A stretch of DNA of 64,000 nt. Source: SAR86 cluster bacterium AG-422-P06 (GTDB taxonomy: Bacteria; Pseudomonadota; Gammaproteobacteria; Magnimaribacterales; TMED112). The stretch covers positions 1,667-65,666 of the forward strand of contig QCMX01000001.1 in assembly GCA_003213455.1 (NCBI GenBank), written 5' to 3'. Within the stretch, counting starts at the first letter, position 1. Every line of letters begins with the position of its first letter. The notes beneath the pieces were generated by a model. The model had not been told where the DNA came from and made no database searches. It saw only the letters and a list, made by a program, of their open reading frames with translations. Shown here one piece after another: positions 1 to 64,000 of the stretch. Both the position numbers and the translations under genes were made by a program.

Positions 1-638
1 CCATGCACTATTGAAGTGTATTTTTGTTTGGGAGTGTATTTGGGTAGCCATTCAATCAGACTATGCATAGATTCTAAAGTCTCTGTTTCAGAATCAAAAT
101 ATTGTTTAGTCCATCTAGAGACTTGTCTTTCAATGTAATTTCCAGATTTACCATAATCCTCTAAGCCAATACTTTTGTAGTCTTGTGTATGTAATCGTGA
201 TATTCCTAAATTCATTTGATCAAATAACATCTTCCTTCGGCTTATATCAACTTCTGAAGCGACAGGGTCCCAATAAATCTTGCCATTACAGTATTCCATC
301 AAGTAAAAAGGAGTGCCTATAACATTTTCATCTTCACATAATATTATTGTTTTTGGTGTAGGCACATTTGTTTGATTAAGGCCTGTTAGAACCTTAAATT
401 CTCTATCAACTGCATGAGCTGACTTTAGCAACTTTCCAGGTGGTTTTCTTCTTAGAACATATTTATTTTCAAGTGAAGTTAATAGGTAAGTTGGGTTAGA
501 TTGTCCGCCTTTAAATTGCTTATAATCTAGGATTTTTGGCATGCCTATATTTTGATTATCTAAGTAATCGTTTAATGCTCCTAGGTCAAAAGTTAAATTT
601 TCAGAAACATCTTTAGTGCCTGAGAATTGATCATTCAT
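1..638 (-). CDS. APH-fold phosphotransferase (ACAD10/11 N-terminal kinase-like), 5' part only; the gene runs off the window edge
   Basis: The minus-strand ATG is at 636-638. My own translation reads MNDQFSGTKDVSENL...YKQFKGGQSNPTYLLTS..YVLRRKPPGKLLKSAHAVDREFKVL...TPFYLMEYCNG. The GGQSNPTY and RRKPPGKLL/REF patterns are typical of this kinase family. It is absent from the ORF track because there is no stop inside the window. Confidence 0.7.
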   Translation of the reverse strand, partial: MNDQFSGTKDVSENLTFDLGALNDYLDNQNIGMPKILDYKQFKGGQSNPTYLLTSLENKYVLRRKPPGKLLKSAHAVDREFKVLTGLNQTNVPTPKTIILCEDENVIGTPFYLMEYCNGKIYWDPVASEVDISRRKMLFDQMNLGISRLHTQDYKSIGLEDYGKSGNYIERQVSRWTKQYFDSETETLESMHSLIEWLPKYTPKQKYTSIVH

Positions 639-817
639 TATTCTTTTTTTTCCGTTGACTTAATAAGTAGTGATTGATTTTCTGTCTGAAGAATTTCTAT
701 TTTTCGGTGTAATTCGGTAATTTTGTTCCTCATTGACTTAGATTCAGTCTTTAATTTGAAATTTTGCTCGATAAGTTTATCCACTAAGGCCGATAATTTT
801 TTTATTTTTTCGTGCAT
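638..817 (-). CDS. Small coiled-coil protein (59 aa), ZapB-like/TIGR02449-like
   Basis: This is my own translation. The ORF is one codon below the apparent 60-aa cut-off of the track. Sequence: MHEKIKKLSALVDKLIEQNFKLKTESKSMRNKITELHRKIEILQTENQSLLIKSTEKKE, with heptad-like Leu/Ile spacing. Its TAA stop overlaps the ATG of the downstream kinase gene (TAATG, 636-640). It is divergent from pepP, where small coiled-coil genes sit in other gammaproteobacteria. Confidence 0.45.
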   Translation of the reverse strand: MHEKIKKLSALVDKLIEQNFKLKTESKSMRNKITELHRKIEILQTENQSLLIKSTEKKE

Positions 818-828
818 AATATCCGTCT

Positions 829-2121
829 ATGTCAGATTTAAATATATACAAAGCTAGAAGAGCTGAAGTAGCAAAAAGAATGGAAGATAATTCTATTTTG
901 ATACTCAGTTCATCTAAACTAGTATCTAGGAATAATGATACTACATTTCCTTTTAGACAAGACAGCAACTTCTTTTATTTGACTGGCTTTCAAGAGCCTG
1001 ATTCCGTACTAATAGTTCATAGCGATGGAAGGTCTATATTATTCTGCAGAGAAAAAAATCCAGATTTAGAAAAATGGGATGGTTTCATGTGGGGGCCAGC
1101 AGCAGCACAAGAAAACTTTGGTTTTGATGAGGCTCACGATATTAATTTAATAGATGAGATATTGCCGAATCTCATCAGGGGACATAAAACACTCAATGCG
1201 CTTATTGGAAAGAACTTAAATTTCGATGCAAAGATAACTAATTGGATAAATAGTGCTAATAGCATGGAAAGGCATCAGGGCAATATAGATTTAAAAAACT
1301 TTTCCAATCAGTTGGGAAGTATGAGGCTTTTAAAAGACGAAACTGAAATTTCTTTGATAAGAAAATCATGTGAAATAGCAGCTGTTTCTCATAAAGCGGT
1401 TATGCAAAAGGCGAAAGTTGGTATGTCTGAATACGACCTTGAGACAATGTATATGAATGAGTTTAAGGTAAATGGATCTCGTGAAGCTTCATATACTCCA
1501 ATCATAGCTGGTGGAGCGAGAGCTTGTATTCTTCATTATATAGACAACGATCAGCAAATAGAGGATGGTGAGCTTGTATTAGTTGATGCTGGTTGTGAAT
1601 ATGGGATGTACGCATCTGATATTACAAGAACATATCCAATAAATGGACAATTTACAGGTGAACAGAAAGCAGTCTATGATGTCGTGCTTGAAGCGCATAA
1701 TGCAGCATGCCATGCAGCTAAAGTTGGGAATCCTTGTACGGATCCACAAAGAATTTCTGAAAAATCACTTTCACAAGGCCTAAAAGATATAGGTCTTTTA
1801 GATGGTAGTTTAGATGAAATATTAGATAAAAAATTATTCAGAGAATTCTATTACCATAAAATTGGACATTGGATGGGTTTGGATGTACACGATGATTGCC
1901 CATATGCAGTAGATGGAAAAGAAATTCTCTTTCAAGAAAATATGGTAATGACTATAGAGCCTGGTGTTTATGTGAATGATACTGCAAACGTTGATGATAG
2001 ATGGAAAGGAATTGGTATCAGAATCGAAAATGATATTTTGATCACATCAGATGGATATGAAAACTTAACTGCAAAAGTCCCAGTCGAAACTGAAGAGATT
2101 GAGCAATTAATGAGAGAATAA
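829..2121 (+). CDS. pepP: Xaa-Pro aminopeptidase (M24B)
   Basis: 430 aa. Metal-ligand context VDAGCEYGMYASDITRT, HKIGHWMGLDVHD, TIEPGVY and IRIENDILIT. It shows pepP-ubiH synteny. Confidence 0.9.
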   Translation: MSDLNIYKARRAEVAKRMEDNSILILSSSKLVSRNNDTTFPFRQDSNFFYLTGFQEPDSVLIVHSDGRSILFCREKNPDLEKWDGFMWGPAAAQENFGFDEAHDINLIDEILPNLIRGHKTLNALIGKNLNFDAKITNWINSANSMERHQGNIDLKNFSNQLGSMRLLKDETEISLIRKSCEIAAVSHKAVMQKAKVGMSEYDLETMYMNEFKVNGSREASYTPIIAGGARACILHYIDNDQQIEDGELVLVDAGCEYGMYASDITRTYPINGQFTGEQKAVYDVVLEAHNAACHAAKVGNPCTDPQRISEKSLSQGLKDIGLLDGSLDEILDKKLFREFYYHKIGHWMGLDVHDDCPYAVDGKEILFQENMVMTIEPGVYVNDTANVDDRWKGIGIRIENDILITSDGYENLTAKVPVETEEIEQLMRE

Positions 2122-3209
2122 TGACCAAGCCTGTTTTGATTGCTGGGGCTGGTGTAATTGGGTGTCTTCTTGCCCATGTTCTAAAAAAACATGAGATCCC
2201 TTTTAAAATTATAGAAAAGAGCCCAGGGTTTAAAAAAATTCCGTATAGAACTATAGCTCTTACAAAAGATTCAATCCATTTTCTTAATTCCATAGATAAG
2301 AACTTAGATTTAAATGAATGGACTACACCTGTCGAGAAAATGGAGCTTTTCCATAAAAATGATTTAGGCATAGTTCTAGATTCAAATAATGAAGAAAAAG
2401 TTACATCGATTGCACTACTATCAAAATTGCATGAGAAATTACTCAAAAATGTTAAAGATGAAATCCTATGGAACTCCACAATATCTGACATTTCAAACAA
2501 TGGAACACTTAAGGTGCAAACCAATAATGAAGAGCTTGAAGCAGATTTTATGTTTGCAACTGATGGGGCAAATTCCAAAGTTAGAGAAATTTGTGACTTT
2601 GAAAGTGAAGAATGGTTTTATGGTCAAAATGCCTACGTAACATGTATTGAGGCCGATCATAAAAATATTGCTAAACAATATTTCACAAAAAATGGGACCT
2701 TAGCACTACTTCCATTAAATGATGACAAACAGTTTTATTCTGTTATTTTTTGCACCAATTCCACAGGAGATGTTAAGCAAGACTTATTTGATATGAATGA
2801 GCTTTTTAATATTCAATTGAAACTTAATGATATTGAGTTTAGTTCTGGTTTTGAGCTAAAGCATTCTAGGGCATTGCAGTTATATTCATCTCGCATACTG
2901 CTTTGTGGGGATGCAGCAAATACCTTCCATCCTATGGCAGGCCAAGGACTTAATCTTGGTATTGGCGATATCATGGAAATTGAAAAAAATCTTAATGACC
3001 TTGTTTCAAATAAAGAAGAAGCTTTAAAAGCATATAGTGAAAAAAGGAATAATAAGAATCTTCAAATGACCTGGATTATACAAAGCTTATTTGGTGCATT
3101 TGGCAATGCAAATGGAGTAACAGAAATAATACTTAACTCCGGTATGAGGCTTCTAGACAAAGCACCTGGTCTAAAGCAAAAAATTATTGAATACGCTAAC
3201 AAGAATTAA
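2121..3209 (+). CDS. ubiH: FAD-dependent ubiquinone-biosynthesis hydroxylase (UbiH/UbiF/UbiI family)
   Basis: N-terminal GAGVIGC dinucleotide fold and the family signature CGDAANTFHPMAGQGLNLGIGD. Its ATG overlaps the pepP stop (TAATG). Which paralogue it is (UbiH, UbiF or UbiI) cannot be told from sequence alone. Confidence 0.75.
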   Translation: MTKPVLIAGAGVIGCLLAHVLKKHEIPFKIIEKSPGFKKIPYRTIALTKDSIHFLNSIDKNLDLNEWTTPVEKMELFHKNDLGIVLDSNNEEKVTSIALLSKLHEKLLKNVKDEILWNSTISDISNNGTLKVQTNNEELEADFMFATDGANSKVREICDFESEEWFYGQNAYVTCIEADHKNIAKQYFTKNGTLALLPLNDDKQFYSVIFCTNSTGDVKQDLFDMNELFNIQLKLNDIEFSSGFELKHSRALQLYSSRILLCGDAANTFHPMAGQGLNLGIGDIMEIEKNLNDLVSNKEEALKAYSEKRNNKNLQMTWIIQSLFGAFGNANGVTEIILNSGMRLLDKAPGLKQKIIEYANKN

Positions 3210-3781
3210 GCTATATCTAATTCTTTGAGAATTTCATAAGTTTCATGGAGTGGTAAACCTACCACATTGGTGTAACTGCCTTCTATATTTGTGATGTATT
3301 TTCCTGCAGGACCATGAATCCCATATGCACCTGCTTTACCAACACCTTCTTCAGATAAGACATATTCTTCTATCTCTGCATCATCCATCACTTTAAACGA
3401 AACTTTTGTTTCACAAGTTTTAATGATTTTTCGATTATAAGTAGAAATCATCACAGTAGAAAAAACGCTGTGAACTTTTCCTGAGAATTCTCGTAAAAGC
3501 TTTCTAGAGTGATCGTAATCCTTTGGTTTGCCAACGATTTCTTTATTCGGTGTAAAAACAAGGGTATCGGCTGTAAGAATTGGCAAGTTTTCTTTTGTTG
3601 ATCCTGCCAGCAATTCTCTAGCACTAATATTTTTACCTTTTACAATATTTTGAGAGCAAACAATTGGATCTAAATCCTTAACAGAGTCTTCATCAAATTT
3701 TTGTTCAACAACTTCATGATGAATCCCCATTAAATCTAATAATTCTGTACGTCTTGGTGATGCTGAAGCTAATAGAAGCAA
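3206..3781 (-). CDS. maf: Maf-like nucleoside triphosphate pyrophosphatase
   Basis: 191 aa. LLLASASPRRTELL N-terminus and the GKAGAYGI motif. Confidence 0.85.
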   Translation of the reverse strand: MLLLASASPRRTELLDLMGIHHEVVEQKFDEDSVKDLDPIVCSQNIVKGKNISARELLAGSTKENLPILTADTLVFTPNKEIVGKPKDYDHSRKLLREFSGKVHSVFSTVMISTYNRKIIKTCETKVSFKVMDDAEIEEYVLSEEGVGKAGAYGIHGPAGKYITNIEGSYTNVVGLPLHETYEILKELDIA

Positions 3782-3783
3782 AA

Positions 3784-4020
3784 TTAAACTTTAATGCCTT
3801 TCGATCTAATATCTTTAAGAACAGCATCTATGCCATTCTTATCAATTATTCGCATGCCTTTTGTAGAAAGAGTTAGTGTTACAAATTTGTTTTCAGATTC
3901 AACCCAAAATTTATGCTTATGCAAATTCGGTTTAAATAATCTTTTTACACGGTTTTTAGCATGGGAGACATGATTGCCTACCATTGCTTTTTTGCCTGTT
4001 ACTTGACACACGTTACTCAT
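3784..4020 (-). CDS. rpmB: 50S ribosomal protein L28
   Basis: 78 aa. [33 protein letters not shown] is canonical L28. No rpmG follows it. Confidence 0.95.
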
Positions 4021-4077
4021 AAGAACGGATGATAATAAAATAGTAATTGATTTTATGCAATAATTAATACCCTACTG

Positions 4078-4530
4078 ATGAAACTAAAATTTAAAATTCT
4101 TGATCAAAGAATAGGCAGTGAATTTGAAACTCCTAAATATCAAACAGCTGGTTCAGCTGGACTTGATTTATTGGCATGCATAGAGGACCAAATAGTACTT
4201 GAGCCTAATGAGTCTACGATCATTCCATCAGGCATATCAATTTTTATAGAAAACCCTGAATTTGCAGGTATTGTTATCCCTAGATCAGGTTTAGGGGCAA
4301 AAAAAGGGCTTGTTTGTGGAAATCTGCTTGGACTAATAGATTCAGATTATCAGGGACCATTAAGCATTTCATTGTGGAATAGATCTAATGAACCAATAAA
4401 GATTAATGCTGGTGAAAGGGTAGCTCAACTTGTAGTCATAAGAGTGGATCAGGTTGATCTAGAGCAAGTTGATGAATTTCCAGAGACAGATAGAGGTTCG
4501 AAAGGTTTCGGTAGTACTGGTATTATTTAG
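4078..4530 (+). CDS. dut: dUTP diphosphatase
   Basis: 150 aa. All dUTPase motifs are present: [22 protein letters not shown] and [10 protein letters not shown]. Confidence 0.95.
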
Positions 4531-4774
4531 CAGTTTTGCCAAATTTCTTTTCAAATCTTTGTACTCTTCCACCTGTATCAAGAATCTTCTGTTGCCCAGT
4601 ATAAAAAGGGTGAGAAGCAGATGAGGTTTCAACCGGATAATACGGATAAGTTTTTCCATCTTCCCATTCTTTCGTTTGAGACGTATTTAACGTTGAACGA
4701 ATAAGGAAATGTTTATCCACACTTGTATCGTGGAATAGAACATAACGAGATTCTGGATGTATTTCTTTTTTCAT
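4523..4774 (-). CDS. rpmE2: 50S ribosomal protein L31, type B (Cys-less, zinc-independent form)
   Basis: 83 aa. [28 protein letters not shown]...[10 protein letters not shown] matches the type B pattern (FHDTS, no CxxC). Confidence 0.9.
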
Positions 4775-4827
4775 AACTTCTAATTTGAATGTGAAATAAT
4801 ATCAAATAATTTTTCTATTACAATAAA

Positions 4828-6795
4828 TTGATGAATTTTGTTCAAGTAGCCATCCCATCGCCTTTACGTCAAACATTTACCTATATAAACAAATCTAGTT
4901 CTGACCTTTTAGGAAAGAGAGTTTTAGTAGAGTTTGGCAGAAGAAAGCTTGTAGGTGTTGTAATTAGTAATTCTGATATATCTGAGGGGGGATATAAATT
5001 AAAAAATATACTTGAGGTACTAGATGAAACTCCTTTGTTCTCAAAAGAAGCAATTAAAAAAATTACTTACATATCTGAATATTATATGCATCCCTTAGGT
5101 ATAGTTATTGAATCTTTTATTCCTACTTTCTTGAGAAAAGCTAAACATCAAAAAGATTTAGAAAAATACCATCAAGCAAAAGAAGAACTTATCTCAGCAA
5201 CAAATTTGCATAAATTAACCAATGATCAGGCTAATTGTTTGGATTCAATAAAATCTAAATCTGAAGGTGAAATTTTACTTTCAGGCATAACATCCTCGGG
5301 TAAAACAGAGGTTTACAAACACTTTATAAATTCACTTATTAATAAAGGGAAAAGTGCTCTTGTGCTGGTACCAGAAATTTTCCTTACTCCACAAATCTTT
5401 CATGACTTTCAATCAAGTTTTGGCGACAAAGTATTTTTAAATCATTCAGGCCTAACCTCCATCCAAAGAATAAAAGTATGGTTAGCTGCCCAGGATGACG
5501 CTCCTAAAATAATTATAGGTACTAGATCTTCAGTCTTTCTACCTATCAAAAATTTAGGAGGGGTAATATTTGATGAAGAACATGACCAGTCTTATAAGCA
5601 GCAAGAAGGTTTCAGGTACGAAGCAAAAGAAATTGCAAAAATCTTATATAAAGAAACTGCAAGAATTATTTATGCATCAGCAACACCATCTTTAACCAAT
5701 ATTAAGAAAGGAAAAGATGGTGAGATCGAAACATGCTCCCTGACTAAAAGAATATCTGATGCACCAATGCCAAATATATCTATACATGACGTTAGTAGAA
5801 AACAAACTTCAAGTGGGGTATCTGACCAATTAATTGAAAGAATTATTGAAAATGAAAAAGCTGGTTATCAAACCTTAGTTTTATTGAACAGAAGGGGCTA
5901 TGCTCCAGTCTTTATGTGTAATTCATGCGGATGGATTGCTAAAAGCAAATGTTGTGATACTTCCCTTGTCTTGCATCAGAATGTAAAAAGATTGAAATGT
6001 CACAGATGTGAAAGTGTTTGGGGAATACCTAATACTTGCCCAGAATGCGGATCTTCTGATTTTCTACATAAGGGGATTGGGACTCAACAAGTTGAAGAAG
6101 TGCTATCAGAGAAATTACCAAATTCTAATATAGTAAGAATTGATAGAGATACTGTTTCTGGTAAGAGCAGAAGAGAAGAAAGTTTTGCTATCTTCCAGGA
6201 TCCAACCCCAAAAATTTTTATTGGCACACAATTACTTGCAAAGGGCCATGATTTTAAAAATGTAAGTTTGGTAATTGTCTTAAATTTAGATTTTGGTTTA
6301 TTTGGTGCAGATATTCACATGCAAGAACAAACAGCTCAACTTATTGTTCAGGTTGCTGGTAGGGCTGGAAGAACAGGCATAGAAAATAACGTTTTTCTTC
6401 AAACAAGAGTAGCAGATCACCCATTATTCAATTTGATTAAAACAGGTAATTACCAAGAAATTGCAAAAGAATTACTTGAGGAAAGAAAAAAATTAGATTT
6501 AGCTCCATTTATAAATCTAGTCTATCTAAAAGCTGAAGATTCTAATCAATCTAAACTTAGAAAATTTCTAATTGAGTCAAAGAAAAGTTTGTCTCAGAAA
6601 GATCTTGAAGTTTATGGGCCTTTTGAAGGCCCAGTTACAAAGGTTGGCTATAAACATAGGATGTTTTGCATTATTCAGAGCAGTAAGAAAGAAAAAATGC
6701 TTCAAGTCTTATCAGATTTTGCCATAAAATCTGATACTAAGAAGAAAGAAATATCTAATTGGGTTTTAGATATTGATCCGATTAATGCAGTTTAA
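4828..6795 (+). CDS. priA: Primosomal replication-restart helicase PriA
   Basis: 655 aa. Walker A GITSSGKTEVY, DEEHD box and Cys-rich insertion CNSCGW...CHRC...CPECG. Confidence 0.9.
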   Translation: MMNFVQVAIPSPLRQTFTYINKSSSDLLGKRVLVEFGRRKLVGVVISNSDISEGGYKLKNILEVLDETPLFSKEAIKKITYISEYYMHPLGIVIESFIPTFLRKAKHQKDLEKYHQAKEELISATNLHKLTNDQANCLDSIKSKSEGEILLSGITSSGKTEVYKHFINSLINKGKSALVLVPEIFLTPQIFHDFQSSFGDKVFLNHSGLTSIQRIKVWLAAQDDAPKIIIGTRSSVFLPIKNLGGVIFDEEHDQSYKQQEGFRYEAKEIAKILYKETARIIYASATPSLTNIKKGKDGEIETCSLTKRISDAPMPNISIHDVSRKQTSSGVSDQLIERIIENEKAGYQTLVLLNRRGYAPVFMCNSCGWIAKSKCCDTSLVLHQNVKRLKCHRCESVWGIPNTCPECGSSDFLHKGIGTQQVEEVLSEKLPNSNIVRIDRDTVSGKSRREESFAIFQDPTPKIFIGTQLLAKGHDFKNVSLVIVLNLDFGLFGADIHMQEQTAQLIVQVAGRAGRTGIENNVFLQTRVADHPLFNLIKTGNYQEIAKELLEERKKLDLAPFINLVYLKAEDSNQSKLRKFLIESKKSLSQKDLEVYGPFEGPVTKVGYKHRMFCIIQSSKKEKMLQVLSDFAIKSDTKKKEISNWVLDIDPINAV

Positions 6796-7227
6796 AAATT
6801 CTTGATTAGATGTCTTAAATTCAATGAATCGTTGTTTCTCTTCAATGATTAGTTTTAAAAAGAACTCATTTCCAAAATTAAATTTAGAGATTTTATTTGG
6901 CCACTCAATGAAAAGAATGCCTGTAGTTTTTTCATTAATTTCTAGACCGAGCATTTCAAAATCATTTTCATTATTTAACCTGTATAGGTCTGAATGGTAA
7001 ATATCTCTGCCATTAAGCTTATATTCCTCAAGTATGCTGAAAGTCGGGCTCTTTACAGCCCCATTCCAGCCCAAATTTTTAAGGACTTCACGTACTAAGG
7101 TAGTTTTTCCAGTGCCCAAATCACCATCAAGATAAAAAATTGCTAAACCTGTAAAACTTGAGAGGTAATCTGCAATACCTTTTCCCACTTCTTCAGTTTT
7201 AGCTAAATCTGTTATATTGATTTTCAT
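6766..7227 (-). CDS. tsaE: tRNA t6A37 biosynthesis ATPase TsaE
   Basis: 153 aa. GDLGTGKTTLVR P-loop, SPTFSI and HSDLYRL motifs. Its 3' end overlaps priA by 30 bp. Confidence 0.85.
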   Translation of the reverse strand: MKINITDLAKTEEVGKGIADYLSSFTGLAIFYLDGDLGTGKTTLVREVLKNLGWNGAVKSPTFSILEEYKLNGRDIYHSDLYRLNNENDFEMLGLEINEKTTGILFIEWPNKISKFNFGNEFFLKLIIEEKQRFIEFKTSNQEFLNCINRINI

Positions 7228-7880
7228 TAAAAAAAGCTTGGAGTAAGGTTTACAAATTCTCTACCTGTAATCTCTCTTTTTAAGCATTCCACAACTTTAT
7301 TGTAATCTGTATCGCTTGAGACAAAATCAACATCATTTACATCTAAGACAAGAAGAGGTGTTTCAGAGTAATCAAAGAAGAAATCTGTATAAGCTTCACA
7401 AAGTCTCTCTAAGTATTCTAAAGCCACATGATCTTCATATGATCTAGCTCTTTTATTTACTCTCTCTAATACCCTTTCAGGAGTAGCTTGCAAGTATATT
7501 AGCAAGTCGGGTTTAGGGTGAGTTTGGTAAAATTTTGATTTAACTTCTTTAAAAATTTTGAATTCATCCTTTGTTAGATTTAATTCAGCAAATAAGTCTT
7601 CTTTTTGAAACATAAAGTCAGCAACAATCTTTCTTTGAATCAAATCATCTGAAAAATATATATTGATTTGATGCGCCCTTTGCATAACAAAATGCAATTG
7701 TGATGCAAACGCATAATTTTGCTTGTCTTTATAAAAAGATTTTAAGAATGGATTATCATCTGACTCTTCAAGACATAATTCATGGCCAAAATCCATTGCT
7801 ATTTTTCTTGATAAAGAAGTTTTACCAACTCCAATTGGCCCTTCAATTGCTATGTAATTAGGAATTATATCTTCTTGCAT
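7227..7880 (-). CDS. Deoxynucleoside kinase (dAK/dGK family)
   Basis: 217 aa. IAIEGPIGVGKTSL P-loop, and ESDDNPFLKSFY...FASQLHF is typical of the dNK family. Confidence 0.8.
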   Translation of the reverse strand: MQEDIIPNYIAIEGPIGVGKTSLSRKIAMDFGHELCLEESDDNPFLKSFYKDKQNYAFASQLHFVMQRAHQINIYFSDDLIQRKIVADFMFQKEDLFAELNLTKDEFKIFKEVKSKFYQTHPKPDLLIYLQATPERVLERVNKRARSYEDHVALEYLERLCEAYTDFFFDYSETPLLVLDVNDVDFVSSDTDYNKVVECLKREITGREFVNLTPSFF

Positions 7881-9090
7881 TCTTTTTCTTGTAAGTATTT
7901 AAAAGCCTTATCTTCTTATCATAGTTTGCTGTCTTGAATTCTGTCCACCAGTCTATTGTGAACTTAAGGTCTGGTTCTATTTTTCCTCTTAGCAATAAGA
8001 AATCATATGCAGCTCTGAATCTTAAGTTTTTAGTGAAGTTTAAAGACTTTTTACCTACTCGATTAAATCTTACTTGATTCATCCAAACATCTTTAATGAA
8101 GCTTGAAAATTTTTTTGGTACTGAGGTTATTATTTGTTGCTTTCTTACTACTCCAGCAATTGATCTGTAGAATTTTTTGAAATTTATTTGCTCACTTATC
8201 TCAGAATCAACAAATACTTTTGGCCATAGCAAAATGGCATAAATAAAACCAACATTAAGCTTTTTACCTGATTCAAGCCTTTGATCTGTTTCTTTGAATG
8301 CATTAAGAAAAAATTTATGAAATAAGCCATCTCTATCTTGATAGTGTGGGAATAAAACATCAAACACGCCATGACTAGAGAGCTGTTTGTAAGAATTTTC
8401 AGCATGACCTGACATAAAGAGTTTCAAAATTTCTTCGTAAAGCCTTGCAGAAGGCATTTCAAGCAGTTGGTGTTTATGTTCTTTAATACCATCTGCGATT
8501 TCTTTGTCTATTGTGAAATTTAATTTTGCTGCAAACCTAATTGCTCGTAATATTCTTACAGGATCTTCAAGTATTCTTTCACTGGAGTTTCCAATAAATT
8601 TAATTTTCCTATCTTTTAAGTCTTTTATCCCATTCGTGTAATCAATAACTTCATGTGAAAATGGATCATAGTAAATAGAGTTTATGGTTAAATCTCTGCG
8701 CATTACATCCTCTTCTTGCGTGCCCCAATGGTTATCTCTAACAATACGACCCTTGTCATTCACTTCTATAGACTCAGACGCATTTGTACCTCCAGATCTG
8801 AAAGTTGTTGTTTCAAGAACTTCATCTGGAAAAGCTATGTGAACCAATTTAAATCTTCTTCCAATTATTCTTGAGTTCCTGAAGATTCTTCTTATTTCTT
8901 CAGGCTCGCAGTCGGTAACGATATCAAAATCTTTTGGGTGAAGACCTTTGATCATATCTCTAATACCTCCACCAACTATGTATGCTTTAAAACCTGATTT
9001 ATGTAGCTTTGAAATAATGCTTAGTGCATTAGGTGAAATATCTTTATGGTTAATTCCGAATCTTTTATCGTTATATATATCAGGAGTCAC
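7858..9090 (-). CDS. pcnB: Poly(A) polymerase I
   Basis: 410 aa. AYIVGGGIRDMIKGLHPKDFDIVTD nucleotidyltransferase head, RDLTINS, and a basic C-terminus. Confidence 0.85.
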   Translation of the reverse strand: MTPDIYNDKRFGINHKDISPNALSIISKLHKSGFKAYIVGGGIRDMIKGLHPKDFDIVTDCEPEEIRRIFRNSRIIGRRFKLVHIAFPDEVLETTTFRSGGTNASESIEVNDKGRIVRDNHWGTQEEDVMRRDLTINSIYYDPFSHEVIDYTNGIKDLKDRKIKFIGNSSERILEDPVRILRAIRFAAKLNFTIDKEIADGIKEHKHQLLEMPSARLYEEILKLFMSGHAENSYKQLSSHGVFDVLFPHYQDRDGLFHKFFLNAFKETDQRLESGKKLNVGFIYAILLWPKVFVDSEISEQINFKKFYRSIAGVVRKQQIITSVPKKFSSFIKDVWMNQVRFNRVGKKSLNFTKNLRFRAAYDFLLLRGKIEPDLKFTIDWWTEFKTANYDKKIRLLNTYKKKNARRYNS

Positions 9091-9092
9091 TT

Positions 9093-10076
9093 TCAGCTAC
9101 TAGAATAATCAGACTTGAGTTTTCTATACAGCTCAACTGAAAGTCTTGGGCTCTTTTCTTGAACAATTATTGATGAGGCATAATTTCCAAATTTACATGC
9201 TTCTATAAAACTATGTTCTTCAATAACTTTATGAAGTGCTGCGCCCGCAAAAATATCACCAGCACCATTTGAATCTATTGCTGTAACTTGCCTAGCTTCA
9301 ATTTCTGCATAGGTATCGCCTTCCATCACATAGGATGATTCAGCACCATTAGTGACAACGTAATTATTTGTTATTTCTTTAAGAGCCTCTACAAAATTGT
9401 CCCCAACCAAGGCAGTTGCCTCCTCTTTATTGCAAAAAAGGTAATCAATTTTTCTGACGCTAAAAACCTCTTTAAACCTCTCCTTAAAAACCTCAACAAC
9501 ACCTGGATCTGAAAGGCTAAGTGCTACTTTAGTTGTTAATTTTGTCCCTTTTAGTATTGTTAAAAAAGCTGAATAGTTTTCTTCAGAAGTGAACTGATAG
9601 CCTTCAGAAAAGAGAATCTTAGATTCATTAGCAATATCTATAAATTCTGGATTAAAAACTAGTTTCTCTGATGCGCCAAGATAGGTGCCCATTGTTCTCT
9701 CACTATTAGGTGTAATAAAAACCAAACATCTTCCAGTTCTTACTTGATCGTGATAAAAATTATTCATTGACGCAATGCCATTATGAGACAAATTTTCTTC
9801 ATATAATCTGCCCCTATCATCATTGGCTAGCTGGCAAATATGTGCACAATTTGAGCCAAAATTTGAGGTTGCAGCAAGGCTGTTTGTTGTAGAGCCTCCA
9901 CAAACAACGTCTGGCTCTACTCCATCTGGTAAGTTAGAAAGAATTTCTTCTTGTTCTTGGTATGAAATAGACTTGAACTGGTTAAAAAATAATTCAGTGG
10001 CATCTACAAAACTTTTATCGACATAAAATGTCTCATCCACAAGTGCATTCCCAACTCCCAAAACATCAAATTTCAT
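9093..10076 (-). CDS. PfkB-family kinase, adenosine kinase-like
   Basis: 327 aa. PfkB signatures GVGNALVD (N-terminal) and DSNGAGDIFAGAAL (C-terminal). Substrate is inferred only from family resemblance. Confidence 0.7.
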   Translation of the reverse strand: MKFDVLGVGNALVDETFYVDKSFVDATELFFNQFKSISYQEQEEILSNLPDGVEPDVVCGGSTTNSLAATSNFGSNCAHICQLANDDRGRLYEENLSHNGIASMNNFYHDQVRTGRCLVFITPNSERTMGTYLGASEKLVFNPEFIDIANESKILFSEGYQFTSEENYSAFLTILKGTKLTTKVALSLSDPGVVEVFKERFKEVFSVRKIDYLFCNKEEATALVGDNFVEALKEITNNYVVTNGAESSYVMEGDTYAEIEARQVTAIDSNGAGDIFAGAALHKVIEEHSFIEACKFGNYASSIIVQEKSPRLSVELYRKLKSDYSSS

Positions 10077-11361
10077 TTTTTATTTCTTCCAATGATAGTT
10101 CTGCAATTCTACCAGCTTTTAACATTTTTTCTTCGTCATGTTCTGTTGAGATGAAACAACTTTCGTAGGCTGAAGGTGGAAGGTATATATTTTTTTCTAA
10201 CATTTTTCTAAAAAACTTAGAGAAAAAATCAATATCAGATTTTTGAACATCATCAAAATTTCTAGGTAATTCATCAGCAAAGAAAAATCCAAACATTCCA
10301 CCTCTAACATTGTAAGAAAAAGGAATATCTAATCTTTTTGCTGCATTATTAACTATCTCAAGAAATTTTTTAGCATTACTTTCCATCTTCGAATAAATAG
10401 TTTTATCTGATAATTGTTTCAGCAATGCAGTTCCTGCGCTCACAGCTATTGGATTACCTGATAATGTGCCTGCTTGATATACAGGACCATCAGGCGATAT
10501 ATTGTTCATAATCTCAGCTTTGCCTCCATAGACACCAACTGGCAGACCACCACCAACAATTTTACCTAAGGCTGTTAAATCAGGTGTTATATCAAGAAGT
10601 TCTTGAACTCCTCCTCTTGCAACTCGAAAGCCAGTCATAACTTCATCAAATATAAGTATCGTCTTGTTATCAGAACAAAGTTTTCTCAGATGCTCTAAGA
10701 ATTTTTTCTCAGGTTCGATGAAACCCATATTTCCTGCAATTGGTTCAATAATCACAGCAGCAATATCATCTCCAAACTTTGAAAAAGCTTCATTAAGGCT
10801 TTCAGTGTCATTGTAGGGAAGTGTTATTGTAAGCTCTGATAATTCCTTGGGAATTCCAGGTGAATCAGGAGCGCCAAGTGTAGCTAAACCAGAACCTGCT
10901 TTTACTAAGAGAGAATCTACATGGCCATGATAGCAGCCAATAAATTTAATAATCTTTTTTCTATTAGTTGTTCCTCTAGCTAACCGTATACAGCTCATGG
11001 TTGCTTCAGTACCAGAGTTAACCATTCTGAGCTTTTCTATGCTTGGTAAATAGGATTTAATAATTTTTGCTATTTCTAACTCATTCTTCGTGGGCGCTCC
11101 AAAGCTTATCCCTTTACTAGCTTGTTTCTTTATAGCATCAATAATGTTTTTATTTGAATGTCCCAAAACCATAGGCCCCCATGAACCTACAAAATCTAAG
11201 TATTTGTTGCCATCCTCATCATACAAATAGCACCCTCTAGATTTTTTAAAAAATATTGGAGAACCTCCAACACTTTTAAAGGCCCTAACTGGAGAATTAA
11301 CTCCACCTGCTATATGGTTTTTTGATTTCTCAAATAATTCTTGCGAGTTTTTCGTTTTCAT
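10066..11361 (-). CDS. hemL: Glutamate-1-semialdehyde 2,1-aminomutase
   Basis: 431 aa. GGVNSPVRAF, SWGPMVLGH and FDEVMTGFR motifs. Confidence 0.95.
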   Translation of the reverse strand: MKTKNSQELFEKSKNHIAGGVNSPVRAFKSVGGSPIFFKKSRGCYLYDEDGNKYLDFVGSWGPMVLGHSNKNIIDAIKKQASKGISFGAPTKNELEIAKIIKSYLPSIEKLRMVNSGTEATMSCIRLARGTTNRKKIIKFIGCYHGHVDSLLVKAGSGLATLGAPDSPGIPKELSELTITLPYNDTESLNEAFSKFGDDIAAVIIEPIAGNMGFIEPEKKFLEHLRKLCSDNKTILIFDEVMTGFRVARGGVQELLDITPDLTALGKIVGGGLPVGVYGGKAEIMNNISPDGPVYQAGTLSGNPIAVSAGTALLKQLSDKTIYSKMESNAKKFLEIVNNAAKRLDIPFSYNVRGGMFGFFFADELPRNFDDVQKSDIDFFSKFFRKMLEKNIYLPPSAYESCFISTEHDEEKMLKAGRIAELSLEEIKNEI

Positions 11362-11474
11362 TCAGATATTCTTGATGATCTCTTATGCCAAAGGATCGTT
11401 AATATTTCTCTATAAATATAATGATAGTTTTATATGTCTAATTAAGCTAATAGCAACATGAATAATATAGATAT

Positions 11475-12017
11475 TTAACCTGGTAAAAGCTCTTTTAAAA
11501 TTCTTTCACCAAATGTCTCAACTTTATCCCAATCTGTAAACTCAAAAACTTTAGTTTGGTCTGTTGGGCCTTTTGACATCCACATAATAAATCTAATCAT
11601 ATGCTTATCGAAAAAATTATAGTCCGGATAGGATATCTTCCCTGCAAAAACTGCGAGCATATCCGGTTGCCAAACAACCTTTTTTAAAAATTTTTTCAAA
11701 TAAGGATTAGTTTCAATTGAGTTTTTATCATCCTTGCGTGCAACAGCATTTACATTAAAGAATGCTGTCCTTTTTCTGGCAAGCAAAGCTTCATTTTTAT
11801 TTACAAAAGTATATAGGCTTGGTTTATGGTTACCGTACCTAATGCTTGCTCCTAAAACTACACAATCAAATTCATTAAGATCAAGATTTGAAGTTTCTTC
11901 AGCATTAACAATGTATACGTTAGTATGATTCTCAATAATTTTTTTAATACGTTCACAGATTAACAAAGTATGCCCATCTGTACTTGAATAAACGATTAAT
12001 GTTTTTTTCATAACCAA
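11475..12017 (-). CDS. hemG: Flavodoxin-type protoporphyrinogen IX dehydrogenase
   Basis: 180 aa. Collinear with the E. coli HemG pattern (LIVYSSTDGHT...GASIRYG...AFFNVNAVARK...FTDW). Confidence 0.88.
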   Translation of the reverse strand: MVMKKTLIVYSSTDGHTLLICERIKKIIENHTNVYIVNAEETSNLDLNEFDCVVLGASIRYGNHKPSLYTFVNKNEALLARKRTAFFNVNAVARKDDKNSIETNPYLKKFLKKVVWQPDMLAVFAGKISYPDYNFFDKHMIRFIMWMSKGPTDQTKVFEFTDWDKVETFGERILKELLPG

Positions 12018-12064
12018 CAGAATTATAAGTCAATAATAAATTTTGATAGAATTACATTATAAAT

Positions 12065-12412
12065 ATGGATATAAAAACAAAAAAAGCGGCACCTTTTGAT
12101 TTATCTGACAGTGCTATTGCAAAAATTTCTCTGTTAAAAGAATCGGAAGAAAATAAATTTTTTAGAGTCTATGTGACTGGGGGTGGATGCTCTGGTTTTC
12201 AATATGGTTTTAAATTTGATGATTTTGATCATGAAGAAGATGCAAAATTAGATTTTGGTAAAGGTGTTTCCGTTGTTTTAGATCATATGTCATATCCGTA
12301 TATTTTGGGATCTAAGATTGATTATACTGAGAATCTTATGGGTTCTAAATTTACAGTAGAAAACCCTAATGCTTCCTCAACTTGTGGTTGTGGTGCCTCC
12401 TTTTCTATTTAA
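12065..12412 (+). CDS. erpA: Fe-S cluster insertion protein ErpA (A-type carrier)
   Basis: 115 aa. GGGCSGFQY and C-terminal CGCGASFSI. Confidence 0.9.
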   Translation: MDIKTKKAAPFDLSDSAIAKISLLKESEENKFFRVYVTGGGCSGFQYGFKFDDFDHEEDAKLDFGKGVSVVLDHMSYPYILGSKIDYTENLMGSKFTVENPNASSTCGCGASFSI

Positions 12413-13376
12413 ATAATATAGCTCTTTCTTTGAAGGCTAAATAAGCAAAAGCTATAGCTTCAATATATTTTGAGGGTGCAACATCATCAATTGATTTAAC
12501 TGGTATTGCTGCTAGTTCCTTAATTCTGCTCATTAGATATTTATTTTCCGTTCCTCCTCCATGGAAGATTAACTCATCAACAGAATTACAAGATTTTAAA
12601 AATTCTATTATTTTAGTTGCTGTCAGTTCTGTTAATGTGCAGAGGACATCTGCAGGTTCAGTGCTAAGAATTTCGTTTTCATATTTTTCAAAAATATTCA
12701 TATAAATACTTATATCGTCTGCTCTGGGATAGGATAAATTCTCTAATTCATTCATAAACAATTCTAGAATTTCATCATTAATATTCCCTGATCTAGCTAA
12801 TAACCCGTCATTATCAAATAACCCTAATCCAAGCTTTCGCATTGCCTCATCCATAAGGCAATTACCTGGGCCAACATCAGAGGCAAGCTCTATTTCAGGC
12901 CCTTTCAAATATGTTCCATTCGCAATACCCCCAATATTAATGATCAATTTATTTTTTGAATTATCGCTTAGTAAATACTGGTGAAATGATGGAATTAAGG
13001 GCGCTCCCTTTCCGCCATGGGCAATATCAAAATTTCTAAAATCAGCATAAACAGGAATTCCAGATTCTTTTGCTATTATTTCTGGTGAGCCAGCCTGCAA
13101 ACTAAATTCATCTGAATGTGAAATTGTTTGGCCAGGAAAAGCAATGGCAATAATGTTTTCTTTGCTGTGATTAGAAATTAATTTTTTGACTAGATCTATG
13201 CTTTTTTGAGTAATTTCTTCAGAAATAAAGCTTTGATTATCTGATGATTGATAGTCTTTAGAGAAATATATTGTTTCAAGATTTTTTATCTCTAACCCAT
13301 TGCTAAAACTTACTAGACACCCATCTAAACTATCTCTGCTAGTTCCTGACATTAGACCAATGTATAGATTCCTCAT
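12405..13376 (-). CDS. anmK: Anhydro-N-acetylmuramic acid kinase
   Basis: 323 aa. YIGLMSGTSRDSLDG N-terminus and NIGGIAN motif. It shows erpA-anmK-M23-tyrS synteny. It is somewhat shorter than usual. Confidence 0.85.
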   Translation of the reverse strand: MRNLYIGLMSGTSRDSLDGCLVSFSNGLEIKNLETIYFSKDYQSSDNQSFISEEITQKSIDLVKKLISNHSKENIIAIAFPGQTISHSDEFSLQAGSPEIIAKESGIPVYADFRNFDIAHGGKGAPLIPSFHQYLLSDNSKNKLIINIGGIANGTYLKGPEIELASDVGPGNCLMDEAMRKLGLGLFDNDGLLARSGNINDEILELFMNELENLSYPRADDISIYMNIFEKYENEILSTEPADVLCTLTELTATKIIEFLKSCNSVDELIFHGGGTENKYLMSRIKELAAIPVKSIDDVAPSKYIEAIAFAYLAFKERAILFK

Positions 13377-14611
13377 TGAATGCTTGAGATATTAGAAATT
13401 ATCTCTGTTCTCTCCTCAACTAATTTATCGAAGTATTTCTTGTTATAAGAGTTTATAGATTGAGCATTTGGTGGCTCAACCTTAACAGGATCTGTATGCT
13501 TTCCATTTATATGAAATTCATAGTGCAAATGAGGGCCAGTTGCTAAACCTGTAGAACCAACATACCCAATTGTTTGGCCTTGTGTAACCTTTGCTCCCTT
13601 TTTCATGCCTTTTGCGAAACCTTGCAAGTGTGCATATCTAGTCATGTATTTGTTGTAATGCATTACATCTATGTAATTTCCATAAGAATTTGAGTATTGA
13701 GCATTCTTTATTACTCCATCCCCTGTGACTTTAACTGGAGTGCCAGTTTTTGCTGCATAATCTGTGCCTTTATGTGCTCTGATAGTATTTAAGATGGGAT
13801 GTTTTCTATTTGGATTGTAATGAGAGCTAATTCTTGCAAGCTCGATAGGGGTTCTTAAAAAAGCTTTTCTAACGTTGTTGCTGTCTGTGGTGTAATAATC
13901 TTTTCTTCCTTTTTGTGTAAAACGTATTACATTAATTTTCGTCCCTTTATTTGTGAATTCGGCTGCAAGAATATCTCCATTTGAGACTAATCGTCCATTA
14001 GAAAAAATATCCTCATATAGTATTTTTACTTTATCACCGTTCCTAATATCGTAGGCATAATCTATATCCCAACCAAAAATATAAATTAAGTCTCCAAGAA
14101 CTGATTCTGGCACACCAGCTTTTTTCCCTGATGCATATAAAGAATCTGAGATTTCAAATTCTCTAAACTGAGCTATTCTCTCAAGATTGTCCCTTTTCTT
14201 TTCAAATTCATACTTAGCCCCATCAATTGTAAGAACATCAAGATAAAAATCTTCATCAAACCTTTTTACAAACACAAGACCGTTTTTTGATGTGATGTAA
14301 ATCTGATCATTAACCTGAAGGCTTATAAATTTTTTCAGCTTTCTGTCTTTACCAATCTTATTAATTGTTGCTGGGCTAACATCAAATTTTATAAGAGTTG
14401 AGTAAAATGTATCACCAGATTTAATTAGGATCTTATCTTCTGTTGGCAGGTTTATGTCAGTATCAATTGGAGTGAGAGATATTTTCTCAATAGTTAATTC
14501 AGAATCGTTATTAAAATTTCTATTTTCTGAATCAGCAGCAATTAAAAATATAAATACCGAAGGTATTAATAATATAGCTAGAATTAATTTTAAATGAGAG
14601 CCTGTGTACAT
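13373..14611 (-). CDS. M23 family murein endopeptidase (MepM/YebA-like)
   Basis: 412 aa. N-terminal membrane anchor. HKGTDYAA and GSTGLATGPHLHYE are the LytM catalytic motifs. Confidence 0.85.
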   Translation of the reverse strand: MYTGSHLKLILAILLIPSVFIFLIAADSENRNFNNDSELTIEKISLTPIDTDINLPTEDKILIKSGDTFYSTLIKFDVSPATINKIGKDRKLKKFISLQVNDQIYITSKNGLVFVKRFDEDFYLDVLTIDGAKYEFEKKRDNLERIAQFREFEISDSLYASGKKAGVPESVLGDLIYIFGWDIDYAYDIRNGDKVKILYEDIFSNGRLVSNGDILAAEFTNKGTKINVIRFTQKGRKDYYTTDSNNVRKAFLRTPIELARISSHYNPNRKHPILNTIRAHKGTDYAAKTGTPVKVTGDGVIKNAQYSNSYGNYIDVMHYNKYMTRYAHLQGFAKGMKKGAKVTQGQTIGYVGSTGLATGPHLHYEFHINGKHTDPVKVEPPNAQSINSYNKKYFDKLVEERTEIISNISSIQ

Positions 14612-14636
14612 GTTCTGATATTATATATAAAGCTTT

Positions 14637-15839
14637 ATGAATGATCCTAAAAAACAAATTGAGATTATAAAACAAGGAATCGATGAGATCATCGGTGAAG
14701 ATGATTTATTTAAGAAATTAGAAGCAGGGAAAAAACTTGTAGTAAAAGTTGGTTTTGACCCTACAGCACCTGATTTACACCTTGGCCATACTGTAATTTT
14801 GAGAAAAATGAGACAGTTTCAAGATCTAGGCCATACTGTCATATTCCTGATTGGAGACTTCACTGGAAAAATTGGAGATCCAAGTGGTAAAAACAAGACA
14901 AGACCTCCTTTAACTGATGAAGATATAAAGCAAAATGCAAAAACTTATGAAGAACAAGTTTTTAAGGTGCTAGATAATAAAAAGACTAAAGTTGATTTCA
15001 ATTCTCGATGGGGAGATAAATTATCTGGTGCAGATATGATTAAATTGGCTGCTCAATCAACTGTTGCCAGAATGATAGAAAGAGATGATTTTTCAAAAAG
15101 ATACAAAAACAATCAACCAATATCCATACATGAATTTTTATATCCATTAATGCAAGGTCTAGACTCTGTAGAGCTTAAGGCAGATGTTGAATTAGGAGGA
15201 ACAGATCAAAAATTTAATTTACTTGTTGGTAGAGACTTGCAAAAAAATGCAGGCATGTCACCACAAACAATTATTACTTTGCCGTTGCTTGAAGGACTTG
15301 ATGGCATTAAAAAAATGTCTAAAAGTGAAGACAATTATATCGGGATAACAGAAACAGCTGATGATGTCTTTGGAAAAACTATGTCTATACCAGATGAAAT
15401 CATGTTCAAATGGTTTGATCTATTAAGCTTAAAATCTACTACCGAAATTAAAAAACTTAAAACATCACTTGAAGATGGCGGCAATCCTAGAGATGTAAAA
15501 ATCGTACTCGCTTTAGAGCTTACCGAAAGATTTACATCAAAAGATCAGGCAGAGAATGCCAAGGAAAATTTTTTTAAAAAGTTTGCAAAGAATGAGTTGC
15601 CAAGCGATATAGGAGAAAAATCTATTTCACATAAAGGTGCATATCCACTACCTAATCTATTGAAAGATATTGATTTCGCAGCTAGCACTTCAGAGGCCTT
15701 ACGTTTAATCAAACAAGGAGCTGTCAAAGTTAATCAAGTGAAGATAGATTCAAAAGATACACACATAGAGCCTGGTGTGAAAACACTGATTCAGGTAGGA
15801 AAGAAAAAAGTAATTTACGTTCTTATTAAGGGGAGTTAA
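14637..15839 (+). CDS. tyrS: Tyrosine--tRNA ligase (type 2)
   Basis: 400 aa. HLGH and KMSKS class I motifs, plus a C-terminal S4-like domain. Confidence 0.95.
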
Positions 15840-15841
15840 AA

Positions 15842-16996
15842 ATGAGTACAAAAGAATATGACTTAATCGTCTTCGGTGCTACGAGTTTCACTGGAAAATT
15901 GGTAGTTGAATATCTAAATGAAAAATACCCTGATCTTAGTTGGGCTATAGCAGCAAGAAATCAGGAAAAGATCGATGCTGTGAAATCTGAATTGTCGTGT
16001 GATGTGCCAAGTTTAATTTTGGATTCAATGAATATGGATGATATTGAAAAAGCCATGAAGCAAACAAAATTAATTTTAACCACTGTCGGGCCATATCAGA
16101 TCTATGGCAATGATATTTTAGCTATGTGTGCAAAACATGGTGTTGATTACGTAGATCTATGTGGTGAACCTGGTTGGATGTATGACATGCAACAACATTT
16201 AGAAACAGCTAAACAAAGTGGAGCAAGAATTGTACATAGTTGTGGTTTTGATTCAATACCATCTGATTTAGGTGTCTTTTTTCTTCAAAACTTAGCTCAA
16301 GAAAAATTTGGTAAACCAGTTAAACAAGTCAAATGTAGAGTGAGATCAATGAAAGGTGAATTTTCTGGCGGCACAGCTGCTTCATTGCGAGCAACCTTAA
16401 GTAAATTAAAGAAAAATCCTGATTTTTTTAATGTTTTAATAGATCCTTTTTGTTTGTGTGAGGGTTTTAAGGGTCCAGAGCAACCTAGAGACAATAAACC
16501 CTATCATGATGATGTTACTAATGAGTGGGTTGCGCCATTTTTTATGGCTGCCATCAATACTAAAAATGTGCATCGTTCAAATCAGATGCTAAACCATCCT
16601 TATGGAGAAGATTTTCTCTACGATGAAATGTTCTCAGCTGGTCCTGGCGAAGAAGGAGAGAAGAAAGCTCAAGCAATAGCTATGTATAACCCTATGCTTG
16701 GCGATAATGTGCCAAAACCTGGTGAGGGTCCTTCAAAAGAATCCAGAGATTCAGGTAGCTACGATATGTTATTTACTGGTGTAGATAATGGCGAAATAAA
16801 AATCAATGTCTCTGTTAAAGGTGAGGGAGATCCTGGTTATTCATCAACTTCAAAAATGATTACTGAAAGTGCTTTATGTCTGTTATTTGATTGCCCTGAT
16901 CTAGCAGGAGGAATATACACAACTGCACCAGCAATGGGTCAAAAATTGATTGATAGACTTGAAGAAAAACATGTTATGTTTTTTGCTGAAGAATAA
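15842..16996 (+). CDS. Saccharopine dehydrogenase-like NAD(P)-binding oxidoreductase
   Basis: 384 aa. YDLIVFGATSFTGKLV Rossmann N-terminus. Overall resemblance to the saccharopine dehydrogenase / trans-acting enoyl reductase family. Confidence 0.65.
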   Translation: MSTKEYDLIVFGATSFTGKLVVEYLNEKYPDLSWAIAARNQEKIDAVKSELSCDVPSLILDSMNMDDIEKAMKQTKLILTTVGPYQIYGNDILAMCAKHGVDYVDLCGEPGWMYDMQQHLETAKQSGARIVHSCGFDSIPSDLGVFFLQNLAQEKFGKPVKQVKCRVRSMKGEFSGGTAASLRATLSKLKKNPDFFNVLIDPFCLCEGFKGPEQPRDNKPYHDDVTNEWVAPFFMAAINTKNVHRSNQMLNHPYGEDFLYDEMFSAGPGEEGEKKAQAIAMYNPMLGDNVPKPGEGPSKESRDSGSYDMLFTGVDNGEIKINVSVKGEGDPGYSSTSKMITESALCLLFDCPDLAGGIYTTAPAMGQKLIDRLEEKHVMFFAEE

Positions 16997-17000
16997 TATA

Positions 17001-17028
17001 TAGACTTACATATTAAAAAATCTATAAT
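17001..17028 (+). promoter_or_regulatory. Putative sigma70 promoter of tRNA-Ile
   Basis: TAGACT (17001-17006), a 16-nt spacer, then TATAAT (17023-17028), 12 nt upstream of the tRNA 5' end. Such hexamers are common by chance in AT-rich DNA. Confidence 0.3.
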
Positions 17029-17040
17029 AATTTGTTCTTT

Positions 17041-17117
<77 letters not shown>

Positions 17118-17263
17118 CTCCCAGAAAAGGTTTAAATCCACGCAAAAATCATATAGATTTACTGATTGAGCATTTGACAGACATTCAAAAGCAAAAACAG
17201 AAGATAGAAGAAGATAAACTACGGTGATTAATGGTGGTAAAATTAGTTATTTACATATAAAAA

Positions 17264-18355
17264 ATGGCAAAAGACTTACACAACGCAAAAAAAAGCAAGC
17301 AAGATGATTTTTATACACAATTAACTGATATTGAAAAGGAATTAAAATATCACAAAGAAAGCCTTAAGAACAAAACAATAATTTGTAACTGTGATGATCC
17401 AAGAGTAAGCAATTTTTTTCATTATTTTTCCTTTAATTTTGAAAGCCTGCAATTGAAAAAGTTGATTTCTGTTTGTTACAAAAACCAATCAAAAGACTTA
17501 TTTACAAGAGAAGATAAAGATAAGGCAATTTACCTTATATATGAAGGTGACAAAAATAATGACAATATACCCAATGAGGATGAAATTGACGTTTTAAACC
17601 TAAACGGAGACGGAGATTTTAGAAGCCAAGAGAGTATAGAACTACTAAAACAGGCAGATATTGTTATTACAAATCCACCTTTTTCATTATTCAGAGAGTT
17701 CATAGCACAAATCATGCATTATGAGAAAAAGTTTTTAATTATTGGAAGTGTTAACGCAATAAACTATAAAGAAGTTTTTAAACTTATCATGGATAATAAA
17801 GTGTGGCTGGGAGCAAGCATTCACTCTGGAGATAGAGAATTTGGGGTACCTAAAGACCTAGTAACAAGAAGTAAAAGTTTAAGAATTGATGAAGAAGGTA
17901 ATAAATTTATAAGTGTTCCAGGTATAAGGTGGTTCACTAATCTTGAGTATGCTCAAAAATATGAAGATCTAATTCTCTATAAAAAATATAACCCTGAAGA
18001 GTATCCTAAATATGATAACTATGATGCTATAAATGTGAACGTTACAAAAGAAATACCCATGGATTACTCGGGCATAATGGGAGTCCCAATTACATTTTTA
18101 AGCAAATATAACCCTGATCAATTTGAAATTTTAGGCTTATCGCAAAAAGTTGGATATGGACTTGAGAGTACAAAGTTTTATGATGAATATGAAGAGACAA
18201 GACAGGATGGAACAAAAACAGGAAGTTCTGGTAAGAAGACAAATGGGAACCCGGTTATGAAAGGAAAACCTAAAAAAGGAAATTATTATGTCAAAGGTGA
18301 AGATATTGTTCATTCTTTGTATGGGAGAATTTTCATAAGAAATAAAAGGTTATGA
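17264..18355 (+). CDS. N6-adenine DNA methyltransferase, EcoRI-methylase family
   Basis: 363 aa. DDFYT (aa 14-18), IICNCDDPRVSNFF, the catalytic TNPPF (aa 136-140, nt 17669-17683), and the C-terminal GVPITFLSKYNPDQFEILG block typical of this family. Confidence 0.8.
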   Translation: MAKDLHNAKKSKQDDFYTQLTDIEKELKYHKESLKNKTIICNCDDPRVSNFFHYFSFNFESLQLKKLISVCYKNQSKDLFTREDKDKAIYLIYEGDKNNDNIPNEDEIDVLNLNGDGDFRSQESIELLKQADIVITNPPFSLFREFIAQIMHYEKKFLIIGSVNAINYKEVFKLIMDNKVWLGASIHSGDREFGVPKDLVTRSKSLRIDEEGNKFISVPGIRWFTNLEYAQKYEDLILYKKYNPEEYPKYDNYDAINVNVTKEIPMDYSGIMGVPITFLSKYNPDQFEILGLSQKVGYGLESTKFYDEYEETRQDGTKTGSSGKKTNGNPVMKGKPKKGNYYVKGEDIVHSLYGRIFIRNKRL

Positions 18356-19434
18356 AGATAGAAGAAATAAAGCTTTCGGTAAAAGATTTATCAGATGGTT
18401 ATGTAGATAAGCTTGAGGAAGGTGTATTAGGGTACTCTGGAAAATTAGACATTAGACCGCCATACCAAAGAGAATTTGTTTACAACGATAAGCAAAGAGA
18501 TGCGGTGATAGATACTATTTGGAATGTATACCCACTAAATGTGATGTATTGGGCAGTAAGAGAAGATGGTGGTTTTGAAATAATTGATGGCCAACAACGG
18601 ACAATATCTATTTGCCAATATATTAATGGCGACTTTTCATTTAATAAACGATACTTTTCTAATTTAGAGAATGATGAAAAAGATAAATTGTTAAATTACG
18701 AATTAACTATTTACTTGTGTAGTGGAACAGATAGCGAAAAGCTTGCGTGGTTTGAAACTATCAATATTGCAGGAGAAGAATTGTATGCTCAAGAGCTCAA
18801 AAATGCTGTTTATCATGGTTCATGGGTTTCAGATGCAAAAAAATATTTCAGTAAAAATGGTTGTCCAGCAAAAGGGTTAGGTGGTGACTACTTAACTGGT
18901 GCAGCGATAAGACAAGACTATCTTGAAACTGCAATTAAATGGATAAGTAAAAACAATATCAAAGACTATATGGCTGAAAATCAACATAACGCTAGTGCTG
19001 TTGATTTATGGAATTACTTTAGTTCGGTTATCTCATGGGTTGAAGCTACATTCAAGACCTACAGAAGAGAAATGAAAGGTATAGACTGGGCATTTCTTTA
19101 TGATGATTTTAAAGATAAAAACTTGAACCCAGATGAGCTTGAAATAGAAATAAAAAAACTTATGCAAGATGACGAAGTCCAGAAGAAAAAAGGTATATAT
19201 GAGTATGTTCTTCGTAGAGATGAGAAATTTTTAAAGCTAAGAACATTCACAGATCAGCAGAAAAGAGAAATGTATGAAAAGCAAGATGGTCTTTGCAATA
19301 TTCGCAAAAAACCATACCCAATAGAAGAGATGGAAGCTGACCATATAACTCCTTGGTCAGAGGGAGGTAGAACAATTGTTGAGAATGGTCAGATGATACA
19401 CAAAGAGGAAAATAGAAGAAAATCAAATAAATAG
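18352..19434 (+). CDS. DUF262 (GmrS/ParB-Srx-like, DGQQR) - HNH nuclease
   Basis: 360 aa. PPYQREFVY (aa 36-44), IIDGQQRT (aa 77-84, DGQQR at nt 18586-18600), and the C-terminal His-Me finger EADHITPWSEGGRTIVENGQMIHKEENRRK. Its start overlaps the methylase stop (ATGA, 18352-18355). Confidence 0.8.
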   Translation: MKIEEIKLSVKDLSDGYVDKLEEGVLGYSGKLDIRPPYQREFVYNDKQRDAVIDTIWNVYPLNVMYWAVREDGGFEIIDGQQRTISICQYINGDFSFNKRYFSNLENDEKDKLLNYELTIYLCSGTDSEKLAWFETINIAGEELYAQELKNAVYHGSWVSDAKKYFSKNGCPAKGLGGDYLTGAAIRQDYLETAIKWISKNNIKDYMAENQHNASAVDLWNYFSSVISWVEATFKTYRREMKGIDWAFLYDDFKDKNLNPDELEIEIKKLMQDDEVQKKKGIYEYVLRRDEKFLKLRTFTDQQKREMYEKQDGLCNIRKKPYPIEEMEADHITPWSEGGRTIVENGQMIHKEENRRKSNK

Positions 19435-19439
19435 ATTTA

Positions 19440-19481
19440 ATAAGGGTGAGGTCGCCGGTTCAAATCCAGCCAGACCCACCA
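19440..19481. repeat. Right 42-bp direct repeat (attR-like), a partial tRNA-Ile 3' copy
   Basis: Perfect copy of 17076-17117. It starts 5 nt after the nuclease stop codon and ends 12 nt before the next ATG. There is no 5' tRNA half upstream, so it is not a second tRNA gene. Confidence 0.9.
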
Positions 19482-19493
19482 TTTGAGATAAGT

Positions 19494-21050
19494 ATGAAAA
19501 ATTTTTCCTTAATTTTTATAAGCTTGCTAAGTCTTTTAGTCTCTCCTCATGATGGCTGGAAAGCAACCAAATTATCCGAAACAATTGCTCACACTCCGTC
19601 AGTGCTTCCAGACAGGGTTGTGCTCACATGGAACGATAATACGGCAACGACCCAGTCAGTCTCTTGGCGAACTGATACTTCTGTGATGAGTGGCTATGCC
19701 CAAATTGGTGTTGCAAATGCGAGTGGTAGATCTATGCAAACAAATGAATTTAAAGCTGTCACAACACTTTTTAGGAGTGATATTAACGATGCGCATTATC
19801 ATAATGTTACTTTTACTGATCTTGAGCCAAATACTATCTATGCTTACCGAGTTGGTGACGGTGAAAATTGGACAGAATATTATCACTTCAAAACTGCAAG
19901 CTTAGAACCTCAACCATTCAGTTTTATTTACTTTGGAGATGCTCAAAACGAAGTAAAAACCCACTGGTCTAGGGTCTTTAGGGAGGCATTTCGTGACGCT
20001 CCCAGAGCAGCATTTACACTGCATGCTGGTGATCTAGTCGATGATCATTATATGGATGCTCAGTGGGGTGAATGGCATCAAGCTCCTGACTGGGTTAATG
20101 GCACAATACCTGTAATAGCAACGCCAGGTAATCACGAATATTTAGACGACTCTCAACGCAAGCGAATATGGACAACTAAAGGTGGTAAAGAAGTAAAAAT
20201 AGATGTTGATGAGTATTCATTACATGCTCCGGGCGTATTCAAACTACTCATAGAAGATGAATTTGAGCAAAGTGGTTCTTTATTAGTACAGGAAAATGGT
20301 CAGATACAGTCGATTGATACTGGCATCGAAACAATTACTGGCTTTTCTCAAGCTGAATTAAAAGGCAAGATAATTTTAGGAGGAGGAGCACCTCTTTACG
20401 ATCGCCTTCAAAATCCAACAGGAATTCCAATTTTAAGTACACATTGGCGCCCACAATTTTCTTTCCCTATTCAAGACGTGCCCAAAGAAAGTTTAAAAGA
20501 AACGGTCTACTTTATTGATTACCAAGGCGTTAGATTTATCTCTTTAGATTCTAATACTGAGCTGGAAGCACAAGTTCCGTGGCTGGAGAAAACTTTGGAG
20601 CAAAATCCAAACCGATGGACAATTCTTACGTTTCATCATCCGATGTATTCGCCTGCTTCTGATCGAGATAATGTAGAGCAAAGAGACCTTTGGAAGCCAT
20701 TGTTTGATAAGTATAAAGTCGACTTAATCTTGAGTGGTCATGACCACACTTATTCCAGAACTGGTCTTGTTGATACGAAGAATTTAAAGAATGTGCCTAC
20801 TGGTTATCAGCAAGCTTATGATCCAGAGATTGGCACGGTTAATGTTGTCTCAGTCAGTGGTCCAAAGATGTATGAAATTACCAAAGGCCAATACGCTAAA
20901 ACTTTTGCTGAAAATAAACAGTTATATCAAATCATCGATATTGATGGTGATAGTCTTCGTTTCAGAGCTTTTACAGCAACTGGCGATTTACACGACGAGT
21001 TTCAACTTCAGAAAAGAACTGATAAACCTAATTTATTGATCGAAAAATAG
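19494..21050 (+). CDS. Secreted metallophosphoesterase with purple-acid-phosphatase-type N-terminal domain
   Basis: 518 aa from the internal ATG. Signal peptide MKNFSLIFISLLSLLVSP. PAP N-domain VLTWNDNTATTQSVSWRT. Metallophosphoesterase motifs GDAQN, GDLVDD, GNHEY, FHHPMYS and GHDHTYSR. The 19446 GTG start in the track would translate the att repeat. Confidence 0.8.
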   Translation: MKNFSLIFISLLSLLVSPHDGWKATKLSETIAHTPSVLPDRVVLTWNDNTATTQSVSWRTDTSVMSGYAQIGVANASGRSMQTNEFKAVTTLFRSDINDAHYHNVTFTDLEPNTIYAYRVGDGENWTEYYHFKTASLEPQPFSFIYFGDAQNEVKTHWSRVFREAFRDAPRAAFTLHAGDLVDDHYMDAQWGEWHQAPDWVNGTIPVIATPGNHEYLDDSQRKRIWTTKGGKEVKIDVDEYSLHAPGVFKLLIEDEFEQSGSLLVQENGQIQSIDTGIETITGFSQAELKGKIILGGGAPLYDRLQNPTGIPILSTHWRPQFSFPIQDVPKESLKETVYFIDYQGVRFISLDSNTELEAQVPWLEKTLEQNPNRWTILTFHHPMYSPASDRDNVEQRDLWKPLFDKYKVDLILSGHDHTYSRTGLVDTKNLKNVPTGYQQAYDPEIGTVNVVSVSGPKMYEITKGQYAKTFAENKQLYQIIDIDGDSLRFRAFTATGDLHDEFQLQKRTDKPNLLIEK

Positions 21051-21085
21051 ATTTCTTTCTTAAACCTTACTATTATTTTAAAAAG

Positions 21086-21165
21086 TGCAAAGGGGAGGCT
21101 TGGCCTGAGATCTTTAATAGGAACCCTTTGAACCTGAACCATATAGTGATGGCGGAGGAATTGCA
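21086..21165 (+). promoter_or_regulatory. TPP (THI-box) riboswitch, translational type
   Basis: tgcaa-AGGGGAGGCttgGCCTGAGA...ACCCTTTGAACCTGA-ACCAT-atagtg-ATGG-CGGAGGAA-ttgca. The conserved CUGAGA (21105-21110) and ACCCUUUGAACCUGA (21123-21137) are present. The P1 helix is tgcaa (21086-21090) paired with ttgca (21161-21165). The SD GGAGGA (21154-21159) and the A of the ATG lie inside the aptamer. Confidence 0.85.
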
Positions 21166-23267
21166 TGAAACACATCATAAAATATCTATATTTATTCGTT
21201 TTAATATTTGCAGCTGAAAACCTTTTTTCAGATGAAATTGAAGAAGTAATTGTTATAGCAGATTACAGAAATACAGAACTCAATAAAGAGGACTCAAGTA
21301 TTTTTGTTCTCGATGCAGAAGAGATTAAAGCTCAACCAATAAAGCATTTTGAAAATCTTTCATATTTAGTGCCCAATTTAAATTTTGCTGCTAGCGATTC
21401 TAGAGCAAGATACTTTCAGATTCGTGGCATTGGTGAAAGATCAGGGTATTTGGGTACCCCAAATACTTCGGTAGGTTTTCTGATTGACGATATTGATTAT
21501 TCTGGACAAGCAGGTATTGCTACTACCTTTGATGTTGAGCAAATAGAAATATTTAATGGTCCACAAGGTTCAAGAATTGGAGCCAATGCACTTGCAGGCC
21601 TTATATATATAAAAACAAAGGACCCCACAGATGAATTTGAAGGCACTTCAGAAATCACCTATGGAAATTACAACACACTGAGCACTGGCTTAGCATTTGG
21701 CGGCCCATTAACTGAAAACAAAAATATTAAATTCAGACTAGCTTTAAGAAAGGATGATACAGATGGATTTAGAGAAAATTTATATTTAAATAGATCTGAT
21801 ACCTCTAGAAAAGATGAGACAACAGCAAGGCTGAAAATCGATTTTGAGCTCGATAATAAAACCAATGCCAAAGTCTTATTGAGCCAAGTTGATATGGATG
21901 ATCCAGCAGATATCTGGACGATTGATGGCTCTTTGAATACGCTTTCCGATCGCCCTGGAATGGACTCTCAGAAGACTGACACATTTGGTTTAAAAGTGAT
22001 AAGAGCTAACAGGTACAACCAGTTTGAAAGTTTAACCAGCACAACTGATACAGACGTAGTTTTTAGTTATGACGCAGATTGGGGTAATACTGATTCACAC
22101 GCACCCTATACGTACGATTATTTTTCTGAGACTTTGAGAGCAAGAGAGTCTTTTAGCCAGGAATTTAGATTTGTTTCCAATGAGAAATATAAAGCAGAAC
22201 GTCTACCTTTTGATTGGGTTGTTGGTGTTTCATACCTAAGGCTTGATGAAACAAATGATCGTCAAGACGACGGTGTTTATGGAGATCCAAATGATCCATT
22301 TTCACCATACATAAGCTTAACCACCTCAAAGAGTGACTATAGCTCAACTAATATTTCTATTTTTGGAAATATTGATTACGAATTCTCTGCTTTTACGAAA
22401 TTAAGTGTAGGTTTAAGAATGGAGGATTGGTCAGCAAAATATTTTGATTCAAATAATGAAAGATTTAGTCCTTCGTACAGCATGATAGGTGGAAAAGTTT
22501 CACTTATACATTCTTTTAAGGATGGCATGAATATTTTTGCTAATTATGCCAAAGGCTATAAGCAAGGTGGCTTTAACGTTGGTCTTGGCTTATTAGATAG
22601 TGCAACTAGTTCTGATTTGGAATATGATCCTGAATTTTTGACTAATTATGAAATAGGTATGGATCTTTCAGTTTCAGACAAGACAGACCTAAGGATTGTT
22701 GGATTTTATTCAGAAAGAACAGATCAACAAGTCTTAATATCTACGCAAGTTGACCCTAATGATCCAAATACTTTTGTTTTCCTTACACAGAATGCAGCAG
22801 AGGGAGAAAACTATGGTCTTGAGTTAAATTTAAACTCAGATTTATCTGATGATTTAGATATTTTTGTAAATTTAGGCTTATTAAACACAGAAATAAAAAG
22901 TTGGAAATCAAGGCCTGAAATTCAAGGCAGAGAACAAGCTCATGCTCCCAGTAACTCTTATTCATTTGGCTTGAATTACAGACCAACACCTGTAACTTAT
23001 TTAAATTTTCATGCTACTGGAAAGAGTGGTTTTTATTATTCCGATTCTCACAACAATAAATCAGATTCATACATCTTATTAAATTCCAGTTTTGGCTATA
23101 ACTATGAAGATTGGGTAGTGGAGTTATGGGTAAGAAATTTATTTGATGAATACTATGCCACTAGAGGTTTTTATTTTGGTAATGAAGCTCCTGATTTTGC
23201 AGACACACTTTATGAAAGGCATGGTGATCCAAGGCATTTTGGGCTTTCAATAAGATATGATTTTTAA
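21165..23267 (+). CDS. TonB-dependent outer-membrane receptor (TPP-riboswitch controlled)
   Basis: 700 aa. Signal peptide, TonB-box-like EIEEVIVIA, plug motif IEIFNGPQGSRIGANALAG, and canonical C-terminal ...SIRYDF. Confidence 0.9.
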   Translation: MKHIIKYLYLFVLIFAAENLFSDEIEEVIVIADYRNTELNKEDSSIFVLDAEEIKAQPIKHFENLSYLVPNLNFAASDSRARYFQIRGIGERSGYLGTPNTSVGFLIDDIDYSGQAGIATTFDVEQIEIFNGPQGSRIGANALAGLIYIKTKDPTDEFEGTSEITYGNYNTLSTGLAFGGPLTENKNIKFRLALRKDDTDGFRENLYLNRSDTSRKDETTARLKIDFELDNKTNAKVLLSQVDMDDPADIWTIDGSLNTLSDRPGMDSQKTDTFGLKVIRANRYNQFESLTSTTDTDVVFSYDADWGNTDSHAPYTYDYFSETLRARESFSQEFRFVSNEKYKAERLPFDWVVGVSYLRLDETNDRQDDGVYGDPNDPFSPYISLTTSKSDYSSTNISIFGNIDYEFSAFTKLSVGLRMEDWSAKYFDSNNERFSPSYSMIGGKVSLIHSFKDGMNIFANYAKGYKQGGFNVGLGLLDSATSSDLEYDPEFLTNYEIGMDLSVSDKTDLRIVGFYSERTDQQVLISTQVDPNDPNTFVFLTQNAAEGENYGLELNLNSDLSDDLDIFVNLGLLNTEIKSWKSRPEIQGREQAHAPSNSYSFGLNYRPTPVTYLNFHATGKSGFYYSDSHNNKSDSYILLNSSFGYNYEDWVVELWVRNLFDEYYATRGFYFGNEAPDFADTLYERHGDPRHFGLSIRYDF

Positions 23268-23838
23268 TTTTCTAACAGAGAATTGGTTTGAAATTGTAGC
23301 TGCACTCTTAGCTATTACATATTTATTGCTTGCGATGCGTCAAGATGCTAGATGTTGGATAGCCTGGATAATAAGCTCGTTAATGTATTTATTTGTAATG
23401 TATTCAGCTGGTCTTTATATGGAAGCAGGGCTACAAATTTTTTATTTATTAATGGGTTTTTATGGGCTATACCAATGGCAATATAAACTCGCAAATAATG
23501 AAGCTTTGAAAATAAAAGTTTGGCCAATAACCACCCACATGATGTGCTTAGCTACTCTTTTTTTATTAGTTTTGACTTCTGGTTATATTCTAAGCAATAA
23601 CACAGATGCAGCTTCACCATACATAGATGCATTTACAACATGGGGAGCAATTATTGCATCATACATGGTGGCGAAGAAGATTCTCGAAAACTGGATCTAT
23701 TGGTTCGTTGTAGATTTTGTTTCTGTATTTCTTTTTGTTTCAAGAGAACTGTATCCAACAGCTCTTCTCTTTTGTTTGTACTTAGTTTTAGTAATTTTTG
23801 GCTACAGATCTTGGAAAAATGAATGGCAACTGAAATGA
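23257..23838 (+). CDS. pnuT: PnuC-family vitamin transporter, predicted thiamine transporter PnuT
   Basis: 193 aa with about 7 TM segments. It has the PnuC-like pattern (W..I.......YL....G.Y...W.Y.......W). It overlaps the receptor gene by 11 nt. The thiamine assignment comes from the riboswitch context. Confidence 0.75.
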   Translation: MIFNFLTENWFEIVAALLAITYLLLAMRQDARCWIAWIISSLMYLFVMYSAGLYMEAGLQIFYLLMGFYGLYQWQYKLANNEALKIKVWPITTHMMCLATLFLLVLTSGYILSNNTDAASPYIDAFTTWGAIIASYMVAKKILENWIYWFVVDFVSVFLFVSRELYPTALLFCLYLVLVIFGYRSWKNEWQLK

Positions 23839-24548
23839 GAAAAATTACTGTTCTAAAAAATATTAAAACCTCAAAGACCGCAAGAATTAATTTATGTAAA
23901 TATGGAGATGTTAAAGCAGTATCTAAAGAAAAAACTATATTTCCTTTCACTAATGATGTGGCTTCAGAAGTTGAGATACATACCAAGTTAGCAAACAAAA
24001 ATTTGTCTCCGAAAATTTTAGATTTTGATACTGCACTTCATTCAATTACTTTTGAGTATTTAGGGGGCAGCAATGATGTTGGTAATTATGATGAACAATT
24101 TTTAACCAAACTAGGAAAAGCAATGAAAAACCTTCATCTAGTGGATTTTCAAGATACTGCTATTGGTTCCTTCCAGCAGAAAATTGATGCTTATAGGCAA
24201 ATCTTTGTAGATTCTGACGATAGTAGAGTTTTAGCTGGTTTTGAGTTGTTTGATAGCCTTTATGACAGCTCCAATAATTTAGTTTTTTGCCATAACGATA
24301 TTAACGCATCTAATATTTTCTACACCAATGATATTAAATTAATAGATTGGGAATACGCTGGGGCAAATTTGCCAATCTATGATATTGCATCGATTATCAA
24401 ATCATTAAAATTAGATGAAGATCAGACTCAAATCCTTCTAGATTCATACGACATAAAACTTGATGTCACCGAAATAAAAAGCTTTGAATTGCTTATATCT
24501 CACGTTGAATATATTTGGCAAACAGCCCTTAATCTTCATATAGACTAA
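23823..24548 (+). CDS. thiK: Choline/thiamine kinase-family phosphotransferase, predicted thiamine kinase
   Basis: 241 aa. Brenner motif FCHNDINASNIF and LIDWEYAG. It overlaps pnuT by 16 nt. Substrate is inferred from operon context. Confidence 0.6.
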   Translation: MATEMRKITVLKNIKTSKTARINLCKYGDVKAVSKEKTIFPFTNDVASEVEIHTKLANKNLSPKILDFDTALHSITFEYLGGSNDVGNYDEQFLTKLGKAMKNLHLVDFQDTAIGSFQQKIDAYRQIFVDSDDSRVLAGFELFDSLYDSSNNLVFCHNDINASNIFYTNDIKLIDWEYAGANLPIYDIASIIKSLKLDEDQTQILLDSYDIKLDVTEIKSFELLISHVEYIWQTALNLHID

Positions 24549-24663
24549 AACATTCTCAAAATTGCTATTTTTTATGTAATTTCATTGATATTTGTATATA
24601 AAATCATTATATTCTTGTTAAATTATTGATAAATAATTACAAAATTGAGGAATTAACATAAAA

Positions 24664-25698
24664 ATGAAGATAGCAATTAATGGTTTCGGTAGAATTGGAA
24701 GAAATATCCTTAGATCTTACTTAGCTAAAGACCAGGTATGGAAAAAATTTAATCAAATAGAAATAGTAGCAATTAATGATTTGGGCTCCCCTAAAGATAG
24801 TGCACATCTTCTCAAATATGATTCTGTTCATGGAAGGTTGAATAATCAAATAGAGCATACAGAAGATTCCATTCAAATTGATGGGCAAAAAATAGCCTGT
24901 TTTTCCGAACGAGATCCAAAAAATTTACCTTGGACTAAATTAGGCATTGATATTGTTTTTGAATGTACTGGTCTATTTACAACAAGAGAAGCAGCTGGTG
25001 CGCATTTAGATGCCGGAGCAAAAAGGGTCTTAATCTCAGCGCCTGGTAAGGGTGTTGATAAAACAGTTGTCTTTGGTGTTAATCATGAAACATTAACAAA
25101 AGATGATTTGATTATCTCTAATGCTTCATGTACTACAAACTGTCTCGCACCATTAGCCAAAGTTATTAATGAGCATTACACAATCACTAACGGTATGGCT
25201 AATACTATCCATGCTTATACTAACGACCAATCTTTATTGGATGTTCATCACTCAGATTTATTAAGAGCAAGAGCAGCAAGCTTATCAATGATCCCTACAA
25301 AAACAGGTGCAGCATCTGCTGTGGGAGAAGTCTTACCAGAATTGCTTGGCAAGTTAGATGGTTTGGCTGTTAGAGTGCCTGTTTCAAATGTCTCTTTACT
25401 AGATTTTACGTTCACTACAGAAAAAACATTTTCAATAGAGGATTTAAACTCAAAACTTGAGGCTGCTACAAAAAATGGTCTTTCAGGAATCCTTGCAGTG
25501 AATGAAATACCGCTTGTAAGCACTGATTTTGGTAATGATCCACATTCTGTTATTTACGATAAATCTCATACAAAACAAATTGGGAACTCAACAAAGATCC
25601 TTGCTTGGTACGATAATGAGTGGGGTTTCTCAAATAGAATGCTTGATGTAGCAAACTATTTAAATCAGATTTCAAATAAAGAATTCAAAGCAGCATAG
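24664..25698 (+). CDS. gap: Glyceraldehyde-3-phosphate dehydrogenase (type I)
   Basis: 344 aa. INGFGRIGRN, active site SNASCTTNCLAP, WYDNEWGFS. Confidence 0.9.
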   Translation: MKIAINGFGRIGRNILRSYLAKDQVWKKFNQIEIVAINDLGSPKDSAHLLKYDSVHGRLNNQIEHTEDSIQIDGQKIACFSERDPKNLPWTKLGIDIVFECTGLFTTREAAGAHLDAGAKRVLISAPGKGVDKTVVFGVNHETLTKDDLIISNASCTTNCLAPLAKVINEHYTITNGMANTIHAYTNDQSLLDVHHSDLLRARAASLSMIPTKTGAASAVGEVLPELLGKLDGLAVRVPVSNVSLLDFTFTTEKTFSIEDLNSKLEAATKNGLSGILAVNEIPLVSTDFGNDPHSVIYDKSHTKQIGNSTKILAWYDNEWGFSNRMLDVANYLNQISNKEFKAA

Positions 25699-25741
25699 CG
25701 CAGCTACTTGAAAAACTGCATTTCATACTTAAAGTTAAGTA

Positions 25742-26239
25742 ATGAGAAACTTATTTTTATTACTTCTTTTATCTATGGGCTTAATAGCTGAAATGTCTGA
25801 AAAACCAGAACAATGGTACGTCGTTACTGATAGAGTTATGGGTGGGTCTTCAAACCTAGAGGCAGACTATAATGATGGCACATTCAAAATGACAGGGAAT
25901 GTCGTTAAAAAAGATGGTGGTTTTGTCAGGCTAGGCCACAGACCAGATGCAATCAAGAAAGATGCCAAAGGCATTAAATTTCAAGCAAGAGGTAATAACG
26001 AAACATATGAAGTGCATCTAACGCTTAAAGGTGTCAAAATGCCGCCATGGTCTTATATGAGCAAAACTTTTGAAGCTACTGAAGACTGGCAGGAATTCAC
26101 AATAAATTTTAATGAATTTGAAAAGAATGGCTACATGATGTCGTCAATGAAACCAAAGAATATAAGAGAATTAAGCATTGCAGGTTTTGGGAGAGACTTC
26201 GATGTAGATTTGGAATTCAAAGACGTACAAATCTTTTAA
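25742..26239 (+). CDS. CIA30-domain protein, secreted
   Basis: 165 aa. Signal peptide. WYVVTDRVMGGSS...F.G.V is typical of bacterial CIA30 (complex I intermediate-associated protein 30-like) domains. Confidence 0.6.
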   Translation: MRNLFLLLLLSMGLIAEMSEKPEQWYVVTDRVMGGSSNLEADYNDGTFKMTGNVVKKDGGFVRLGHRPDAIKKDAKGIKFQARGNNETYEVHLTLKGVKMPPWSYMSKTFEATEDWQEFTINFNEFEKNGYMMSSMKPKNIRELSIAGFGRDFDVDLEFKDVQIF

Positions 26240-26293
26240 TTCTAATCCTTACAACTCCACACAAACTGCTTTAAATAAAGTAGTATACGCTTA

Positions 26294-28861
26294 ATGAAGA
26301 AATCACTTTTCATCATTTTAATAAGCTTATTTTCACTTGGGCACCAAACTCTTTTATCTAATGAAATTGAAGAGATAGTTGTAACTGGAACACTTCTTAA
26401 AGACATTGAATCAGATAGTTCGCCTGTAGAGCAAATCACTAATGAAGACTTTGACAATTTAAATGTAAATAATATTGCAGAGATTTCTAAATATCTCAAT
26501 ACTACTTCGGGATCACATTTTCAAACTAATGCCTTAGAGGGAGTTGATCAAGGCATGGCTAATATCACGTTAAGAGGATTGGACCACGCATCCACTCTTT
26601 TGCTTATTAATTCAAAAAGACATACTTTTGCAGGCACTCCTTCAAATGAAGGTGAAGGGTATATTGATGCAAACATTATCCCTGAGATTGCTTTTGAAAA
26701 AATTGAAATTTTAAAAGAAGGAGCTACTTCTATTTATGGCTCAGATGCTGTCGCTGGAGTTGTGAATTTCTTAACCTACAAAAAGTTTGATGGTTTCAAA
26801 ATTAAATTTGGAGATCAAAGTTCTGAGAACTACAACAATAAAGAAACAACCTTTGGTCTAATATTTGGAGCAGAATTGCTTGGTTTTGATATGGTCTTTG
26901 GTTTTAATCAACTAGACAGAGCACCTTTGTCCGCAGCAGAAATACCTGGCATAGCTGAACTTGCTCTAAGCTCATTAGGCAATACTTTTATTGTTTCAGA
27001 GGCTGATGTGATTGATACAGGAGAATATGCTGGCAGTTATGCAGCTGGTGAAATTGTTCCAGATCCTAATTGCGAATTAAATGGTGGGGTTTTAGATGGC
27101 TTTTGCAAGTTCCTGTATGGGACAAGATTTAATATCTTTAATGATGAGAATCATTCGAAGTATTATTTAAACCTTACAAATAATAACCATAATTTAACGT
27201 TTATTAATTCAAACGTTTTAGTTACTGACAACCCTCAATCGCCTTCTTATCCAGCTTTACCTTTCTTATCTAGATCTATTAATCCTGGAGAGGGAGGAAG
27301 CCCTTTTAGTGTTCCAGTTAAGTGGTACGGCAGGCCGTTAGGAGCCCGTTATCCATCGCCATTTTCGCCAAAGGATATAGCCCAAATGCATTTAAATTAT
27401 ACTTACTTAACTGCATTTAACGGCTTTGATTTAGATTTCTCTTTAACAGTAAGTGAGCACAGCAATAACCACACAAGACCAGATATAATCGATTCTCGTT
27501 TTCAGGATGCTTTGATTGGTCAAGGCGGTCCAAATGGAGACCAAACATGGAATATTTTTATACCAACAGAAAATTCAGCTGAGCTAGTTGATTACGTTAG
27601 GGGTGCCGAGATTTCATCTAAGGTCGCAGATTTAACAACCATTGATATTTTAGCAAGTTCTTCATTAGAGGATTTTGAATATGTTTTTGGCTTACAGCTT
27701 AATAATGAGAATCTAGATATTGAATACAATGATCTTGCTAGAGCTGAATTTGACCAAGATGGAAAGATAACCAAGACAGCGGATCTCTTTTTCTTGGGTG
27801 GCGGAAAAAATGTTGGCGAAAGTAGAAATAAATATGCAGCATTTTTTGAAGGCGAAAAGGAGTTTTTTGGATCTTTAGATTTGAGGGTAGCAGCTAGATA
27901 TGAATCATCCGATAACTTTACCTCAATTGATCCTAAGGTATCTCTGAAATATAAGCCAACTAATAGCCTAGCTTTTCGTTTATCTCAAGGAACATCATTT
28001 GCCATGCCATCTATGGCCCAAATGTTTTCCAGTGATATAAATCTAGGAAGTGTTAGAGATCAAGATGAGAATATATTTGTAAGACAAGCAAGAATTGGTA
28101 ATCCAGATCTAGAGCCTGCAACTGCAGTAAACTCAAACTTTGGCTTAATCTTTAATACAGATTTCAACAAATTATCCCTAGATTATTGGGAAATTGAATA
28201 CGAAAACAGAGTCGTAGCTCAAAGTGCGCAAGCATTACTGCAATCAGACCCATTTGGACCAAGTATTACAAGAAACTCTGAAGGCGATTTAATCGCTGTA
28301 ACAACAACCTATTTTAATGAGAAGAATACAGAATTATCCGGAGTTGATTTAGGTTATGAACATTATTTTGATTTAGATTCAAATGGCATATTAAATCTAA
28401 ATTTAAAGGCAACATCCTTTATTGAATTTCTTACTCCAGGAAGTGCTTCTGATGAATTAATAAACCGTGTTGGAAAGTTTAATTTTGATTCTAATACAAA
28501 CTCTTTACCCAAAAATAGAATTAATGCATTTCTTAATTGGAAATTTAGAGAATATGAGACTGGTTTGAATGCTAGATATATAAGTGGATATTTAAATGAC
28601 AGAACAATACCAGAAAGCGCAAAGAATTTAGGCTATAGCAATAAGGTTGATTCACATCTTGTGTTTGATCTCTCATTCAAGACACCTATAGGGGTGCTTT
28701 TCAATAATGTAAGCCTAGAAGGTAAATTTGCGTTAGTTAATCTTTTTGATAAAAGCGCACCTCGACTTTATGATGCCCCAGATTTTAGCTTTGATACTAG
28801 AACACATGATCCAAGAGGCCGTATGTTAAGTATTCAATTTGAGCTTGGACTTTTAGATTAA
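26294..28861 (+). CDS. TonB-dependent outer-membrane receptor
   Basis: 855 aa. Signal peptide, EIEEIVVTG TonB box, plug motif IEILKEGATSIYGSDAVAGVVNF. The C-terminus ...QFELGLLD lacks the usual terminal aromatic residue. Confidence 0.85.
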   Translation: MKKSLFIILISLFSLGHQTLLSNEIEEIVVTGTLLKDIESDSSPVEQITNEDFDNLNVNNIAEISKYLNTTSGSHFQTNALEGVDQGMANITLRGLDHASTLLLINSKRHTFAGTPSNEGEGYIDANIIPEIAFEKIEILKEGATSIYGSDAVAGVVNFLTYKKFDGFKIKFGDQSSENYNNKETTFGLIFGAELLGFDMVFGFNQLDRAPLSAAEIPGIAELALSSLGNTFIVSEADVIDTGEYAGSYAAGEIVPDPNCELNGGVLDGFCKFLYGTRFNIFNDENHSKYYLNLTNNNHNLTFINSNVLVTDNPQSPSYPALPFLSRSINPGEGGSPFSVPVKWYGRPLGARYPSPFSPKDIAQMHLNYTYLTAFNGFDLDFSLTVSEHSNNHTRPDIIDSRFQDALIGQGGPNGDQTWNIFIPTENSAELVDYVRGAEISSKVADLTTIDILASSSLEDFEYVFGLQLNNENLDIEYNDLARAEFDQDGKITKTADLFFLGGGKNVGESRNKYAAFFEGEKEFFGSLDLRVAARYESSDNFTSIDPKVSLKYKPTNSLAFRLSQGTSFAMPSMAQMFSSDINLGSVRDQDENIFVRQARIGNPDLEPATAVNSNFGLIFNTDFNKLSLDYWEIEYENRVVAQSAQALLQSDPFGPSITRNSEGDLIAVTTTYFNEKNTELSGVDLGYEHYFDLDSNGILNLNLKATSFIEFLTPGSASDELINRVGKFNFDSNTNSLPKNRINAFLNWKFREYETGLNARYISGYLNDRTIPESAKNLGYSNKVDSHLVFDLSFKTPIGVLFNNVSLEGKFALVNLFDKSAPRLYDAPDFSFDTRTHDPRGRMLSIQFELGLLD

Positions 28862-28900
28862 AAAATTAAATTAATATAAAAATAGTTTAAGATTAGCCCT

Positions 28901-29716
28901 ATGAAGAAACACTTTATTGCACTAATTTTTTTCTCTCTTTTTAGTCATTCTGAAATAAAAGAACACCAGGGGCTATTGGCAACTTTATTCGTACAAAGTT
29001 CTGCAGAGTTTTATACAAATTCGGTCAGTGTTTACAAAGCTGCAGAATATCAACTTGAGTCAGCAGTGAAAGATGTAAGCTATTCAGCAGCAATTGAACA
29101 AACCAAAGATTTTAGTGGTAAACCACCTGCCGTAATACTTGATGTTGATCAAACAGTTCTGGATAACATACCTTTTCAGGCTAGGAAGATTATGGATAGA
29201 ACTTTCTACCCGAATGGTTGGGATGAGTGGTGCATGGAAGAGAAAGCAACTTATATACCCGGGGTTGAGGATTTTCTAGCTAAAGCAGCTGAACTAGGAG
29301 TAGAAGTTTTCTTCGTGACCAATAGAACTGCTAATTTAGAAGAAGCCACTAAAAATAATCTTGAAAAATTAGGTTTTAAATTTGCTAAGAATTTAGATCA
29401 ACTCCTTATGAGGTATGAAAGAGAAGATTGGGGCTCTAATAAGAACACAAGAAGACAACATGTAGCGAAAGACTACAGAATTGTAATGATGATAGGAGAT
29501 AATTTAGGCGACTTCGTTGATGACGAAGAAAATAGCTCTTCTCCAGACATTAGGATGGCAGCTGCAGAAAGGCATTATGATATGTGGGGTAAGTATTGGT
29601 TTATGCTTGCAAACCCTACTTATGGAGATTGGGAAAGTGCTTTAATTGATTTCAAATATGAGATCCCTAAATCTGAACAGCTCCAAATTAAATCCCAAGC
29701 TCTAGATGTTAAATAA
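28901..29716 (+). CDS. Class C (e(P4)-like, DDDD/HAD) acid phosphatase / 5'-nucleotidase, periplasmic
   Basis: 271 aa. Signal peptide without a lipobox Cys. It carries the bipartite class C signature VILDVDQTVLDN and VMMIGDNLGDF, plus VFFVTNR. Confidence 0.8.
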   Translation: MKKHFIALIFFSLFSHSEIKEHQGLLATLFVQSSAEFYTNSVSVYKAAEYQLESAVKDVSYSAAIEQTKDFSGKPPAVILDVDQTVLDNIPFQARKIMDRTFYPNGWDEWCMEEKATYIPGVEDFLAKAAELGVEVFFVTNRTANLEEATKNNLEKLGFKFAKNLDQLLMRYEREDWGSNKNTRRQHVAKDYRIVMMIGDNLGDFVDDEENSSSPDIRMAAAERHYDMWGKYWFMLANPTYGDWESALIDFKYEIPKSEQLQIKSQALDVK

Positions 29717-30968
29717 GAACAGTTTTATTTTTCCATCAATTTCAAAAAATACCGTCTATTCAGGATTATTCTTTTTTTTCGTTCTCTTATCGCTTTTTGT
29801 ACTGCGACCTTTTAGACAAACAATTGCTGCTGATATAGGCACAGCAGATTTAACCTTTTTCTTATTTCTTGTAGTGATAGTGATGTTGTTGGTAAACCCA
29901 ATATATTCATATTTAGTTTCTCGAATTAACCAAAGAAGAATCGTTCTGTACATATACGGATTTTTTATTATTAATTTAATTGGTTTTTTAATTTCTTACA
30001 CAGTTTTTCCTTCCAGCTTTGCTGTCAAAGCAATTTTTTATGTTTGGTACAATATTTTTAATTTCTTTCTAGTTGCAATCTTTTGGGCGATAACAGTAAA
30101 TTCCTTCAATATTGAAGGAGGTAAGAAATTCTTCGGTCTGATAAGTGCATGCGGTTCTTTGGGAGCTGCTTTTGGTGGCCTTCTTGTTGACTCCTATCTA
30201 TATGATAAGCAAAATCTTTCTCTTGTAATTACTGTCATCACTTTATCTTTAGCTATCTTCTTTTCATCTAAGGTGGAGAGAGAAGAAGTAAATTTAAGAG
30301 ATAATAAATCCAGTGCAGTCGATGATATCTTCGAACAATTTAGACAAATTAAACAAAATCCAATCATACGTAGTTTTGTTCTTTATGCATTTACTTGGAC
30401 CTGTTTATCTACAGCCCTATGGTTTTTTCAATTAGAGTTGGTTAATAGTTATACCGATGACTCAGCCATTAAAACTAGAGTATTTGGAAGAGCAGATTCA
30501 ATTGTTCCAATAATTACATTGGCCATTCAATTGCTTTTTACTTCATGGATCCTCAGATCAAAATTTTTGGGGATAAGGTTTGTTTTAACGATTTATGGCT
30601 TTCTATTCGCTTTAGGCTTTTTAGCAATCTCTGGGTATTTTTCAGAATATTTACTAAGCACGACTGGCTTAATGTTATTTTTAGTTCTTCAAGGAACAAT
30701 GAGACCTTTCGAATATGGTTTGAACAAACCTGCTAGAGAAGCAGTTTTTACAACTCTTTCATCAAAAGAGAAATATAAATCAACAGTTTTTATCGATACA
30801 TTTACTAATAGATTTGGAGATGCTACTGGAGGTTTCTTATTCAACTCATTATTCTCTTTTGGTCTAGTACTTTATACAGCACCATTGGCAATAATACCTT
30901 TGGCAATATTTTTAATTGGTCTTGGTTGGAACATTTCTGGAAGGATAGAAAAAGGTAAAACAGCTTAA
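29706..30968 (+). CDS. MFS-type inner-membrane transporter (distant ATP/ADP-translocase/NTT-like N-terminus), substrate unknown
   Basis: 420 aa with about 12 hydrophobic segments. The N-terminal LRPFRQTIAADIG...NPIYSYLVSR resembles the NTT/TLC-like family. It overlaps the phosphatase gene by 11 nt. Confidence 0.5.
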   Translation: MLNKNSFIFPSISKNTVYSGLFFFFVLLSLFVLRPFRQTIAADIGTADLTFFLFLVVIVMLLVNPIYSYLVSRINQRRIVLYIYGFFIINLIGFLISYTVFPSSFAVKAIFYVWYNIFNFFLVAIFWAITVNSFNIEGGKKFFGLISACGSLGAAFGGLLVDSYLYDKQNLSLVITVITLSLAIFFSSKVEREEVNLRDNKSSAVDDIFEQFRQIKQNPIIRSFVLYAFTWTCLSTALWFFQLELVNSYTDDSAIKTRVFGRADSIVPIITLAIQLLFTSWILRSKFLGIRFVLTIYGFLFALGFLAISGYFSEYLLSTTGLMLFLVLQGTMRPFEYGLNKPAREAVFTTLSSKEKYKSTVFIDTFTNRFGDATGGFLFNSLFSFGLVLYTAPLAIIPLAIFLIGLGWNISGRIEKGKTA

Positions 30969-31035
30969 AATACTGTAAATAATTCAAATATTGGTTGATA
31001 TTTTCAGTTTGATCCATAAAATATTTGTTTCAATT

Positions 31036-31440
31036 ATGCTTACCAAACAAAACATTTTAAAAGCTCCAAAAAAGAATTACATGAACAAGGAGCAGCTTAT
31101 GTTCTTCAAAACTTTGCTTGAAGATCTTAAGAAAGAAACACTTACACATATCAGGGACGCTAAAGATAGATTAAGCAACCCACCATCATGCAGTGATGAA
31201 GTTGATAGAGCACAACATGAGATAGACTCTATGTTATTCCTTAGAATTGTTGAAAGAGAATCTAAGCTGCTACCAAAAATCGATAAGGCAATTATGAGAA
31301 TTAAAGCTGGTGATTATGGTTATTGTGTTGAAACAGGCGACCCAATCGGGTTACCAAGACTTATATCAAGACCAACTGCAGAGTTTTGTGCAGAAGTTAA
31401 GACAATCAACGAAGAAAAAGAAAAACACTTCGCCGACTAA
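31036..31440 (+). CDS. dksA: RNA polymerase-binding factor DksA, 2-Cys variant
   Basis: 134 aa from the ATG at 31036. Coiled-coil with the DEVDRA tip motif. The globular domain GDYGYCVETGDPIGLPRLISRPTAEFCAEVKT keeps only 2 of the 4 zinc-finger cysteines. Confidence 0.85.
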   Translation: MLTKQNILKAPKKNYMNKEQLMFFKTLLEDLKKETLTHIRDAKDRLSNPPSCSDEVDRAQHEIDSMLFLRIVERESKLLPKIDKAIMRIKAGDYGYCVETGDPIGLPRLISRPTAEFCAEVKTINEEKEKHFAD

Positions 31441-31484
31441 ACAAATTTTCATATTAAATCTTATTTGCTTATAATTTACGGACT

Positions 31485-31922
31485 ATGAGTATGCTTAATA
31501 AAGTAACAGAGCCAATAGCGGAAGCAAGAATGGGTATTCTTTCTGAGTGGTCATTAAGAATTGTATTGTCCTATATCTTCTTTTCAAATGGACAGCCAAA
31601 GCTTGCAGGTCTAATGGATAACCCGTCCGAGCCTTTAGGGTTTGTTAAGAATCTTTACTTTTTCTCGGATTTTCCTGTTATCTCTTCTTATTTAGCTACC
31701 ATTGCAGAATTAATTTTAATCCCCATATTTTTAATTGTTGGCGGTTTAAAATTTATTGGCCCAACAGCAAAAGCCTTATCAACTCTTGGCGGTTTATTGG
31801 GTACTTTTGTAATGGCAGTAGTGATATTTGGTTTTCATTTTGGCGTGCTTGAAGAGACCTTTGCAGACGTAAAATATCAATTAGCACTATTCGCTATGTC
31901 GATTTACTTTTTATTTAAATAA
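31485..31922 (+). CDS. DoxX-like small membrane protein
   Basis: 145 aa with 4 hydrophobic segments. RIVLSYIFFSNGQPKL resembles the DoxX N-terminus. The assignment is weak. Confidence 0.4.
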   Translation: MSMLNKVTEPIAEARMGILSEWSLRIVLSYIFFSNGQPKLAGLMDNPSEPLGFVKNLYFFSDFPVISSYLATIAELILIPIFLIVGGLKFIGPTAKALSTLGGLLGTFVMAVVIFGFHFGVLEETFADVKYQLALFAMSIYFLFK

Positions 31923-31926
31923 AAAA

Positions 31927-32163
31927 TTGTTTAAACAAACTACAGCAACAATAATCTCATCTATCCTCATTGCTACAGTAATGACAGGTATCGTATCTTT
32001 CTTTGTAACTGCTATTAATAGCGGGGAATTTCCTCCAAATATCTACGAATGGGTTAGGGCTTGGATGCTTGCATGGGCTATAGGTACACCAGGAGTTTTA
32101 ATGTTATCACCACTATTTAAGAATGTGGGCATAGCATTTTCTGACGATCCTAGAGATAATTAG
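31927..32163 (+). CDS. DUF2798-like small membrane protein
   Basis: 78 aa, TTG start, two TM segments. The W.RAW..AW..G.P pattern is as in DUF2798. The assignment is weak. Confidence 0.4.
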   Translation: MFKQTTATIISSILIATVMTGIVSFFVTAINSGEFPPNIYEWVRAWMLAWAIGTPGVLMLSPLFKNVGIAFSDDPRDN

Positions 32164-32192
32164 TTGTAATTTTCATCATAGATATTTATTAT
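32164..32192 (+). promoter_or_regulatory. Putative sigma70 promoter of tRNA-Ala
   Basis: TTGTAA (32164-32169), a 17-nt spacer, then TATTAT (32187-32192), 12 nt upstream of the tRNA. The AT-rich context makes chance matches likely. Confidence 0.3.
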
Positions 32193-32204
32193 TTGTGTTC
32201 TTGT

Positions 32205-32280
32205 GGGGCTATAGCTCAGCTGGGAGAGCACCTGCTTTGCACGCAGGGGGTCAGGAGTTCGAATCTCCTTAGCTCCACCA
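32205..32280 (+). tRNA. tRNA-Ala (anticodon UGC), CCA encoded
   Basis: GGGGCTATAGCTCAGCTGGGAGAGCACCTGCTTTGCACGCAGGGGGTCAGGAGTTCGAATCTCCTTAGCTCCACCA. It has the G3-U70 identity pair and the anticodon loop CTTTGCA. Confidence 0.95.
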
Positions 32281-32299
32281 TTTAAAGGAGAAATTCTTA

Positions 32300-33988
32300 A
32301 TGGAGGAAAAAATAAAAAATCTCACAATTATTCTATTTCTTCTCCTGTATGCTCCTTTAAGCGCAGAAAATAAAAAAGTTGATCTTATAGAATCTGAAGC
32401 GCATGCAATTCTTATTCCTGGGAGTGGCACATATAGCAAAAAAATCTCAACACAAAATAAAGAAGCACAACAATTTTTTGATCAAGGCTTGAGATTAGCA
32501 TGGGGGTTTTATTTTCCTGAATCCATAGCTTCATATTTAGAAGCAGCACGTCACGACCCTGATCATCCAATGCCTTATTGGGGGATGGCTCATGCAATGG
32601 GACCAAATCCAAATTCACGATATTCTGGAATGCCTGATGATCCAAAAGGGGAAGGATTGAAAGCAATTAAAAAGGCAATGGACAGAATTGAGAATGCATC
32701 TGATATGGAGGCTAAATTAATAAAAGCCCTTTATACACTTTACGATAAGGATGCTAACCCAGATGCAAAACAACGTGACCAAGCTTATTTAGCTGAAATG
32801 AGAAAATTAAACAGAGATTATCCAAATGACCCAGATATTGCAGCTTTATATGCGAATAGTTATATGTCAATCCAAAGGTGGAATTATTGGGGAGATCAAG
32901 GTAAGCCAATTTCGGAAACTCTTTTAGTAGCTGAAGCGTTAGAGCATATTATGTCTAAAGATCTATCGCATCCTGGAGTAATGCACTTACATATTCATTT
33001 GATAGAAGCTTCAGAAGAACCAGAAAGAGCACTAGTATCAGCAGACAATTTAGAAAGAACTATACCTATAGTTGGCCATGTAGTTCATATGCCATCTCAT
33101 ATTTACATAAGAGTAGGTCAGTATGAGAAAGCACTAGAACAAAATATTCGCTCTCAGAAAGTTGATAAAGAATTTGCAAAAATCTGGGGTGATTTGCCTC
33201 TTCCAAACTTAGGCACCTATCCGTTATCCCATAAAATACACTCTGGGCATGCACTAGATTTTGTTCGCTACGCTGCGAGCGTTCAGGGAAATTATAATTT
33301 GGCAAGTGAGTCAGCATGGGCTATGGCTAACAGCATAAAAGATAAACAAATTATGATTATGCAGGGTCAAAAGAGAGTCGCTGCCCCTTGGCAGGTTCTT
33401 AAAACTTTTGGAAAATGGGATGAGATACTCAAATTAAAACCTAAACATAGTGGCACGCCATACCTTGATGGTATTTGGGCATATGTAAAAGGAAGTGCAT
33501 ATTTATCAAAAAGAAATACAGAGCAAGCTACACGAGAACTGAATAAACTTAAACAAATTATTAATTCACCTGATGTTGATAAATACCGAGCAGGGGCTAC
33601 ACCTGTATCTCGCGTACTCAAGGCTGCTGCTTACGGACTTGAGGGTGAAATATTTTTAGCTGATAGTAAATACTCAGAAGCGATTGAAGCTTTTACATTG
33701 GCTGTAGAACTAGAAGATCAAAATAACTACACTGAGCCACCAGATTGGCCTCATCCCATGAGATTATATTTAGGTTCTGCTTTAATTTCCGCAGAGAAAT
33801 TTAAAGAAGCTGAAAATGTCTACAGGCGAGATTTAGATTGGCATAGAAATAATGGATGGTCACTATTTGGTCTCCACCAATCTTTGCTTTTACAGGGCAA
33901 GACAGATGAAGCTGAAACAATTCATAAGGAATTTCTTTTAGCCTGGCAGCAAGCAGATATTAAATTATACGACTCTTACGTAAAATAA
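32300..33988 (+). CDS. Secreted TPR-repeat protein of unknown function
   Basis: 562 aa. Signal peptide and helical-repeat composition throughout, with a conserved-looking HMPSHIYIRVGQYEKA segment. No catalytic motif recognised. Confidence 0.55.
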   Translation: MEEKIKNLTIILFLLLYAPLSAENKKVDLIESEAHAILIPGSGTYSKKISTQNKEAQQFFDQGLRLAWGFYFPESIASYLEAARHDPDHPMPYWGMAHAMGPNPNSRYSGMPDDPKGEGLKAIKKAMDRIENASDMEAKLIKALYTLYDKDANPDAKQRDQAYLAEMRKLNRDYPNDPDIAALYANSYMSIQRWNYWGDQGKPISETLLVAEALEHIMSKDLSHPGVMHLHIHLIEASEEPERALVSADNLERTIPIVGHVVHMPSHIYIRVGQYEKALEQNIRSQKVDKEFAKIWGDLPLPNLGTYPLSHKIHSGHALDFVRYAASVQGNYNLASESAWAMANSIKDKQIMIMQGQKRVAAPWQVLKTFGKWDEILKLKPKHSGTPYLDGIWAYVKGSAYLSKRNTEQATRELNKLKQIINSPDVDKYRAGATPVSRVLKAAAYGLEGEIFLADSKYSEAIEAFTLAVELEDQNNYTEPPDWPHPMRLYLGSALISAEKFKEAENVYRRDLDWHRNNGWSLFGLHQSLLLQGKTDEAETIHKEFLLAWQQADIKLYDSYVK

Positions 33989-33999
33989 AGATTTGGAAT

Positions 34000-34782
34000 A
34001 TGGAATTAGAAGTTTATTTCGTTGATTCTTTTACCAGCAAAGTTTTTGGTGGAAATCCAGCAGGCGTAGTTTTTCATGAGCAAGATCTTACCCAAGATTT
34101 AATGCAATCAATTGCAGCAGAAAATAATCTATCAGAAACAGCATTTGTGCACACATCAAATAACAACCGTATCAAGTTCTTTACTCCAGAATTGGAAGTT
34201 GATTTGTGCGGCCATGCAACTTTAGCTTCAGCCTACACATATTTTAATTTTCTCAATACTTCCGCTGATGAGATAGTTTTTCAGGCTAATAGAAGTCAAA
34301 TCAAAGCTGTGAAAACAAACAATGGCATTACATTGTCATTACCAAAAGATGAACCGATAAAAGTTGATGACATAAGTACATTTACCAAAGCATTGAATGC
34401 AAAAGTATTAGAAGTCTATCGCGGCATAGATGATTTTGTCGCTGTGCTTGAAGATGAAGCAGCTGTAAAAAATAACAATCCTGATTTTGGTCTTATTAAA
34501 CAAATGGACTCAAGAGGATTAATAGTAACAGCCAAAGGCAATGAGGTAGATTTTGTTTCTAGATGGTATGGTCCTCAAACTGGCATTAATGAAGATCCAG
34601 CAACTGGTTCAGCTCATGCATTGTTAGCAACATACTGGTCTAAAGTCTTAAATAAACAGGCAATGAGTGCTCGACAACTATCTAAAAGAGTTGGTCACTT
34701 GGATTGTGCAGTAAAAGAGGATCTTGTTGAAATTACCGGACAGGCAAAGCTTTATTTAAGAGGAACTTTGCAGGCTAGCTAA
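34000..34782 (+). CDS. PhzF-family isomerase
   Basis: 260 aa. VDSFTSKVFGGNPAGVV, SETAF, CGHATLA and DPATGSAH motifs. Confidence 0.85.
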   Translation: MELEVYFVDSFTSKVFGGNPAGVVFHEQDLTQDLMQSIAAENNLSETAFVHTSNNNRIKFFTPELEVDLCGHATLASAYTYFNFLNTSADEIVFQANRSQIKAVKTNNGITLSLPKDEPIKVDDISTFTKALNAKVLEVYRGIDDFVAVLEDEAAVKNNNPDFGLIKQMDSRGLIVTAKGNEVDFVSRWYGPQTGINEDPATGSAHALLATYWSKVLNKQAMSARQLSKRVGHLDCAVKEDLVEITGQAKLYLRGTLQAS

Positions 34783-35802
34783 GTCTTGCTTCAACCAATT
34801 TCTTTGAGAATCAATTAAATCAGTCAATATTTTATCTAATCTGGTATTTCCTGAATTTTCTCTATATGCATTAACCAAGAAGGCAGTACCGCTGATAGAG
34901 TCTCCAATCTGAAGTGAATTCATGCCACACATGTAATCTTCATAAACTGTCGTTGTAATTTCACAGACCTCGGCATAAGAACTAAATACATTTAAGTTAT
35001 AAGCTAGCGTTAATATTCTTCTTTTTACATCTGTAGAAATTACTGGATCTGGACCTAGCTTAAGTGCTGAATCAAAATGTTTAAGCGCTAATTCGGGTTT
35101 ATTGAGGTTTTCTGCAGCTAGCCCAAGCCAATAAAACTTAACGTAGCTATCACTAATGCTTTCTCCCAGTTTTTGTAGGCTTTGCCAATCCTTGTTGTTA
35201 ATAAAAGTTTTAGACCTATCAAGTTTTCTGCTTGAAATATTTACATACACCTTGCCTGAATCATATTCACTATCTAGGGCAAATGAAAACTTATGTGGCA
35301 CATCTTTTATAATTGTAGCTGAGCTATTAGCATATTTTAATTTTTTGGCTGCTTTTAAAACTGCTGAATTAAATAAGGTGCAATCTTTGTATGGGTATTG
35401 CCGTTTCTCTATGCATTTGCCCTTAATGACTGTGTGATTATTGGTGGTGCCATCTGGCGCTATATCAAATTTTATTATTACATAGCCTTCAGCATGACTT
35501 TCTATTGCTCTATAAGGGTATTTAGGATTTTCTTTATATATGCTGAAATAAATTGAGCTAGCTTGCTTTTGATGGAGCATTTCTCCTACTTTTCTTGTTC
35601 TGATATCACCACAGGTCTCAATGTAAAAACAGTCTTTATTCTTTAGTACAAGCTGATGATGTATATCTTTAAGCAACTGAACATAATCATTATCTAAGTA
35701 AATAAATTCATAGTTTTCATAGTTGATATTTTTTGATTCTTCATTAGCGCTTACGTATCCTAAAAATAAAAAAATAAAGAGATATGTAAAAATCTTAGAC
35801 AT
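34756..35802 (-). CDS. Secreted TonB_C-domain protein with C-terminal TPR-like repeats
   Basis: 348 aa. Signal peptide. YPYRAIESHAEGYVIIKFDIAPDGTTNNHTVI...FNSAVLKAAKKLKY matches the TonB C-terminal fold pattern. There is no Pro-rich spacer, so it is probably not the energy-transducing TonB itself. Confidence 0.55.
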   Translation of the reverse strand: MSKIFTYLFIFLFLGYVSANEESKNINYENYEFIYLDNDYVQLLKDIHHQLVLKNKDCFYIETCGDIRTRKVGEMLHQKQASSIYFSIYKENPKYPYRAIESHAEGYVIIKFDIAPDGTTNNHTVIKGKCIEKRQYPYKDCTLFNSAVLKAAKKLKYANSSATIIKDVPHKFSFALDSEYDSGKVYVNISSRKLDRSKTFINNKDWQSLQKLGESISDSYVKFYWLGLAAENLNKPELALKHFDSALKLGPDPVISTDVKRRILTLAYNLNVFSSYAEVCEITTTVYEDYMCGMNSLQIGDSISGTAFLVNAYRENSGNTRLDKILTDLIDSQRNWLKQDLASLQSSS

Positions 35803-35824
35803 ATATATAGGATATAATAATCCA

Positions 35825-36418
35825 ATGAAAAATCTATCCTATGGGCTAGCAGGTTTCTTGTTCGTCATGGGATTATATTTTTTGTTTAATACATTCATAA
35901 GGGAAGAAGCAATGCCAAAAGTAAAATTAACTACATCCTATGGGGATATCGTACTTGAGTTAGATCAAGAAAATGCACCAATCTCAACTGAAAACTTTGT
36001 TCAGTACGTTGAAAGTGGTTTTTATGATGAAACAATTTTTCACAGAGTCATAAATGGATTCATGATCCAGGGTGGAGGCCATCTTGAAGACATGACACCC
36101 AAAGATGATAAATTAGAACCAATTATGAATGAAGCCAACAATGGTTTAAGAAATGATAGAGGTACAATTGCTATGGCTCGTACTGCTTATCCACATTCAG
36201 CTTCATCTCAGTTCTTTATTAATCATGCAGATAATGCCTTTTTAAATTTTAGAACCAATCAAGTTGAAGAAGGTTGGGGTTATGCCGTTTTTGGTAAAGT
36301 AACAGAAGGTCTTGATGTAGTTGATAAAATTGCAGAAGTGCAAACAACTTCAGTTCAAGGCTACCAAGATGTTCCAGCTGAGACTATTAAGATTATAAAA
36401 GCAGAAGTCGTAGATTAA
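35825..36418 (+). CDS. Cyclophilin-type peptidyl-prolyl isomerase with N-terminal membrane anchor
   Basis: 197 aa from the ATG at 35825. FHRVINGFMIQGGG, GTIAMAR and QFFINH motifs. The longer track ORF (35723) would overlap the upstream gene by 80 nt. Confidence 0.9.
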   Translation: MKNLSYGLAGFLFVMGLYFLFNTFIREEAMPKVKLTTSYGDIVLELDQENAPISTENFVQYVESGFYDETIFHRVINGFMIQGGGHLEDMTPKDDKLEPIMNEANNGLRNDRGTIAMARTAYPHSASSQFFINHADNAFLNFRTNQVEEGWGYAVFGKVTEGLDVVDKIAEVQTTSVQGYQDVPAETIKIIKAEVVD

Positions 36419-37530
36419 TTTAAGCTGATAGCTTTTTCGATTTCTTCTTGGGTCTCGTATGGTTTAGACATATCGGCCCAATCAATATTGAAATTGTCTT
36501 CAAGCTCAGCGTAACTTAGTACTCCAAGCTTTTCGTATTGTGGTTTTACCTTATCTGTAAGTAAACCTATTCTTTTTAAGTTTGGCACAATCTTGGTAAA
36601 GAGTAATACTCTAAAATTTTGACCTTGAGCTGTATTGGCAGCAATCTCTTGTGCTTCTTCAGTTGTGTAATCTAAGAAACGTGAGATTACCTCCCCAGAA
36701 ATCAATCTGTTACGCATAACAACACATGCCTCAAAGGCAAATTGTGCTCTATCTTCAATTTCACTTTTTGAAAGTGTCTTCAAGTAGTCTTCAAGGTAAT
36801 TAACACCAAAAGTTACATGTCTTGCTTCATCTCTTATAACGTAATGTAACAATTGCTTGAGCAACCCATCATTTAGAATGAATTTCATATTATTGAAAGC
36901 CGCAAGAGCTAAACCTTCAATGATGATTTGCATGCCTATGAATTTAAGGTCCCACCTTTCATCTGTAAGTATTTTATCCATTAACGATTTCAGGCCTGTG
37001 GTAGCAGGATATTGGAAACCAATTTTTTCCTTTAAATATCTATTAAAACCTTCAACATGACGAGCTTCATCAAAAGTTTGTGATGCTGCATACATTTTTG
37101 CATTGAAAGTTGGAGCGCAAGAAACTAGTTGAGACGCTACAAGAAGTGCACCTTGTTCCCCATGCAAGAACTGACTTAAATTCCAAGATACTTGATGCCT
37201 ATCCATTTGCAATCTGTCTTTGAGAGATAACTCATCAAGACCAACCAGCTCTTCTGGCAATAGTCTAAATTCTTGGTTTACTAAGAATTCATCTTTTGGA
37301 TGTGTTTGCGACCAATCTAAGTCATCAGAGACATTCCAATTGAGCCTTTTACCTAACTCATAAAGTTTCTTGATTCTATCGTCGACAACTGTGTAGTCCC
37401 AATTATATGAGCCTGTTAATGGAGTCTTAAATATCTCATTGACACACTCAATTGCATCTTGTTCTTTTGGGTCAATCTCAGGATATTCTGTGATCTCTTG
37501 AGGCTGATTATCTACTATTTTGCTTTTCAT
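36415..37530 (-). CDS. Ferritin-like di-iron oxygenase (AurF/R2-like), function unknown
   Basis: 371 aa. It has two E...DEARH-type ligand motifs, FDEARHVEGF and IRDEARHVTFG, with intervening EGLALAAF. Confidence 0.6.
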   Translation of the reverse strand: MKSKIVDNQPQEITEYPEIDPKEQDAIECVNEIFKTPLTGSYNWDYTVVDDRIKKLYELGKRLNWNVSDDLDWSQTHPKDEFLVNQEFRLLPEELVGLDELSLKDRLQMDRHQVSWNLSQFLHGEQGALLVASQLVSCAPTFNAKMYAASQTFDEARHVEGFNRYLKEKIGFQYPATTGLKSLMDKILTDERWDLKFIGMQIIIEGLALAAFNNMKFILNDGLLKQLLHYVIRDEARHVTFGVNYLEDYLKTLSKSEIEDRAQFAFEACVVMRNRLISGEVISRFLDYTTEEAQEIAANTAQGQNFRVLLFTKIVPNLKRIGLLTDKVKPQYEKLGVLSYAELEDNFNIDWADMSKPYETQEEIEKAISLN

Positions 37531-37582
37531 GTTCTTTTAACAGATAGTGGTTTAATATAACAAAAAATTAAAGAGGCATAAA

Positions 37583-38335
37583 ATGGGAAATAGATTAGAA
37601 AATAAAGTAGCACTAATTACAGGTGGTGCAGCAGGTTTTGGCAAAGGCACAGCTGCTGTACTGGCACGAGAGGGTGCCAAAGTCTATATCACAGACATAA
37701 ACAAAGCAGGCGGAGAGAAAGTTGCCGCAGAGCTTGGTATAAATTTTCTTGAGCATGATGTTACTGATGCTGATAGATGGCAAGAGATTATTGAAGAGAT
37801 TAAAACCCAAGAAAATCAGCTTAATGTTTTAGTAAATAACGCTGGTATAGGTTATATGGGTGATGTTGAAGGCACTACTAATGAAGCATGGGATATGGTG
37901 CATAAAGTGGATCTAGATTCTGTTTTTTATGGCTGTAAATATGCTTTACCCTTAATGAGGGACTCAGGAAATGGCTCCATTATTAATATTTCATCAATTT
38001 CAGGTATTGTGGCAGGACACAACTTTACCGCATATAACAGTGCAAAAGCAGCAGTTAGGCATTTATCAAAATCAGTTGCCTTGCATTGTGCAAGAACAAC
38101 AAAACTAGTTAGGTGTAATAGTTTGCATCCAGTCTTTGCGCGAACAGAAATCTTAGAAGCTCTATTAAAAGATACTTCGAATGACATGTTGAGCAAGCTT
38201 GAAAAACAAATACCCGTTAGAAAACTTGCGGAAGTAGAAGATATTGCCAATGCCATACTATTCTTAGCATCAGATGAATCAAAGATGATAACTGGTACTG
38301 AAATTGTTATAGATGGAGGTTTGTCAGCGCAATAA
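37583..38335 (+). CDS. Short-chain dehydrogenase/reductase
   Basis: 250 aa. TGGAAGFGKG, NNAG and YNSAKAA catalytic motifs. Confidence 0.85.
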   Translation: MGNRLENKVALITGGAAGFGKGTAAVLAREGAKVYITDINKAGGEKVAAELGINFLEHDVTDADRWQEIIEEIKTQENQLNVLVNNAGIGYMGDVEGTTNEAWDMVHKVDLDSVFYGCKYALPLMRDSGNGSIINISSISGIVAGHNFTAYNSAKAAVRHLSKSVALHCARTTKLVRCNSLHPVFARTEILEALLKDTSNDMLSKLEKQIPVRKLAEVEDIANAILFLASDESKMITGTEIVIDGGLSAQ

Positions 38336-39201
38336 TGATTGATGCATTTCAGACTACCTTAGAAAAGTTCGAGCTAGAGCAACTAGATACATATCTTTTT
38401 AGATACAGTGGAAAAAATGCTGGTATTCAAAGAATTTATGGCGGACAAGTAATCTCTCAAGCTTATCTAGCAGCAAATTTAACTATTGAAGAAGATAAGC
38501 ACTTACACTCATTGCATGCTTACTTTCTGAGACCTGGCATAAAGAAGCAGCCAGTCCTATATAGTGTTGACCCAATTAGAAATGGCATGAGTTTCTCAAC
38601 AAGAACAGTCAAAGCCATTCAAAACAATGAAACAATTTTTAGTATGAGTTTATCTTTTCAGAAAGATGAAGAAGGACTTTCACACAGCATAGAAATGCCT
38701 GATGTACCGCCTCCTGAAGACCTCAAAGATGAAATTGAATTGAGACAAGATAACATCGATCTAGTGCCAGAAGAGATGAGAGAGTATTTTACTCGTGAAA
38801 GAGAATGCACGGTAAAGCCAGTTGAATGGCAAGATGTATTTAACCCAAAAAAATTATCTCCAAGAAGAAGCATGTGGATGAAACCGACTGGCAAATTGCC
38901 AAAAAATAGAGAAATTCAAAATGCATTTTTAGCGTATATCTCTGATGCTGGCATCTTGGCTGCTGCGCTTTTTCCTCATGGTATCACTTACATGTCTCCC
39001 AAAATAATGATTGCAAGTCTCGATCATACAATGTGGTTTCACAAACCTGATTTTGAATTTAATGATTGGGTTTTATATACAATGGACAGCCCATATTCAG
39101 GTAATTCAAGAGGCTTAGGCAGAGGAACTTTTTTTACAAGAGATGGTGAAGTTATAGCTTCAGTTGCTCAAGAAGGGCTCTTAAGAACTAAGACTAGATA
39201 A
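38335..39201 (+). CDS. tesB: Acyl-CoA thioesterase II
   Basis: 288 aa. A double hot-dog with YGGQVISQAYLAA and HSLHAYFLRPG. Its ATG overlaps the SDR stop. Confidence 0.85.
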   Translation: MIDAFQTTLEKFELEQLDTYLFRYSGKNAGIQRIYGGQVISQAYLAANLTIEEDKHLHSLHAYFLRPGIKKQPVLYSVDPIRNGMSFSTRTVKAIQNNETIFSMSLSFQKDEEGLSHSIEMPDVPPPEDLKDEIELRQDNIDLVPEEMREYFTRERECTVKPVEWQDVFNPKKLSPRRSMWMKPTGKLPKNREIQNAFLAYISDAGILAAALFPHGITYMSPKIMIASLDHTMWFHKPDFEFNDWVLYTMDSPYSGNSRGLGRGTFFTRDGEVIASVAQEGLLRTKTR

Positions 39202-40194
39202 CTTTTCTAAGAAAATACCAACTTTATCAGGGTCAATATCCGGTGTAATACCACTACCCAAGTTAAAAATATAATTATTTTTATTTTTATACTTTTCAAA
39301 GACCATCTCTGCTAGGTTTTCAAGCTCATCAGTATCAGAATGAAATTTACTCGGATCAAAATTGCCTTGAATAGCTATTGATTTATCAATGTGGTGATCA
39401 ATATTATCTGAAATATCTAAGTTAAAGCAGTTAATGGAAGTTGATTCAATTATTGAATCAATTGTTTTGCCTCTTGTGTAAAGAATAATAGGTATATTTG
39501 ACGGAATATTTTTAGCTAATTCATTAATGTACATTAATGAGAACTCTTCATAGTCTTTATCTAACATGCCACCCCAAGAATCAAAAATTTGTATGCAATC
39601 AGCACCTGAGTGTATTTGTGCATGTACATAATCATGCATGACTTCAGTCATAGCTTTTAGATATGAATGTGTCTTACTTGAGTTAAGTTTTAAATAATCA
39701 TGTATTTCATGTCTATTTTTTGGTGATTCTCCATAAAAAAGGTATACAAATAAGGTCCATGGAGACCCTGTGAAGCCAATCAGAGGGACATTGATATCAG
39801 CTTTAATTAATCTTGTTGCCTCAAATACATAATCTAGTTTTTTTATAGCATCTTTTGATTTCAGTTCTATGCTTGAGTTTTTAATAATTGAATCAGAAAA
39901 AATAGGTCCCTTACCTTTAATAAATTTAACTGGGACACCCATTGCATCTGGGATAGTCAAAATATCAGTAAAGGTAATTGCTGCATCAAGCGGATATCTT
40001 CTCAATGGTTGTAAGGTTAGTTCTTTGCAAATTGCTGGCTGCCTAATCATGTCAAAGAAGTCAGAGTATTCAGATCTTATTTTCATGTATTCAGGCAAAT
40101 ATCTTCCAGCTTGTCTTAATAACCAAACAGGAATATTTTCTTGAGTATTTTTTCTATTTAAAGCATTTAAAAAAATACTATTTTTTGAAGTCAT
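39181..40194 (-). CDS. hemE: Uroporphyrinogen decarboxylase
   Basis: 337 aa. PVWLLRQAGRYLPEY signature. Confidence 0.9.
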   Translation of the reverse strand: MTSKNSIFLNALNRKNTQENIPVWLLRQAGRYLPEYMKIRSEYSDFFDMIRQPAICKELTLQPLRRYPLDAAITFTDILTIPDAMGVPVKFIKGKGPIFSDSIIKNSSIELKSKDAIKKLDYVFEATRLIKADINVPLIGFTGSPWTLFVYLFYGESPKNRHEIHDYLKLNSSKTHSYLKAMTEVMHDYVHAQIHSGADCIQIFDSWGGMLDKDYEEFSLMYINELAKNIPSNIPIILYTRGKTIDSIIESTSINCFNLDISDNIDHHIDKSIAIQGNFDPSKFHSDTDELENLAEMVFEKYKNKNNYIFNLGSGITPDIDPDKVGIFLEKLSSLSS

Positions 40195-41272
40195 TGATAA
40201 ATTCTTTTATATAGTGCTTTAATGTTTCACTAGATTGTTCTTCGTAGATAAATGGCTCACCAATTTCTCGCAGTAATACCAAGTTTATTGTCTTGGTATT
40301 CTTCTTATCGCTTTTCATTGCTTCAAAAATTAGCTCAGCATCTAAATCGATATTGGTAAAATTATAATTAAAATGGCTTATTACTTCTTTTGCTAACTCA
40401 TATGAACTTTTTTGCAGAAAACCTAGTTCTTTCGAATACTTAAGAGCCATAAGCATTCCTATTATTACTGCATGGCCATGGAAAATTGGACTTTTATAAT
40501 TAGCAGACTCTATTCCATGAGCAAAAGTATGGCCAAAGTTTAAGTATTTCCTTGCTCCTTTTTCTTTGAAATCAGAAGCAACTATTTGAGCTTTTATTTG
40601 TACGGATTCTTCTATGCATTTAAGCAATGTATCTGAATCTTTAGCCAAGATCTCTTGAGATGTTTTTTTAATTTTCTCTAATGATTCTTTAGAGGTAATG
40701 AGGCTATGTTTGATTACTTCTGAAAAACCATTAAGAAATTCTTGCTCGTTTAGGGACTGTAAGAAATCTGCACAAATAAAAACTTGAACTGGATTATAAA
40801 AAGAACCAACGAAATTCTTAATTTGACCAAAATTGATTCCTGTCTTGCCGCCAATTGATGCATCTACTTGTGCAAGCAATGACGTAGGTATCTGTAAATA
40901 CTTTATGCCTCTCATATATGAAGATGCAATAAAACCAGTTAGGTCGGTTATTGCACCACCACCAAAACCAATTAAGCAATCTTGTCTATTCATGCCATTT
41001 TTTTGCATGAAAGCTATTGCCTCTGAATAAGTTTCAAGATTTTTTTGTTTTTCTGCTTCTTCAACCTCAAAAATAAAACAACCTTTCTTAAGCAGCCCAT
41101 TTTTGAAATCTTGATGCATGTCTAACACTTTGGCATCTGCAATAACACAGTATTTCACATTATCTGATAGTGAATCTATAACTTTAGATGCCTTATTGAA
41201 GTAGCTAAGTTTTACAGAAATTTCCTCTGCCTTAAAAATTAAATCTTTCATCACTAATAATCTCTTTTGCAA
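40178..41272 (-). CDS. aroB: 3-dehydroquinate synthase
   Basis: 364 aa. GGGAITDLTGF and the GHTFAHGIE metal site. An alternative ATG at 41251 would shorten the overlap with aroK. Confidence 0.9.
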   Translation of the reverse strand: MQKRLLVMKDLIFKAEEISVKLSYFNKASKVIDSLSDNVKYCVIADAKVLDMHQDFKNGLLKKGCFIFEVEEAEKQKNLETYSEAIAFMQKNGMNRQDCLIGFGGGAITDLTGFIASSYMRGIKYLQIPTSLLAQVDASIGGKTGINFGQIKNFVGSFYNPVQVFICADFLQSLNEQEFLNGFSEVIKHSLITSKESLEKIKKTSQEILAKDSDTLLKCIEESVQIKAQIVASDFKEKGARKYLNFGHTFAHGIESANYKSPIFHGHAVIIGMLMALKYSKELGFLQKSSYELAKEVISHFNYNFTNIDLDAELIFEAMKSDKKNTKTINLVLLREIGEPFIYEEQSSETLKHYIKEFINDFKK

Positions 41273-41738
41273 TCTCTTCTATAGTTTTGTTGTCTGTTAT
41301 GACCGATAGAGTTGCACATTCATTATAATGGTTCTTTCTATCTTGATAGATTTTGGTAAATTCACTTTGAGAGATGTCTTTAAGAAGTGGTCTTTGGTCC
41401 CTTTTCTTAGTTGCTCTTTTATAAAGCTCTTCTACTGAGCCATCTAGAAAACAAACTCTTTCATTCTTTAAAAATTCTCTATTTTCAGAATGAATCAAAA
41501 TACCACCACCAGTAGCTATTATATTGTTCTCAATTTTTTTAGTCTGAATTAACAGCTCAGACTCCACTTCTCTGAACTTCGATTCACCATAAGTTTGAAA
41601 GATATCTTTAATACTTAAGTTGAACCTCTTTTCAATACCTCTATCTAAATCATAGAATGTACTATTAAGGTATTTTGATAATAACTGACCGACTGAAGAT
41701 TTGCCGGAACCCATCATGCCTGTTAAAAAAATATTCAT
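41232..41738 (-). CDS. aroK: Shikimate kinase
   Basis: 168 aa. GMMGSGKSSVG P-loop and IATGGG. Confidence 0.9.
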   Translation of the reverse strand: MNIFLTGMMGSGKSSVGQLLSKYLNSTFYDLDRGIEKRFNLSIKDIFQTYGESKFREVESELLIQTKKIENNIIATGGGILIHSENREFLKNERVCFLDGSVEELYKRATKKRDQRPLLKDISQSEFTKIYQDRKNHYNECATLSVITDNKTIEEIAKEIISDERFNF

Positions 41739-41774
41739 AAAAAAAAAGTGAATGGGAATAATAATATATAAATC

Positions 41775-44237
41775 ATGCCAATTCTAAGGATATCTCTAGT
41801 TTTATTGCAGTTCATCTTCATGATGACAGGCTTGATTTACCTGATATTTTCAAAGGATTTACCAAAGATAGAAACTATTACTGAAATTAAATTAACCAAC
41901 CCTATGCGTATTTATTCAGAAGACAATCAACTAATAGGTTTGTTTGGCACAGAAAAAAGGCAAATAGTTAATTTTGAAGAAATTCCTGAGAACTTAAAAA
42001 ATGCAATTATTGCAGCAGAAGATGGAGACTTCTTTGATCATTCTGGTGTTGAAATTACAAGTCTGCTTAGGGCGGTATATGGTGAAGTTTCAGGAAGATC
42101 TCTCGGTGGCGGAGGAACCATAACTATGCAGGTGGTTAGAAATTATGTTTTATCTTTTGAGAGAACTTATGAGAGAAAACTTAAAGAAATAATTCTTGCT
42201 TGGAAATTAGAGGATTATCTAAATAAAGAGGAAATTTTTGAGCTTTACTTTAATAAAGCATTTCTAGGTAACAGAAATTATGGATTTGCTGCAGCCTACC
42301 AATACTATTTTGGGAAGGATTTTTCTGAAGCCTCAATTGCAGAATCGGCCTTATTAGCTGGTATTTTGCAAAGACCATCCTCAGTGAACCCGGTTAGGAA
42401 CCCAATAGCATCTAAGAAAAGAAGAGATTTGATTCTTGGTCGAATGCTTGCAAGACAGTTTATAGACAAAGCAGAACTAAGTGCTGCTAAAGAAGAAGTT
42501 GTAACTGGTGAGAGTTTTGGTCCAAAAATAACTGTGGAGGCAGAGTATATAGCTGAAAAGATTCGAGCAGAAATAATTAATACATTTGGTTTAAAGGCAT
42601 ATGAAGAAGGCATGAATGTGTATACGACCATTGATTCAGGCATGCAAGAGAATGCTGTGCGTGCTGTAAGAGATAACTTATATAAATATGATCAAAAGTA
42701 TGGATGGCGTGATGAGCAAGTATTTAAGGACTTTAATTTCTCTATACTAAGAAGCGCTTATCAGAAAGAGGGTCTATTTATTATTTCATCGCAACTTGAT
42801 TATGAGACTACCAAAGAAGAGAACCTAAATAAGATTCAAAACCTACTTGATAATAGGCCAAGAATAGATGGTCATGAAGCTAGTATTGTAATTGCAATAA
42901 GTGATAAAGAAATTCAGACATTAGATGCAAAATTAAACTTTAATACTCTTCAATGGTCTTCTGAAGACTATAGTTGGGCTCGCACTATATCTGCTGATGG
43001 GACAAGATCAGAAAAACCACAATCTTTTCGTGATTTTCTTGAGATTGGGAGCCTTATATACATTGGTGAAAGTTCTGGAAAAAAAGTTTTTTCACAGATT
43101 CCCATTGCAGAAGCATCATTAGTAGCAGTAGATGGCCTAGATGGAAGCTTAAAAGCATATGTTGGAGGTTTTGATTTCAGTAAATCGAAGTTTGATAGAG
43201 CAGCAAATTCAAAGCTCTTGCCTGGATCAAGCATTAAACCTTTTATTTATGCGTGTGCTTTTGAAAATGGTCTTAATCCATCTTCTATTTTCATAGATGG
43301 CCCAATAATATTTGATGACGCTAAGCTTGAAAGCATATGGCGTCCTAGAAATAATTCTGGGGAATTCTATGGCCCAATAAGGTTGCGAGAATCTTTAATA
43401 CAATCACTAAATATTGTTTCAATTAAGCTAGTCCAATCTCTAGGATTACCAAAAACCATAAAATGTTTTCAGAAATACCAATTCGATGATCAAATGTTAA
43501 CCAATGATTTATCAATAGCTTTGGGGACAGGAACACTTAACCCGCTAAAAGCAGCAACTCAATATTCATCAATTATTAATAATGGTAAACATCAAAAAGT
43601 TTCCTATATTGACCGTATAGAAGACATTAATGGCAAGATAATTTTTGATCCTCAAGATAAGTATGCAAAAAAAGTTGAAGACTTCAGTGGAGTAAGTTTC
43701 CCATGGTTAAGTTCTGAGAATTTTGATTATTTAAATACTCCAATGATCGCATTACAAGAAGATAAGAAATTACAGGTGATGGATGAGCGGGTAGCCTTTC
43801 TGTTATCAAATATTTTGCAAGAAGCTTTAAAAAGAAATGCCAACAGAAGAGGTCTTTCAATACCGATAGAGAATATGGGTGGCAAGACTGGTACAACTAA
43901 TGATGCAACTAGCACATGGTTTTCTGGTTTTGCTTCAAATATTGTTGCATCTGCTTGGGTAGGAAAAGATGATGGTACCTCATTGGGTGAAAATGAATTT
44001 GGTAGCACTAATGCTTTACCAATTTGGCTTGATTTTATGACACTATCTAAAAACTCTTTATCAGATTACTCAGTAGATATTCCCGAAGGCATTGCAGCAA
44101 TAAGAATTGACAAAAAGACTGGTAATGTTTCTAAATCTTTTAAAAATAGCTACTTTGAATATTTTCTTGAGGAGAATATTGATGAATTACTAAATGAGGA
44201 AAAGAAAGATTCTGAGCTAAGTGAAATACTTAACTAA
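41775..44237 (+). CDS. mrcA: Penicillin-binding protein 1A (bifunctional glycosyltransferase/transpeptidase)
   Basis: 820 aa. GT51 motifs EDGDFFDH, GGGTITMQ and RKLKE. Transpeptidase motifs SSIKP and KTGTTN. Confidence 0.9.
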   Translation: MPILRISLVLLQFIFMMTGLIYLIFSKDLPKIETITEIKLTNPMRIYSEDNQLIGLFGTEKRQIVNFEEIPENLKNAIIAAEDGDFFDHSGVEITSLLRAVYGEVSGRSLGGGGTITMQVVRNYVLSFERTYERKLKEIILAWKLEDYLNKEEIFELYFNKAFLGNRNYGFAAAYQYYFGKDFSEASIAESALLAGILQRPSSVNPVRNPIASKKRRDLILGRMLARQFIDKAELSAAKEEVVTGESFGPKITVEAEYIAEKIRAEIINTFGLKAYEEGMNVYTTIDSGMQENAVRAVRDNLYKYDQKYGWRDEQVFKDFNFSILRSAYQKEGLFIISSQLDYETTKEENLNKIQNLLDNRPRIDGHEASIVIAISDKEIQTLDAKLNFNTLQWSSEDYSWARTISADGTRSEKPQSFRDFLEIGSLIYIGESSGKKVFSQIPIAEASLVAVDGLDGSLKAYVGGFDFSKSKFDRAANSKLLPGSSIKPFIYACAFENGLNPSSIFIDGPIIFDDAKLESIWRPRNNSGEFYGPIRLRESLIQSLNIVSIKLVQSLGLPKTIKCFQKYQFDDQMLTNDLSIALGTGTLNPLKAATQYSSIINNGKHQKVSYIDRIEDINGKIIFDPQDKYAKKVEDFSGVSFPWLSSENFDYLNTPMIALQEDKKLQVMDERVAFLLSNILQEALKRNANRRGLSIPIENMGGKTGTTNDATSTWFSGFASNIVASAWVGKDDGTSLGENEFGSTNALPIWLDFMTLSKNSLSDYSVDIPEGIAAIRIDKKTGNVSKSFKNSYFEYFLEENIDELLNEEKKDSELSEILN

Positions 44238-45612
44238 AATTTAACTCTAAATCAGGAAAAATTCTTTTGAGATTATCTAAGAATAGGTCTTTAATTCCCT
44301 GAAGCTCTTCTTCGCTTTCAGCTTCAAATCTAAAAACTAGTTTAGGACTAGTATTTGAGGCTCTCACCAAGCCCCAAGCAGAACCAATTGTCACTCTTAC
44401 TCCGTCAATTGTGTTTAGTTCGCTATTTGGAAAAGACATCTCGCTCTTAAACTTTTCTACCATTTTAAATTTTTCATCATCTGTAACTTCAAGGTTTAAC
44501 TCTGGAGTAGAGAATGTTTTAGGAAATCTATTAATTAGTTCAGAAGAAGATGATTCTTCATCAGATATAATTTGGGCCAATACAGCAGCAGTAAATATTG
44601 CATCATCAAAACCATACCATTCATGATTAATGAATATATGTCCTGACATCTCTCCACCTAAAACAGCATTATGTTCTTTTATAGCCTTCTTGATATTAAA
44701 GTGTCCAGTTTTTTCCATAATAGCTTGGCCTCCTAGCTCATTAATTAAAGCAGGAAGTTGGCTTGAGCACTTCACATCAAAGATTATTGGACCAGACCTT
44801 TTCTTGAGATAATGTTGTGTTAATAGCATGATCAAGTGATCTGCAAGTACTGAATCTCCATCGTTGGTAATCATGCCGACTCTATCGCCATCACCATCAA
44901 AGGCAAAACCCAAATCAGCATTATGTTCTTTAACCTTTATTTTAAGTTCTTCTAAATTTTTTTCTTTGCTGGGATCTGGATGGTGGTTTGGGAAATTGCC
45001 GTCAGGTTCTTTGTTAATAGAAATTGTTTTAAAACCAAGCGTATTAAATATTAAATCTGCAATTTCTCCTGCTGCACCATTTCCTGCATCAAGAATCACT
45101 TTAAAATTTTTATTTAGGTTAATTTTTTCTTTAATCTCTTTCAGATAATTAGGAATAATCTCAACTTTTTCAAAGTTTTCAGACACGTCAGGAATTAAAT
45201 CTTGATCAGCTACTTCTTCAAATAATTCTAAACCTGAAACAGCACTATCATTTAAAACAATTTTCAAGCCATTATCATCTTTGGGATTATGACTTCCAGT
45301 AATCATTACACCATTAGGAGTAGAACCAGTCTTTGTTGCGTAATATACCAAAGGAGTAGGAACTAAACCTAAGACTAAAGCTTTAACTCCAGATGCGCTG
45401 AAACCTTTAATAAGCGAATTCTGCAGAGAGGCAGCAGATAATCTTGAGTCGTGGCCAATATAGACAGAATCCTCTCCAGTTTTAAGAATCCTTTGCCCCA
45501 AAACAAAGCCTATTTTTCTTATTGTTTGATCATCAAGATCTGTCAGAGCGTTGCCTCTGATATCGTAGGCTCTAAAAATGTTTTTGTTCATTATGTTTAA
45601 AAAAAGTTTCAA
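44230..45612 (-). CDS. algC: Phosphomannomutase/phosphoglucomutase
   Basis: 460 aa. FRAYDIRG, active-site TGSHNP, FDGDGDR and GEMSGH. An alternative ATG at 45591 (MNKNIF...) is possible. Confidence 0.85.
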   Translation of the reverse strand: MKLFLNIMNKNIFRAYDIRGNALTDLDDQTIRKIGFVLGQRILKTGEDSVYIGHDSRLSAASLQNSLIKGFSASGVKALVLGLVPTPLVYYATKTGSTPNGVMITGSHNPKDDNGLKIVLNDSAVSGLELFEEVADQDLIPDVSENFEKVEIIPNYLKEIKEKINLNKNFKVILDAGNGAAGEIADLIFNTLGFKTISINKEPDGNFPNHHPDPSKEKNLEELKIKVKEHNADLGFAFDGDGDRVGMITNDGDSVLADHLIMLLTQHYLKKRSGPIIFDVKCSSQLPALINELGGQAIMEKTGHFNIKKAIKEHNAVLGGEMSGHIFINHEWYGFDDAIFTAAVLAQIISDEESSSSELINRFPKTFSTPELNLEVTDDEKFKMVEKFKSEMSFPNSELNTIDGVRVTIGSAWGLVRASNTSPKLVFRFEAESEEELQGIKDLFLDNLKRIFPDLELNFS

Positions 45613-45629
45613 ACAATTATACTACCCCT

Positions 45630-46541
45630 ATGTCAAATACTTACTGGTTAAACGGAAAATATATTCAAAAAGAAGATGCTTATGTAAGCCCTCTTACCCA
45701 TACATTGCATTATGGTCTCGGAGCTTTCGAAGGGGTGAGATCTTATGCTTCACAAGACGGTGAGTCTGTAAGCATTTTTAGACTAAAGGAGCATACTGAG
45801 AGGCTTTTTGAATCTGCAAAAATTATCAACGTGGCTATAAACCATTCAATGGAAGAAGTTATGGAAGCACAGTTGGGGGTTATAGAAAAATCAGGACTCA
45901 AAGATGCATATATAAGACCATTAATTTATTTAAACGATGAAAGATTGGGGCTAGACATTGACGATATGAAATCACATCTAATGATTTCATGTTGGGACTG
46001 GCCATCATATTTTGGAGCAGAAGCCCTAGAATCTGGAATTGATGTCATGGTTTCTTCATTTACTCGACAATTTCCAAATAGCTTGATGACAAAAGGTAAA
46101 ATCTCAGGCGGTTATGTCAATGGGGTTATGGCACATGATCAGGCTAAAAGAAATGGATATCAAGAAGCCATATTATTGGATACAAATGGTTTTGTAGCAG
46201 AGGGCAGTGGTCAGAATATCTTCTTAATTAAAAATGGTAAGGTGATGACTCCAGAACTAACTTGTTGTCTTAATGGGATTACTCGAAGATCTGTCATAAA
46301 AATAGCACAAGATCTTGGGTTAGAAGTCCTTGAAAGACATATAACAAGAGATGAACTATATACTGCTGATGAAGTTTTCTTTTGTGGTACAGCCGTTGAA
46401 ATCACCCCTATAAGAGCTATAGATAAAATCAAAGTTGGCATAGGTAAAAGAGGTGAAATAACTACACAAATTCAACAAAACTACCTTGATGCTGTTAGAG
46501 GAAAATCTGAAAAATACTCAGATTGGCTTTCTAAAGTTTAA
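45630..46541 (+). CDS. ilvE: Branched-chain amino acid aminotransferase (class IV)
   Basis: 303 aa. HYGLGAFEGVR, and EGSGQNIF followed by GITR. Confidence 0.9.
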   Translation: MSNTYWLNGKYIQKEDAYVSPLTHTLHYGLGAFEGVRSYASQDGESVSIFRLKEHTERLFESAKIINVAINHSMEEVMEAQLGVIEKSGLKDAYIRPLIYLNDERLGLDIDDMKSHLMISCWDWPSYFGAEALESGIDVMVSSFTRQFPNSLMTKGKISGGYVNGVMAHDQAKRNGYQEAILLDTNGFVAEGSGQNIFLIKNGKVMTPELTCCLNGITRRSVIKIAQDLGLEVLERHITRDELYTADEVFFCGTAVEITPIRAIDKIKVGIGKRGEITTQIQQNYLDAVRGKSEKYSDWLSKV

Positions 46542-47773
46542 TGAAAAAACTAAAAATTGCTCTGCTTAGTTACAGAAGTGATCCCTTTTCAGGTGGCCAA
46601 GGAATCTATGTAAAAAATGTCTCTGAAGCACTTCTGAATTCAGGCCATGATGTAACTATTTTTTCTGGCAAACCACTTCCTCTTGTTGATGAAAAAATTA
46701 AGGTAGTTGAAGTACATACTCCAGGATATTTTGAAACATTTAATTCATTAGAAAGGTTTAAAATTTTCCAAGCTCAAGAAAAGACCAGATTGAATATCTG
46801 GGATTTTATTGAAACTTTTACTGGAACTTTTACTGAACCTATATTTTTTGGTGACAGACTCTTACGAAACACAGAATTTGCAAAAACAGCTGACTCTTTT
46901 GACGCGTTCCATGACAATCAATCTATCAGCAACTACCCAGACTCAATAACTAAGAAACTTGTAACTACTCTGCATCACCCAATACATGTTGATAGGGATA
47001 TTGATCTTGAAAATGAGAGCAGTTTTTTAAATAAGTTATCAATAAAAAGGTGGTACTCGTTTCTTAATTTTCAAAAAAAGAATCTTAAGAAGGTAAAGAG
47101 AGTGATATCACCTTCCAAGTCTTCTAAGAAAGATATATGTCGCTACTTTGATTATCCAGAAGATCAAATTTCAGTTATTTGGAATGGGATAGATTTAGAT
47201 GATTGCAAGTTTCATCAGAGATCTGCTTTTAATTTTGAGTTTGTAACAATAATAAGTTCTGACGTTCCAATGAAGAATTTAAAAAATATTTTAAAAGCTC
47301 TTTACCTACTCAAAAATGATGGATTAAGTGCAAGACTCACTATCATTGGTGATCTGAGAGAAGTTAATAAAAAATTAATTGAAGATTTAGGTTTAAGTGA
47401 CCTGGTCTCCTTCAAACCAAAATTACCAAGAAATGAATTAATAGAAATATTAAATGCTTCAGATATAGGAATAGCTGCATCAAGCTATGAGGGCTTCGGA
47501 TTTCCGCTTGTAGAAATGATAGCAACTGGGTTACCCGTGATTGTTTCTGATAAAGCATCTTTACCTGAGCTTGCTGGAGATGCAGGTTTGATATTCAGCT
47601 CAGACGATGCAAATGATTTGAAAGAAAAAATGAAAGAACTAATTAAAAATCACGCCTTGAGAGAGGAATTAGCTAACAATTCAAAGATAAGAAGAGATGC
47701 TTTTTTTGGGTGGGACGAGTATGCTAAGAAACTTGAGGATCTCTTCGAAGAAATAATTAGTGGAAACGTTTAA
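46541..47773 (+). CDS. GT4-family glycosyltransferase
   Basis: 410 aa. N-terminal GGQGIYV and C-terminal ASSYEGFGFPLVEMIATGLPVIVS (EX7E-type motif). Confidence 0.8.
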   Translation: MKKLKIALLSYRSDPFSGGQGIYVKNVSEALLNSGHDVTIFSGKPLPLVDEKIKVVEVHTPGYFETFNSLERFKIFQAQEKTRLNIWDFIETFTGTFTEPIFFGDRLLRNTEFAKTADSFDAFHDNQSISNYPDSITKKLVTTLHHPIHVDRDIDLENESSFLNKLSIKRWYSFLNFQKKNLKKVKRVISPSKSSKKDICRYFDYPEDQISVIWNGIDLDDCKFHQRSAFNFEFVTIISSDVPMKNLKNILKALYLLKNDGLSARLTIIGDLREVNKKLIEDLGLSDLVSFKPKLPRNELIEILNASDIGIAASSYEGFGFPLVEMIATGLPVIVSDKASLPELAGDAGLIFSSDDANDLKEKMKELIKNHALREELANNSKIRRDAFFGWDEYAKKLEDLFEEIISGNV

Positions 47774-48455
47774 CTTCAATTCATTAAACTTAAAAAAAAT
47801 AAAGACTGCCATAGATGTAGGTTGTGGCAATGGTAGGCACTTAAAATCTTTGGGATTCAAACTTTCAAATGCCGAAATAATTGGTATAGATCAATCAGAG
47901 ATAGAAATAAATGCTTTAAAAGAGGAGTTTCAAGAACATACTTGCAAGAATCAAAATGCTTATCAATTTATTCGAGGAGATGTTAGAAATATTGAAATTC
48001 CAGATAACTCACAAGATTTAGTCATATGCTCAGAAGTTCTTGAACATGTACCAAATTTTCGAGAAGTTTTAAAAGAGTGTTACAGAATATTAAAGCCAGG
48101 AGCAGTAATGTTAATTAGTGTGCCAAGCTATCTTCCTGAAAGTCTTTGTTGGATGTATTCAAAAGAATATATGCAAACGCCCGGAGGCCATATCAGGATA
48201 TTTAAAAAAGATTTTCTCAAAGAATGTTTCAGAGAGTTGAATCTTAAATTATTTAAACATCATAGAGAACATTCTATGCATTCAATATATTGGATACTTA
48301 AGGCAAGAAATAATATGGAAGAAAATGATTTCTTAAAATCATGGCATGCATTATTGGTAAAACAAATGTTTGGACAAGCTAAATTTTCCTTATTTCTAGA
48401 AAAATTATTAAACCCATTTTTTGGTAAGTCCGAATGTTTCTATCTTAGAAAATGA
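47760..48455 (+). CDS. Class I SAM-dependent methyltransferase (Methyltransf_11-like)
   Basis: 231 aa. Motif I IDVGCGNGRH and post-I/II LVICSEVLEHVPN. It overlaps the GT4 gene by 14 nt. Confidence 0.8.
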   Translation: METFNFNSLNLKKIKTAIDVGCGNGRHLKSLGFKLSNAEIIGIDQSEIEINALKEEFQEHTCKNQNAYQFIRGDVRNIEIPDNSQDLVICSEVLEHVPNFREVLKECYRILKPGAVMLISVPSYLPESLCWMYSKEYMQTPGGHIRIFKKDFLKECFRELNLKLFKHHREHSMHSIYWILKARNNMEENDFLKSWHALLVKQMFGQAKFSLFLEKLLNPFFGKSECFYLRK

Positions 48456-49429
48456 TAAGCAACTCGATTAAAAATGACCTTAGATCTGCTAAAGATTGGA
48501 TTTTATCTAACCAAAATGAAAAAGGCGCAATTTTATGGGACCAAAAAGGTAAATGGGACTATTGGGATCATTGTGAATGCCTTGTTGCCTTGGCCATATA
48601 TCAAGAGTGGGAAGCTTTTAATAAAGGACTTAAGTTTTGCTTAAGTCAACTTGATGAAAAAGGCCTAGTTAAATCTGAATACATCAATGAAAAAGTAACT
48701 AAAGATTTCAATGAAGCACATCATACTGCCTATATTTTCTTGCCTCTACTGCAAAAGTATATGATTGATCAGGATCTCAATTACCTACAAAGTTTAAGGA
48801 AAAAGATCCATTTAATTTATGCTGCCCTTAAAAAATTTAAAGGAGAAGATGGCTTTTACTTTTGGGCTAAAGATGAGAATGGCTTTTCAGATAACTCTCT
48901 AATTACGGCAACATGTTCTATTGAACTTTCTAGAAGGGCATATAACAGAATATGTGAAATTCTAGGCGATACAGATTATCTTGATACTTCTGCAGCAATT
49001 ACACCTCAAAACCTTAATTCAAAAAAATTTAATAGAGATGGTGTAGATAGATCAAGATTTTCAATGGATGCTTATTATCCTTTGCTTTGCGAATGCGGTA
49101 ATAAAGCAGACGCAGAAAAAGTTTTAGAAAAATTTTATGTTGAAGGAATAGGGGTGAAATGTGTTGTGGAAGAGCCATGGGTCACTTTAGCCGAATCTTC
49201 TGAATGTGTTATTGCTTTATTTAAAATTGGCATGGAAACAGAAGCACATAAAATTTTTAGCGAGATCCTTAGGTATAAAAATTCTTCTGGTTATTTTCCT
49301 ACAGGCTACCAGTATGATCTTGATATATTCTGGCCGGATGAAAATTCAACTTGGACTAATGCTGCAATAATTATGGCTGCAGACTGTCTATATGATATTT
49401 CTGGCAAAGAGAAAGCAATACTTCTTTAG
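48452..49429 (+). CDS. Hypothetical protein, possibly (alpha/alpha)6-barrel (prenyltransferase/six-hairpin glycosidase-like)
   Basis: 325 aa. It has repeated aromatic-rich helical pairs (AKDWILSNQNEKGAILWD, WVTLAESSECVIAL, TWTNAAIIMAADCL). The fold guess is not verifiable here. Confidence 0.35.
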   Translation: MISNSIKNDLRSAKDWILSNQNEKGAILWDQKGKWDYWDHCECLVALAIYQEWEAFNKGLKFCLSQLDEKGLVKSEYINEKVTKDFNEAHHTAYIFLPLLQKYMIDQDLNYLQSLRKKIHLIYAALKKFKGEDGFYFWAKDENGFSDNSLITATCSIELSRRAYNRICEILGDTDYLDTSAAITPQNLNSKKFNRDGVDRSRFSMDAYYPLLCECGNKADAEKVLEKFYVEGIGVKCVVEEPWVTLAESSECVIALFKIGMETEAHKIFSEILRYKNSSGYFPTGYQYDLDIFWPDENSTWTNAAIIMAADCLYDISGKEKAILL

Positions 49430-50103
49430 CGCTTAAGAATTACAAGACTCTTTCTTCTTTCTAAAAGCTTGAAGCCTTCATCTAATGCTTTAAGGTAGAT
49501 TTCTTTTGGTGCTTGACCTCCTTCTTCTTCTGAATCATAGATATCGTGAATTGCTAGCACACCACCTGCACGTAATTTTTTTACCCAATACTTATAATCA
49601 CTTCTTGCTGACTCAAATGTATGGCTGCCGTCAATAAATAAAAAATCTAGCTCATCAGGCACAACTTTGGAAGCTTCTTTTGAAGACATGATTACTGGTT
49701 CAATGTAATTATCTAATTCAAATTTTGTGATATTTTTTAAGAATAATGGCAGAGTATTTACCTCATTTTTTGAGTAATCAAAGATTTCTTCATCAAAGTA
49801 TTCCTCTCCAAACTGTTGTTCTTCTGATCCTTTATGATGATCAACTGAGTACAGTTTTGATCCAGTCTCTTTGCAAGCATGTCCTATATAGCAAGCAGAC
49901 TTTCCACAGTAAGATCCTATCTCTGCACAAATTCCATTGAGATAAGCAGATTTGCAAAATTTATGCAGCGCATTACCCTCTTCTGGATCTAAAAAACCTT
50001 TAATTTCATCAAAATTATCAATCATAAATGTCAGGAGCCTGTGACTTAAACCTTCTGTGATGCCATAAATAATGTTCTGGAGCCTGATTAACGCTTCTTT
50101 CAA
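49426..50103 (-). CDS. Class I SAM-dependent methyltransferase (Methyltransf_24/TylF-like)
   Basis: 225 aa. EIGSYCGKS motif I and FIDGSHTFESARSDYKYW...GGVLAIHDI. An alternative ATG at 50025 would cut the overlap with lpxL from 86 to 8 nt. Confidence 0.7.
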   Translation of the reverse strand: MKEALIRLQNIIYGITEGLSHRLLTFMIDNFDEIKGFLDPEEGNALHKFCKSAYLNGICAEIGSYCGKSACYIGHACKETGSKLYSVDHHKGSEEQQFGEEYFDEEIFDYSKNEVNTLPLFLKNITKFELDNYIEPVIMSSKEASKVVPDELDFLFIDGSHTFESARSDYKYWVKKLRAGGVLAIHDIYDSEEEGGQAPKEIYLKALDEGFKLLERRKSLVILKR

Positions 50104-50878
50104 TAATTTTATTTATATTATCTGCAAAGGCTTGTTTGTTTTCAGCAGTATGTGATACGTCTTCTAATATAAATTTATAACCATCACTTGTTTTATAAAA
50201 ATCCAGATATATTAATTTACAGTTTGTAATTTTTCTTAAATTATATGGAACTGTCGTGGTCAGGCATGGTTTAGAAAAAAATTCAGAAACAACAGATCTT
50301 TTATTTCTATAGTCTTGATCTGGCCCATATAAGACTGTTTTACCTTCTTTAAGCCAATTAATTAGTTGATTGATGTTTGAATTAGCTGTTAAGCCTTTCA
50401 TTGATTTTAGTCTTCCTTTTTGTTGCAAGCTTTGTATAGCAGGATTGTTATTTGGTCTTTCCATGCCATAAATTTCAAAACGTTCAGAAATAAGCCTTGC
50501 TGAAAGTTCTAAGAAGATACTATGCCTGAATAAAAGGAGCACCCCGATATTTTGTTTTTGTGCATCAGCTAGCAATTCACCATTCTGAACCTCACATTTG
50601 TATTTATTTATTCTTTTGTCCGCATTCCATGCAAAATTATTTTCATAAAGTGCTAAAAAGGTTTCACCCCATATTTTCTCAACCAAATCATTTCGCCATT
50701 CAGGAGTTTTATCCTGATAACAATGATTAATATTTGCTTCAATTATCTTTCTTCTCTTCTTTAATAATTTACTAAGCAAAGACCATAAGGGTGAATTTTT
50801 GTTTGTGAAAATTGACTTTGGAATAAAGCTTAATGCCTTAGTGAAAGAAATTAGTAATATAAGAGTGATATTATTCAT
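50018..50878 (-). CDS. lpxL: Lipid A biosynthesis (Kdo)2-lipid IVA acyltransferase (LpxL/LpxM family)
   Basis: 286 aa. N-terminal anchor, HX4(D/E) motif RHSIFLE, and length and context next to waaA. Confidence 0.8.
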   Translation of the reverse strand: MNNITLILLISFTKALSFIPKSIFTNKNSPLWSLLSKLLKKRRKIIEANINHCYQDKTPEWRNDLVEKIWGETFLALYENNFAWNADKRINKYKCEVQNGELLADAQKQNIGVLLLFRHSIFLELSARLISERFEIYGMERPNNNPAIQSLQQKGRLKSMKGLTANSNINQLINWLKEGKTVLYGPDQDYRNKRSVVSEFFSKPCLTTTVPYNLRKITNCKLIYLDFYKTSDGYKFILEDVSHTAENKQAFADNINKIIERSVNQAPEHYLWHHRRFKSQAPDIYD

Positions 50879-50881
50879 TTA

Positions 50882-52111
50882 ATGTTTTTTATATATAGCT
50901 TAATTTATATCTTACTTCTGCCTCTTTTAATTCTAAGAGACTTATTAACATTAGATAAGAATAAACTAAAAACTATTCAGCAAAAGTTAGGGCTTAATAT
51001 ATCTATTGTTGAAAACCAAACAATCTGGTTGCATGGCGTAAGCTTAGGAGAAATTAAAATCCTTTCTCCATTAGCGCAAAAGCTGAGCGATCAAGGTCAA
51101 AATATTCTTATCACATCAACTACAAATACAGGCTTAAAAGAGTTAAGTAAAAATTTTAGTAATTCTGCTATAAAAATACTCCCATTCCCTTATGACCTTG
51201 GGTTTGCACATAAAAAAATTATCTCAAATTATAAAGTTAGTAAAATTATTCTATTTGAAAGTGAGTTTTGGCCTAACTTGCTAAATGTCGCAAAAAATTT
51301 AAATGTAGTTTCACTTAACACCACAATTTCAGATACAAGTTTTAGAAGATTTAAGATGCTGAAAGCTTTTTCACGCCAACTCTTTAGTAAAATTGATTTA
51401 TTCTTGGCTCAGTCGAGATTAACAATTGATAGGCTAGAGTTTTTTGGAGTTAAAAAAATAAAGCTTATTGGGAACATTAAAATTAACCCAGAAAATTATA
51501 GTGTTGATCTAAATAAAAAGAATCACTACCAAAAAATCTTAGGCACAGAAAAATTGAATGTAATTTTAGGCAGCTCTCATGAAGGGGAGGAAATTTTTGT
51601 TGTTGAGGCTCTTGCCAAAATGGATTTAAACCTCATCCTTGCTCCTAGACATCCTGAAAGAGTTTCAAAAGTTGTAAAAGAGCTGGAAAATTTTGGTTTG
51701 AAGGGTATTAAAATGTCTTCATTACAAGGTGAAGCTAATACAAGAATTAATGACAATGAAATTCTGATTTTTGATGAGGTGGGAGACTTGATTAATCTTT
51801 ATGCTGCAGGTGATTTAGCTATTGTTGCAGGCAGCATTAATTATGCAAAAGGCCATAATTTTATGGAGCCTGTTTTTGTAAATACCTTATCAATTACTGG
51901 TTCTAAACTAGATAACTATAGGCAAATTAAAGAGGATCTTTGCGATACAAATATTATTGAGACATTCTCAGATCAAGATGAGCTAAGATCTCTGATAAGT
52001 AAGTATCAAAATATAGCTATGAGAAATAGAAAGTCATCAGCTCAAAATGATGCTTTAAAAAGTTACTCTGGGTCATATGATGAGATCATTAAGTTTATAG
52101 ATGAGCTATAG
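50882..52111 (+). CDS. waaA: 3-deoxy-D-manno-octulosonic acid transferase
   Basis: 409 aa. WLHGVSLGE motif and the C-terminal GGS...GHN.EP pattern. Confidence 0.9.
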   Translation: MFFIYSLIYILLLPLLILRDLLTLDKNKLKTIQQKLGLNISIVENQTIWLHGVSLGEIKILSPLAQKLSDQGQNILITSTTNTGLKELSKNFSNSAIKILPFPYDLGFAHKKIISNYKVSKIILFESEFWPNLLNVAKNLNVVSLNTTISDTSFRRFKMLKAFSRQLFSKIDLFLAQSRLTIDRLEFFGVKKIKLIGNIKINPENYSVDLNKKNHYQKILGTEKLNVILGSSHEGEEIFVVEALAKMDLNLILAPRHPERVSKVVKELENFGLKGIKMSSLQGEANTRINDNEILIFDEVGDLINLYAAGDLAIVAGSINYAKGHNFMEPVFVNTLSITGSKLDNYRQIKEDLCDTNIIETFSDQDELRSLISKYQNIAMRNRKSSAQNDALKSYSGSYDEIIKFIDEL

Positions 52112-53051
52112 ATACGATTTGCCTGCAATTTTCTTAGTTGGCCCTTCAGCAGTTGGCAAAACTTCGTTGTCTCTAGAGCTTGCTCGTCAATTTCCTGTTG
52201 AGGTAGTAAGTGTCGATAGTGCAATGGTATTTAAAGGTATGGATATTGGAACATGTAAGCCTACTGCTAGTGAACAGAAAATCGTAAAACATCATTTGAT
52301 TGATGTTATAGAACCAGATAAAAACTTCAATGCAGGCATTTTCTTAGAACATGTTGAGCAATCTTTAGAAAAGATAGTAAAGAATAAGAAAATCCCATTG
52401 TTTGTTGGAGGTTCAATGATGTTTCATAAGCTCTTATTAGAAGGTATCCATGATTTTCCAACTGACAAGGGAATTAGAACAGAAATTGATGAAATGAAAG
52501 AAAATAATGGTCAAAAAGGATTAGTTGAAGAGCTAAAAGAAGCTGATCCTGAAACATATAACACCATAGATATCAAAAATTCTAGGAGAGTTGAAAGGGC
52601 CTTGGAAATAATCAAAATAACAAAAACAAAATTGTCTGATTTGAAGAGACAGCCTTCAAGAAAAATACTCAACAAGGATCATTGCTTGTTATTGGGAATG
52701 TCAGGCTCTAAAGAAATATTAGATACCAATGCTGAAGTTAGAATAAAAAAAATTATTAAAGAAGGTTTCTTAGAAGAGCTTGAGAATTTAGTAAATAGCT
52801 ATAAATTAACTTCTGTATCACACAGCATGAACTCAATAAATTACAAACAATTTTTGCCGCATCTAAATGGAAGTATAACTTTAGATGAAGCATGTAATGA
52901 TGCGCTTCAAGCTACCAAGAAGCTAATAAAAACTCAGCTAACATGGATGAAAAAATTTGAATTAAATTATGTAAAAAATACTTCAGATCAAAACGATTCA
53001 AATCTTTTTTCTGATACAATAAACACTTATCTAAGGAGCTTAAATAAATGA
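52101..53051 (+). CDS. miaA: tRNA dimethylallyltransferase
   Basis: 316 aa. GPSAVGKTSLSLELA P-loop, VSVDSAMVFKGMDIGT, HHLID. Confidence 0.9.
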   Translation: MSYRYDLPAIFLVGPSAVGKTSLSLELARQFPVEVVSVDSAMVFKGMDIGTCKPTASEQKIVKHHLIDVIEPDKNFNAGIFLEHVEQSLEKIVKNKKIPLFVGGSMMFHKLLLEGIHDFPTDKGIRTEIDEMKENNGQKGLVEELKEADPETYNTIDIKNSRRVERALEIIKITKTKLSDLKRQPSRKILNKDHCLLLGMSGSKEILDTNAEVRIKKIIKEGFLEELENLVNSYKLTSVSHSMNSINYKQFLPHLNGSITLDEACNDALQATKKLIKTQLTWMKKFELNYVKNTSDQNDSNLFSDTINTYLRSLNK

Positions 53052-54079
53052 GTTGGAATCCAAATGAAAATGATCCATGGGGTAGAAAGAATTCACCTCC
53101 AGATCTCGATGATGCAATAAAACAGCTAAGAAAAATGTTCTTTTCTGGCAATTCTGGTGGCGGAAGCACCGGAGGCGGAGGCGCAAGCTTTAAATTTAAT
53201 TTTAAATTCTTTACGTACCTAATTATGGGTCTGCTAGCACTTTATGTCTTTCTGGGAATAAGAATTGTTAATGAGGCTGATAGGTTGGTTGTCCTTACTC
53301 TTGGAAAATACAACAGAGTTCTTGGGCCTGGACTACAGTTCCACTTTCCAATTATTGAAGAAGTATATGCTGAAGAGAATATATCTAAGATTAGAACCTT
53401 TGTTCTTCCAACAAATATGCTTACTCGAGATGAGAATATAGTTGATATTGAATTAAACGTTCAGTACACCATTAGTGATCTAGTTAAATATTCCTTAATT
53501 GTTGAGGATCCAGAAATTACTATTAGGCAAGCAACAGAAAGTGCATTAAGACATGTTGTTGGTGAGAATAATATGGATAACTTACTTACATCTGGAGCAG
53601 CAGCTATCAGTTCGGGTATTCTTTTAAGATTAGAAGAATATTTAGATATTTATGATGCAGGCATATCGGTACAACAGGTAAATATTGAGCAAAGACAACC
53701 ACCTGCAGAAGTTATTGATTCTTTTAGAGATGTTGTAGCTGCAAGAGAGGATAAGGAAAGATTAAGAAATGAAGCAGAGAAATATGCTTTATCTATAGTC
53801 CCGCAGGCAAGAGGTGAGGCGCAAAGACAATTACAGGATGCAGAAGCTTACAAGCAGAAAGTAATTGCTGTAGCAGAAGGTGAAGCAGAAAGATTCAAAG
53901 CTTTACTTGTCGAATACGATAAAGCACCAGAAGTTACAAGAGAAAGGCTATATATCGATGCTTTAGAAGAAGTTCTTTCGTCAAGCACCAAAGTAATGAT
54001 CGATGTTGAGGGTGGCAATAACTTGCTTTACTTGCCTTTAGATCAGCTTATAAAAAAACAGGAGGACGATAATGAATAA
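53048..54079 (+). CDS. hflK: FtsH modulator HflK
   Basis: 343 aa. The N-terminus MSWNPNENDPWG...PPDLDD is typical of HflK. SPFH domain. Its ATG overlaps the miaA stop. Confidence 0.9.
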   Translation: MSWNPNENDPWGRKNSPPDLDDAIKQLRKMFFSGNSGGGSTGGGGASFKFNFKFFTYLIMGLLALYVFLGIRIVNEADRLVVLTLGKYNRVLGPGLQFHFPIIEEVYAEENISKIRTFVLPTNMLTRDENIVDIELNVQYTISDLVKYSLIVEDPEITIRQATESALRHVVGENNMDNLLTSGAAAISSGILLRLEEYLDIYDAGISVQQVNIEQRQPPAEVIDSFRDVVAAREDKERLRNEAEKYALSIVPQARGEAQRQLQDAEAYKQKVIAVAEGEAERFKALLVEYDKAPEVTRERLYIDALEEVLSSSTKVMIDVEGGNNLLYLPLDQLIKKQEDDNE

Positions 54080-54938
54080 AAACGGTTTTATTACTCTATT
54101 AGTAGTGCTTGTCATTACGGCTATTGTTCAATCTGTTGTGATTGTAAGGGATACGGAAAAAGCAATTCTGCTTAAACTCGGAGCTTTTGAGAGAACATTA
54201 GAGCCAGGTCTTAATTTTAAAGTCCCATTCGTTGATAGTGTTATCAAATTTGAAGGAAGACTCAGATCACTTGATACTCCACCAGATAGAGTTCTCTCTA
54301 GCGAAGCAAAACCATTGAATGTTGACTCATTCGTTAAATATAAAATTGTTGATGCAGAGACTTATTACACATCTACTAATGGTGGGCAAGATAGGGTTGC
54401 AGAAGATACATTACAAAGAAGAATAAAAGATAAGCTTAGAAATGAATTCGGTAAGAGAACTTTAATAGAAGTTGTTTCTGGTGATAGAGATGGTTTGATG
54501 CAAGCATTAAAAAATTCTCTTGGAGAAGATTCAGCTCAACTTGGTGTAGAGATAGTTGATTTTAGAGTTAAGAGAATAGATTTTGAAAGAGAAATTAGAG
54601 CTTCAGTTTTTGAAAGAATGAAAACTGAAAGAAATCGAATCGCAGAAGAGCTTAGAGCTGAAGGTAGAGAGACAGCAGAAAAAATTAGAGCTGATGCAGA
54701 CAAGCAAAGAACTATTATTCTAGCTAATGCTACAAAAGAAGCTGAGAAGACTAGGGGTCAGGGAGATGCTATTGCAACTTCAACTTATGCAGAAGCATAC
54801 AATAGAGATCCAGAGTTCTATGATTTTACTAGAAGCCTAAGAGCTTATAGAAATACTTTTAGGGATGAAGGTGATATTTTATTAATAGATCCTGATAGTG
54901 ATTACTTCAAGTATTTGAATAAATCTGATCCTGAATAA
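54072..54938 (+). CDS. hflC: FtsH modulator HflC
   Basis: 288 aa. SPFH domain. It overlaps hflK by 8 nt. Confidence 0.9.
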   Translation: MNKNGFITLLVVLVITAIVQSVVIVRDTEKAILLKLGAFERTLEPGLNFKVPFVDSVIKFEGRLRSLDTPPDRVLSSEAKPLNVDSFVKYKIVDAETYYTSTNGGQDRVAEDTLQRRIKDKLRNEFGKRTLIEVVSGDRDGLMQALKNSLGEDSAQLGVEIVDFRVKRIDFEREIRASVFERMKTERNRIAEELRAEGRETAEKIRADADKQRTIILANATKEAEKTRGQGDAIATSTYAEAYNRDPEFYDFTRSLRAYRNTFRDEGDILLIDPDSDYFKYLNKSDPE

Positions 54939-56201
54939 ATGAAAAAATCCCTTATCCTCGTAGGCACCCAATGGGGCGACGAAGGTAAGGGGAAAATTGT
55001 CGATTTTTATTCTAAAAAATTTGATGCCGTTTGCCGTTTTCAGGGCGGTCATAATGCAGGGCATACAATTTATAAAGCAGATGAAAAGTTTGTTCTTCAT
55101 TTAATTCCTTCAGGTGTTTTTTATGATCATGTTTCATGCTTCATTGGCCAAGGAGTAATTCTTTCTATTGATTCCTTATTAGAAGAAATTAAGCAGCTTG
55201 AAGAAAAAGGTATTGAACTTGAGGGTAAGCTTAGAATCAGCAGATATTGCAGTTTATTATTGCCTCTTCATGCAAAGATTGATCAGCTAAGAGAAGATAA
55301 TAAAAACTCTATAGGAACGACACGTAGAGGCATAGGTCCAGCATATGAAGATAAAACAGCTCGAAGAAGTATTAAAGCATTCGATTTAGAAGATAATGAT
55401 CTTTTAGAGAAAAAATTAAGAAGTCTAGTTGAATACTATAATTTTCAAATTAAAAATATTCATGATTCAGAACCATTTTCATATGATGATGTGTATAAAG
55501 ATTTAATTGAATCTTATAAGCAAGCATCTAAGTACTTTGGTGATGTTACAGATACATTAGAAAGTATTTTTGATGAAGGAGGAAATATCCTATATGAAGG
55601 TGCTCAGGGTACTTTATTGGACGTAGATTATGGAACTTATCCGTATGTTACTTCTTCAAATACCTTAGCAACCTCAGTTGGCATAGGTTCAGGGTTTCCA
55701 AAAAGTATTTATTCAGATGTCTTGGGAATTGCTAAAGCTTACACTACAAGAGTAGGTGCAGGACCTTTCCCAACAGAACTATTTTGTGAAACAGGTGAAA
55801 GAATTGCAAAATTAGGTCACGAATTTGGAGCTACAACTGGCAGACCAAGAAGGTGTGGGTGGTTAGATCTTGTGGCTTTAAGGTATTCTGCAAAATTAAA
55901 CAACCTTACTGAATTATGCATAACTAAGCTTGATGTCTTGGACTCTTTTGAAGAAATTAAAGTTTGCACTGACTATGAAGTTGAGAATAAAAAGACTGCT
56001 TTTAAATCAAGGTTATTACATAAAGCTAAACCAGTGTATAAATCTTTTGAAGGTTGGAATTGTTCACTAGAAAGCTGCAAAAATTACGATGATCTTCCTA
56101 AAAATGCTAAAGATTTCTTAGAATTTATTGAGGAATTTGTTGGCGTGAAAATAAGTTTAATTTCTAATGGACCAAATAGAGAAGATTTAATCCATAGATA
56201 G
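54939..56201 (+). CDS. purA: Adenylosuccinate synthetase
   Basis: 420 aa. GTQWGDEGKGKIVD, GIGPAY, GTTGRPRRCGW. Confidence 0.95.
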   Translation: MKKSLILVGTQWGDEGKGKIVDFYSKKFDAVCRFQGGHNAGHTIYKADEKFVLHLIPSGVFYDHVSCFIGQGVILSIDSLLEEIKQLEEKGIELEGKLRISRYCSLLLPLHAKIDQLREDNKNSIGTTRRGIGPAYEDKTARRSIKAFDLEDNDLLEKKLRSLVEYYNFQIKNIHDSEPFSYDDVYKDLIESYKQASKYFGDVTDTLESIFDEGGNILYEGAQGTLLDVDYGTYPYVTSSNTLATSVGIGSGFPKSIYSDVLGIAKAYTTRVGAGPFPTELFCETGERIAKLGHEFGATTGRPRRCGWLDLVALRYSAKLNNLTELCITKLDVLDSFEEIKVCTDYEVENKKTAFKSRLLHKAKPVYKSFEGWNCSLESCKNYDDLPKNAKDFLEFIEEFVGVKISLISNGPNREDLIHR

Positions 56202-56960
56202 TTCAGTTGCTCTATTTTTTGCTGCATCAATAGCATCTGAAAAGATTTTAATAAAATTCTCGTTATAAAGCAGATTCAATCCAGCTTCAGTTGTTCCGCC
56301 TTTTGATTTAATGCTTGCAATTAGATCTTCTAGATTCTCACCATTTTTTATAGCACTAATAAGGCTTGTAAGAAATAGCAATGTTATATCTCTCTTAGAC
56401 ACATTATTTGGTAGTAATTCATCTAATCTATTTTCAAATTCATTAATTATTTCAAAATAAAATGCTGGACCGCTCCCGATAAGGGAAGTGTGTAAATTAA
56501 TTTTTTCTTCATTATCGACTCTGAATGCTTTGCCCAAGAAGTTAAATATTTCAAGGATTTCATCATCTTGCTCTGATGAAAATATGCTTGTAATGCCTAG
56601 ATTATCTTTTGCACCTATATTTGGCATTGCTCTATAAATCCTTCTTCCAGGTAAAGCTGTTTTAAGATTCTCTAATGTAACACCTGCAGCGACACTAACT
56701 ATTTTGATGTCATCCCTAATAACGCCATTCATTGATACACAAAGGTCATACATGTCTTTAGGCCTCACACATATAACAACAATGTCTGATTCTGTGCATA
56801 TATTTTCTAGAGACTGTTGGGCAATAGATTCATGCTCAAGCCAAGCAAGGTTTGCCTCATTTCGATCATGACCAGAGATAATATATGAAGAATTTTTTTG
56901 TAAACCTTTAATAAGGGCTTTGGCCATATGACCACAGCCTATAAAACCAATTTTTCTCAT
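56187..56960 (-). CDS. proC: Pyrroline-5-carboxylate reductase
   Basis: 257 aa. IGFIGCGHMAKAL and the C-terminal SKGGTTEAGL. Confidence 0.9.
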   Translation of the reverse strand: MRKIGFIGCGHMAKALIKGLQKNSSYIISGHDRNEANLAWLEHESIAQQSLENICTESDIVVICVRPKDMYDLCVSMNGVIRDDIKIVSVAAGVTLENLKTALPGRRIYRAMPNIGAKDNLGITSIFSSEQDDEILEIFNFLGKAFRVDNEEKINLHTSLIGSGPAFYFEIINEFENRLDELLPNNVSKRDITLLFLTSLISAIKNGENLEDLIASIKSKGGTTEAGLNLLYNENFIKIFSDAIDAAKNRATELSMD

Positions 56961-56961
56961 A

Positions 56962-57381
56962 TTAGGATTCTAATATTTTTTCTAATGTTGCGTTGATAAA
57001 TTTGTATGAGTTCTCAGAACAGAATTTTTTGCTTAGTCTTACTCCTTCATCAATTAATATTTCTCTAGGAGTCTTTTCTAGTTCTGATTCAGCTTTAATT
57101 ATTAAAAGAATGTTTTCTTCCATGGTGCCCACTGATTTGATGCCAAACATCTCTAGTTCTGATACTTCCGAAATTATTTTCTTTTGATCTGAGATATTTT
57201 TTGTTATGTGGCCAAAAATATTTCTAAAGAAAATATAATCTATCTTCGTTTTCCTGAAATCTTTTCTAAATGAATCTTCAATAGCTTTTGCATTGTTATG
57301 GCCAAAAGAAAACTCATAAAGAGCCTGCACTAAAAGCTCTCGAGCATTCACTTTCTCTTTGAATTGGCTAAGATTTTTCAT
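56962..57381 (-). CDS. nusB: Transcription antitermination factor NusB
   Basis: 139 aa. ARELLVQALYEF and the rib-nusB context. Confidence 0.85.
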   Translation of the reverse strand: MKNLSQFKEKVNARELLVQALYEFSFGHNNAKAIEDSFRKDFRKTKIDYIFFRNIFGHITKNISDQKKIISEVSELEMFGIKSVGTMEENILLIIKAESELEKTPREILIDEGVRLSKKFCSENSYKFINATLEKILES

Positions 57382-57384
57382 TTT

Positions 57385-57837
57385 TTATGAGGACATCATT
57401 TGAAACAGAGATTCAGCAAACTCTCTTCCTTTATTCATCTTTTCCGGATTAATTCTTTCCTCAGCTTGCACTTTGTTATCTACAGTAAGCACACCGTTGA
57501 TTAAGGGAGTTGAATGAAATTCTAGAGCTACTGATGCTAAATCTTGAAACGATTGTTTTGACACAAGTTTAAAGTGAGGAGTATCGCCTCTAATTACCAG
57601 ACCTACGGCAAGCACTCCATCATACTGATCTGGTTTTGCTCTTATTATGCTAGCTGCTAATTCTAACGAACCAGGACAAAAATTTATTTCATAATTAACT
57701 TCATAAATATCAGCTATTTTTGTTATTTCATCTATTAAAGGCGAGAGTAGTTCTTTATTCCAGGTTGTTGTAACGATTAGAATTTTTTTCTTAGCTAGAT
57801 TGTTAAAACAATCTTTAAAATCTGGTGCATTATTCAT
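57385..57837 (-). CDS. ribH: 6,7-dimethyl-8-ribityllumazine synthase
   Basis: 150 aa. The VPG..E.., GLVIRGDTPHF pattern. Confidence 0.9.
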   Translation of the reverse strand: MNNAPDFKDCFNNLAKKKILIVTTTWNKELLSPLIDEITKIADIYEVNYEINFCPGSLELAASIIRAKPDQYDGVLAVGLVIRGDTPHFKLVSKQSFQDLASVALEFHSTPLINGVLTVDNKVQAEERINPEKMNKGREFAESLFQMMSS

Positions 57838-58909
57838 CTATAAAACCCTCAATCTCAATATTAAAACCAGATAAACCGCTATATTTTGTAGGCGTACCTA
57901 AAACCATAATTTTATTTAAACCAATTGCTCTAAGTATTTGTGAGCCTATGCCAATCACTCTTCTGTTCCTCTTTGGCTCAATGTTTTCATCTTTCAGCAT
58001 TGATAACCAATAGCCTTTTGCATCCCTGTGATTAATCAGCACGAATACACCTGCTCCTTCTTCTGAAATTCTTTTTAATGATTTTCTAATAGACCATTTC
58101 TTCCCAATTTCATCAATACCTAAGGTATCTTGTAAAACACTTTGAGTCTGTACTCTAACGATTGGCAAATCTATATTCTCTGGAGAGCCTTTAGTAAGAG
58201 AAAAATGATGTTCGTCAAAAATTACATCTCGCCAGACATCTAATTTAAAATCCCCAAATTCTGTAGAAACATTTTTTGTATGTACATTCTCAATAGTTGA
58301 TTCTTTTGAAAGCTTGTAATCAATAAGATCTGCTATGGTTCCAACTTTAAGATTATGTTTTTCTCCAAACTTTAATAGATCATCTCGTCTCGCCATGGTT
58401 CCATCATCATTCATGATTTCACATATAACTCCTGCACCTGAGAAGCCTGCTAATGATGCCAAGTCACATGCTGCTTCGGTATGACCAGCTCTTGCAAGAA
58501 CCCCACCTTTCATAGCTTGTAATGGAAAAACATGCCCTGGCTGAACTATGTCGTTTTCTGTTGCTGATTTATGTACAGCTGTAGTGATTGTGTGAGCTCT
58601 ATCTTTAGCAGAAATTCCAGTAGTTATGCCATCTTTAGCCTCAATTGATACTGTAAAAGCAGTTCTATTGCTTGTTTTATTATTGCTTGTCATCGGTTTA
58701 AGTTTTAATTGCTCACATTTTTCTGACTCCAGCGCAAGACAAATTAGGCCTCTTCCATTAGTTGCCATAAAATTTACGATTTCTGGGGTAATTGCATCTG
58801 CTGCACATATAAGATCGCCTTCATTTTCACGATCTTCGTCATCAAGAATAATGACCATTTTGCCTTTCTTTAGGTCTGCAATTATTTCTGGAATTTCATT
58901 TTTATTCAT
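57830..58909 (-). CDS. ribB: 3,4-dihydroxy-2-butanone-4-phosphate synthase with degenerate GTP-cyclohydrolase-II-like C-domain (RibBX type)
   Basis: 359 aa. The N-domain DDEDRENEGDLICAA...GHTEA is intact. The C-domain aligns to RibA, but the HSEC...CDC zinc/catalytic cysteines read QTQS...EIGKK. Confidence 0.85.
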   Translation of the reverse strand: MNKNEIPEIIADLKKGKMVIILDDEDRENEGDLICAADAITPEIVNFMATNGRGLICLALESEKCEQLKLKPMTSNNKTSNRTAFTVSIEAKDGITTGISAKDRAHTITTAVHKSATENDIVQPGHVFPLQAMKGGVLARAGHTEAACDLASLAGFSGAGVICEIMNDDGTMARRDDLLKFGEKHNLKVGTIADLIDYKLSKESTIENVHTKNVSTEFGDFKLDVWRDVIFDEHHFSLTKGSPENIDLPIVRVQTQSVLQDTLGIDEIGKKWSIRKSLKRISEEGAGVFVLINHRDAKGYWLSMLKDENIEPKRNRRVIGIGSQILRAIGLNKIMVLGTPTKYSGLSGFNIEIEGFIDE

Positions 58910-59895
58910 TTTTCAAAAACAGTTTTTTTATCTCGGTCAATTGTATACGATGATTTAAGACTTAAACCATATTTATCAATTATTGCTTCGTTTTGAAACC
59001 ATGAGACACCATTTTCTCCTAACTTATCTGGCGATTGATAAACAATCATCTCATCGCAAAGGCCCTCATCTAAGAAGCTATTTACAAGTTTAGGTCCTGC
59101 TTCAACTAGCAGTGAATTAAGATCTCGTTTGGATAATTCTTCTACAACTTTTACTAAATTTGTCTCACCAATTATGTTTACTTGAGAATCTTGAAAGAAA
59201 TCCAGACTAAGATCCCATTTTTTCTGCTCTGAGAGAAGGATTTTTTGTGGTTGAATCAAGGGGAATTCTACCCTAGCATTCATTCTTGGCTTATCTGTTC
59301 TAATTGTGTTGCCACCAGTAAGTATGGCATCATGCTCTGCTCTAACAACTTGGACATCTTTGCGCGAAGCTTCTGAGGTTATCCATGTTGTGCTTCCATC
59401 TTTGCTATGAGACTTCCAGTCTGCAGAACTAGCAATTTTTATAGTTATAAAAGGCCTTCCATTTTCATGTTTGAAAAAGAAAAACTTATTAAGTTCTCTA
59501 ACTTCTTTTTCAAGCACACCATAAGAAACTTCTAGACCAGCATCTTTTAGTCTCTTTATACCTGTTCCAGCTACTTTTGGATTTGGATCTAAGCTGCCTA
59601 TAATTATTTTCTTTATACCTGATTCAATTATTTTTTCAGTGCATGGTGGAGTCTTGCCGTAATGATTGCATGGCTCTAGAGTACAGATCATTACATGGTC
59701 TTCATCAATTTTATCTCTTAGGGAGTTAAAGCAATTTACTTCAGCATGGGCTTCACCAAATTTTTCATGCGCACCTTCAGCTAGCACCTTATCATCTTTA
59801 ACGATTAAAGCCCCGACCATAGGATTTGGCTTAACAAGGTATTTATAAGGCGCAGAAATATTGATAGCTCTCTGCATGAGCAAATCGTAATTCAT
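58906..59895 (-). CDS. ribD: Bifunctional riboflavin deaminase/reductase
   Basis: 329 aa. Deaminase zinc site HAEVN...TLEPCNHYGKTPPC, followed by the reductase domain. Confidence 0.9.
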   Translation of the reverse strand: MNYDLLMQRAINISAPYKYLVKPNPMVGALIVKDDKVLAEGAHEKFGEAHAEVNCFNSLRDKIDEDHVMICTLEPCNHYGKTPPCTEKIIESGIKKIIIGSLDPNPKVAGTGIKRLKDAGLEVSYGVLEKEVRELNKFFFFKHENGRPFITIKIASSADWKSHSKDGSTTWITSEASRKDVQVVRAEHDAILTGGNTIRTDKPRMNARVEFPLIQPQKILLSEQKKWDLSLDFFQDSQVNIIGETNLVKVVEELSKRDLNSLLVEAGPKLVNSFLDEGLCDEMIVYQSPDKLGENGVSWFQNEAIIDKYGLSLKSSYTIDRDKKTVFEK

Positions 59896-60347
59896 TATTT
59901 TTTTGATAATTCCGAGACTTCGTCTGCGAAATCTTTGATGTCTTGAAAGTTCTGATAAACCGATGCAAATCTTACGTAAGCAACTTGATCAAGTTCTTTT
60001 AATTGATTCATAACTTGTTTTCCAATTACTTGAGCCTGTATTTCTCTTTCACCAATTTTCCTTATGTAATCTTTTATGTTTTGAAGAGCATTTTCTATTT
60101 GATCAGAAGAGACAGGTCTTTTTTCCAATGCTTTATGCAAACCTGCTCTAAGTTTTTCTTCATCAAATGGTTCTCTTCTCTCATTAGATTTTATGATTCT
60201 TGGCATAACTAGTTCAGCTTCTTCATAAGTAGAAAATCTCTCACCACAGTCTATGCACTCTCGTCTTCTTTTGATTTGAGAACCATTCGCTACTAGTCTT
60301 GAGTCAACAACTTTGGTTTCTTCGTGTGTACAAAAAGGGCAAAACAT
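59895..60347 (-). CDS. nrdR: Transcriptional repressor NrdR
   Basis: 150 aa. MFCPFC...zinc ribbon plus ATP-cone. Confidence 0.95.
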
Positions 60348-61612
60348 TATTTATAAACAGGAAATTTTTTACATAATTCCTTAACCTTAGCTCTTACTAT
60401 ATCAAGTTCAGCAGAGTTTTCTTTATTTTCTATAGCATCACAAATAAGGTCCACAACAAGTTTTGATTCATCTTGCCCAAAACCTCTTGTTGTAATTGCA
60501 GGAGTGCCGATTCTTACACCAGATGTCACAAATGGTGATTCAGGATCATTTGGAATGGAATTTTTATTAACAGTGATATTGATAGTACCAAGAAGCTCTT
60601 CAGCATCTTTACCAGTAATATCTTTATTCCTTAAATCCATTAATAATAGGTGATTGTCGGTATTCTCTTGAACTAAATTGAATCCTCTAGATTTAAATTG
60701 TTCACACATTGTTTGGGCATTTAAAATAATTTGCTTTTGATATTCTTTAAAATCTTCAGTCATTGCTTCTTTAAAACAAACAGCTTTAGCAGCTATTACA
60801 TGCATTAATGGGCCACCTTGTGAACCTGGAAAAACAGCAAAATTAAGTTTTTTCTGAAATTCTTCATCTTCGTTTGAAAGAATGATGCCAGATCTTGGGC
60901 CTCTAAGAGACTTGTGTGTAGTGCTTGTTACAACATGAGCAAAATTAACAGGATTTGGATAGACTCCGCCTGCTACTAGTCCTGAGACATGTGCCATATC
61001 AACTAATAAATACGCTCCAACCTCATCTGCAATTTCTCTGAATAGCTCCCAATTAATAACACCCATGAAAGCTGAAAAACCAGCAACTATCATCTTTGGC
61101 TTATGTTCATGAGCTAGTTTTCGGACTTCCTTGTAATCAATGTCCCCAGTTTCAGGGTCAAGTCCATATTGAATAGCATTAAAATTTTTTCCAGAAAAGT
61201 TTACTTTTGCACCGTGTGTAAGATGTCCTCCTTGATCTAGCGCCATACCTAAAAAAGTATCGCCAGGCTCCATTAGAGCTAAAAAAACTGCGGCATTAGC
61301 AGAAGCTCCTGAATGAGGTTGAACATTAGCAAATTTTGCATTGAATAAAGTTTTTGCTCTTTCAATAGCAAGCGTTTCAGCTCCATCAACATGTTCGCAT
61401 CCGCCGTAATACCTTTTATTTGGATAACCTTCGGCATATTTGTTTGTTAGTACACTTCCCTGTGCCTCTAAAACTCTTTTAGATGCATAGTTTTCTGACG
61501 CAATTAATTCAATATGTTCTTCTTGCCTAACTGATTCTGCCTCTAAAAATTTTGATAGATCAGCATCGTAATCTGCAATGTTTTGATTTTGAGTATTTTT
61601 AAATTCATTCAT
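60347..61612 (-). CDS. glyA: Serine hydroxymethyltransferase
   Basis: 421 aa. The [18 protein letters not shown] site. Confidence 0.95.
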
Positions 61613-62265
61613 TATGGTTTTTTATGTAAAAATTTTGATTTTCTGTTTGGATAACATGTTGTGCAAATAGGGCATTCAAGACCAAAACAACTTCTGGCAG
61701 AACAATGTTTCCTTGCATACATAATAATTTGTATATGAAGTTTATTCCATTGCTCAATAGGGAAAAACTTCTTTAAATCACTCTCTGTGGTTTTAACATT
61801 CTTACCTGATGTTAAACCCCATCTTTGTGCACACCTATGAATATGAGTATCAACAGGGAAAGATGGAATACCAAATGCTTGAGCAACAACTACTGAAGCT
61901 GTTTTATGACCTACACCAGGTAATTGCTCTAATTGCTTAATATCTTGAGGAACTTCTCCGGCATATTCTTGCACTAAAATTTGAGACAGTTTTTTAATTG
62001 CTTTTGATTTTTGTGGACCTAAGCCGCAAGGCTTGATTATTTGATAAATATCATCTTGGCTTAGATTTCCCATATCCAGTGGTTTAGAGGCTTTTTTGAA
62101 GAGTTTAGGAGTAACGAGATTAACTCTTTCATCAGTGCATTGCGCTGATAGTAAAACAGCAATCAACAAGGTATAAGGATCTTTGTGATCTAAGGGGACA
62201 TCAGGGTTTGGAAAATGGTTATTTAAAAGACCTATAATTTTTTCTCTTTTCTCGCTTTTTCTCAA
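61612..62265 (-). CDS. nth: Endonuclease III
   Basis: 217 aa. Hh[23 protein letters not shown], and a C-terminal Cys cluster. Confidence 0.9.
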
Positions 62266-62334
62266 TGTTTCAAATGTTTGCTTACCTAGTTAATTGTTAT
62301 ATTATATGGGGATAAATATCTTATGGGAGAGTAT

Positions 62335-64000
62335 ATGAGATACATACTATTATTATTAGTTCTGCTAGTCAGTTCTTTTTCTTATGCTCAAGAAAATTCT
62401 GAGTCTGTTGATTCAGAAAATATTGAGGAAGTTGTTACTTCAGCTTTAAGAAAAGAGACTGCACTTCAGGATACGGGTCTTGCTGTTACAGTTATTTCTG
62501 CAACAGATATCGAATCAAAGAACCTGAAGGAATTTTACGACTTTCAGTTTAACGTTCCAGGTGTTCTTTTTAATAAAACAAACTTTTCTGGTGCTGGTAT
62601 TCAAATCAGAGGTATGACCAACTATGCAGTTGGTGGATCTTTCTCTGCAGTTGCTACACCAAGACAAGATGACATCAATATGGGTACGCTTCAAATGGCT
62701 CAGAATGAACTATTTGACCTTGCTAGTTTTGAAGTCTTAAGGGGTCCACAAGGAACTCTTTATGGTGGTAATAACCCAGGTGGTACATTCCTGATGAGGA
62801 GTGTAGATCCAGGTGATGAAGCTGATGGATATTTCAAAGCTGAGTTTGGAGATAAAAATCTAGAAAGATATTCAGGCGGTATGACTTTTGGTGCTGGTGA
62901 AAGAATGAGAACTAGAGTTTCATTCAGATCAACTCATAGAGATGGCTACACTGAAAATTTATTTGATGGTTCTGATATTGATGATAGAGATTATTTAGGT
63001 GTCAGAATGAAAACAATCTATGACATTTCAGATGAGACATCTTTAAAACTTACAATGATGCATAACGAAGAGAATGACTCAAGATTGAGACATCAAAACG
63101 CAGCTTGTAATGAAAACAAACTTCTTGGTTGTGACCAATGGGGTGATGGATTGCCAGATAGAGGTGTCAGCCACTCAGGTGTTAGTGCCTTTGGTTCTAT
63201 CGACTATTTAACTCTTAACTACCCAGGTAATATTGTTCAACCTGAATTAGGATTGGGTTATCAAGATGGTGCTGTTATTCCTACAGACCCTAACCAAGTA
63301 TTTCAAACACTTAACCCAAAGCTTGAAAGATACGATACAAGTGCAAGTTTAGTGCTTGATCATATGATTACTGATGAGTATCAGATGTTCATGACATTCG
63401 CTTACATTGATCAAGAATACGATCATTCACAATCTCTGAATGGTTATGCTGCAAATAGAGACTACAGAATGGGTCCTATCCAAGCTAATATTTATGGTAC
63501 AGAGCGTAGCTTTACTACTACTGAAGAAGCAGATGCATCTCTTTCAAACTATACTCAGAAAGAATTTGAGTTAAGAATTCAATCAGATTTAGATGGTCGA
63601 ACAAATGGTACAGGTGGTATTTATTTGTCTAATTCAGACTCTTTAACAAACTATCGTGTTACTTCACCTGGTATGCAATATTACTCAGATGTAAGTAGAG
63701 GACCAATTGGTGCTATGTTCCCTGATCTTGGTGGTTATGGAGGCATAGGTTTCTGGGCAACTTATTTCACTACTTATGGTGGAGCGGCTCTAGACAACAT
63801 CACTGCTGGTGTTACTGCAGCGGCAATAGATTATGTAACAAATGATCCAACTACCCCTGCGCAAATCGCAGAGTTAATTCCACAATTAATAGCTTCTGGA
63901 CAGTGTACTGATCCTGCTACTGACTGTGCACAACTTGCACAAGCGATCTTAGTTGGAAATGCAGCAGCACTTCCACAGATTGTAGGAGCGGGTACCGTTG
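62335..64000 (+). CDS. TonB-dependent outer-membrane receptor, N-terminal about 555 aa; runs off the window
   Basis: My own translation: MRYILLLLVLLVSSFSYAQ signal peptide, NIEEVVTSA TonB box, and plug motif FEVLRGPQGTLYGGNNPGG. GGGAGA lies 4 nt upstream of the ATG. The frame stays open to 64000. It is not in the track because there is no stop. Confidence 0.85.
   Translation, partial: MRYILLLLVLLVSSFSYAQENSESVDSENIEEVVTSALRKETALQDTGLAVTVISATDIESKNLKEFYDFQFNVPGVLFNKTNFSGAGIQIRGMTNYAVGGSFSAVATPRQDDINMGTLQMAQNELFDLASFEVLRGPQGTLYGGNNPGGTFLMRSVDPGDEADGYFKAEFGDKNLERYSGGMTFGAGERMRTRVSFRSTHRDGYTENLFDGSDIDDRDYLGVRMKTIYDISDETSLKLTMMHNEENDSRLRHQNAACNENKLLGCDQWGDGLPDRGVSHSGVSAFGSIDYLTLNYPGNIVQPELGLGYQDGAVIPTDPNQVFQTLNPKLERYDTSASLVLDHMITDEYQMFMTFAYIDQEYDHSQSLNGYAANRDYRMGPIQANIYGTERSFTTTEEADASLSNYTQKEFELRIQSDLDGRTNGTGGIYLSNSDSLTNYRVTSPGMQYYSDVSRGPIGAMFPDLGGYGGIGFWATYFTTYGGAALDNITAGVTAAAIDYVTNDPTTPAQIAELIPQLIASGQCTDPATDCAQLAQAILVGNAAALPQIVGAGTV

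Follow-up and report, generated by a model that had tools for sequence, protein, structure and literature searches.

A methylase-linked DUF262-HNH nuclease in a SAR86 tRNA-Ile islet as a probable member of a widespread family of BanLI-like restriction-modification pairs

Two overlapping genes lodged at a tRNA-Ile gene of a SAR86 bacterium, in a 64,000-nucleotide stretch of its DNA that was analysed as a whole (the window), very probably constitute a two-gene restriction-modification (R-M) system protected by methylation, of the kind classed as Type II by REBASE and PADLOC and of which BanLI is the studied example. The pair is an ordinary copy of a very widespread R-M family and not a new defence system. 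A preliminary description of this DNA had put forward, as the first of its proposed logics, an R-M-like pair in which methylation protects, and this proposal is supported by the essentially complete co-occurrence of the nuclease with its methylase, protection itself being argued by analogy with BanLI.

Architecture of the gene pair

Direct reading of the sequence bears out the two open reading frames and the ATGA overlap claimed earlier (Table 1): positions 18331-18370 contain aaaaggttATGAagata, in which the nuclease ATG (18352-18354) interlocks with the methylase TGA (18353-18355).

Table 1. Features of the tRNA-Ile islet and its gene pair (positions in the window)
Feature	Position	Strand	Basis and details
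tRNA-Ile (anticodon GAT), integration target, whose 3' part forms the left repeat	17041..17117	+	ARAGORN; Rfam tRNA, 70 bits
Left 42-nt direct repeat, attL-like	17076..17117	+	Repeat family D1, 100% identity
Non-coding left islet arm	17118..17263	+	Not homologous to the arms of L092, a related islet
EcoRI-family N6-adenine DNA methyltransferase gene (predicted)	17264..18355	+	363 aa, 42.3 kDa; PF13651 and PADLOC MTase_II PDLC03297
ATGA overlap of methylase stop and nuclease start	18352..18355	+	Direct read; predicted translational coupling
Restriction endonuclease gene (predicted), DUF262, helical and HNH domains	18352..19434	+	360 aa, 42.4 kDa; PADLOC REase_II PDLC03418, Pfam, AlphaFold2 model
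N-terminal ParB/Srx-type (DUF262) domain, aa 1-125	18352..18726	+	PF03235; invariant Q39-R40 and D79-G80-x-Q82-R83; Foldseek
All-helical middle domain, aa 126-299	18727..19248	+	Secondary structure of the confident model
C-terminal HNH (His-Me finger) domain, aa 300-360, with D330-H331, N345 and N354	19249..19434	+	PF01844; profile match
Right 42-nt direct repeat, attR-like, 5 nt after the nuclease stop	19440..19481	+	Repeat family D1, 100% identity

The first gene is predicted to encode a full-length EcoRI-family N6-adenine methyltransferase. This assignment, made earlier from DDFYT and TNPPF motifs, is upheld by those motifs (DDFYT at residues 14-18, the catalytic TNPPF at residues 136-140, nucleotides 17669-17683) together with an end-to-end match of residues 5-361 to positions 2-345 of the 345 in Pfam PF13651, EcoRI_methylase (E 6.8e-134; 447 bits, with the curated cut-off at 26.4). 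The PADLOC MTase_II model PDLC03297 is likewise matched, with E 3.7e-117 over residues 1-307. M.EcoRI belongs to the same Pfam family, and the SAR86 methylase carries the NPPF catalytic motif; R.EcoRI, a PD-(D/E)XK enzyme, is no relative of the DUF262-HNH nuclease. A search for the recognition site through under-represented 4-, 5- and 6-mers, run on the window and on 830 kb of host DNA, revealed only generic palindrome avoidance, with no notable depletion of RTCAGG, GAATTC or ATCGAT in the same DNA. For GAATTC the window has 21 occurrences where 26 are expected, which gives no sign that it is the site of this methylase.

The second product has the GmrS/DUF262 N-terminus (claimed from PPYQREFVY and DGQQR) and the His-Me finger C-terminus ascribed to it, both now matched by Pfam over the curated cut-offs: PF03235 GmrSD_N at residues 34-154 (E 1.6e-15) and PF01844 HNH at residues 315-360 (E 8.8e-7). 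Its motifs are RPPYQREF (residues 35-42), DGQQR (residues 79-83, nucleotides 18586-18600) and EADHITPW, followed by N345 and N354. Residues 1-360 align with positions 1-372 of the 372 in the PADLOC REase_II model PDLC03418 (E 2.9e-123, 410 bits, the next model scoring 78 bits), and the same model is matched by all 46 of the diverse nuclease relatives compared, with a best E of 1e-150. Judged by sequence, both halves of the nuclease, DUF262 and HNH, are under constraint: Q39, R40, D79, G80, Q82, R83 and N345 are invariant among the 46 relatives, which extend down to 34% identity, and D330, H331 and N354 are kept in 90% or more of the same set.

AlphaFold2 gave a poor model of the nuclease from a shallow alignment (pLDDT 66), whereas the 46-sequence alignment yielded pLDDT 92.3 and pTM 0.77; in the latter model a ParB/Srx-like N-domain is followed by a helical middle domain and then by the HNH domain. 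Its best structural neighbours by Foldseek are Noc/ParB, BrxU, Gme HNH, Cas9 HNH and McrA, with no full-length analogue in that search. The N-domain and the helices that follow it lie nearest to the CTP-dependent ParB/Noc clamps (7ol9, 5k5d and 6sdk, probability 0.90-0.97), though with weak E (3.5e-3 to 1.5e-2) and low TM-scores (0.2-0.36, within a range of 0.2-0.4 for the Foldseek matches), and these clamps have no nuclease domain, a different biology and a motif other than the DGQQR of the SAR86 enzyme. Sequence and profile searches of solved structures matched the HNH part, with a profile match to Gme HNH 4h9d at E 1e-6, and a 36-residue stretch of BrxU, and nothing else. The middle domain, a putative DNA-recognition module, found no family match in Pfam and no solved-structure match in the sequence and profile searches.

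In the clade of the SAR86 nuclease three of the four cysteines that usually serve as zinc ligands in the HNH domain are replaced, and no promoter-like site was found between the tRNA-Ile gene and the methylase ATG, so that one might take the SAR86 copy for an inactive relic. We consider this very unlikely. Neither reading frame is broken or shortened, the residues of the catalytic and NTP motifs are retained, and the Cys-poor HNH is common to the full-length relatives P0004, P0009 and P0104 (67-72% identity). Several full-length clades without those cysteines still retain the catalytic residues. Moreover, the two flanking repeats of the islet have not diverged from each other, and this points to a recent insertion.

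Linkage to the methylase and comparison with known systems

The nuclease family comprises more than 8000 close relatives and, at E<=1e-30, 437 clusters at 50% identity; its members are hosted by bacteria, archaea, plasmids and one phage. We fetched 86 loci, from 80 distinct genomes (L007-L086) and from six places that carry one identical Brevinematales protein (L001-L006). An EcoRI-family methylase adjoins the nuclease in 84 of them, and in the other two the nuclease lies at a contig end; the gap from methylase to nuclease is 0-23 nt wherever the methylase alignment reaches the C-terminus. Plasmids of at least ten genera carry the pair, which is found with a 1-nt overlap on a 7.5-kb Ligilactobacillus plasmid (L091) and with a 4-nt overlap in Flavobacterium phage laban6-1 (L090). 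Its identity is about 60% across phyla, from Bacteroidota to Thaumarchaeota, and the family is one of the R-M cassettes with the widest transfer encountered in this analysis. The co-occurrence for which the preliminary description had proposed a census is thus essentially complete, and it favours a cognate R-M pair and disfavours a type IV enzyme that merely adjoins an orphan methylase of no relation to it.

That second reading, in which a modification-dependent, GmrSD-like Type IV nuclease has an unrelated or 'self-marking' methylase for a neighbour, takes its appeal from the N-terminal domain, which belongs to the Pfam family named for GmrSD, and from the biochemically studied DUF262 nucleases that we found, GmrSD, BrxU and SspE, all of which sense modified DNA and share with the SAR86 enzyme an N-terminal DUF262 ParB/Srx domain with DGQQR and a C-terminal His-Me finger. 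However, these enzymes attack modified DNA without a cognate methylase, while linkage of the SAR86 nuclease family to one methylase family is complete wherever testable, with genes that usually abut or overlap, across phyla, plasmids and phage. They are at least 1.6 times longer, so that 'half-size', as the nuclease had been called, is a fair term (360 aa and 42.4 kDa against 587 aa and 67.9 kDa for BrxU), and their nuclease domain is DUF1524, for which the SAR86 enzyme, with its C-terminal PF01844 HNH, has no match at E<=0.1. Neither the SAR86 nuclease nor any of the 46 relatives matches the PADLOC models for GmrSD, BrxU or SspE, and the sequence similarity of the SAR86 nuclease to BrxU is limited to residues 36-71 (E 0.03). 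A hard-wired enzyme of this kind would also need to ignore the mark of its own methylase, and the conserved coupling would be left unexplained. In BanLI, finally, methylation by the partner raises transformation and does not lower it (PMC3990576). We therefore hold the Type IV reading to be extremely improbable.

The cognate R-M pair has a general parallel, in the separation of a beta-beta-alpha-metal nuclease from its methylase, in HNH-type Type II enzymes such as KpnI, Hpy99I, PacI and SphI, but none of the enzymes listed in two reviews of them is described with a ParB/Srx NTPase-type domain (PMC4081073, PMC2441816).

Both SAR86 proteins match the PADLOC/DefenseFinder Type II profiles PDLC03418 and PDLC03297 with E <1e-115, matches that assign a class and give neither recognition sequence nor mechanism. 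The REase_II profile PDLC03418 is one that we take to be derived from REBASE. Type II endonucleases were identified by BLASTP, not HMMs, by Oliveira et al. 2014. ClaI (41.6 kDa) had been considered as a prototype of the family, a guess that found no support and was dropped.

The closest studied system is BanLI of Bifidobacterium animalis subsp. lactis, to which the SAR86 pair is likened by domain annotation, gene order and sizes. M.BanLI (BALAC2494_1402; 41.7 kDa, against 42.3 here) was aligned by its authors to M.EcoRI, and the gene directly after it (BALAC2494_1401) encodes a 43.5-kDa endonuclease (42.4 kDa here; PMC3990576) that RefSeq annotates 'DUF262 domain-containing protein' and that stands as Type II in REBASE (PMC13091528). 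BanLI lies in the chromosome and has an integration event upstream of it, whereas the SAR86 pair occupies a tRNA islet, and the BanLI primer, which spans a few N-terminal codons, is absent from the fetched loci. The product of M.BanLI is RTC(m6A)GG, that is, a single methylase marks one strand of the asymmetric RTCAGG (PMC3990576). Cloned in E. coli, the pair lowers the plating of P1vir about 10-fold, a weak restriction, and its authors thought the system possibly incomplete (PMC3990576). Pre-methylation raises transformation 1.8-fold, from which it follows that BanLI methylation protects (PMC3990576); by analogy, the SAR86 methylase would protect its host DNA in the same way.

The claim that this architecture is uncharacterised and new finds no support, given the PADLOC Type II model, the REBASE Type II listing (PMC13091528) and the genetic test of BanLI (PMC3990576). 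Because of these three, homologues already filed in REBASE as Type II or IV, which the preliminary description itself had named as speaking against its proposal, are largely in evidence. Its companion statement, that it knew of no experimentally characterised example, fails for genetics, where there is BanLI, and stands for biochemistry and structure, our literature and structure searches having found neither a biochemical study nor a solved structure of a methylase-coupled DUF262-HNH enzyme.

Proposed mechanism

In the mechanism that we envisage the EcoRI-family enzyme would place an N6-methyl group on adenine in a short specific site of the host DNA, and translation of the nuclease would be coupled to the methylase gene, so that the nuclease would be made only where the methylase is made. 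The HNH domain would then cut DNA that lacks the mark, with the helical middle domain as the likely reader of the site. The ParB/Srx (DUF262) domain, which retains nucleotide-binding and hydrolysis motifs of the BrxU type, would most likely gate cleavage through an NTP-driven conformational or oligomeric change. A Type II enzyme, by definition, cleaves at or near a specific site, is blocked by methylation from its partner and has no NTP requirement. The last of these clauses is doubtful for the SAR86 nuclease because its DGQQR motif is invariant, and if NTP were required the enzyme would fall outside the textbook definition. In BrxU NTP hydrolysis depends on DGQQR, and cleavage takes place only after hydrolysis (PMC8565348).

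A mechanistic variant of the methylation-protected R-M pair, and not its opposite, would be an unconventional restriction of Type III-like character, in which the methylase marks one strand of an asymmetric site, DUF262 acts, in the manner of ParB/Noc, as a switch or sliding clamp driven by NTP, and enzymes that have loaded at two unmethylated sites signal to each other, which spares the fresh products of host replication. Conventional Type IIS systems require both strands to be marked. M.BanLI, as the only methylase of its system, marks a single strand of asymmetric RTCAGG, though its authors blamed this hemimethylation on the loss of a second methylase gene (PMC3990576), and the specificity of the SAR86 methylase could instead be palindromic, as for M.EcoRI. 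The weak restriction by BanLI would suit a two-site requirement. No member of the family departs from the residues of the NTP motif, and BrxU requires both NTP binding and hydrolysis before it cuts (PMC8565348); our literature searches, however, found no biochemical work on any member of the methylase-linked family. The CTP-dependent clamps Noc and ParB are the top structural neighbours of the N-terminal part, but none of these Foldseek matches reaches E<=1e-3, and DGQQR replaces the CTP-binding signature of ParB. On balance we view Type III-like restriction as possible, if unlikely.

A broader proposal, which we regard as rather doubtful and offer tentatively, holds that the BanLI-like DUF262-HNH enzymes are NTP-gated nucleases whose ParB/Srx switch, possibly a sliding clamp, reads an asymmetric site marked on one strand by a single EcoRI-family methylase, and that the cassette spreads by way of tRNA islets that carry nothing else, have no integrase of their own and are mobilised in trans.

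The tRNA-Ile islet and mobility of the cassette

The pair has the character of a mobile cassette complete in itself, and it is all that the 2.36-kb islet at the tRNA-Ile 3' end carries. The earlier claim that the islet has no other cargo is confirmed by the listing of open reading frames and by the perfect repeats: no gene other than the R-M pair, integrase included, was found between the 42-nt repeats, which correspond to the 3' end of the tRNA-Ile gene and for which shuffling gave no chance match in 100 trials. From repeat start to repeat start the islet measures 2364 bp. An identical islet is present in the source sample (SRR7041131), and the window as a whole contains no rRNA. Its left arm contains GAAGATAGAAGAA, seen again at the start of the nuclease gene (repeat family D2).

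Such islets recur in other genomes. Comparable tRNA repeats of 45 nt and 51 nt bound the islets L092 and L028, and in all, three unrelated hosts have integrase-less islets with 42-51-nt tRNA repeats, at different tRNAs, in which there is no cargo but the pair. By blastn, homology between the window and L092 begins at 17249 and ends precisely where the gene pair does. Eleven loci show exact repeats, 19-55 nt long, on either side, and many of the metagenome contigs that carry the pair are just 2.2-2.5 kb long. Target direct repeats, here a tRNA 3' end, are shared with the integrase-less, att-flanked elements of the CIME type and with the R-M 'insertion with long target duplication', in which target direct repeats bracket R-M genes; compared with CIME-type elements, the SAR86 islet is 2.4 kb long, has an R-M pair alone as its cargo and belongs to a group that uses a different tRNA in each host.

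These features, and the identity of about 60% that the pair keeps across phyla, archaea included, would also suit a cassette whose main role is a selfish one, that of an addiction or mobility module which stabilises its islet by post-segregational killing or aids its spread, and not phage defence. Against this, no sign was found of the HNH enzyme cutting tRNA target sites, no empty tRNA-Ile site was found in metagenome contigs, and no excised circle was seen. A Logan contig of 2363 bp, identical to 17089-19451, does not overlap itself at its ends and is therefore not evidence for a circle. A selfish role is in any case compatible with defence, and BanLI restricts phage P1 (PMC3990576). As the main function of the cassette we consider it improbable.

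For annotation, the SAR86 pair is better called a Type II-class R-M system than a 'DUF262 protein' and a methylase. The family to which it belongs joins what is probably a methylation-sensitive nuclease to a ParB/Srx NTPase-type domain otherwise studied only in modification-dependent enzymes, and working out one member would show whether the label 'Type II' fits and would explain the one-strand methylation of BanLI. If NTP-gated reading of a one-strand mark proved true, these pairs would be a two-gene R-M class in which a Type III-like self/non-self logic is reached from unrelated parts. The tiny integrase-less tRNA islets, for their part, offer a clean system for how R-M cassettes move.

The gene pair and its family

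The methylase and nuclease genes are co-directional, the ATGA at 18352-18355 serving as stop of the first and start of the second (direct read of 18331-18370: ...aaaaggttATGAagata...). The methylase covers the whole of PF13651 (EcoRI_methylase, E 6.8e-134) and contains DDFYT and the catalytic TNPPF, and the nuclease matches PF03235 (GmrSD_N/DUF262, aa 34-154, E 1.6e-15) and PF01844 (HNH, aa 315-360, E 8.8e-7), both above the curated cut-offs. No other coding content lies between the flanking 42-nt repeats, for which a comparable match never arises in shuffled sequence; the right copy begins five bases past the nuclease stop. ORF calls, Pfam, direct reading and repeat search thus bear out in every detail the preliminary description of the pair, its overlap, domains and islet.

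Features of the window pair, its nuclease domains and the related tRNA islets
Feature	Position	Strand	Basis or detail
tRNA-Ile(GAT)	17041-17117	+	tRNA prediction
Methylase ORF, 363 aa, 42.3 kDa	17264-18355	+	ORF call, Pfam PF13651
Nuclease ORF, 360 aa, 42.4 kDa	18352-19434	+	ORF call, PF03235 + PF01844
Second copy of last 42 nt of tRNA-Ile, perfect	19440-19481	+	repeat search
Alpha/beta N-domain	nuclease aa 1-125		AlphaFold2 model
All-helical middle domain	nuclease aa 126-299		AlphaFold2 model
Beta-beta-alpha HNH domain	nuclease aa 300-360		AlphaFold2 model
Window islet	17076-19481		perfect 42-nt repeats of tRNA-Ile 3' end
L028 islet (Pyrinomonadaceae)	4735-7424		perfect 51-nt repeats of tRNA-Asp 3' end, 2639 bp apart
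L092 islet	1294-3863		perfect 45-nt repeats of tRNA-Ala(GGC), 2525 bp apart

In the left arm of the islet, at 17200-17221, lies a purine-rich element (GAAGATAGAAGAA...) that recurs at the start of the nuclease gene (18354-18375, 13-nt exact match), with a weaker third copy at the 3' end of that gene (19408-19429). The recurrence may be fortuitous, the sequence being rich in A and G, or may point to an element that is regulatory or duplicated. Beyond the islet, a 534-aa metallophosphatase-like ORF (19446-21050) has its listed GTG start inside the right tRNA repeat, the true start probably being an ATG near 19495 (MKNFSLIFISLL..., signal-peptide-like N-terminus). A TPP riboswitch (21081-21177, Rfam RF00059, 59.8 bits) lies immediately upstream of, and slightly overlaps, a TonB-dependent receptor ORF (21165-23267).

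At the sequence level, the decisive result for family assignment is an end-to-end match of nuclease residues 1-360 to 1-372 of the 372 positions in PADLOC PDLC03418 ('REase_II, Type II restriction enzyme', E 2.9e-123), the runner-up models NsnA (78 bits) and PD-T4-2_A (36 bits) having only the DUF262 part in common. The methylase matches MTase_II PDLC03297 (E 3.7e-117), and all 46 diverse nuclease relatives that we aligned (34-72% identity to the window protein) match the REase_II model, with a best E of 1e-150. The nuclease family is large and uniform: a word-indexed protein search gave >8000 proteins at E 1e-5, the best 120 of which are nearly all 360-362 aa and 65-100% identical, and a 50%-identity clustered library holds 4926 representatives at E<=1e-3, 437 of them reaching E<=1e-30; full-length representatives are mostly 360-410 aa.

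A studied counterpart is the BanLI system. REBASE lists for Bifidobacterium animalis subsp. lactis a Type II REase recognising RTCAGG, its gene annotated 'DUF262 domain-containing protein' (PMC13091528, 2026); the enzyme belongs to the BanLI system, described by O'Connell Motherway et al. 2014 (PMC3990576). Its 41.7-kDa methylase, aligned with M.EcoRI by its authors, yields RTC(m6A)GG on one strand when expressed in E. coli, and the REase encoded by the gene that follows has a mass of 43.5 kDa; the cloned pair lowers P1vir plating about ten-fold, and pre-methylation by M.BanLI raises transformation 1.8-fold (PMC3990576). The masses are close to the 42.3 and 42.4 kDa of the window pair, and annotation, gene order and size suggest that the window proteins belong to BanLI's sequence family. 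Our literature search for later work on BanLI yielded no biochemical study. The domain-level reading of both proteins in the preliminary description was correct, and the architecture that it took to be uncharacterised is already catalogued, given the end-to-end REase_II match and BanLI: the window pair belongs to a known kind of R-M system and is not a new defence architecture.

Linkage of methylase and nuclease

We surveyed 86 loci, 80 from one-genome-per-species contigs and six places with one identical Brevinematales protein, searching each with the window methylase as query. An EcoRI-family methylase adjoins the nuclease in 84, and in the remaining two (L039, L064) the contig starts at the nuclease and is hence uninformative. 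The methylase-to-nuclease distance is 0-23 nt among loci whose methylase alignment extends to the C-terminus; in one locus (L059) the methylase lies downstream, and in another, from a rumen Bacteroidales (L014), a Fic-domain gene is placed between the two. Hosts include Bacteroidota, Spirochaetota, Acidobacteriota, Patescibacteria, Pelagibacteraceae, Neisseria perflava and two Thaumarchaeota, all at ~60% identity, plasmid-borne pairs are annotated in Aeromonas, Sulfitobacter, Mammaliicoccus, Gordonia, Ruania, Variovorax, Ligilactobacillus and Lactiplantibacillus, and Flavobacterium phage vB_FspS_laban6-1 carries a complete pair with a 4-nt overlap (locus L090, 1778-4140). The co-occurrence proposed for census in the preliminary description therefore exists, and the linkage is essentially obligate.

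Several rumen Bacteroidales loci have the genes ~1.3 kb apart; in the one inspected (L014, 5021-5950) the gap encodes an HTH plus Fic-domain protein (HPFxDGNGRxGR). The pair of the Flavobacterium phage adjoins the tape-measure gene within a siphophage genome, and mycobacteriophages Hami1 and Marchy retain just a 43-aa N-terminal nuclease remnant beside a methyltransferase gene. A 486-aa protein (P0210; locus L088, 4001-5461) joins a whole methylase in frame to the final ~120 residues of the nuclease, the HNH part; the DUF262 domain and the greater part of the helical domain have been deleted. Here the nuclease gene has probably decayed, leaving an orphan methylase.

The window pair is most likely a methylation-protected R-M pair. 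Three points count against the second option offered initially, in which a Type IV enzyme accompanies a self-marking methylase: the coupling is obligate, the nuclease lacks DUF1524, and M.BanLI has a protective effect.

The tRNA islets

The R-M cassette behaves as a mobile unit. The window, L028 and L092 islets are 2.4-2.6 kb long, carry the pair as sole cargo and lie at a different tRNA each in unrelated hosts. At the DNA level the L092 pair and window 17249-19433 share 89.3% identity, the homology ending exactly at the gene-pair borders with unrelated arms beyond, and in L093 the L092 islet stands beside a different tRNA-Ala variant. A repeat scan found exact flanking repeats of 19-55 nt in 11 of 78 distinct related loci holding both genes. 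Both L092 arms contain tandem GG(A/G)CACAAG motifs, which could be recombinase arm sites.

No integrase gene is present in these islets, and for the window copy we found neither an empty site among metagenome contigs nor signs of a circular form. Many metagenome contigs bearing the pair are just 2.2-2.5 kb long, and in one public run the islet is assembled on a contig of its own (Logan SRR7041131_177, 2363 bp), identical to window 17089-19451 and ending inside both repeat copies; such short contigs fit repeat-bounded or polymorphic insertions and are not evidence for a circular form.

Nuclease structure and proposed mechanism

Sequence and profile searches of solved structures gave no match outside the HNH domain (best profile match Gme HNH 4h9d, E 1e-6), BrxU matching at residues 36-71 only (E 0.03). 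The AlphaFold2 model, built from the 46-sequence alignment, is confident (pLDDT 92.3, pTM 0.77), and Foldseek against the PDB returned no full-length analogue and no match at E<=1e-3, the closest neighbours being Noc and ParB (CTP-dependent clamps), the pNOB8 ParB N-domain, BrxU, Gme HNH, Cas9 HNH and McrA. Across the 46 sequences Q39, R40, D79, G80, Q82, R83 and N345 are invariant, and D330, H331 and N354 are conserved in at least 90%. BrxU depends on its DGQQR residues to position the gamma-phosphate and to hydrolyse NTP, a step that comes before cleavage (PMC8565348). Taken with these roles, the conservation means that the NTPase-type and nuclease sites of this family are both under selection. 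Three of the four cysteines of the usual HNH zinc site (CxxC...CxxC, aa 315-353) are replaced in the window protein and in the rest of its clade, C315 being the sole invariant one; we do not read this as decay, because several other full-length clades have lost them independently, keeping the catalytic D-H...N...N.

In the methylation-protected pair that we favour, the methylase would mark host DNA, translational coupling would tie nuclease synthesis to methylase synthesis, and the HNH domain would cut DNA without the mark, steps that the gene linkage and BanLI genetics support. The helical domain would probably read the site, and the DUF262 domain probably gate cleavage through nucleotide binding and hydrolysis. 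Type III enzymes cope with asymmetric sites marked on one strand by requiring two unmethylated sites. BanLI likewise has a single methylase, which leaves one strand of its asymmetric site unmarked, and the predicted nuclease N-domain resembles NTP-driven clamps, so that the family might use long-range, NTP-dependent communication. The remaining interest lies in the enzymology of this nuclease family and in the miniature tRNA islets.
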